DNA of 30,127 nucleotides from a virus (Duplodnaviria > Caudoviricetes), in IMG/VR virus record IMGVR_UViG_3300011334_000333, positions 1 through 30,127 of that record; one strand, 5' to 3'. The notes beneath the pieces were generated by a model. It worked only from the letters and a program-made list of their open reading frames with translations, was not told the origin of the DNA and searched no databases. The translations under genes and the position numbers were made by a program. Shown piece by piece: positions 1 through 30,127 of the stretch (the stretch's first letter is position 1; the number at the start of each line of letters is the position of its first letter).

Positions 1-487
1 CACCAATACCTGAAGCTAATAACGCACCTTTAATCCCTTTGAAAGTATCACTAATAACCGCACCCAATTGTTTGAACGAATCCTTAGCTTCCATTAATCC
101 TTGCAACCCTTGAGAAAGTGCCATTGCGGATTGTACTTTCAGAATCATTTTTTCAACGTCTTGACTTTCTACTCCGATTAATCCTAGAGTACCTTGAAAA
201 GCTGAAAATCCATCCATTGCACCGCCAATGGAACGAGTTAAAGAATTGAACTTAGCATCAGGATTAAAGGAATCCGTTAAATCTTTAGCATCGGAAATCG
301 CATCTTTTAACTCCGAAGCTCTTTTAGCTGCCTTAACCGCTTCGGCTGAAGTTGCGCCAAACTTTTCAGCTAATTGGTTAACCTCGTTTTGTGCTTCCCT
401 TAATTGCGCTTTTAAGGATTTCGTTTGCTGTTCTACTTGGTCGAAACCTGTTGTTTCTAGTTCTAATTGGACTACTTTCTTTTCCAT
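1..487 (-). CDS. Tape-measure-like protein, N-terminal part (runs off the window start)
   Basis: Not in ORF track. ATG at 487, open to position 2: MERKVVQLELETTGFDQVEQQTKSLKAQLREAQNEVNQLAEKFGATSAEAVKAAKRASELKDAI...KVQSAMALSQGLQGL...GIKGALLASGIG. Helical, Ala/Gly/Leu-rich, follows tail genes. Confidence 0.8.
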   Translation of the reverse strand, partial: MEKKVVQLELETTGFDQVEQQTKSLKAQLREAQNEVNQLAEKFGATSAEAVKAAKRASELKDAISDAKDLTDSFNPDAKFNSLTRSIGGAMDGFSAFQGTLGLIGVESQDVEKMILKVQSAMALSQGLQGLMEAKDSFKQLGAVISDTFKGIKGALLASGIG

Positions 488-624
488 GATAATTGCCTTT
501 TAATCTTTTTGATTGAATCCTTTGTGCTTTTAGGAATTTCATTTATCCCTTTTGCAATGTCTATATTTTCACTACAACCGTAAAACTCCGATTGTCTTAA
601 TAAGTCAATAATATTTTTTATCAT
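472..624 (-). CDS. Small 50-aa hypothetical protein in the tail module
   Basis: Manual translation MIKNIIDLLRQSEFYGCSENIDIAKGINEIPKSTKDSIKKIKRQLSWKEK*. ATGA overlap with the upstream stop (621-624); fills the gap exactly. Confidence 0.75.
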   Translation of the reverse strand: MIKNIIDLLRQSEFYGCSENIDIAKGINEIPKSTKDSIKKIKRQLSWKRK

Positions 625-2879
625 GGTTCGTAAATTATTAAAGTTGCATCTTGTTTTGTGCCGTTTGTTAATATTGATTCTATTGCTATTTCAATAATAC
701 TTGCAGTCGATTTATCTGTACTAATCGTTACTATTCCTTGAGTGGTTAATTTTAAAGGATGCGCATAGTCGTTTCCATTAATAGTAATATCTCTATCAGT
801 CCAACTTAAATTTACTTCTTTAACTCCGTTTGCAAATTGAATCGGTTGCTTAATTACTGGCTGTTTAATTACTGGCTTTGGTGCTTTGATATTGATAGGT
901 CTAAAATCATTTAACAATACAAAATCCACTTCGGTATTTGATAAATTTGTAGCCATCGAATTAATAATATATCGCTTACCTCTGATAACTAATCTATCGT
1001 TTAATCTTAATCCTATAATAACCCACAATGGTAGTTTAGTCTTTACGTATGTAATCCTATTCTTTTGTTGAAATAAGTTATTTAAATACGTGAAATAATA
1101 AACCATGAAATTTGAGTTCGGCACTGTTGTATTCAGCAAACTAGAAATATCGTTCCCAAAGTTCAAAGAATAGTTAATGCCGTTATTTTTCAAGTCTTGC
1201 CCGAATGGTAAATAAGTTGTTTTTGTAACGTGTCCATCGCCTAAATGAAATTTAAAAGGACTGCATGTAACTTGATCGTATAAATATAAAATAGTCGGTT
1301 TTGGAATGTATGGTTTATAATCAGGAAATTTAGTTAAAGCATAACCTACCTGAATATTGGTTGTTTCAAACTGTTGAAATAAGATATTTTCAAAAGGTAG
1401 CTTAATTGTCAATTCATCTCCATCGTATGGAAAAACATAATCTAAACTTCCGTATTCCCTAGCGAAATTATCAGCGAAAACTCTATTCATAAATGATTCG
1501 CTTTTTTCGTGTTCAAAGGAAATTTTTTTATAAAGTTTTACTCGTTCAATGTCGATGGAATTAATATCTGTAAATTCTGTAATGTCGTAAATGTCCCCAA
1601 GTGCATACCAATTCTCAAGCGGTTCGGCTTTCCAGGTGTTTGTGCCAGTTCCATAAATAACCATGTTAAACTCTTTCAGCACCCCAGCCACAAAGTCGTA
1701 AACTTTCATGTTTGGCATGTTTGAGCTTAAATCTACATTTCCAGTTAATGAAGTTGTAAAAGAATAACCATACCAAGTGTTATCTGTTGTAATCCAAGTT
1801 CCTGAAAAGTCATCGTAACTAGATGAAGCACGTCTATAAGCAACATCTAAATCTATATTCATAGAAATATCCGCATAAACTTTAAAGGTTACATATTGAA
1901 CAAAACCTAATATTTGAGTTGGCTGTAGTGAAACAACATTATTAAAAGTTGTGTTTCCTTGTCCTTGTAAAGTTGTGCTTAAAGTTCCATTTATAAATAC
2001 TAAAACATAAAAAGGCAAAGTAGTTACGGTTGGCGTTACTATAACATCGATTGAGTTTTCAATTATAACGTCTGTGTTATCTATTGAAACCATCTTTACA
2101 TCTGAAATACCAAAGAAACTAGGATTTGTATTAGTTTGAAAATCTATATTTTTTGTCGAAGTTCTAAAAGAAAATACATCTTTATTTTTTAGGTATAAAT
2201 AAGCGTTGTAAAAGTTCTTTGTTTGTGCAAATAACGAATCTATCGTAATATCAAAATAAGTTTGTATCTGTTCAAATATTGAGCTTATACGCAAAGCTGG
2301 GAATAACTCCGTTGTGTTTATTGCACCTGAATTATGGTCGATGTTATTTGTATTGTCTGGTCCGTTATAATCCCAAACTCTACTTGAAGTAATCAAAGGA
2401 TAACGTACATCGTACGCGGTGTTATCTACCGTCCTAGCAATTACGTTTGTTTGATTATAAACGTGTGTGTATGCCGTATAATCTAATTCAGAAAGTTTTA
2501 CTTCGCCTAGAATATCTTTAAGCGAAACCAAATCGCCATAAAAACATATTTGATAATTCTGAACTTGACCGTTTATGATTGTCGCTTTCTCAAGCTGAAT
2601 TTTACCAGTTTTAAAAGGTACTAAATCAATTTCAATACTTGCCTTTCTGCGAATGTTATAATTTAATTGAATGCCATTAAAATAGTCAACATCGTTGTTA
2701 TAAAAGTGATTCATAATTTGATTATTATGTTCACTCGCTGGAATAGTAAAAGACTGCGTGAAATCCGTTTTTGTACTATCAATGCTGAAAACGTCTTGAA
2801 TACTTGATTGAACTTTTATCTGTTCGTCTTCAAATAATTCAAGCCTTTGCCCCTCAATATAAATTTGCGACTTTCTCAT
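621..2879 (-). CDS. Large tail tip / baseplate-hub-like structural protein (752 aa)
   Basis: N-terminus 'IYIEGQRLELFEDEQI...FTQSFTIPAS..NNQI' resembles siphovirus tail-tip proteins of Bacteroidota phages; beta-rich; located in the tail module. Confidence 0.6.
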   Translation of the reverse strand: MRKSQIYIEGQRLELFEDEQIKVQSSIQDVFSIDSTKTDFTQSFTIPASEHNNQIMNHFYNNDVDYFNGIQLNYNIRRKASIEIDLVPFKTGKIQLEKATIINGQVQNYQICFYGDLVSLKDILGEVKLSELDYTAYTHVYNQTNVIARTVDNTAYDVRYPLITSSRVWDYNGPDNTNNIDHNSGAINTTELFPALRISSIFEQIQTYFDITIDSLFAQTKNFYNAYLYLKNKDVFSFRTSTKNIDFQTNTNPSFFGISDVKMVSIDNTDVIIENSIDVIVTPTVTTLPFYVLVFINGTLSTTLQGQGNTTFNNVVSLQPTQILGFVQYVTFKVYADISMNIDLDVAYRRASSSYDDFSGTWITTDNTWYGYSFTTSLTGNVDLSSNMPNMKVYDFVAGVLKEFNMVIYGTGTNTWKAEPLENWYALGDIYDITEFTDINSIDIERVKLYKKISFEHEKSESFMNRVFADNFAREYGSLDYVFPYDGDELTIKLPFENILFQQFETTNIQVGYALTKFPDYKPYIPKPTILYLYDQVTCSPFKFHLGDGHVTKTTYLPFGQDLKNNGINYSLNFGNDISSLLNTTVPNSNFMVYYFTYLNNLFQQKNRITYVKTKLPLWVIIGLRLNDRLVIRGKRYIINSMATNLSNTEVDFVLLNDFRPINIKAPKPVIKQPVIKQPIQFANGVKEVNLSWTDRDITINGNDYAHPLKLTTQGIVTISTDKSTASIIEIAIESILTNGTKQDATLIIYEP

Positions 2880-3946
2880 TAAATAACTGAATTAATTGTG
2901 TCGTATGCGTATTTAAACTCCACTTGATAATTGATAAGATTAATGTTTAAGCTATCCTGAATATCCAAAGTTTTAGTTAAACAAATTGCTGGACTACCAT
3001 TAACCAAAATTCTATTACTCAACATTAATTGCTTTAATACATCTGAATAACTAGCATCAACCCAACCGCTATTGGTTTTAATCCTATCGAATCCGTTACT
3101 GTTAAAAGTTTTCCTTTGCCCCTCTAAAATATCGTACTCTAACAAATCTGATTGTAATAAATTGTATTCAGTATTTGAAACTTCTAAACTTTGATAACTT
3201 GCTTTAAACATAAAAGTTCTTTGCCATGCTCCGTATTTATTTACAAAGTCGATTGTTATTGGATTATAGTAACACTCTTCTTGAGGTTTGAAAATGTATT
3301 GTACTAACCTACTTTCGGTTTCATCAAAGATTTCTAATACATTTCCCTCTGGAATATTCACATCAATAACGCAAGGAATGTCTTGAAAACCCGAATTTGT
3401 AAAAGTTCCAGTTGTTTCTGTTGAAGTAATTAAATTGGTATATTTATAACTCCAATCAACATCAGCCCACAATGTTAATTGCCCTACTTGCCTAAGTTGG
3501 TCTACAGCTGGATCATTAAAAATATTGAAAGGATAATAATAAGTTGTTTGGTCTAATAAAAAATAACCATTAAAAGGATTTTGTCCCTCCGAATAAAAAC
3601 CGTAACCGTCAAGTCCTAAATAAGATTTTGTATCTAATAAAGTTCCATCAGCATACCTTTTTACTTTTACGTTGCACCATTGCGAATCAACCGTATCTAT
3701 TGGATAAGTAGGATAAATGTTTTGTCTTATTGCATGGTCTATAAACTCACTTACATAAGGGGAAATATTGTACTGGCATAGAGAATTTGTGGGCGTTGGT
3801 ACTGCCTTTGAAAGTACATAAGTAGGATAAGCTGGTGCGCTTCCTGTACCGTTCCAAATGTAAAGATAGATTTCAGTTTGTGAGCTTCCCGCTTCTTCTA
3901 TCGAAACAATAAAAGGACTTCTTGCATTGATAATATTTGGTAACAT
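2879..3946 (-). CDS. Tail structural protein (distal-tail-like, 355 aa)
   Basis: 'INARSPF' start and 'FVNKYGAWQ...F...NSGWV' C-terminal region; translationally coupled to the 752-aa gene. Confidence 0.55.
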   Translation of the reverse strand: MLPNIINARSPFIVSIEEAGSSQTEIYLYIWNGTGSAPAYPTYVLSKAVPTPTNSLCQYNISPYVSEFIDHAIRQNIYPTYPIDTVDSQWCNVKVKRYADGTLLDTKSYLGLDGYGFYSEGQNPFNGYFLLDQTTYYYPFNIFNDPAVDQLRQVGQLTLWADVDWSYKYTNLITSTETTGTFTNSGFQDIPCVIDVNIPEGNVLEIFDETESRLVQYIFKPQEECYYNPITIDFVNKYGAWQRTFMFKASYQSLEVSNTEYNLLQSDLLEYDILEGQRKTFNSNGFDRIKTNSGWVDASYSDVLKQLMLSNRILVNGSPAICLTKTLDIQDSLNINLINYQVEFKYAYDTINSVI

Positions 3947-3947
3947 T

Positions 3948-4469
3948 TTATTTTAAATCTTTTAGTGAAAAACTCATAAATTTATCTAAGTCCAAACCGT
4001 ACTTTGTTATCAGTTGGTTTGGTAGTTTCTTGTAATATTTCTCAAATGGTTTTGTAAAAAACAAACTCGGTTTAATACCGTTGTAAAAAATCTTTTTAGC
4101 AATAGCGAATTTTAAACCTTGCCTTGAGATAAATTTTCCTTTCTCGTTTCTTGGTGCAATACCTTTTTTAACAATCCATTTATCTAGTACCCTTGTAGGC
4201 ATCATTTTGTTTGTGTACTTATACGGCGTGTTGTATTTCTTTTTAGTTCCTGAAACCCCTTTATCCTGATACATTCCGTATTCTTCCATCATAAAGTCAA
4301 ACTCAAAGGAATTTTTTGAAACCTTTACTTGGCCACGCAAAGATTTTGACAATTTACCAAACGTATCTTTACGCATAGTTTTAAGGTTGTTTCTGCTTTC
4401 CTTAATAACTGCGTTCTTGAACTTTTCTAGTTCTTTACGTACTTCAATTAACCTTTGACTTTCTTCCAT
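3948..4469 (-). CDS. Tail completion / neck protein (HK97 gp10-like)
   Basis: Basic 173-aa protein with 'TFGKLSKSL', 'YGMYQDKGV.G', 'GIKPSLFFTKPF', matching the gp10-like motif layout. Confidence 0.6.
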   Translation of the reverse strand: MEESQRLIEVRKELEKFKNAVIKESRNNLKTMRKDTFGKLSKSLRGQVKVSKNSFEFDFMMEEYGMYQDKGVSGTKKKYNTPYKYTNKMMPTRVLDKWIVKKGIAPRNEKGKFISRQGLKFAIAKKIFYNGIKPSLFFTKPFEKYYKKLPNQLITKYGLDLDKFMSFSLKDLK

Positions 4470-4711
4470 TGTGCTTGTTCTACTTTTGCTTTGTTATCTT
4501 CAAAATCTAACTTTGTCAAACATTTAAGAAGTTGTAAGTTCGTAATTTCGTCAAATCGTCTAACGTCTCCTTGAGCAAGTTTATCGATTGAGATATACCA
4601 TCCCCACTTACTGTTAAATTGTGTTTCAATGCTGAAGTCATCGTTTTGCTCTGTACCAGTTTGTCCAAATAAACTAGGGAATGCTTCAATAATTCGACTT
4701 CTAAATTCCAA
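4448..4711 (-). CDS. -1 frame extension of the tail assembly chaperone (gpT-like); probably not independently initiated
   Basis: Begins directly at the T9 run (4710-4718), in the -1 frame of ORF 4516..5202; only a TTG start; protein-like sequence FRSRIIEAFPSLF...KWGWY. Confidence 0.65.
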   Translation of the reverse strand: MEFRSRIIEAFPSLFGQTGTEQNDDFSIETQFNSKWGWYISIDKLAQGDVRRFDEITNLQLLKCLTKLDFEDNKAKVEQAQWKKVKG

Positions 4712-5202
4712 AAAAAAACCTTTGCACCTAGTACAACATTCAATGGTGCGCTTTTCATTACCTCTGCGTAAGTATTTGAACCTTGATAGGCTTCTACTTC
4801 GTAATAATCTTTTTTAGTCTTTACAATCGGTCTAAACATTACTGCCATTGCTTTATGTAAATCCTTATTATCTTTTAAATTATTTTCTAAGTCGATGTAT
4901 TCGCCAGTTGAAATAGTCTCCAAATTAGGAATAAAACCAAACTCCGTTTTACCTAGCGTAAAGCGATTGACAAATTTGTGCTTATCGGTATTAAATAGAT
5001 TAACCATATGCGAAACAATATCCGCAACATCTGTAAACTTCATAAATTGTACATTCTGCATCGGTATGTTGCAAAACAAACTAACTATCTTTTGTGATAA
5101 AAATTCTTCATCCGTATTATTCTCAGTTGCTTTTAAAAACTCCTGATATTGTGCTAAAGAAATTTCACTTAAATCACTTGGTAAATTAATTTCAATCTTC
5201 AT
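4516..5202 (-). CDS. Probable tail assembly chaperone (gpG-like, 228 aa)
   Basis: 'LSEISLAQYQEF', 'FGFIPNLETISTGEYIDLE'; contains slippery GTT TTT TTT TGG; first gene after a late promoter. Confidence 0.6.
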   Translation of the reverse strand: MKIEINLPSDLSEISLAQYQEFLKATENNTDEEFLSQKIVSLFCNIPMQNVQFMKFTDVADIVSHMVNLFNTDKHKFVNRFTLGKTEFGFIPNLETISTGEYIDLENNLKDNKDLHKAMAVMFRPIVKTKKDYYEVEAYQGSNTYAEVMKSAPLNVVLGAKVFFWNLEVELLKHSLVYLDKLVQSKTMTSALKHNLTVSGDGISQSINLLKETLDDLTKLRTYNFLNV

Positions 5203-5207
5203 ATTAA

Positions 5208-5233
5208 ATAGACTTTTAATTTTAAATTCTGTA
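5208..5233 (-). promoter_or_regulatory. Putative late promoter 1 (TACA-N14-AAGTCTAT)
   Basis: One of four identically spaced copies; 5 nt before ATG 5202. Confidence 0.75.
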
Positions 5234-5237
5234 TCCC

Positions 5238-6443
5238 TTAATAAACGTAAACCTTTGAACTAATACCACCGCTTAATTGATAGCTTACAGCGTATCTGCA
5301 ACTGTCTAAACAATGATTATACATATCTATTGGCGTTTTACTTTTACGCTCTAACCAGCAGTAATTGTTTAACTCCTTTATTAATTCAATGCTTTCTGGG
5401 TCAATTATCAATTCGTAATCTTGCATCAAAGAAATACCATAAATTACTGAGTCTGGTCCTTTCACTGCTCCAACTATATTAAGTTTAGTTTGTAGTTCTG
5501 CTATTAAACGTGGTTCTGCGCTATCTGCTACAATTAAACTGTTACTTGCATAACTTGTATTCAGTTGTAAAATATCGCTCGTTGTAAGGTGTGTTTTATA
5601 GTAGTGTAATTTGCAGTAAATTTTCTTGTTTGCTTTGTCGATTGACGTTTCTATTAATGTAGTCGGGTCATTACTGAATCCAAAATCTTGACCGAATACC
5701 GAAGTACCTACATTCTCAAATTTACCTATACTCCAATTCGTGAATATTACTCCCTCTGCTTTGTCTAGCCAACCGCCTAAAATTTGATGTTGGTATTTAA
5801 CCGGCTGCTTAATTTTCATTTGCTCTACCTCTTTTATAAAAGAATCTGGCAAGTGCTTGAGGTTATCTTGGTAGGTTGTATGTATGTAAGTAGTATCGTC
5901 AATCGTTCCGTTAAAACCCTCGTTTACGCCTTTGTCTTCAAAGAATTTTTTATAGATAAAATGTTCCTTAGTACTTGGATTTAAGATTAAGATAATGCGG
6001 TTTTGTTTCTTGTTGCTACGAATAGATAAATTTATTTTATCGAATGTGTTTTCATCTGTAAGCTCTTCCGCTTCGTCAACAATCCAGTCTGTAATCCCTT
6101 GCAAAGATTTTAAGTTTGCAGTTTGATCGCCTGAACTTGTTTTTATACCACGAAATAGAATCTCGCTACCTGAAAGTTTATTGTAAATTTCTGTTTTGTT
6201 AATTTGAAAGTCTTGTTCACGTTGCATCAACTCTATTTTTTCCTTAAACTCTGGAATGATTGATATGTGCGCACTAGTCATTGTGTGCCGTGTGAATAGA
6301 ATTTTTGTGTTTGCTTCGTATGAAAGTAAAGATGCAAATGTATTTAAAGCAAATGATTTTGAACTACCACGACCACCAGTTACAATGTAGTACCTGGCAG
6401 TCGAATTAAATAATGGTTTGTACTTATCATTTAGAACTATCAA
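5238..6443 (-). CDS. terL: Terminase large subunit (PBSX/Terminase_3-like)
   Basis: Walker A 'TGGRGSSKS', Walker B 'WIVDEAEE', 'LNP' motif III, nuclease 'GQDFGFSNDPT', 'ADSAEP', 'NHCLDSCRY'. Confidence 0.95.
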   Translation of the reverse strand: MIVLNDKYKPLFNSTARYYIVTGGRGSSKSFALNTFASLLSYEANTKILFTRHTMTSAHISIIPEFKEKIELMQREQDFQINKTEIYNKLSGSEILFRGIKTSSGDQTANLKSLQGITDWIVDEAEELTDENTFDKINLSIRSNKKQNRIILILNPSTKEHFIYKKFFEDKGVNEGFNGTIDDTTYIHTTYQDNLKHLPDSFIKEVEQMKIKQPVKYQHQILGGWLDKAEGVIFTNWSIGKFENVGTSVFGQDFGFSNDPTTLIETSIDKANKKIYCKLHYYKTHLTTSDILQLNTSYASNSLIVADSAEPRLIAELQTKLNIVGAVKGPDSVIYGISLMQDYELIIDPESIELIKELNNYCWLERKSKTPIDMYNHCLDSCRYAVSYQLSGGISSKVYVY

Positions 6444-6717
6444 AACTGAAAATATCTTTTAACTCAAAGTTGTTAATTGTGTGCGTTGTATCAATTGTTT
6501 CTTTTGGTTTACCACAACCGTACTCAATTAGAATTTTTGCACTTGCTATTCTATCTCTTGCGTTGCTTTCTTTACTTGTCATTATTTCAACAATAGTTCT
6601 AAACGCATTTTCTATGTGTGGACTTGCTAAGTCAACTCCTTTGAGTTCATCTTTTAGGCTTGGTCTTCCAGCTTTTCCAGCAGTTGAATGCCCACCATTA
6701 TTTGACCTCTTATCCAT
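6427..6717 (-). CDS. terS: Probable terminase small subunit
   Basis: 96 aa, overlaps the terL start; 'NNGG...AGRP' N-terminus and 'LIEYGCGKPKE' motif. Confidence 0.65.
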   Translation of the reverse strand: MDKRSNNGGHSTAGKAGRPSLKDELKGVDLASPHIENAFRTIVEIMTSKESNARDRIASAKILIEYGCGKPKETIDTTHTINNFELKDIFSFDSSK

Positions 6718-6745
6718 AATTAATATAAATTAATTAATTAAAGTG

Positions 6746-7111
6746 TTAATCTTTGTACTCGTTGTAAACTGTTTTAAGCTCATCAATTATTTTTACCCAG
6801 CATGAAGTACAATTAGTCGCCTCTTGTTTAGTATTGAATACTCGTTTGTAAATGCGTAACAATTCATTCTGTTCACTTGGTTTCAATGTTGTTACTGGCG
6901 TTTTAAAAAACTCGTGTAAATAGTTGTATTCGCTTTCCTCAATGCATAGCGGTTTTGCGTATGGAAACAAATTATTTAACTTTGCTTTTCGCTCCGTGCA
7001 TCCGCAGTCCTCGCCTAAAATAAACTTTGCTACTTTAGCTATTCCCGTTGCTTCTAATACATTTTCAACTGTATCGCCTAATCCTTGTGCTTTTTTTCTT
7101 GGTCTTCCCAT
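6746..7111 (-). CDS. Cys-rich conserved phage protein (121 aa)
   Basis: 'GLGDTVE..LEATGI...DCGCTERKAKLN' and 'CTSC'; possible metal binding; lies between sigma and terS. Confidence 0.7.
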   Translation of the reverse strand: MGRPRKKAQGLGDTVENVLEATGIAKVAKFILGEDCGCTERKAKLNNLFPYAKPLCIEESEYNYLHEFFKTPVTTLKPSEQNELLRIYKRVFNTKQEATNCTSCWVKIIDELKTVYNEYKD

Positions 7112-7113
7112 GA

Positions 7114-7617
7114 TTATTTCATTTCGTTATTAACTCGTTCAACTATTCTGTTCTTGCAGTTGGTTAGTGTGGTGTGAATACTCCTTACACTTATACCAGT
7201 TGCTTTGTGTATTTTCCTTATTGACTTTTCGTGAATCGTATAAACTTCATAAAGTTTCTGATCGTAAAAATCCCAACTTTGAATTTCGCTATCAATTATT
7301 TTATTCAGTTCATTTTTTTCAATATCGAAGTTTAAATCATTGTCGCTAAAATTTTCTAGTACTTCAACATCTACTTTTAAAACTTTACTTCTACTTTTTT
7401 TTAAGTCGTAAAATATATTGTGAAGTATTGAATAGACGTAAGGCGTGTTTAATTTGTCGTTCTTGAACCAAACATCTTTGTCTTTATTTGCGTGTACCTT
7501 TAGATACATTTCCTGAACTATGTCTTCATGAAAATCTAGTTCGCCAAAAGACTTAACAATCCTAATCCAATCGTTGTGTTTTTCTGAAACTATCTTTAAA
7601 AGTTCACTCAAAGTCAA
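7114..7617 (-). CDS. ECF-type sigma-70 family factor (probable late sigma)
   Basis: 167 aa; region-2-like 'HEDIVQEMYLKV...YVYSILHNIFYDLKK' and region-4 HTH 'SIRKIHKATGISVRSIHTTLTNCKNRI'; TTG start. Confidence 0.85.
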   Translation of the reverse strand: MTLSELLKIVSEKHNDWIRIVKSFGELDFHEDIVQEMYLKVHANKDKDVWFKNDKLNTPYVYSILHNIFYDLKKSRSKVLKVDVEVLENFSDNDLNFDIEKNELNKIIDSEIQSWDFYDQKLYEVYTIHEKSIRKIHKATGISVRSIHTTLTNCKNRIVERVNNEMK

Positions 7618-7628
7618 AAATATTTATT

Positions 7629-7636
7629 CAAATGTA
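7629..7636 (-). promoter_or_regulatory. Host-type -7 promoter element (TACATTTG) for sigma/terminase genes
   Basis: Matches the Bacteroidota TAnnTTTG consensus; intergenic and correctly oriented. Confidence 0.6.
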
Positions 7637-7647
7637 ACATTTATTTT

Positions 7648-7773
7648 TTACTCTGGCATCAAACCGCAGCATTTAGCAACTATTGCAAATAATACAACGA
7701 TTGCAACGCCGTAAATCATTCGCTCAAAGTTTTTACCTAGAGGTTCGTGTCTATTAAATTTTCTATTTGCCAT
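7648..7773 (-). CDS. 41-aa small membrane protein
   Basis: Manual translation MANRKFNRHEPLGKNFERMIYGVAIVVLFAIVAKCCGLMPE*; fills the gap; one hydrophobic segment. Confidence 0.6.
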   Translation of the reverse strand: MANRKFNRHEPLGKNFERMIYGVAIVVLFAIVAKCCGLMPE

Positions 7774-7954
7774 AAACCAATTCAATTAACTTGCGTAAAT
7801 CCCTCACATCTCTTATTCCGTAACATTGAAAGTCAAAAAGTTTAATTACTGTTTCATCTGTAAAAAATTCAATAGTAATTTCATTCAATTCGTACCTTTC
7901 AAATCGCTCGTTAAATTCAAAGTCTAAACTTTCTAATTGTGCTGTGCTAATCAT
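7763..7954 (-). CDS. Hypothetical protein (63 aa)
   Basis: ORF track; ATGA-coupled to the upstream gene. Confidence 0.7.
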   Translation of the reverse strand: MISTAQLESLDFEFNERFERYELNEITIEFFTDETVIKLFDFQCYGIRDVRDLRKLIELVYGK

Positions 7955-8151
7955 TGTACATCTCGATTAGATATTTTAAGCCAATAGTCATGACCCTGAA
8001 GTGTATCAATCCAATCAAAAGCAAATGAAATAAAAGCTCTAAAACTTTCTATTTCTGAATCCATGTAATCGTAAAAATCATCACAATTTGCTCTAAACTC
8101 CTTTTGCTCGTTCTCACTTAAAAAAGCAAACCAATAAATCCCTGTTTTCAT
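7951..8151 (-). CDS. Hypothetical protein (66 aa)
   Basis: ORF track; 'AFDWIDTLQGHDYWLKI' motif; coupled overlaps on both sides. Confidence 0.7.
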   Translation of the reverse strand: MKTGIYWFAFLSENEQKEFRANCDDFYDYMDSEIESFRAFISFAFDWIDTLQGHDYWLKISNRDVQ

Positions 8152-8369
8152 AATTGATTACAATTTTCGTTAAACCAAATTTCCGCTTGTTCCTGATTTC
8201 TAAACCTTGTCATGTGCGTACCGGACTTAATATCTCGGATTACAAACCAACCTTCTATAAATCGGATTTCGTACTTTGGCTTTCTTGAATCTAAATAAAT
8301 CAACCACGCAAAGAATAAGATTATAAAACAAATAAAAAATCCTAGTGCTTCATAGTTTGTGCTTTCCAT
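8148..8369 (-). CDS. Small protein with N-terminal transmembrane helix (73 aa)
   Basis: 'ALGFFICFIILFFAWLIYL' hydrophobic stretch. Confidence 0.7.
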   Translation of the reverse strand: MESTNYEALGFFICFIILFFAWLIYLDSRKPKYEIRFIEGWFVIRDIKSGTHMTRFRNQEQAEIWFNENCNQL

Positions 8370-8371
8370 AG

Positions 8372-8551
8372 TTAATCGTTTTTAGTTGAATGAATACCGT
8401 TTGACTTTCCTTTAAGTCTCGGTTCTAATTCTTGCAATGTCTTTGCAAACTTTTTTAACGCTGGAATGTGTTTTCTAGTTACCTTGACAGTTACATATTT
8501 CCCGTCAATTACTGCCCTACGTCCAGCGTTTCTCTCGTTGTTTTTAATCAT
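8372..8551 (-). CDS. 59-aa basic protein, possible ribbon-helix-helix-type DNA binder
   Basis: Manual translation MIKNNERNAGRRAVIDGKYVTVKVTRKHIPALKKFAKTLQELEPRLKGKSNGIHSTKND*; ATGA overlap at 8548-8551; 'NERNAGR' then strand and helix. Confidence 0.6.
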   Translation of the reverse strand: MIKNNERNAGRRAVIDGKYVTVKVTRKHIPALKKFAKTLQELEPRLKGKSNGIHSTKND

Positions 8552-8787
8552 AATTTTTCTATTTCTTGTTTAACTTCTATCCAATACTCAGTGGTTTCAA
8601 AATCATAATATTCTCCCTGAATATGTATTTTAGATTGTGTCGACACAATCAACTCGTTAACTGCAATTAAAGCACATTTTATAGCCGATTCTAAATTTGA
8701 TGATAATTCAGAGCCATCAACATAACTAACCCAACTATAACCTTTAAATTTATCAAATAACTCCTGTGCTTTTTCTTTTGGACTCAT
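8548..8787 (-). CDS. Hypothetical phage protein (79 aa)
   Basis: 'MSPKEKAQEL...AIKCALIAVNEL...YWIEVKQEIEKL', a pattern common in Bacteroidota phage accessory genes. Confidence 0.75.
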   Translation of the reverse strand: MSPKEKAQELFDKFKGYSWVSYVDGSELSSNLESAIKCALIAVNELIVSTQSKIHIQGEYYDFETTEYWIEVKQEIEKL

Positions 8788-8810
8788 AATCTTTTCCGTT
8801 TAAATATATG

Positions 8811-8840
8811 CAAATATAACACTATTATTTTAATAAACAA
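8811..8840 (-). promoter_or_regulatory. Early promoter TTG-N19-TATATTTG
   Basis: Matches Flavobacterium-type -33/-7 consensus and spacing; spacer carries TTTATTAAAAT. Confidence 0.75.
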
Positions 8841-8845
8841 CTATT

Positions 8846-9259
8846 TTATAAATATTCTTTAAATTTCTCTATCTCGCTGTCGATTGCAAACCTATTCAGC
8901 TTGTATTCATCGGCTGTCGGTATGTAACAACCTTGCATACTTGCAAACGTTCTAATCCACTCAATGAAATCTGTCATTTGCTTAGTGTCTAAATCTCGGG
9001 TGCGTTTTGTTTTAATGTTTTCCCCGTCGAAAGTATGCATAAATGGACATGAACGTTTTAATAGTTGTTTAGTGTCGTCTAAATTATTAGCTGTATGTAT
9101 AGCAAACATCGGAATAATAGCATGCAAATACGCATTTTGTGTTACTGTTCTTTTTTCTAGCTTTCTAGTTAGATCAACAACAAATCCTTTTTCAGCTAAA
9201 TAAATCGCTTGGGCTAAATACTTTTTCTTTTCAAGTTCGTTTGATGTGTCGTAAATCAT
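8846..9259 (-). CDS. NinB-like recombination protein
   Basis: 'KRTVTQNAYLH' and 'TRDLDTKQMTDFIEWIR' match the NinB/YbcN motif pattern. Confidence 0.7.
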   Translation of the reverse strand: MIYDTSNELEKKKYLAQAIYLAEKGFVVDLTRKLEKRTVTQNAYLHAIIPMFAIHTANNLDDTKQLLKRSCPFMHTFDGENIKTKRTRDLDTKQMTDFIEWIRTFASMQGCYIPTADEYKLNRFAIDSEIEKFKEYL

Positions 9260-9636
9260 AACTTCAAATATTTATCAATTATCTCAATCGCTTGGTCAAA
9301 CTCCCACGCAAAGATTGAGTAATACCCTTTGTGTTTTAACTCCTCAATGCTTCGACTTTGATTTTCTAGGTGTTCACTTTTTAACAATGTACCGTCTTTC
9401 TTGTACGGACTTTTAATTTTCAACTCAATAAATAAACCATGCCAACCGCCTTTTGGCTCTAGTATTATCAAATCAGGACAATGAAAACCGCTCTTTTGAA
9501 TTGACTTATTTCTGAGTTGCGCTTGCGGTGTCAATTTCATGTTTGCAATGGTGTCACTCAAAAACAAAATTTTGGGGTGCTGTAACTTTAACCATTTGCA
9601 AATTTGTTGCTGTAATCTAAATTCGTCGTGTTTCAT
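9256..9636 (-). CDS. VRR-NUC (PD-(D/E)XK) nuclease / resolvase
   Basis: 'EFRLQQQICKWL', 'PDLIILEP..GWHGLFIELK', 'ENQ...IEELKHKGY'; start moved to MKHDEF (ATG 9636). Confidence 0.8.
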   Translation of the reverse strand: MKHDEFRLQQQICKWLKLQHPKILFLSDTIANMKLTPQAQLRNKSIQKSGFHCPDLIILEPKGGWHGLFIELKIKSPYKKDGTLLKSEHLENQSRSIEELKHKGYYSIFAWEFDQAIEIIDKYLKL

Positions 9637-9647
9637 AATTTTATTTT

Positions 9648-10496
9648 TTAAAGTCCACAATATCCGCTGTCGCAACTTGAAAAGTCGTTGTCATCAAATA
9701 AATTACCTTGTAAGTTAAATTTTAGAATGCTTGACATACTAGCATCACTTAAAAAAGTATTTCCCGTTTTCAATTCTTGACTTTGAAACCATTTAACCTT
9801 ATCAATATCTTTACTAGCCATGTGTGAAATCATTAAAGGATTACGATTAACGCAAGCTACACAGTTATTTCGATATGCAAATCTAACGGGTTTATCGTTC
9901 CAATAGCTATAGATAATATCTTTTGTAATATTTTCATCTATCAAAGGGAAACTTGCTTTTCGATAAGGAACTAAACCCCATTTATTTTGTGTTTTTCTTT
10001 TCCCTACAATAGTTTTAAAATATTCAAAACCGTCTTTATCTGCCCTTGCAAGCATATTTTCTGCTCTTTCCTTTTCATTTGGTCTATATCCAATTCTCAT
10101 TTCGCATGGTATAGAATTTTGGTCTTTAAGAAAATTAAATATAGGTTCTATTTTCATTTTTACCGTACAAAATCTGTTAGCCTTGTTTGGTAAATAATTA
10201 CCCGCTTTTTTTATAACTTGCTCAAATGTATCTCCAGAAATCCAATCTATCTTTTTCCCTATAAATTGTTCAAGGTCTAAAATTGTGTAAATAATTTCAT
10301 CCATTTCAGCTGTACCAATAAACTCTTTATCTATTTTGTCAGATACTATTTGGCGAGTCTTTTCATCTTTACCTTTCATCCAAAGACAATTTGTGTCTTC
10401 AACTCTTACAAGTGAAAATACATTTATGTCAGCTGGAAAATGTTTTGCTAAGTATGCAGATGTTTTACCACCGCTTATTGAGTTTACTGTTTTCAT
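9648..10496 (-). CDS. PAPS-reductase-like (PP-loop) protein with Cys clusters
   Basis: 'SISGGKTSAYL', 'RFCTVKMKI', 'NCVAC', 'CDSGYC'; start moved to MKTVNS (ATGA overlap 10493-10496). Confidence 0.8.
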   Translation of the reverse strand: MKTVNSISGGKTSAYLAKHFPADINVFSLVRVEDTNCLWMKGKDEKTRQIVSDKIDKEFIGTAEMDEIIYTILDLEQFIGKKIDWISGDTFEQVIKKAGNYLPNKANRFCTVKMKIEPIFNFLKDQNSIPCEMRIGYRPNEKERAENMLARADKDGFEYFKTIVGKRKTQNKWGLVPYRKASFPLIDENITKDIIYSYWNDKPVRFAYRNNCVACVNRNPLMISHMASKDIDKVKWFQSQELKTGNTFLSDASMSSILKFNLQGNLFDDNDFSSCDSGYCGL

Positions 10497-10744
10497 ATCT
10501 CGTTGTTTATGTATAATTGTTTCAATATCTCTATTACTATGCTTTTCGCACGCTGGCAATCTTTACTTGTTCGTGGATTAATTTTCTTATCAATAATCGC
10601 TTGTACTATTTCCTTTTGTTTTATTACGCTAAAATGCGAATTTTGAGAAATAAAATGTCCACAGTCTACTTTCTGATTATCGAAAGTTAAAACCAAATCG
10701 CACAACTCCAAAAATGGTTTTTTATTTAGTTCTTCAAATGTCAT
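10493..10744 (-). CDS. Hypothetical protein (~83 aa)
   Basis: ORF track; likely start MTFEEL at 10744 (ATGA overlap). Confidence 0.65.
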   Translation of the reverse strand: MTFEELNKKPFLELCDLVLTFDNQKVDCGHFISQNSHFSVIKQKEIVQAIIDKKINPRTSKDCQRAKSIVIEILKQLYINNEI

Positions 10745-11445
10745 AGATTCGTGAATAAATAAAAGTGATACAATAATTCCTTTGTCCAAAATACAGGAAT
10801 ATTTTGTGATTCGTCGATAAATAATCCAAAGTGTTCGTTTTTATGTCGCGCTACTATCTTAGAATTTTCCTCATCCAAATCATTTTCGGCTTGTTCTTTC
10901 AGCATTTCAGCGTTCTTCACGTCGAACTCATGGCGTTTACCTATCGCGCACTTTTCGTAAATAGTTAATTCTTGACCGTCTTTCCATTTTCTAACCGCAT
11001 CTTGTAAAAATTGGTTTGCTTCATTCGCGAACTCCTGGACCTTTTTTTCTTCGGTATGCAATTCAAATGAAGCGCGCGAAACTTTTGATTTTTTCAGTAA
11101 GTAAGAATCTATAATCCTAAAAACTTCGCTTAGCTTGAAAAATTGGTTAATGTCAGTTTTATTATCAATGATTTCTTGAAAGATAAAATCTATTTCGCTT
11201 GTGCTAATCTTACCGCGTTTTTTTTGCGTTTGCGCGACGAACTCCGATACTGTGGTAATATCTATTTCTTTTGAGTAGAAAATCGTTCCTAGTCGCTTAA
11301 TTGATAAACTAAGCGTAGGATTAACCATTTCTTTAGGTTGCTTTTCTATTTCTTGACCGTATGAAGTCAAAAATTTTAGTTCTTCATTACTAAAGTTGAT
11401 TCGTAACGCGTTCAATTTCTTTTTCAAGTTTTCTATTTTCTGCAT
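10741..11445 (-). CDS. Hypothetical protein in replication module (234 aa)
   Basis: ORF track; helical; downstream of the initiator. Confidence 0.7.
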   Translation of the reverse strand: MQKIENLKKKLNALRINFSNEELKFLTSYGQEIEKQPKEMVNPTLSLSIKRLGTIFYSKEIDITTVSEFVAQTQKKRGKISTSEIDFIFQEIIDNKTDINQFFKLSEVFRIIDSYLLKKSKVSRASFELHTEEKKVQEFANEANQFLQDAVRKWKDGQELTIYEKCAIGKRHEFDVKNAEMLKEQAENDLDEENSKIVARHKNEHFGLFIDESQNIPVFWTKELLYHFYLFTNL

Positions 11446-11737
11446 CTTGTATTTCTTTTTCTGTGAATAAATGTTTCAATATGTTTTGAACTCCTAGTTT
11501 CGTGTCGGCTTGTATTTCGATTCCAGTTGCTAACTTCATAATCACGTTTCCTATTTCCTTTGGTGTCGTATGTGGTCGCGCTTTCATTATTAACCGTTCC
11601 CAAAGTATAAATTGTTCATCTGTGTACGCGTATGCCGTTAGCGCGTTAAATGTTTTTATAGCTTTCCCTATTTCGCTAGTCGTCGAAGCAACTGAGGTCG
11701 TACGGCTCGCTTGTAACTCGTTTTTCTGATTTTCCAT
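11390..11737 (-). CDS. Hypothetical protein after the initiator (possible loader-type partner)
   Basis: ORF track; function suggested by position only. Confidence 0.6.
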   Translation of the reverse strand: MENQKNELQASRTTSVASTTSEIGKAIKTFNALTAYAYTDEQFILWERLIMKARPHTTPKEIGNVIMKLATGIEIQADTKLGVQNILKHLFTEKEIQDAENRKLEKEIERVTNQL

Positions 11738-12536
11738 AATTTTGTGCTTTTGTTATTAATTGGTCGAATTTTTCTCTAAGTTTTTCTGTTGTTTGAATTT
11801 GTTGTTTCCAGAATAAATCTTTTTTCAGCAAGTCAAAGACTAATAGCATTTCGTCGCGCGTTCGGTTATCGTTAGTAGCTAGTAGCCGAATAGGTGTTAC
11901 ACATTTTTTGTATGTAGTTTTTTCAAGGTGCGCCCAACGTACTTGTAAATCAATCGCGTTCTGATGGAATAATTGATAAAAAGCATTCGCTACATTATAA
12001 TAATCAATTTGTTCTTGTGGGACGTCTGAAATGATAATTTCTGACATAAGAGAATTCTCTATACTTTTCTTTGGTTTAGTATAGTTTACTTTACTTTGTG
12101 GGTTTCTGTTCTTTTTAGGTTTATCTTGTGGGGTTTCTGTACTACATAAACTAGGTAACTGCATACATAAACCATCGAAAGTGATACATTTATTAGTTCG
12201 CCTCGCATAAGCATCTTGAATACTATCAATTAATTTGTCTGACCATACTACGCGCTTATTCCATGCAATAGGATTAATTTCTTCAATCTTGCAAAGGTCA
12301 TCTAAAATAGAAATAAGTTTGTCAGGGTCAACGCGACATTTTGCAGAAACGTATAAAATATCCGCTTCATTTTCTAAAAGTAAATAATGATTTTCAGTTG
12401 ATGCGAGTATCTCCAGGATTTTAAACCAAGTCGCGTATCCATCGTTTCCGTATTTATGTTCAATAAAAAACATTTTCTTTCCATCACTTATGTAATGTGG
12501 GAAATAGTCTACGGTTTTTCTTTCGGGTCTTGCCAT
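11676..12536 (-). CDS. Replication initiator-like protein (DUF4373 / Lin1244-type N-terminus)
   Basis: 'MARPERKTVDYFPH...IEHKYGNDGYATWFKILEIL', 'QSKVNYTK' linker, C-terminal 'DLFWKQQIQTTEKLREKFDQL' resembling lambda-O-like C-domains. Start taken at 12536; an in-frame ATG also exists at 12548. Confidence 0.75.
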   Translation of the reverse strand: MARPERKTVDYFPHYISDGKKMFFIEHKYGNDGYATWFKILEILASTENHYLLLENEADILYVSAKCRVDPDKLISILDDLCKIEEINPIAWNKRVVWSDKLIDSIQDAYARRTNKCITFDGLCMQLPSLCSTETPQDKPKKNRNPQSKVNYTKPKKSIENSLMSEIIISDVPQEQIDYYNVANAFYQLFHQNAIDLQVRWAHLEKTTYKKCVTPIRLLATNDNRTRDEMLLVFDLLKKDLFWKQQIQTTEKLREKFDQLITKAQNYGKSEKRVTSEPYDLSCFDD

Positions 12537-12670
12537 TTGTGCATGCATTTAAATTGAAAAAGCCTCGTTCAACTTTCGGGCATGCACTCCCTAATCATCA
12601 AACAAGGCTTTAAATAACTTCTTTTGGTCTTAACTGAATAAAATGTGCATCTATTATTCAAACCGTTTGA
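12537..12670 (-). promoter_or_regulatory. Structured 5' leader of the initiator gene
   Basis: Two hairpins, a 14-bp stem ending in U5, and loop complementarity to two flanking sites. Confidence 0.65.
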
Positions 12671-12678
12671 CAAAGATA
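12671..12678 (-). promoter_or_regulatory. Host-type -7 element (TATCTTTG) for the replication operon
   Basis: TAnnTTTG, intergenic, immediately followed by palindrome TCAAAC-G-GTTTGA. Confidence 0.65.
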
Positions 12679-12694
12679 CAAAATTATTTCTTAA

Positions 12695-12982
12695 CTACGG
12701 CAAAATAACTTTCATTTCTTCCGCTACTTTGTCGAACTCGTTAACGCAGTCGATGTAGTTTTGACTTTGGTCTGGCATCTTAGCCGTTAAGTCGTATAAC
12801 TCAATCTCATGCTTTCTAAGGAACTTTTGAACGTGTAGAATAAAGTCGTTGTACTCTTTCTTTTTGAGTTGTTTAAACTTGTTTCCCTCGCCAGTAACTT
12901 TGTCGAGCGTGTGAATAGCTGACTGTATTTGCATTGTAGCCATTACGATGTGTGCTAGATCGTCTTTTTGTGGTTGTGTCAT
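12695..12982 (-). CDS. Hypothetical protein (95 aa)
   Basis: ORF track. Confidence 0.7.
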   Translation of the reverse strand: MTQPQKDDLAHIVMATMQIQSAIHTLDKVTGEGNKFKQLKKKEYNDFILHVQKFLRKHEIELYDLTAKMPDQSQNYIDCVNEFDKVAEEMKVILP

Positions 12983-12983
12983 A

Positions 12984-15164
12984 TCAAAATAATGTTAACG
13001 TGCTGTTTTTTTCCTCGATGCAATCTTTGTGGTTTTTCGCATTTAGAGCAAAGTAACTTTCTTTCAATTCAATTGATATTGATTTACGATTCATCTTTAA
13101 AGCACAAAAACCCTCGCTACCAATACCGCCAAATGGACTAAATACTGTTTCGCCCTCATTTGAGTACAAGTGAATAATTCTTTCAATTGTATCTAATTGC
13201 AAAGGGCAAATATGCTTTTCGTCATTTCCATCACGCCCAGAACGATATTGCAAAGTTCTGGAATAGTCAATATCATACCAAACTGGGGATGCGTATTTTT
13301 GCCACAAATCAACTGGTAAATAATCTTTTTTACTTTGGTCGGTATCTTGGTGTGTAATTGGCGTTTCGTTATCGCCCTCGTTTCTAAAAAATAAAACGTA
13401 ATCTGGAATACCTACTCTAGTCATTGAACTATCTTTTTTAATAGTTTTATGAAGTAATCCTAATGCTTTTGTTCTTTGCATTTCAGTTACTGGATTTTTC
13501 CATATTGTTGTTCTTGAATGGTAAACAAATCCATTTTCTTGAAACCAATCAATCAACATTCCAGAAAAGTCACGCAAACCAATATATCCCTCTTTTCCTT
13601 TTTGAATAGGTAAATCCATACAATGAATTGCACAAATACGCCCACTTTTCAAAACTCGTTTAAGTTCTGGAATAAGGAATTTAAAATGTTGCTCAAATTG
13701 AGTATAATCACTTACATTTCCCATATCTTCCTCTTTATCTGAATAGACATACAACTCAGCAAATGGAGGACTGAAAACGATTAAATCTGCTGAATTATCA
13801 GCAATGTTTTTACTTTCTTGAACGCAATCACCATTGATAATATGGTAATCGTTTGTTTTTACTTCTTTTTTCACAATATTAACTTTTGATTTTGCTGATT
13901 TATAATTTGCTTCACTTGAATAACGGCTCATTTCTTGAATCATTTCTAAGTGCCTTTGTTGTTTTTCCAGAATTGTTGCACGAACATTAATTTGACTTTC
14001 TGGAATTAAAATATGAACGGTTACTTTATTTTTTTGACCAAAACGATAGCAACGTCTAACGGCTTGATAAAATTGTTCAAACTTGAAATCATAAGACATA
14101 AATACCATTTCATTACAGTTTTGGTAATTCATACCGAATGAAGCGATTGAAGTCTTTGTAACAAGTACTTTGAATTCATTTCTTGCGAATCCATTAAGAT
14201 GCTTTGCTTTGTATTCTGGACTATCAGAACCTTGTACATTAATAGCGTTTTCAAGTTCCTTTGAAACAATATCCGTTTCATTATTTTTCAATCCCCAAAC
14301 AATTACTTGACCGTTTGAATTACTTACAATCTCTTTTGTTTTTTCGATTCTTAAATCAAATGACCTGCTTAAATCTTTATGTAAATCAGTAGCGCTTACT
14401 GCAACATCTCCAAATAAAGTATTTGTAAGGTTTTCAACTGGTATAATATGCTCAATATACTCTATTTCTGGGAGTGAATATCCATCATGATTAAAACCTA
14501 AAGTATTCGGATTATCGCAAGCCATTGACCAAGTACATACATATTTCCAAAATGGATCCTTTGCGTGCTTTCTCAATCTCCATTTACTTGTTTCGCCACC
14601 GTCATGAACAAAATACATTGCAAGCATTTCCAAATAAGACATTGCGCCTAAAAACTCCGAATGTTGACCAAGTTCCATATGGTCGTTTGGGGATGGTGTT
14701 GCAGTACAAGCAAGTTTGTAAGGAGTGTTTTTAAATGAATCAATTATCAAACTAGATAATTTACCATCACGACCTTTTAGAATTGAACTTTCATCGAGTA
14801 CAACTCCAGAATAAATACTACAATCAACATTTTTTAGTTGGTCGTAATTTGTAATATCAAAACATTCATTTGAAATTCCAAACTTAATCGATTCTTCTTT
14901 TGTTTGTTCAACAACTGCCAATGGTGCAAGAATCAAAACTTTTTTATTCGTTTGCTTGAAAACTGCATCACTCCATGAAAGTTGCATTAAAGTTTTACCT
15001 AATCCACAATCAAAAAACAATGCAAATCGACCTTTACTTAATGCTGTTTTTACTGCGAATTTTTGAAAGTCAAATAGATTTTGATTTAATTCATTTTCAT
15101 TAACATCAAAACCACTTTCAATAAATGATTTTTTCTTAGTGTCTAAGAAGTTTTTATAATCCAT
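12984..15164 (-). CDS. SNF2-like helicase fused to an N4/N6 DNA methyltransferase
   Basis: 'DCGLGKT', 'VLDESS', 'TATPSPND', 'QAVRRCYRFGQ', then 'GDCV', catalytic 'FSPPF', 'KHICPLQ' and SAM-binding 'FSPFGGIGSEG' (beta-class order). Confidence 0.9.
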   Translation of the reverse strand: MDYKNFLDTKKKSFIESGFDVNENELNQNLFDFQKFAVKTALSKGRFALFFDCGLGKTLMQLSWSDAVFKQTNKKVLILAPLAVVEQTKEESIKFGISNECFDITNYDQLKNVDCSIYSGVVLDESSILKGRDGKLSSLIIDSFKNTPYKLACTATPSPNDHMELGQHSEFLGAMSYLEMLAMYFVHDGGETSKWRLRKHAKDPFWKYVCTWSMACDNPNTLGFNHDGYSLPEIEYIEHIIPVENLTNTLFGDVAVSATDLHKDLSRSFDLRIEKTKEIVSNSNGQVIVWGLKNNETDIVSKELENAINVQGSDSPEYKAKHLNGFARNEFKVLVTKTSIASFGMNYQNCNEMVFMSYDFKFEQFYQAVRRCYRFGQKNKVTVHILIPESQINVRATILEKQQRHLEMIQEMSRYSSEANYKSAKSKVNIVKKEVKTNDYHIINGDCVQESKNIADNSADLIVFSPPFAELYVYSDKEEDMGNVSDYTQFEQHFKFLIPELKRVLKSGRICAIHCMDLPIQKGKEGYIGLRDFSGMLIDWFQENGFVYHSRTTIWKNPVTEMQRTKALGLLHKTIKKDSSMTRVGIPDYVLFFRNEGDNETPITHQDTDQSKKDYLPVDLWQKYASPVWYDIDYSRTLQYRSGRDGNDEKHICPLQLDTIERIIHLYSNEGETVFSPFGGIGSEGFCALKMNRKSISIELKESYFALNAKNHKDCIEEKNSTLTLF

Positions 15165-15186
15165 ACTTTTTTCGTTTAAGTGTCTG

Positions 15187-15213
15187 CAAATTTAATGAAA
15201 ACATTTTAATAAA
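15187..15213 (-). promoter_or_regulatory. Early promoter (TAAATTTG) with TTTATTAAAAT box
   Basis: TAnnTTTG upstream of ATG 15164. Confidence 0.65.
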
Positions 15214-15226
15214 CTTGCATTTTTTA

Positions 15227-15574
15227 TTATTTTTTTAACTCTGGCATTAAAACCATTTTAAAACCTACTTTTTGATTCCCTTGTTCCGCCCAAGTATTCA
15301 TCACTTGAACGGGTTTTTGTCTCGATTCTATTATCCACATCCAATTGTCTTTGAAAAAATCGTTATGATCTACCAAATCTTTTTGCGACTTTTCCAAATT
15401 TCTGATACTTGAAATGTTGCACCTGAATACTACCATTAAATCCCGCTTGCTGTAACCTTGTTTTCGTAGGTGTGCGTACACTAATTTTTTTAAGGTAACT
15501 AAGTAGCTTAATCTGTACTTTTCGTGGTGTTGAGGGTTAAAATACTCAATAAATACATCTAAAGGCTCTTTCAT
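15227..15574 (-). CDS. Hypothetical protein, possible HTH (115 aa)
   Basis: 'LRKQGYSKRDLMVVFRCNISSIRNL' is HTH-like. Confidence 0.6.
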   Translation of the reverse strand: MKEPLDVFIEYFNPQHHEKYRLSYLVTLKKLVYAHLRKQGYSKRDLMVVFRCNISSIRNLEKSQKDLVDHNDFFKDNWMWIIESRQKPVQVMNTWAEQGNQKVGFKMVLMPELKK

Positions 15575-15759
15575 TTTATCAAAGTGTAACTATTAGTAAA
15601 ATGTTCAACTGACTTTCCGAACTCACTTTTGTGCTTCGTGGTGTCTTGCTCTAAAATATTATACCATACCATTTTGTCAACTATGTAAGTTATCTCTACG
15701 ATTTGATGCCTTGTTACATTACTCCATTTCTGTCCTACTTTTACTTCTTCTACTATCAT
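15571..15759 (-). CDS. Hypothetical protein (62 aa)
   Basis: ORF track; coupled overlaps. Confidence 0.7.
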   Translation of the reverse strand: MIVEEVKVGQKWSNVTRHQIVEITYIVDKMVWYNILEQDTTKHKSEFGKSVEHFTNSYTLIK

Positions 15760-15977
15760 CTTAAAAAATATTTGATTATTTGTATTTTACTTAATTTTAC
15801 AAAGGCAAATTTACCCTCTATTCTTTGCATTACTCCGCCAACTTTTAAGGCAAGTTTAACGTTGCATTTTCTGCAACAAATACATTTACCTTGACTGGAC
15901 TTAATTTGGTACTTACTAGAATCCTTTTTGAATAAAAACAAAGGTTTCCTTTTATCGCATTTATAACAACGTTTCAT
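15756..15977 (-). CDS. Small zinc-finger-like protein
   Basis: 'CYKC...CICCRKC'. Confidence 0.7.
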   Translation of the reverse strand: MKRCYKCDKRKPLFLFKKDSSKYQIKSSQGKCICCRKCNVKLALKVGGVMQRIEGKFAFVKLSKIQIIKYFLR

Positions 15978-16196
15978 TTAAAAATTCATTTTACTAGGGT
16001 AAATAGCGCACTCGATGCCGTTTACTAATTCTATTCGTGGCTCAATTACGTAATCTATTTTAAATGAATACTCTTTATTAGACTCAATCTCATTCGCTCG
16101 TTTGACTTTCTCTAGTATCTTATCAAAAATACTTTTAAGTTCTTTACAGTCGTTAAAATTAGCGTCTATGCTTATTATTTTAGGTTTCGCTTTCAT
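15978..16196 (-). CDS. Hypothetical protein (72 aa)
   Basis: ORF track; abuts neighbours. Confidence 0.7.
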   Translation of the reverse strand: MKAKPKIISIDANFNDCKELKSIFDKILEKVKRANEIESNKEYSFKIDYVIEPRIELVNGIECAIYPSKMNF

Positions 16197-16199
16197 TAT

Positions 16200-16451
16200 T
16201 TACTTCTTAAGTATTAACAATGTTTGATTCTCTCCGTTTATTCCAACTGCGTGGATAATGTTTCCAATCTCTTTCATTTTGATAACTACTTGAAACATAT
16301 CAAAACTAATAACTGGATTTTTTGCAGTTCCTTTTTTCGCTAAATAACGCTCTATTGTCGTTTCTTTAAGCCAAGAGGGGCTAAATCTAGTACCCTCTTG
16401 TTTTGACCTCGCTAATGCTTTGTAGCGGTTTAAAATAGTTTCTTGTTCCAT
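16200..16451 (-). CDS. Hypothetical basic protein (83 aa)
   Basis: ORF track. Confidence 0.65.
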   Translation of the reverse strand: MEQETILNRYKALARSKQEGTRFSPSWLKETTIERYLAKKGTAKNPVISFDMFQVVIKMKEIGNIIHAVGINGENQTLLILKK

Positions 16452-16633
16452 GTTGCTAAAATTGCGTTTCCTATTGCTTGATCGTCCTCAGGTGATACGT
16501 AACCGATATTTCTATTTCTGTAATAAAGCCAAGCTCTTTTAAGGCTTCGTGGAAAATTACCTATTACTGAACTTGGTCCACATTTAAAATTTAACCAAGC
16601 CATTTTCATAACTTCTTTTTTTGAGATTTTCAT
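16430..16633 (-). CDS. Hypothetical protein (67 aa)
   Basis: 'SKKEVMKMAW...FPRSLKRAW' pattern seen in small early phage proteins. Confidence 0.7.
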   Translation of the reverse strand: MKISKKEVMKMAWLNFKCGPSSVIGNFPRSLKRAWLYYRNRNIGYVSPEDDQAIGNAILATWNKKLF

Positions 16634-16636
16634 AAC

Positions 16637-16822
16637 TTAATCGTTTAAAATGTAATCGTAACTAATAACTGTGTTTAATTTACCATTGAAATAAACGTTT
16701 CTAATGTACATACCGATGGTATTCCACTCAATCATGCCTTTTGCACTGCATGAAGTGTACTTTTGAGATTCTCTACGGTTTGTCGCTTTTTCTGATGCTG
16801 TAATTTTAGCTTTAATTCTCAT
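16637..16822 (-). CDS. Hypothetical protein (61 aa)
   Basis: ORF track; preceded by the AAACG leader motif. Confidence 0.65.
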   Translation of the reverse strand: MRIKAKITASEKATNRRESQKYTSCSAKGMIEWNTIGMYIRNVYFNGKLNTVISYDYILND

Positions 16823-16845
16823 AACTTTTTCGTTTAAATATTAAT

Positions 16846-16865
16846 GTGCGTTACAGTCGCACCCC
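16846..16865 (-). repeat. Intergenic hairpin copy 1: GGG-GTGCG-ACTGTAA-CGCAC
   Basis: Similar copy at 17449-17471. Confidence 0.6.
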
Positions 16866-16873
16866 TAAGATTA

Positions 16874-17071
16874 TTAATCCATTTTTTGCAATAAAGGTAA
16901 TATTTGCTTATTAGTTTTAAAACTATAAAACATACAATTTCGACCTCTAGCATCGTATTCATTTTTAGATACTACTCCAAGTTCGCATTTTGTTTTGTAA
17001 AACTTCATTAAACCATCAGTAATAAAAACTACATCTGTGTTTACTTCTAAGTTTGTTTGAGCTAAATTCAT
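16874..17071 (-). CDS. Hypothetical protein (65 aa)
   Basis: ORF track; has its own promoter and the AAACG leader. Confidence 0.7.
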   Translation of the reverse strand: MNLAQTNLEVNTDVVFITDGLMKFYKTKCELGVVSKNEYDARGRNCMFYSFKTNKQILPLLQKMD

Positions 17072-17094
17072 AATCTTTTCCGTTTTCGTTTCTA

Positions 17095-17126
17095 CAAATG
17101 TACGAAAACATTTTAATTAAATACAA
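17095..17126 (-). promoter_or_regulatory. Early promoter TTG-N21-TACATTTG with TTAATTAAAAT box
   Basis: Consensus match just downstream of a terminator. Confidence 0.7.
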
Positions 17127-17155
17127 CTTTTTTAAATTATTTTTGAAATAAAATG

Positions 17156-17190
17156 AAAAAATCCGTTAAACTCTAGGAATAACGGATTTT
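17156..17190 (-). terminator. Intrinsic terminator after the recombination operon
   Basis: AAAATCCGTTA / TAACGGATTTT 11-bp stem, U6 tail on the minus strand. Confidence 0.8.
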
Positions 17191-17235
17191 GAAATGTGTA
17201 CTTATGCTTTATGCAGTGATACGCCATTGATTAAT

Positions 17236-17433
17236 TTACACAAATTTTTGAAGTACTAAATGTTTTTTTCGTCTTTCTTCTAGTTTCGGACTTATAATAT
17301 TGTGGTCAAAACCGAAAGAAAATATCTCTTTCCCTTTCAAATATGCTTTTAAATGTGCTTTATCAAACGCAGTAGGATTAATTGTGTTTCCTAAAAATCT
17401 GCGTGACTGTCTTGGTTTTTTCAAATGATTCAT
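17236..17433 (-). CDS. Hypothetical basic protein (65 aa)
   Basis: ORF track; 'FDKAHLKAYLKG' motif. Confidence 0.7.
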   Translation of the reverse strand: MNHLKKPRQSRRFLGNTINPTAFDKAHLKAYLKGKEIFSFGFDHNIISPKLEERRKKHLVLQKFV

Positions 17434-17448
17434 AACTTCTATTTTAAT

Positions 17449-17471
17449 ATGCGTTAAAGATGCGCACCCCC
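17449..17471 (-). repeat. Intergenic hairpin copy 2: GGGG-GTGCG-CATCTTTAA-CGCAT
   Basis: Same stem, G-run, loop ending TAA and trailing ATTAA as copy 1. Confidence 0.6.
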
Positions 17472-17480
17472 TTGTTTAAT

Positions 17481-17774
17481 TTAAAATGGCATATCAGTTT
17501 CAGCAACTGCATTATCACTTGGCAAATCATTCTGAATAGACTTTTCAGCTACTTTAATAACGCCATCCGTCCAAATTACCCTACCGTTTGCGAAGTAGGT
17601 TTTCTTTGCGCCAGACTCTCGTTCCTCTTTTGTTTGGTTGTAGCACATTGAAACGTTGTTATCGTATTTCGTTTCGTTGTTTACGCTAATACTTACATTC
17701 AAGTATTTTCCGTCTTTAAGTTTTGATTTGTCAATCTTTGTTACATCAATCGACATTTGGATTATTGCACTCAT
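17481..17774 (-). CDS. Probable single-stranded DNA-binding protein
   Basis: Beta-rich 97 aa with acidic tail ending 'ETDMPF'; follows the exonuclease. Confidence 0.65.
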   Translation of the reverse strand: MSAIIQMSIDVTKIDKSKLKDGKYLNVSISVNNETKYDNNVSMCYNQTKEERESGAKKTYFANGRVIWTDGVIKVAEKSIQNDLPSDNAVAETDMPF

Positions 17775-17786
17775 ATTTACTTTATT

Positions 17787-18425
17787 TTAATTTAATTCAA
17801 ATTGAATATTAGTTTTTAATGATTCGATAAATTGCAACTTCAATTCAACTGCAATATCAATACGTTCTTTTATTTTATCGATTATAGCCTCGTCACGCTC
17901 GATTATTAGTTCGTGCCACATCTCAACCCCATTATAGATAATATAGTTGAAGAAATGGCATCTTTGCGAATTTGTGCAAAGCATTTGCATTTGCATCTGA
18001 TTAATGTAAAGTCTATCTATTGCGGAAATTCCTTTTTCTACGATCTTAAAAAATTTATTTGGTCTTGGGCATTTGATTTCTAAAATGGCATCACTACCAA
18101 TTAAACCGTCTGGACTTGCCCCAGCATGTTCCCCAAATGGGAAAAAACTAGCTGTTTCTGCTTTGATGAAATTAAATTGATTTACTTCATTAAACTTTGC
18201 CAGTGCTAAAGGTTCTAATTGAATTCCTCGTTGCATATCAAATGAAGTAAAACTTTCCTCTTCATTCCTACCGAATACAACCTCACAAGCATTCTGAAAG
18301 GCGTAATCTTCGCCAGTTAACCCTAATCCTTTAACTCCCATTAGTTCGTCAATACGGGACGCTGTAAAACGTCCCAATCTTTGATTAAACCATTCGTCTG
18401 TTCTTTGTTCAATTTCCTTTGACAT
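17787..18425 (-). CDS. YqaJ / lambda-exonuclease family nuclease
   Basis: 'QRTDEWFNQRLGRFTAS', 'MQRGIQLEP', 'GASPDGL', 'LEIKCP', 'QMQMQM'; start moved to MSKEIEQ. Confidence 0.9.
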   Translation of the reverse strand: MSKEIEQRTDEWFNQRLGRFTASRIDELMGVKGLGLTGEDYAFQNACEVVFGRNEEESFTSFDMQRGIQLEPLALAKFNEVNQFNFIKAETASFFPFGEHAGASPDGLIGSDAILEIKCPRPNKFFKIVEKGISAIDRLYINQMQMQMLCTNSQRCHFFNYIIYNGVEMWHELIIERDEAIIDKIKERIDIAVELKLQFIESLKTNIQFELN

Positions 18426-18918
18426 ACTCAATAAATTTTTGTTCAACTTCATTTGTTATTTGATAAACCTCTTTGATTTTCTCGATTGTTGCATTTGCGA
18501 TTTTTGCCTTTTCAAAATTAGCTTCAGTAAAAAATGGTTTTTCTTTTACTTGAATTTTAGGCTGCACTGGAGAAATTCGTACACCCCCAACTAGGTCGCC
18601 TTTCATCTTTACTGAATAGTCAATGTACAATTCAACAGGAATGTTTACCCAGTCTTGAACGTATGGACTTTTCCCAACTGAAAAACCTTTTAAAATTTTT
18701 GAGTTTGTAGCATTTAAAACTAAAGGTTTAATACTTTCATTGAAATAAGCAATATTAAAATCGCCTTTTTTACCAGCAACAGAAACGTTTAATTCTTGCT
18801 TAACTTGTTTGATTGTGAATATCAAAGAAATATTATTTTCTCTAAAATCTTCTAAATCCGCAACGCCTAAATGGTCGCTTTTGTACACTTTTCTAAAGTG
18901 GTCTTTCTTGTTTTCCAT
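18409..18918 (-). CDS. Exonuclease partner, candidate ssDNA-annealing/recombination protein
   Basis: 'KPLVLNATNSKIL...WVNIPVELY...GVRI'; occupies the annealase slot upstream of exonuclease and SSB. Confidence 0.55.
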   Translation of the reverse strand: MENKKDHFRKVYKSDHLGVADLEDFRENNISLIFTIKQVKQELNVSVAGKKGDFNIAYFNESIKPLVLNATNSKILKGFSVGKSPYVQDWVNIPVELYIDYSVKMKGDLVGGVRISPVQPKIQVKEKPFFTEANFEKAKIANATIEKIKEVYQITNEVEQKFIEYVKGN

Positions 18919-18940
18919 AATTAATTAATTTTCGTTTGTG

Positions 18941-18973
18941 CAAATATACTAAATAAGTTTTAATTAAATGCAA
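18941..18973 (-). promoter_or_regulatory. Early promoter (TATATTTG) with TTAATTAAAAC box
   Basis: TAnnTTTG upstream of ATG 18918. Confidence 0.7.
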
Positions 18974-18975
18974 GT

Positions 18976-19227
18976 TTATTTAAAGTTTTCTTTGTAGTAA
19001 GTTAAAGAATCAAATTTAGGTGCAGAATTTATGTGATATTGATATTCATATTCTTGACCTTCATCAAAGGCATCAATTATTTGTTGCTTTTCCATTTCTT
19101 TTGCTTGTTTAAATAAGTCTTTAATTGAGTTATCCATATCTCTTTTTAACAACTCTTGTCTTAGCCACTCAACTGCTGTTTGGTTTTTTATTTCTGCATT
19201 CATTGCTTTATAATCTCGTTCGTCCAT
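18976..19227 (-). CDS. Hypothetical phage protein (83 aa)
   Basis: 'QTAVEWL...QAKEMEKQQIIDAF...YYKENFK', a common Bacteroidota phage accessory pattern. Confidence 0.75.
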   Translation of the reverse strand: MDERDYKAMNAEIKNQTAVEWLRQELLKRDMDNSIKDLFKQAKEMEKQQIIDAFDEGQEYEYQYHINSAPKFDSLTYYKENFK

Positions 19228-19228
19228 C

Positions 19229-19402
19229 TTAATATTTATTTGATTCTAAAATAGCGATTGACCTTTTCAACTGCTTTACTTTTAATTCGTCTTCCTGAAT
19301 TTCATCTGCAAAGCGTGGATTATCCGCTTCGATTTTTTCAGATAAACGGCGCTCAATTTCCTTAAGCGTGTCTTTCATTTTTAGTATTGGGAAATCGTCC
19401 AT
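19229..19402 (-). CDS. 57-aa coiled-coil hypothetical protein
   Basis: Manual translation MDDFPILKMKDTLKEIERRLSEKIEADNPRFADEIQEDELKVKQLKRSIAILESNKY*; tight packing with neighbours. Confidence 0.65.
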   Translation of the reverse strand: MDDFPILKMKDTLKEIERRLSEKIEADNPRFADEIQEDELKVKQLKRSIAILESNKY

Positions 19403-19405
19403 AAC

Positions 19406-19480
19406 TCAAACAATTAACCAAAATAATAATACTGCTACATAAGCACCAAAAAATACTAGCGCGATTTTCTTTTCATTCAT
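19406..19480 (-). CDS. 24-aa single-pass membrane peptide, first early ORF
   Basis: MNEKKIALVFFGAYVAVLLFWLIV*; A-rich leader ending TTATG; directly after the promoter. Confidence 0.55.
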   Translation of the reverse strand: MNEKKIALVFFGAYVAVLLFWLIV

Positions 19481-19503
19481 AATTTAAATTTTTAAAGTTT
19501 CAA

Positions 19504-19530
19504 CAAATCTACAACCTACATTTTGATTAA
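19504..19530 (-). promoter_or_regulatory. First early promoter (TAGATTTG) with TTAATCAAAAT box
   Basis: TAnnTTTG at the late/early boundary. Confidence 0.65.
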
Positions 19531-19542
19531 ATACTATAATTG

Positions 19543-19574
19543 TGTTGAACGGTAAATATCAATGATAAACGGTA
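19543..19574. repeat. Direct repeat TGTTGAACGGTA / TGATAAACGGTA, 20-nt period
   Basis: Copies at 19543-19554 and 19563-19574. Confidence 0.55.
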
Positions 19575-19580
19575 TAAACT

Positions 19581-19608
19581 AAAAAAGCACCCCTTTACGA
19601 AGTGCTTT
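19581..19608 (-). terminator. Intrinsic terminator ending the lysis operon / sRNA
   Basis: AAAGCACUUC-GUAAA-GGGGUGCUUU stem ending in a U6 run. Confidence 0.8.
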
Positions 19609-19644
19609 AATGTACCTAAACGAAAACTAGTATGAAAAAACTTA
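19581..19644 (-). ncRNA. Candidate antisense small RNA (~63 nt)
   Basis: Bounded by TATCTTTG (19648-19655) and an intrinsic terminator; 5' half is complementary to early translation-initiation regions. Confidence 0.6.
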
Positions 19645-19656
19645 AGACAAAGATAA

Positions 19657-20205
19657 TTAAAATTCATTAAGAATAACCATCGACCAAATCTTTTGTGGTT
19701 CTAACAAATTTATAACTTTTAAATAGGTTGGTATGTCATTTAACACAATGCAACCCTCACTCCAACCGCCTATATTAGTCTTTACTATTTTACGGTTAAT
19801 GTCATGGTCTGCTGGATGAAAATTAAACCCCCGAATATCTGTCTTAACCTCAGTTGTTGGATTGGTTTTTCCGTCTGCAGTGAAATCTCTTTGATATTCA
19901 AAACCTACTCTTTGAAGTCCCGCTTTAACTTTGCCTTTATGCTTACCAATTTGATACGCTCCGTAGTTCCAAACATTCGCACAAACAACGCCAGTACCTT
20001 TATTTCCCTTGTTTGTTGTACATGAAGTAACCAGGACAAATTTTGATCCACGAAATAAATATAATTTGTCATCGAATTTATCCGTTTCGTCTTCTTGACT
20101 TCGAACTGCTAAAATCCAATAAGTTCCAGGAATACCTTTGTACCCTCTTACAAGTTTGACTTTCTCTAGTAATTCAATATCAGTATAACTTCTAACGTTG
20201 CTCAT
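19657..20205 (-). CDS. Probable endolysin with an L,D-transpeptidase (YkuD)-like catalytic motif
   Basis: 'GFNFH...NIGGWSEGCIVL' His...S.GC motif; last gene of the late operon, near holin-like genes. Confidence 0.7.
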   Translation of the reverse strand: MSNVRSYTDIELLEKVKLVRGYKGIPGTYWILAVRSQEDETDKFDDKLYLFRGSKFVLVTSCTTNKGNKGTGVVCANVWNYGAYQIGKHKGKVKAGLQRVGFEYQRDFTADGKTNPTTEVKTDIRGFNFHPADHDINRKIVKTNIGGWSEGCIVLNDIPTYLKVINLLEPQKIWSMVILNEF

Positions 20206-20451
20206 TTAATCTAAATTTAAACCGTAACTATTTAAAACTTCTCTAATTTTCTCCCTTAATTTATCCGAAACTTCTATTTCTGTATTTGATGCTTTCTCAT
20301 TGTGTTCTAAAATACTTGATTCATATTTTACAACGCCACGTAATTTTTGGTCTATGTTCCAAACTGCTAATTTCCACTTGTAACCATCAAGTGCCGTCCT
20401 AGCGTCGTCTTCCTCTTCACACGAATCGAATTCTAAAATTATTTTTGCCAT
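20206..20451 (-). CDS. Hypothetical phage protein (81 aa)
   Basis: 'IILEFD..EE.DARTALDGYKWKLAVWNIDQKLR' pattern. Confidence 0.75.
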   Translation of the reverse strand: MAKIILEFDSCEEEDDARTALDGYKWKLAVWNIDQKLRGVVKYESSILEHNEKASNTEIEVSDKLREKIREVLNSYGLNLD

Positions 20452-20453
20452 TT

Positions 20454-20520
20454 TTTTTGATTAATATATTAGCTAAATTACTCAAATATTTCCTTTTTGA
20501 CTAATATATTAGTCTAAATT
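20454..20520. repeat. Two copies of a palindromic operator-like sequence
   Basis: GACTAATATATTAGTC (20499-20514, perfect) and GATTAATATATTAGCT (20459-20474), 40-nt period. Confidence 0.75.
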
Positions 20521-21374
20521 GGAAACCCTTTACTATCTAAAAGTTTGTGCAATTTATCATTTTCACGTTTTACGCTTAGCATCAAAATACGTCCGCCTAA
20601 AGGCTTCGGAGGTGCGCCACGTTCAATGTGCCACCCTTTAGAACCGTCGCCGTATTCTTCCTTATACGTTCCTGTAATGCAATGGTGTATTTGTTTCAAT
20701 CTAATTTCAGTTATACCAGCGTTTGTATAAAGAATTTCTCTAGAGTCGTTTCTGCAGCTGTTTTCGTGGATATGCCCCATACTAAACAAGTCGAACCCCT
20801 CGTAAGTTTCCAACGCCCTAGTTAGATTTATTGCGCCCTTTGTAACAATACCGCCACCGCCTGAGCCGTGAAAATATTTGTGTCTAAAAGTTGCTTTTAC
20901 ATTTGTTCGATGCGTAACCTCGTAAATAATCCAACCGCCGTATCCACCAACTTGAACGTTTCCGCCCGTAGTCATGTTTAACAAGTCAACAAACCTTTGC
21001 AAAATGTCCGTTTCTTGCCACTTTATTACACTCGTTTCATGGTTACCATACGAAATAACAGTTAAGATGCTTACATACGGTGTAAACCACTCTACAGCCG
21101 TTTCAATAATAGAATCTAAATATTTAAAATTATTATGCTCTGGCAAGATGTCCGATTTATTCGCTCGTTTATCTCCACGCCCTTGCATCAAACAAAATAA
21201 ATCCCCAGTTATAACTACAAAAATATTATTTTTTAAGCAATAGTCTAAGTGCTTTTTAAGTAGCACCCTATCGCATTTTGGATTGTCCCAGTGCAAATCT
21301 GAAAGCAAAGCAATTTCATTATGTTCACCTGATAAAGATATCTTATGAACATTCTTACTAATTTTTTCTACCAT
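20514..21374 (-). CDS. Calcineurin-like metallophosphoesterase
   Basis: 'SDLHWD', 'GDLF', 'GNHE', 'FHG', 'GHIH' motifs in canonical order. Confidence 0.9.
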   Translation of the reverse strand: MVEKISKNVHKISLSGEHNEIALLSDLHWDNPKCDRVLLKKHLDYCLKNNIFVVITGDLFCLMQGRGDKRANKSDILPEHNNFKYLDSIIETAVEWFTPYVSILTVISYGNHETSVIKWQETDILQRFVDLLNMTTGGNVQVGGYGGWIIYEVTHRTNVKATFRHKYFHGSGGGGIVTKGAINLTRALETYEGFDLFSMGHIHENSCRNDSREILYTNAGITEIRLKQIHHCITGTYKEEYGDGSKGWHIERGAPPKPLGGRILMLSVKRENDKLHKLLDSKGFPI

Positions 21375-21385
21375 GTTTGGATTGT

Positions 21386-21616
21386 TTAGTCTTTCTCGAC
21401 TTTTTGACCGTTAAATACTGCTATGCCACCACTGACTGCCGTAACAACTGTTAAGATAGTTATTCCCAAAGGCGCTGTAACAACTCCAGCGCTTAAAATA
21501 GTACCAGCGATTACTCCAATAGCTGTGAAAATTCTGCCTATTCTTTTGTTCTTTTTTGGCGTTGGAGCTTCTAAGCGTTCCAATAAATCCATTTGTTCAA
21601 CATTCTTCATCTTCAC
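21386..21616 (-). CDS. Holin-like protein with two hydrophobic segments
   Basis: 'PTPKKNKRIGRIFTAIGVIAGTILSAGVV..LGITILTVVTAVSGGIAVF'; exact start uncertain. Confidence 0.55.
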   Translation of the reverse strand: MKMKNVEQMDLLERLEAPTPKKNKRIGRIFTAIGVIAGTILSAGVVTAPLGITILTVVTAVSGGIAVFNGQKVEKD

Positions 21617-21845
21617 TGTTTTTAATTGTTATTGCTTGAGTTAATATTGCGTTTAAAGGTGCTTTATCTTCGCTGTGCTGACTTGTTTTAGGTTTACTAA
21701 GTTCACGGTAAATATCAATTTTTGATTCGTTACACGCTGCTAATTGTAGCTCTAGTTTATCAACTCTACTATTAGTCAAAAACAACCAAACAGAAACCAC
21801 TCCTAGACCTCCGTACGTTTTGAATATTTTTACTACTTCAACCAT
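21597..21845 (-). CDS. Membrane-anchored coiled-coil protein (holin- or spanin-like)
   Basis: 'YGGLGVVSVWLFL' followed by 'RVDKLELQLAAC'. Confidence 0.5.
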   Translation of the reverse strand: MVEVVKIFKTYGGLGVVSVWLFLTNSRVDKLELQLAACNESKIDIYRELSKPKTSQHSEDKAPLNAILTQAITIKNSEDEEC

Positions 21846-22867
21846 TATCTGAAAATATTTGTTCTTAAACTACTATAAACAACCGTATCAGCTGAATTTG
21901 CTAATTCAATCGCCACAATTAAATATTGATTAACCCCGAAATTAATACTCAAAGTATTTAAGTTAGTCGATACGTTTTCATCGTCCCCAAAGTTTACAGT
22001 TGGCGAAAAAATCTCCTGACTTGATAAACTATTCTTAAAGCAAAGTGTCCTAGCTAATGTCGTTCCTATTAATGAAGTCAATAACCTTGTAGCTACCAAA
22101 GTTGCACCAGTTAATGAAATTGATGTATTAAAATATAGACGAATAGTTTTAACATTTGTATTGTTTGTGGTAGTCATTGAAGCAACAAACCTAAAAAAAT
22201 CATTTGCCTGAAAAGTACCTGCAGGAATTAAATAATTTGCAACGATTGTGTTTGCAGTTGTGCCAGTGTGCGAAATACTAGCATTTTGCTTTATAGCCAT
22301 TTGAGTTACTGGCAATATTGTAGGAATCGTTGGTTTGTTTAATATTTCAGAAACTCCACTTGTTGCGTTCCAATCAGAATTTACTTGAGCTGATGGAATA
22401 CTTGGTTTGTTTGCTATTACAGTTGATCCAGTTGTTGCGTTCCAATCAGCATTTACAACTATTTGCCAAACTGCACTTGTTGCGGTGCTATCTGTACAAA
22501 CATAAACATCTCCATTGTCTAAAACCCACCTAGAACCAACGTAAAAGCCCTCTGTACTATCGTTGTTCGCATCAGGAATAATATTAAATTTATGGTTTAC
22601 TTCACGAATTAAAGTGCCGTTTCCGTCCATTACATACTGACTTCCAGCTTCCCATTTCAACTCATAACCAACGCCACAAATTTGAGCAATACCTTTTGAA
22701 CCGCCAGTATTTGCGTCAATAGTTCCGTTGCGAAGTCTTGAACCATTATCTAACAAAATACCTGTATCAGTATTAGTAAATTGAATTTCTTGTGTTGTTG
22801 ACCTTCCACCATTTGTTGTAACCTCGTCCAAAGTGGGCGTTGCTATGTTAATGTCTATTATTGCCAT
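21845..22867 (-). CDS. Tail fibre / receptor-binding-like protein (340 aa)
   Basis: Thr/Asn-rich; 'TLDEVTTNG'; two 24-aa 'N.DWNAT.G...I.NKP.IP' repeats (72-nt period, 22322-22456); beta-rich C-terminal domain. Confidence 0.65.
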   Translation of the reverse strand: MAIIDINIATPTLDEVTTNGGRSTTQEIQFTNTDTGILLDNGSRLRNGTIDANTGGSKGIAQICGVGYELKWEAGSQYVMDGNGTLIREVNHKFNIIPDANNDSTEGFYVGSRWVLDNGDVYVCTDSTATSAVWQIVVNADWNATTGSTVIANKPSIPSAQVNSDWNATSGVSEILNKPTIPTILPVTQMAIKQNASISHTGTTANTIVANYLIPAGTFQANDFFRFVASMTTTNNTNVKTIRLYFNTSISLTGATLVATRLLTSLIGTTLARTLCFKNSLSSQEIFSPTVNFGDDENVSTNLNTLSINFGVNQYLIVAIELANSADTVVYSSLRTNIFR

Positions 22868-23505
22868 AGTATGTTAAATGTATTATCAGCTAAACTTGGT
22901 ACTGTTTCGCTAGTTGTAACTCCGTTAATTATAAAATTATATGTTGTATCAGGTAGAATCCTTGTAGCACCACTTTCGACAAAGTCTGAATAAGTACCAT
23001 CAGAATTTTCAATAAAAGCTGGTAAACAATTTCCACTTGGAATTAAATCCCCGCAAATAGTCATCTCGTTTGGAATCTCTACATCAAATGTCATCGTCCA
23101 ACCAGCTAACTTGTTTTCAAATCTATCTGTAAACGGTTCGCAAGTAGGTTCTCCAATAACTTGTATTAATTCACTAAATAACTGACCGTTTGTCATCTCC
23201 TTAGATAACCTTAACAATACTTGTAATTGCGTATTTAATACGTCTTGTTCATTGTCATTTCCTACAAAGATATTCGTGGTCGTTTCTTTACTTTCGTCCA
23301 CAATATCCATTGCGATAACAGAAATATTAAAAGAAACTGTTTGCGATCTTGGGACTGCTGAATTTATAATAATATGCGAAAGTGGAAATATAGTTTTCTT
23401 ATTTAAATCCACGTCTTCAAGTCCGCCAGTTGTAACCGTATTTACAAAAGGCGAATTTATCAAAGCGTTTTTTAAATCAGTTGTTATATCGTAAAATTCA
23501 GTCAT
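22858..23505 (-). CDS. Tail-terminator-like protein with C-terminal extension
   Basis: 'VNTVTTG...KTIFPLSHI...CEPFTDRFENKLAGWTMTFDV'; located after the head connector. Confidence 0.55.
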   Translation of the reverse strand: MTEFYDITTDLKNALINSPFVNTVTTGGLEDVDLNKKTIFPLSHIIINSAVPRSQTVSFNISVIAMDIVDESKETTTNIFVGNDNEQDVLNTQLQVLLRLSKEMTNGQLFSELIQVIGEPTCEPFTDRFENKLAGWTMTFDVEIPNEMTICGDLIPSGNCLPAFIENSDGTYSDFVESGATRILPDTTYNFIINGVTTSETVPSLADNTFNILWQ

Positions 23506-23593
23506 TTTTCTTTTGCTTATTTAAATAAATAATCAGCTTTTTTACGTTTTCCGCTTTTGGCTTGTACTGCTTTGGCTTTTTTACAGAATCCAT
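23498..23593 (-). CDS. 31-aa basic peptide
   Basis: MDSVKKPKQYKPKAENVKKLIIYLNKQKKND*; overlaps both neighbours and fills the gap. Confidence 0.55.
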   Translation of the reverse strand: MDSVKKPKQYKPKAENVKKLIIYLNKQKKND

Positions 23594-24081
23594 CCTAAAT
23601 AATTTGAGTTTGAATTTGGATAAACGTCTCCGTTTGAATTTGTATCGTATTCAGGAAATAAATTAGAATAGAAACTCATGTGCGAAATAAATCTATCAGT
23701 GTAATGTTGCGCCATTGAAACCGCTTTACTGGCTAAATAATCTACTTCGTTTTTTTCAACGTTTTGAGCATTCTCACTTGTATGTTTATAAACGCCTTTA
23801 TTAGCTATCGTATAAGCTGAGAAAGGTAAATATTCAGCGAATGCCCAATGTATAAGCATCGGTTTAATATAGTTATCCAAAAGTTCCAAATAAGGAGTTG
23901 TAAGCGTATCATTTTCAATATCTGTTTGTATTCTTTTAAGTAATTGAGTACCTAAATAAGTTTCAATATGCGTATCTTGAGCGTACAAAGCATACTGAAT
24001 AAATTTATCAGTATCAACGTTGCCGTTCATCGCTGTAAACTTTACTATGTCCGTGTGTTCTATAAGTAATATCTTTGCCAT
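23581..24081 (-). CDS. Head-tail adaptor-like protein (166 aa)
   Basis: Helical, coupled to the portal stop; 'AQDTHIETYLGTQL', 'YIKPMLIHW'. Confidence 0.6.
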   Translation of the reverse strand: MAKILLIEHTDIVKFTAMNGNVDTDKFIQYALYAQDTHIETYLGTQLLKRIQTDIENDTLTTPYLELLDNYIKPMLIHWAFAEYLPFSAYTIANKGVYKHTSENAQNVEKNEVDYLASKAVSMAQHYTDRFISHMSFYSNLFPEYDTNSNGDVYPNSNSNYLGWIL

Positions 24082-25865
24082 TATTTTACGTCGCTAGGTA
24101 AATTTTTATTTTTAGGGCTGAAACCTTTTAAAGGTAAATTGTTAGGATAAATAGAAACTTCATAAGGATTAGTAACTTTGTAACCTTTAATCTCTGCGCT
24201 TCTAGTTCCAATATCTTGATAACCTTTTTCCATTTTAGTAAGGTCTAACATCATTGTAACTCTAGACCATTTGTGATGACATCTTGCACCGCCTTTGAAT
24301 CTAAAAATGTCGTATGTGTTTGCTCCGTTTTCTCCAAAACCAGGATTAACAGCTTTTGCACTCATTACATCAATATCTTCTTTTCTGAATAGTCTAGTAC
24401 TTGCATTCATCATAGCTTTACAAAAATCTCTATCAGGAACTTTGTTTCCATTGTATCTATATCTAACTTTGAAATACTTTAAATCCCCTACTTTCTTGTC
24501 TTGTGTGCTTTTTAAATTAGGTTTTGGACTACCAGTACTAACTAGGTTAACTAACTTGCTTAAAAGCGTTCCTTTGTCGCTTAATTTTAATTCAGCATTT
24601 ATAAGTTGTGAATTTAATTCTTCTTCTAGCTCTACGTCAACATCTCGTTCATCAACTATCTTCCAACCCTCTTCAAGTTCTTCTGCTTGGTTAATAATCT
24701 CTTCTAATTCCGTGTTTACCTTGCTTAATTCCGTTCCAGTTTCTTCTGCTACTTGCTCTGCAGTTTGTGCGTTTTCTAAGTCTGTAAACTCCAAAGGTTG
24801 TAAAGTTCTAAAATAAAGTTTCAAAGAAATTCCGTTAACGGCTAAAATCTGATCAAAAGCTTCAATCAATAAATCTTGCAAAGGTCGAATAACCATATTG
24901 TCGAACAAAACAACGCTACTTTTTAATTCGTCTGCATTACTTGAAAATCCGTTAGCCGAAGTAATACCGAAAATCAAAGGACTTGTAACATTGTGTCCTA
25001 CCATTATTTTATTTCGGCATTCATCTGATAAATATTGATAGTGTTGCGGTGCATCGTTTAACGGCACATCGTCAATAGTTGTTTTTTGCTCTTGATTTCT
25101 GACAAATGAAACGATAACTTTTTTACCTTTTGCGCCAGTAACCTTACTTAAAATTTGTCTTGAAACATCGTCTTGTTGCTCTTCAGTGTAACTGCCAGTA
25201 TTTATATTAATTACTTTCGTCCCTGAAAATCCGTTTTGTACTTCGTTAATTAAATAGTCGCTTATTTCCTCTTCTAGTTTTGTGTAAGGAATACAACCCT
25301 GATAATCACAATAAGAAAAATACTTCATACCAACGGCATACGGCTTTATGTAAAGTATTTCAATATCTTCTTTTGAAGTACCGAATGCTGGAATTAATTT
25401 AGGGGGAAAATTTTTAACATCGTCCCAGTTGTCCGAATAGAAATAACCGTTTATGTTTCCGTCTTTATCGCATTTTTGCGGTGCTAATAATTGGACTGGA
25501 ATATGAAAAGATTTTAAAACTTTACCTTTACTTTTTGAAATCTGAATAGCACATTGTCCGAAAATTTTTAAATCTGTTACGATTTTTTTAATTTCGTTAG
25601 GGCTAAATACACTCATCATTTGTGCGTATTCATTTGGCTTTCTTGAAGCGTCTAAGGCACTTAAACCACGTCCGTAAATCAATCTAGTAATATTGTTAAT
25701 TACAGCGTTATTTGTTGTGCTATTTTTATATCTATCAATTAGAAATTGAAAGTAACTGTTATTTTCTCCAAAAGTTACCCAATCATTTTTTTTATCCTCT
25801 GTAATCTTTGGAGCTTCGTAACTTGCAAGTTCAATTACTCTAATATTTTTATTTATTTCACTCAT
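24081..25865 (-). CDS. Portal protein with extra C-terminal Cys/His domain
   Basis: 'WVTFGENNSYFQFLIDRY..STTNNAVI', 'IMVGHNVTSPLIFGI', 'VIRPLQ'; after an acidic linker, 'RDFCKAMM...KGGARCHHKW'. Confidence 0.8.
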   Translation of the reverse strand: MSEINKNIRVIELASYEAPKITEDKKNDWVTFGENNSYFQFLIDRYKNSTTNNAVINNITRLIYGRGLSALDASRKPNEYAQMMSVFSPNEIKKIVTDLKIFGQCAIQISKSKGKVLKSFHIPVQLLAPQKCDKDGNINGYFYSDNWDDVKNFPPKLIPAFGTSKEDIEILYIKPYAVGMKYFSYCDYQGCIPYTKLEEEISDYLINEVQNGFSGTKVININTGSYTEEQQDDVSRQILSKVTGAKGKKVIVSFVRNQEQKTTIDDVPLNDAPQHYQYLSDECRNKIMVGHNVTSPLIFGITSANGFSSNADELKSSVVLFDNMVIRPLQDLLIEAFDQILAVNGISLKLYFRTLQPLEFTDLENAQTAEQVAEETGTELSKVNTELEEIINQAEELEEGWKIVDERDVDVELEEELNSQLINAELKLSDKGTLLSKLVNLVSTGSPKPNLKSTQDKKVGDLKYFKVRYRYNGNKVPDRDFCKAMMNASTRLFRKEDIDVMSAKAVNPGFGENGANTYDIFRFKGGARCHHKWSRVTMMLDLTKMEKGYQDIGTRSAEIKGYKVTNPYEVSIYPNNLPLKGFSPKNKNLPSDVK

Positions 25866-26191
25866 ATAACTATGAAATTATTTGCGGATTGTCTTTGTAT
25901 GTATTCGTTATCATTTACGCTGAAATCTGAAACCGTTTGATTAGTACAAAACATTTTATCATAAAAAACTACAGCACCCTCGTTTAGTAATTTAATCGTA
26001 TAAGTGAAATTTTCCCTTAATTCAAAAATAGCTGAAACGTTAATATAATAACCTCCAGGTGTAGTGGTAAACTCTGTAATATCTACAGACGTATTTTCAG
26101 CTTCACTAAATACTCTAATTGTATCAAAAACGCTATTTCTAGGGGCGCATTGAAAAGTTTGATTAAATAATGATTCTTGTAAAACTATCAT
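25862..26191 (-). CDS. Virion structural protein (109 aa)
   Basis: Beta-rich; first gene after a late promoter; ATGA-coupled to the portal. Confidence 0.65.
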   Translation of the reverse strand: MIVLQESLFNQTFQCAPRNSVFDTIRVFSEAENTSVDITEFTTTPGGYYINVSAIFELRENFTYTIKLLNEGAVVFYDKMFCTNQTVSDFSVNDNEYIQRQSANNFIVI

Positions 26192-26196
26192 ATCTT

Positions 26197-26222
26197 ATAG
26201 ACTTTTAAAACTTAATTTTGTT
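26197..26222 (-). promoter_or_regulatory. Putative late promoter 2 (AACA-N14-AAGTCTAT)
   Basis: 5 nt before ATG 26191; begins right after a terminator. Confidence 0.75.
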
Positions 26223-26224
26223 TC

Positions 26225-26255
26225 AAAAAAAAAGCGTACCTTAATAGATACGCTT
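26225..26255 (-). terminator. Intrinsic terminator after the tail tube gene
   Basis: AAGCGTA / TACGCTT stem, U9 tail. Confidence 0.8.
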
Positions 26256-26275
26256 CAATTCATTATTAGAAATTC

Positions 26276-26821
26276 TTAATCTGTTACAATAGTTGCACCG
26301 TCAAAGATAGTAGCAGCTAATGTAGTTTCATCTGTACAATCAATAAAGTTAGCTAAATTCTTTTCAGTACCTACAAATGTCAAAGTGTAACCTTGAGCAT
26401 CTGCCATTGCTGTACCACTTGCTACGTTTGCAGTTGTTAGCTCCATACCGTATTCCATACCAGCAAAGAAAAACTTATTAGTTCTAGTTTTAACCACAAC
26501 TTGAGGTCTACCATAAGCTAACATTTTAACTTGTTTGTGTGTAGTCGAATCTTGGTTTTTAAGCATCACTGACAAAGTTTGCTCTACAAATGTAGTTCCA
26601 GCGTCACGGCTTGAATTTACAACTTGATCAAAAGTGTTTGTTCCTTTCAATTCAAATTTATAAAGGTTTGTAACACCAGTAACCTCTGTAATAATGTCAT
26701 CAGCATCAATAGTAATATTACTCATCGGTGCTTGACCGAAGTTCACAAAGTAAATGGCATCTAATCCACCTACGTTATCTTTACAAGGCTCTAAACGTCC
26801 TAATGTTAAATCGCATGGCAT
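26276..26821 (-). CDS. Major tail (tube) protein
   Basis: 'MPCDLTLGRLEPCKDNVGGL', 'GTTFVEQTL', 'GYTLTFVGTE'; size and position fit a tube protein. Confidence 0.7.
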   Translation of the reverse strand: MPCDLTLGRLEPCKDNVGGLDAIYFVNFGQAPMSNITIDADDIITEVTGVTNLYKFELKGTNTFDQVVNSSRDAGTTFVEQTLSVMLKNQDSTTHKQVKMLAYGRPQVVVKTRTNKFFFAGMEYGMELTTANVASGTAMADAQGYTLTFVGTEKNLANFIDCTDETTLAATIFDGATIVTD

Positions 26822-26851
26822 AATTTTATTTTTTTAAAAGTTATTTTAAAC

Positions 26852-26882
26852 AAAAAAGGGAAGGCACTTTACCTCCCCTTTT
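26852..26882 (-). terminator. Intrinsic terminator after the major capsid gene
   Basis: AAAAGGGGAGG-UAAAGUG-CCUUCCCUUUUUU. Confidence 0.85.
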
Positions 26883-26899
26883 ATTCAGTTATTTAATTC

Positions 26900-27853
26900 T
26901 TAGTTAGCTGAATTTGTAATACCGTATGTTACTACTTCTTCTGCGAAACCATAGTTAGCGCAACCAGTCATTCTCATAACGATTCTTACATTCTCATCTC
27001 CTAGAGTTTCAGAAGTATCAATCAATTTAACTGTATTCATATCAGAAATTAATCCAGTACCAAAATACAAGTTAGATTTTTGCGCTGCAATAGCAACGTT
27101 AGAAGCTAATCCCTCTGCCAAAACGATTTTTACACCGTCAATAGACAAAGCTTGGTTTGAATACCACATTGTACCGTTAGCACCTACACCGTTAGAACCT
27201 AATCCACTTGCACCGAATCCACCTAAAGCAGCGATATAAGCGTAATACATATTAACTGGCAAATAGATGAACATATCTTCTTTTGCGATAATAGTTGCAG
27301 GAATAGCAGCTACAATTTTACGAAGTTCAACTAATACGTTGGCAGCAGTTACAGTTGTACCAGCAACTTCTTGAGCTGTTGGCAAAAGTGCATCAACTGC
27401 GATTTGTGTACAAATTCCGTCATATTGTCCTGACGTTCCAGTAACACCTCTCCAAAAAGAAATCTCATTTTCTTGAGCAACTTGAGAAGCATAACGAGCA
27501 AGGATAAAATCAGCAAAACTAGGTGCTAATGTATCGAATGCTGAAATTCCCATTTCTTCACTCATCCAATCTGAATGAAAATCTTTTTTACAAAGTTGTT
27601 GGTTAACTTGTAATTCTTTCGGAGTTAAAACTCTTTCAGTCAAAGTAACCGAACCAGTAGCTGTAAAATCACAAGAAGCATCTTTCAAAAGACCTCCAGT
27701 TGCTACTTTCTTAATAACTTCTTTGTACTTAATGTTTGGTTTGATTGTAACCAGTTGTTTGTCCAAAGTTGGTGCTGACAATAACGCTGTAGCGATGTAT
27801 TGTTGCAAAAATTTACCAGCATACGTGGTAGTAATCGATGTTGTTGTTGGCAT
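26900..27853 (-). CDS. Major capsid protein
   Basis: 317 aa after the scaffold and before a strong terminator; 'TTYAG', 'CDFTATGSVTLTERVL', 'SNLYFGTGL'. Confidence 0.8.
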   Translation of the reverse strand: MPTTTSITTTYAGKFLQQYIATALLSAPTLDKQLVTIKPNIKYKEVIKKVATGGLLKDASCDFTATGSVTLTERVLTPKELQVNQQLCKKDFHSDWMSEEMGISAFDTLAPSFADFILARYASQVAQENEISFWRGVTGTSGQYDGICTQIAVDALLPTAQEVAGTTVTAANVLVELRKIVAAIPATIIAKEDMFIYLPVNMYYAYIAALGGFGASGLGSNGVGANGTMWYSNQALSIDGVKIVLAEGLASNVAIAAQKSNLYFGTGLISDMNTVKLIDTSETLGDENVRIVMRMTGCANYGFAEEVVTYGITNSAN

Positions 27854-27873
27854 CTCTTTTAAATTTTAAATTG

Positions 27874-28464
27874 TTAATTAAATAATTTTCTTCTTATTCT
27901 GTCTTCAATCGTTTCCATTTTATTAGATCCAAATTGAAAGTTAGATTTCTCTGTTTTGTTTTCAGGATTAAACTCGATTTTTTTCGGCTCTATTTCCTCT
28001 GTTGAAAGTTCAACTTCTTTAGCTTCTTTGATAGATGCTAATTCAGTTTTCAAAGATTCGATTTCAGCTTTTAACGCTTCAACTTCTTCACTAGAAAAAT
28101 GCGTTTCCTTAGTTGTAGTTTCAACTGTTTTCTTTGGTGCTGATTTCGGAGCTTCCGCTTTTGCTTCAACCTCTTCTTCTACTGCTGGAGCTTCAACTGG
28201 CATTTCCTCTTCAACTTCAGCGTCTTTGATTTCAGCTATAATACCCTCTTCAATAACAACCAAAATTTGACCGCTTTCAAGTTCGTAATCTCCAACTGGC
28301 AAAGGGATCATTTGTTCGTCAACTGTTTTGATAAAAACTTCTTGACCTGATTCAAACATATTTGCTTCAAGGACTGTTTGACCGTCTGCCAACATCATTG
28401 ATTCTAATTTTACTTCCATTTGTAAAATAGTTTTAAATTTATTTATGATTTCTTTTGCATTCAT
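27874..28464 (-). CDS. Capsid scaffold-like protein
   Basis: Highly acidic, coiled coil, basic C-terminal tip 'EDRIRRKLFN'; directly before the capsid gene. Confidence 0.7.
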   Translation of the reverse strand: MNAKEIINKFKTILQMEVKLESMMLADGQTVLEANMFESGQEVFIKTVDEQMIPLPVGDYELESGQILVVIEEGIIAEIKDAEVEEEMPVEAPAVEEEVEAKAEAPKSAPKKTVETTTKETHFSSEEVEALKAEIESLKTELASIKEAKEVELSTEEIEPKKIEFNPENKTEKSNFQFGSNKMETIEDRIRRKLFN

Positions 28465-28469
28465 AACTT

Positions 28470-28495
28470 ATAGACTTAAGTATTTATTAACTGTT
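28470..28495 (-). promoter_or_regulatory. Putative late promoter 3 (AACA-N14-AAGTCTAT)
   Basis: 5 nt before ATG 28464. Confidence 0.75.
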
Positions 28496-28501
28496 ACCTT
28501 T

Positions 28502-28690
28502 TTAGTGCGTGTGAACCGTTGTAACTGGCTCTGTAGTGTTAATTACAGTGCTTACAGTTTGGTTTAATGGACTGCCAATACCTTGATTTTGTAAATCTCC
28601 GTTGCAACATTCAGAATTATAAGTTCCGTCATCGCAAAGGCATCCACGTTTGCCACCTTTAGGACTTGTTTTGCTTTTAGTTTTTGCCAT
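28502..28690 (-). CDS. Small Cys-rich protein in the head module
   Basis: 'SPKGGKRGCLC..GTY...CCNGDLQNQGIG'. Confidence 0.7.
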   Translation of the reverse strand: MAKTKSKTSPKGGKRGCLCDDGTYNSECCNGDLQNQGIGSPLNQTVSTVINTTEPVTTVHTH

Positions 28691-28691
28691 G

Positions 28692-29072
28692 TTATTTATT
28701 AAAATCGTTAATATATTGTTTTGCTTTATCAGCTAATGCAGAAACTCTATCGATTGCCGATTGGTATTTTTTAGGTTGTGGAACTTTTGTTTCATCAATA
28801 CCTAATGCTTTAACTTTAGAAATAAATAAATCTCTATCGTTTCTTAATTCATTTAATACTCTAGGTAAAAAATCAATCGAAGTATTTTTTTTTGCTTCTT
28901 GTTTTATTGAATCTATCCTATTAGTATAATCTAATACTTTTTTGTACTCAGTTTCAGCTTTACTAATTTGAGTATCCATATCAGCAAAATCAGCTAAAAA
29001 AATTTCATGCGTTCCTAGTTCAACTTTTTTCGCATCGTAAACTTTCTTAATGATTCTTTCTTCTTGTGTCAT
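28692..29072 (-). CDS. Helical hypothetical protein in the head module (possible internal protein)
   Basis: 126 aa, charged and helical; N-terminal 'KVELGTHEIFLAD'. Confidence 0.65.
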   Translation of the reverse strand: MTQEERIIKKVYDAKKVELGTHEIFLADFADMDTQISKAETEYKKVLDYTNRIDSIKQEAKKNTSIDFLPRVLNELRNDRDLFISKVKALGIDETKVPQPKKYQSAIDRVSALADKAKQYINDFNK

Positions 29073-29073
29073 T

Positions 29074-29664
29074 TTATATTGATTTTAAAATTTCTATTAT
29101 CTCTTTCAATTGTTTTTCTTCCTCACTTTCAACTAAACTTAAATCTAGTTTATCAATGAAATATCCCTCAATCGAAAATCCTTTAACTTTTCCTAACTTA
29201 ACATCTTCTCTGACTTGTTCATTATTTACTTTCATACAAATTACCCAAGTACCTTTTTTGTATTTAAGCCCGTAAATATTTGACTTATCCATTTCGGGGT
29301 CTTCTACTATCCAACTTTCAACAACTGACATATCATCCAATTTTTGATCGTGATGAATTGTTGCGTTATTCTGTTTTGAATTTTGTAAAAACATTTGACT
29401 AGCTTTCCTTACGGTTTCTTCTGAAAAAGTAATATCGAACCATTCCCCGTTTTCATCTTTTCTAGGAATCTTAATGTTTGGAACTAATGCAGCACCCATT
29501 AAAATGTGCCTTTCAGTATCAACCTCTTTTAATTGTACTTCATGCTTTTCCAATGCAATAAAGTTTTCCTCAATCGCTGGATTTAATACAAGTGAAACAG
29601 CATTAATACCGTTCTTTTCTGAGTTTTCATCAATGACTAACTCAATAACTTTTCTCTTTTGCAT
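29074..29664 (-). CDS. XkdF-like putative prohead protease
   Basis: 'AVSLVLNPAIE', 'ILMGAALVPN', 'TIHH', 'VVESWIVED', 'KGTW', 'GKVKGFSIEG'. Confidence 0.8.
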   Translation of the reverse strand: MQKRKVIELVIDENSEKNGINAVSLVLNPAIEENFIALEKHEVQLKEVDTERHILMGAALVPNIKIPRKDENGEWFDITFSEETVRKASQMFLQNSKQNNATIHHDQKLDDMSVVESWIVEDPEMDKSNIYGLKYKKGTWVICMKVNNEQVREDVKLGKVKGFSIEGYFIDKLDLSLVESEEEKQLKEIIEILKSI

Positions 29665-29668
29665 ACCT

Positions 29669-29694
29669 ATTGACTTTAAAATTATCCGAATGTT
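29669..29694 (-). promoter_or_regulatory. Putative late promoter 4 (AACA-N14-AAGTCAAT)
   Basis: 4 nt before ATG 29664; upstream element lies in the last codons of the tape-measure gene. Confidence 0.7.
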
Positions 29695-30127
29695 GCGTTT
29701 TTGATGTGATTTCTATCTAACTGTTGGCTTGTTGTTACTTCGCTAGATACTACATAAGCCTTAATCGGTGCGCCACCCAAACCGCCTAAAGGATTTGTAC
29801 CAGCGTTTCCGACTATTTGAAAAGATGGTGCGCTACTTGTTACCGTTTGCGTTGCAGTATTGTTACCACCACCCATTGAACCGCCACCGCCACCGTTTGG
29901 AGTGCCACCCTCAAATTTAGCCGAAGCAATTTTTCTAATTTGTACTAATGCAAAAGCACCAGCAAGTCCCGCAGCAATACCCTTAATTACTGGACCGCCT
30001 GGAGTATCTGCATAAGTTGATAAAACCGCTTTCGTTCCGTCAACTGTTGCTTGTGCTAAGTTCGCAGCCTTTCTAATTTGAAACGCTTTCTTTTGTCTTC
30101 CTAAATCTTTACCAGCGTTATCCTCTG
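29682..30127 (-). CDS. Tape-measure-like protein, C-terminal part (enters from the window end)
   Basis: Frame open from 30125: EDNAGKDLGRQKKAFQIRKAANLAQATVDGTKAVLSTY...IAAGLAGAFALVQIRKIASAKFEGG...PIKAYVVSSEVTTSQQLDRNHIKNATFG*. The 64-aa track ORF is only its tail. Confidence 0.8.
   Translation of the reverse strand, partial: EDNAGKDLGRQKKAFQIRKAANLAQATVDGTKAVLSTYADTPGGPVIKGIAAGLAGAFALVQIRKIASAKFEGGTPNGGGGGSMGGGNNTATQTVTSSAPSFQIVGNAGTNPLGGLGGAPIKAYVVSSEVTTSQQLDRNHIKNATFG

Follow-up and report, generated by a model that had tools for sequence, protein, structure and literature searches.

The intergenic unit that follows the putative endolysin gene of this uncultured aquatic phage probably encodes a trans-acting small RNA (sRNA) that would repress the lead genes of the early operons by pairing with a tag in their leaders and with the start codon. 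The sequence and its comparison with relatives reveal a promoter box of the host phylum, a U-rich body free of open reading frames (ORFs) and an intrinsic terminator; the body is complementary to five early start regions, the arrangement is conserved, and the mirror of the tag in the seed and the tag itself change together between related phages, which makes a small RNA the likely nature of the unit. In phages it is usually proteins that shut off the early genes; an RNA acting on several scattered operons by way of a tag that co-evolves with it would be another kind of master switch.

The phage and its family

The window, that is the whole stretch of DNA analysed, is an entire virus record of 30,127 bases (CheckV completeness 94%), and all the genes accepted as real lie on its minus strand. 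Terminase, portal, helicase-methyltransferase, exonuclease, replication initiator and sigma-factor genes were recognised. The capsid and portal proteins of the window have cultured matches only in the Nonlabens (Persicivirga) phages P12024S and P12024L (27% and 34% identity), with which its terminase shares 57% identity. P12024S and P12024L have been placed in a large group of putative Flavobacteriaceae phages (PMC5332604), of which the window would also be a member; in the available text of another paper (PMC4615864) the P12024 phages are merely cited. Relatives of the window were collected by protein searches, and the family is a large one, 7967 of the 8000 scored capsid-protein clusters passing E 1e-20. 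A blastn search of the unit region against cultured phages gave zero matches.

Organization of the unit

The gene preceding the unit is called a putative endolysin from a weak Tlde1-domain match below the Pfam cut-off and from its position. On the minus strand, positions 19655 to 19581 hold in succession a -7 promoter box, a U-rich body predicted to be mostly unpaired and a terminator, the box (TATCTTTG) lying directly 3' of the stop codon of the gene 20205-19657 (Table 1). The consensus reported for Bacteroidota -7 boxes is TAHHTTTG, with transcription starting 4-5 nt downstream (PMC6847099; PMC9723704). No TTG at the -33 spacing is visible upstream of the unit in the window. The sequence, the coordinates and the matches given in the first-pass annotation are as it had written them. 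No RNA sequencing run was found for the stretch 15000-21500.

Table 1. Coordinates of the predicted sRNA unit, of the gene ahead of it and of the tagged early start regions in the window
Feature	Position	Strand	Remarks
Putative endolysin, final gene ahead of the unit	19657..20205	-	Pfam Tlde1_dom E 2e-4, below cut-off; phrog_3000, unknown function
Bacteroidota sigma-A type -7 promoter box TATCTTTG of the predicted sRNA	19648..19655	-	Fits TAHHTTTG
Predicted sRNA, ~63 nt	19581..19643	-	5' end at 19643 or 19642, inferred from promoter spacing
Anti-start-codon stretch (U-run and CAU), complementary to AUG and A-rich first codons	19632..19640	-	
Seed UUUUCGUUU, predicted mostly unpaired	19618..19626	-	From unpaired probabilities; invariant in 13/13 aligned rows
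Intrinsic terminator hairpin and U6 tail	19581..19608	-	Hairpin 19608-19584, U6 19586-19581
Box 18948-18941, tag 18937-18929 and start codon of the 169-aa gene heading the recombination module	18916..18948	-	Rank 3/54
Box 17102-17095, two tags (17091, 17085) and start codon of a 65-aa gene	17069..17102	-	Rank 5/54
Tag and start codon of a 61-aa gene, second in its operon here	16820..16836	-	Rank 2/54
Box 15194-15187, tag 15177-15169 and helicase-methyltransferase start codon	15162..15194	-	Rank 1/54; best of 3009 sense-strand windows
Box 8818-8811, tag 8801-8793 (one G-U pair) and start codon of a 79-aa gene	8785..8818	-	Rank 4/54

The unit folds with z = -3.37, none of 200 shuffles being equally stable, and a search with 4227 Rfam families gave zero matches anywhere in the window at E<=1. 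By its predicted promoter of its own, its intrinsic terminator and the lack of a conserved ORF, the unit has the marks of a trans-acting base-pairing sRNA; a further mark of such RNAs, a seed that is predicted to be accessible, is conserved and is complementary to distant mRNA start regions, is likewise present. A scan for sigma-70 promoters stayed at chance level (27 vs 26.8), and a search for the Bacteroidota box was used instead.

Complementarity to tagged early start regions

The motif AAACG(A/G)AAA is found in six copies on the minus strand of the window, each of them 13-20 nt upstream of one of five start codons (18918, 17071 with two tags, 16822, 15164 and 8787), and in a single copy on the plus strand, within the unit itself. 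The body of the unit is complementary to this tag and to the AUG in all five early start regions. Four of the five lie immediately 3' of host-type promoters: the intergenic -7 boxes 18948, 17102, 15194 and 8818 share an upstream TTAAAA context and are followed by tagged leaders of 17-19 nt. The remaining one, that of the 61-aa gene at 16822, has no -7 box of its own in the window and is promoter-led in five related genomes. The targets sit 0.7-10.8 kb from the unit, in four other predicted transcripts, and the 79-aa gene heads a run of genes leading to the phage sigma-factor gene. The gene that is the best predicted target (12984-15164, minus) encodes a 726-aa fusion of a helicase domain with a DNA methyltransferase domain.

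Duplex energies with the unit were ranked over 54 start regions, which were picked by us from the ORF list (the 24-aa ORF at 19480 is too short for that list). It had been anticipated in the first-pass annotation that the AAACG-tagged genes would rank top, and the five tagged starts indeed occupy ranks 1 to 5, with -22.1, -19.4, -17.1, -16.8 and -16.6 kcal/mol, the next value being -16.2. Among the individual matches that it had proposed, the one at 15164 is real and ranks first of the 54 but requires a one-base bulge, and the one at 16633 is present but marginal (rank 14/54, -13.3) and not convincing. For the four promoter-led targets the mean duplex energy is -18.15 vs -9.15 +/- 1.63 kcal/mol in dinucleotide shuffles, none of 500 reaching so low a value; the longest exact match observed was reached in 6 of 500 shuffles. 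When the genome was scanned by sliding windows without accessibility, just two of the five targets were among the 12 best sense-strand windows, and coding windows equalled three of the five in score, so that the specificity is one among start regions and not one of raw duplex energy genome-wide. Poor targets include the first early gene (19480, -11.1), the replication initiator (-11.4) and the sigma-factor gene (-7.2).

Conservation in close relatives

The box, the seed and the hairpin are kept in all 14 closest loci, which were found with the endolysin protein; one of these is identical to the window over the unit stretch and is not independent. In the 13 aligned rows TA..TTTG and TTTTCGTTT are invariant, and the two free box bases, the spacer length and the terminator sequence vary. 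In the aligned hairpin 80% of the cells are paired and two pairs are altered on both sides; in relatives the sequence of the terminator is replaced, with hairpin and tail retained. The CAU of the anti-start-codon stretch is retained in 12 of 16 close loci.

Two sources of the RNA had been suggested in the first-pass annotation, a promoter of its own and the 3' end of the late lysis transcript, and it is the former that proved conserved, the fixed positions of the box being invariant and its two free bases variable. The box also stays with the unit away from the lysis gene, as seen in G008, where the unit has moved upstream of the endolysin gene with box and terminator retained, in the second unit of G007 and in P12024S. 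Read-through of the late operon into the same terminator may also be a source of RNA. Among 163 loci examined by eye, 18 carry the unit right behind the endolysin stop codon, mostly another gene being found there in the rest. One or two units are present per phage, and the two of G007 have seeds that fit two different leaders. Nine endolysin-related records have neither a unit nor an antisense copy of the leader motifs (four are complete and were read whole, four are 63-89% complete, and G015 was read partly), and the unit is thus not needed family-wide.

Covariation of seed and leader tag

IMG/VR was scanned with a pattern in which the promoter box, the anti-AUG and the terminator end were fixed and the seed was left unspecified, which returned at least 120 loci (about 130 estimated) with at least 62 distinct units. 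Their seeds differ and mirror the promoter-led leaders of their own phages, with AACAATTAA, AATTAAACAAAG, AAAGCAAGAA, AAAACCTAA and AAACCAAAT tags. Under one rule set, 56 genomes or long loci were scanned, 27 of which were dropped before the matrix for want of a detected unit or same-strand leader; the other 29 had both, six of their units being taken from the scan pattern where the terminator finder had missed them. These 29 were assigned to 18 seed groups by shared unit sequence, with one representative each.

In the cross matrix of the 18 groups, calculated with the anti-AUG and the AUG removed, own pairs gave -6.72 vs -4.17 kcal/mol for foreign pairs, and the centred diagonal was reached in none of 200,000 permutations. 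The covariation of seed and leader motif in related phages, which had been put forward earlier as a check, was therefore seen across the groups. The own genome took rank 1 or 2 in 12 of the 18 rows; in the other six groups the own fit is poor (ranks 5, 6, 7, 14, 14 and 17), rank 6 being that of G007, for which the scanner retained one of its two units. The own-genome effect is absent from non-transcribed promoter DNA (61,377/100,000 permutations) and from the same-sense unit (58,424/100,000), is at most weak in other start regions (7,129/100,000), and persists both in the 13 groups with at least two leaders (0/100,000) and in the six groups first found without the pattern scan (127/100,000, near the floor of 1/720). 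In the TerL tree, for which 17 of the 56 records gave usable sequence, long branches meet, and for this reason no count of seed switches is claimed.

Distant and cultured relatives and host genomes

Distant relatives, including P12024S and P12024L, have the same architecture with a different seed that fits their own leaders. The two cultured phages carry one unit each, between late genes (at about 10174-10250 of JQ823122.1 in P12024S), the complement of which matches 12 and 11 bases, respectively, of a promoter-led leader; in P12024S this best-matching leader (12 exact bases) has an energy rank of only 9-11 among 59 start regions, which makes the cultured case thinner than that of the window. 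As the large family includes these cultured phages with their cultured host (Persicivirga/Nonlabens IMCC12024), the idea is directly testable. The pattern of the window's unit occurs in none of the 401 host-phylum genomes searched, and a portal protein was found in two of them, at 25-26% identity. An integrated distant relative was observed in a GC-rich genome (G210:C22, L369-L370, around 359-398 kb); no unit was detected in it, and one of its ORFs looks, as judged by eye, like a serine recombinase.

Alternative readings of the unit

The alternative that survives best, though we consider it unlikely, is that a phage repressor binds the tag as an operator in the DNA immediately behind the early promoters, and that the unit holds an inverted extra copy of it. 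The tags do lie at about +1 to +20 of the promoters, where operators are often found, and repressor-operator pairs likewise diversify between lineages; HTH_3 has weak matches in 8 of the 29 genomes, and the tally of G-U wobbles, in which changes are few (A>G 4, A>C 2 and A>T 5 of 432; C>T 5 and C>A 4 of 74; G>A 2 of 32), is compatible with pairing of RNA and with recognition of DNA alike. The orientation speaks against an operator, as it is nearly always antisense in the unit and sense in the leaders: leaders match the antisense of their own unit in 92 of 132 pairs and its sense in 7, pairs between close kin included. Moreover, the unit usually mirrors the AUG and the first codons too (12 of 16 close loci), there is no conserved ORF that it could control, its end is a terminator, the window holds no HTH_3 match, and the tag is also present upstream of 16822, a start that has no -7 box of its own here.

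Less probable again is that the RNA is real and does pair with the leaders, but with the effect of stabilising or activating them or of attenuating their transcription, and not of blocking ribosomes. Pairing at the extreme 5' end of a transcript could shield it from nucleases, and the P4 CI RNA has been reported to work via termination (PMC4825925); however, the predicted duplexes cover the AUG and the initiation adenines, the leaders are short, A-rich and without evident inhibitory structure, and pairing at such sites by the Bacteroides RNAs GibS and FopS results in repression (PMC7366714, PMC11697453). It is very improbable that the unit is no more than the terminator of the late operon, joined to an early promoter-leader cassette that was inverted and survives as a remnant without function: U-rich DNA will partly complement any A-rich Bacteroidota start region and nine related records do without the unit, but the -7 box faces the direction of the RNA and varies at its free positions only, the seed stays invariant between flanks and a terminator that do change, and the fit of own over foreign pairs is specific to promoter-led leaders and would need a new inversion in each lineage. 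A short peptide as the product is the least credible reading, since of the two frames open in the window the plus-strand 12-aa ORF (19632-19670), named in the first-pass annotation, is not conserved (in 12 of 16 loci it is 2-14 aa long with only MK in common, and the other 4 lack it) and has no -7 box on the plus strand between 17138 and 19926, and the minus-strand 46-aa ORF (19667-19527) is open in a single one of the 16 loci, the one whose sequence equals that of the window, 11 others having ACG there.

Proposed mechanism and role

For the preferred reading, an sRNA that represses early lead genes, we infer the following course of events. The host polymerase would make the RNA from its own host-type promoter, and the RNA would pair over the leader tag and the AUG of the early lead genes, so that ribosome initiation is blocked. 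Bacteroidota lack Shine-Dalgarno signals, and their ribosomes have been reported to rely for initiation on adenines at -3, -6, -12 and -13 (PMC6847099). As the leaders are just 17-19 nt long, the duplex would cover most of the leader, key adenines included, together with the AUG; initiation would be expected to be blocked because these adenines promote it in the phylum and because GibS and FopS repress at such sites. A block at the lead gene could be polar on the tightly packed genes downstream. Since RNA and targets both have host-type boxes, the RNA would accumulate after the onset of infection and might then damp the recombination, helicase and other early operons, which would make it a timer of the lytic cycle or a limiter of dosage. 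More RNA could be supplied late by read-through from the lysis gene, and silencing of later-arriving phages with the same tag would be a by-product.

A tyrosine integrase (PF00589) was found in none of the 29 genomes, which, together with HTH_3 matches that are weak in these genomes and lacking in the window, the rarity of the portal protein in host-phylum genomes (2 of 401) and an integrated copy without the unit, favours a lytic timer or dosage limiter; a plasmid-like or carrier state would be compatible with these results. As the main role of the RNA, a lytic timer is tentatively preferred, at somewhat less than an even chance; exclusion or carrier-state immunity, the latter being a possibility raised in the first-pass annotation, is doubtful in that position, and other repressive roles are improbable. 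In the number of its seed versions the unit is reminiscent of specificity systems that have diversified, and kin with the same seed may exclude each other. Lambdoid immunity groups are defined by CI-operator pairs; it is conceivable, if rather unlikely, that a repressor-free RNA immunity code exists here, in which the sRNA addresses the early operons via a private leader tag and the diversified seed-tag pairs define the exclusion groups. If true, a very large family of Flavobacteriaceae phages from aquatic habitats could do without integrase or CI and still have superinfection exclusion or a carrier state. Seed-tag pairs could also be put to use in Bacteroidota as compact, orthogonal elements for controlling translation.

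With respect to the late genes, AAGTC(T/A)AT was observed 4-6 nt upstream of four late starts (29676, 28477, 26204 and 5215, minus), which account for four of its seven minus-strand hits, and is a candidate promoter of the phage sigma factor; late messages made with this factor would plausibly be near-leaderless and without the tag. A sigma-factor-like gene with a TTG start (7114-7636, minus) has its own -7 box at 7636 and lies outside the tag set. P12024S has a different motif (CGTTAAT) at similar late places.

Relation to known RNA systems

GibS and FopS, which pair with start regions and thereby repress (PMC7366714, PMC11697453), resemble the unit in belonging to the same phylum, in a single-stranded seed that pairs around several start codons and in an intrinsic terminator; FopS has canonical sigma-ABfr promoters, and one FopS-like sequence has been seen in a phage (PMC11697453). 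Both are, however, host-encoded RNAs with metabolic mRNA targets and a seed conserved in the family, GibS being about 145 nt long, whereas the unit is 63 nt long and phage-borne, matches the early leaders of its own phage and has a seed that is rewritten by lineage along with a dedicated tag. Two features of GibS and FopS were looked for and not found: the seed differs between the 18 groups, and in place of several chromosomal copies there are one or two units per phage, with the unit pattern in 0 of 401 host-phylum genomes.

In the P4 CI RNA, as in the unit, it is an RNA and not a protein that would control the phage's own early genes by base pairing (PMC4825925). P4 CI arises by processing of the very transcript on which its targets seqA and seqC lie, and it causes premature termination in the lysogen (PMC4825925); in contrast, the unit carries a -7 box of its own, its targets are located on four other predicted transcripts, and pairing is predicted over start codons. 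Control of the phage's own early genes by a base-pairing RNA has reportedly also been found with c4 of P1 and P7. Neither processing from a target-bearing leader transcript nor a match to a curated RNA family, which were tested as features of P4 CI and P1 c4, is seen for the unit. By analogy, the unit may combine a mechanism like that of GibS and FopS with an aim like that of P4 CI; it lacks tested features of both and is not assigned to either.

Antisense RNAs that repress phage genes have been described for several phages, namely sar of P22, OOP and aQ of lambda, PAK_P4as15 and STnc6030, the last of which confers superinfection exclusion (PMC12197685). Each of these is antisense to one gene, and the available text of that source, which deals with single-target antisense RNAs and host-directed sRNAs, describes no shared tag on several dispersed operons (PMC12197685). 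The layout of the tag recalls the SAS of Cluster K mycobacteriophages, a repeated asymmetric motif found before gene starts, always in the same orientation but for a rare opposite-strand copy, whose partner, RNA or protein, was left open by the authors (PMC3203893); the window has six sense copies and one opposite-strand copy. SAS differs from the tag in the phylum of the host and in being a 13-bp motif over a Shine-Dalgarno-like site, with no antisense RNA gene or covariation reported in the text available (PMC3203893), and the tag, compared by eye with the 13-bp SAS consensus, is a different, A-rich sequence. In the literature searched, with subscription papers mostly outside its scope, no phage RNA targeting a shared early-leader tag has been described. 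The main text of a catalogue of 10,006 candidate viral RNAs (PMC10690425) names no Bacteroidota phages, and its supplements could hold the terminator or the unit.

Neighbouring features

The 59-aa gene at 8372-8551, possibly encoding a DNA-binding protein, gave no match at 0.9 in an Atlas search and no family. Two copies of TACCGTTYA, 20 bases apart, lie between the terminator and the first early box at 19511 (19574-19546, minus); they are kept in close relatives and may be the binding site of a DNA-binding protein. The first gene behind this box is a hydrophobic ORF of 24 aa (19480-19406, minus), with similar starts in several relatives, the product of which could be a small membrane or exclusion peptide. 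Ahead of the replication initiator, a promoter box is followed by a structured leader of 122 nt (12678-12548, minus; -30.3 kcal/mol).

In some relatives (L061:12104, L066:2637, L069:7715 and L151:10530) a promoter-led RNA was observed in which a 5' octamer is complementary to the 5' arm of the terminator; between L061 and L151 bases are altered on both sides, as judged by eye, and this RNA is possibly an attenuator. A second promoter-RNA-terminator unit, in tandem or nearby, is present at L009:8661, L197 (G002), L013:1652 and L175:9433 (G008); the second units of G002/L009 and G008 are not U-rich and had no target identified. A version of the RNA with an extra 5' hairpin ahead of the anti-AUG and the seed is found at L016:9191 (G008).
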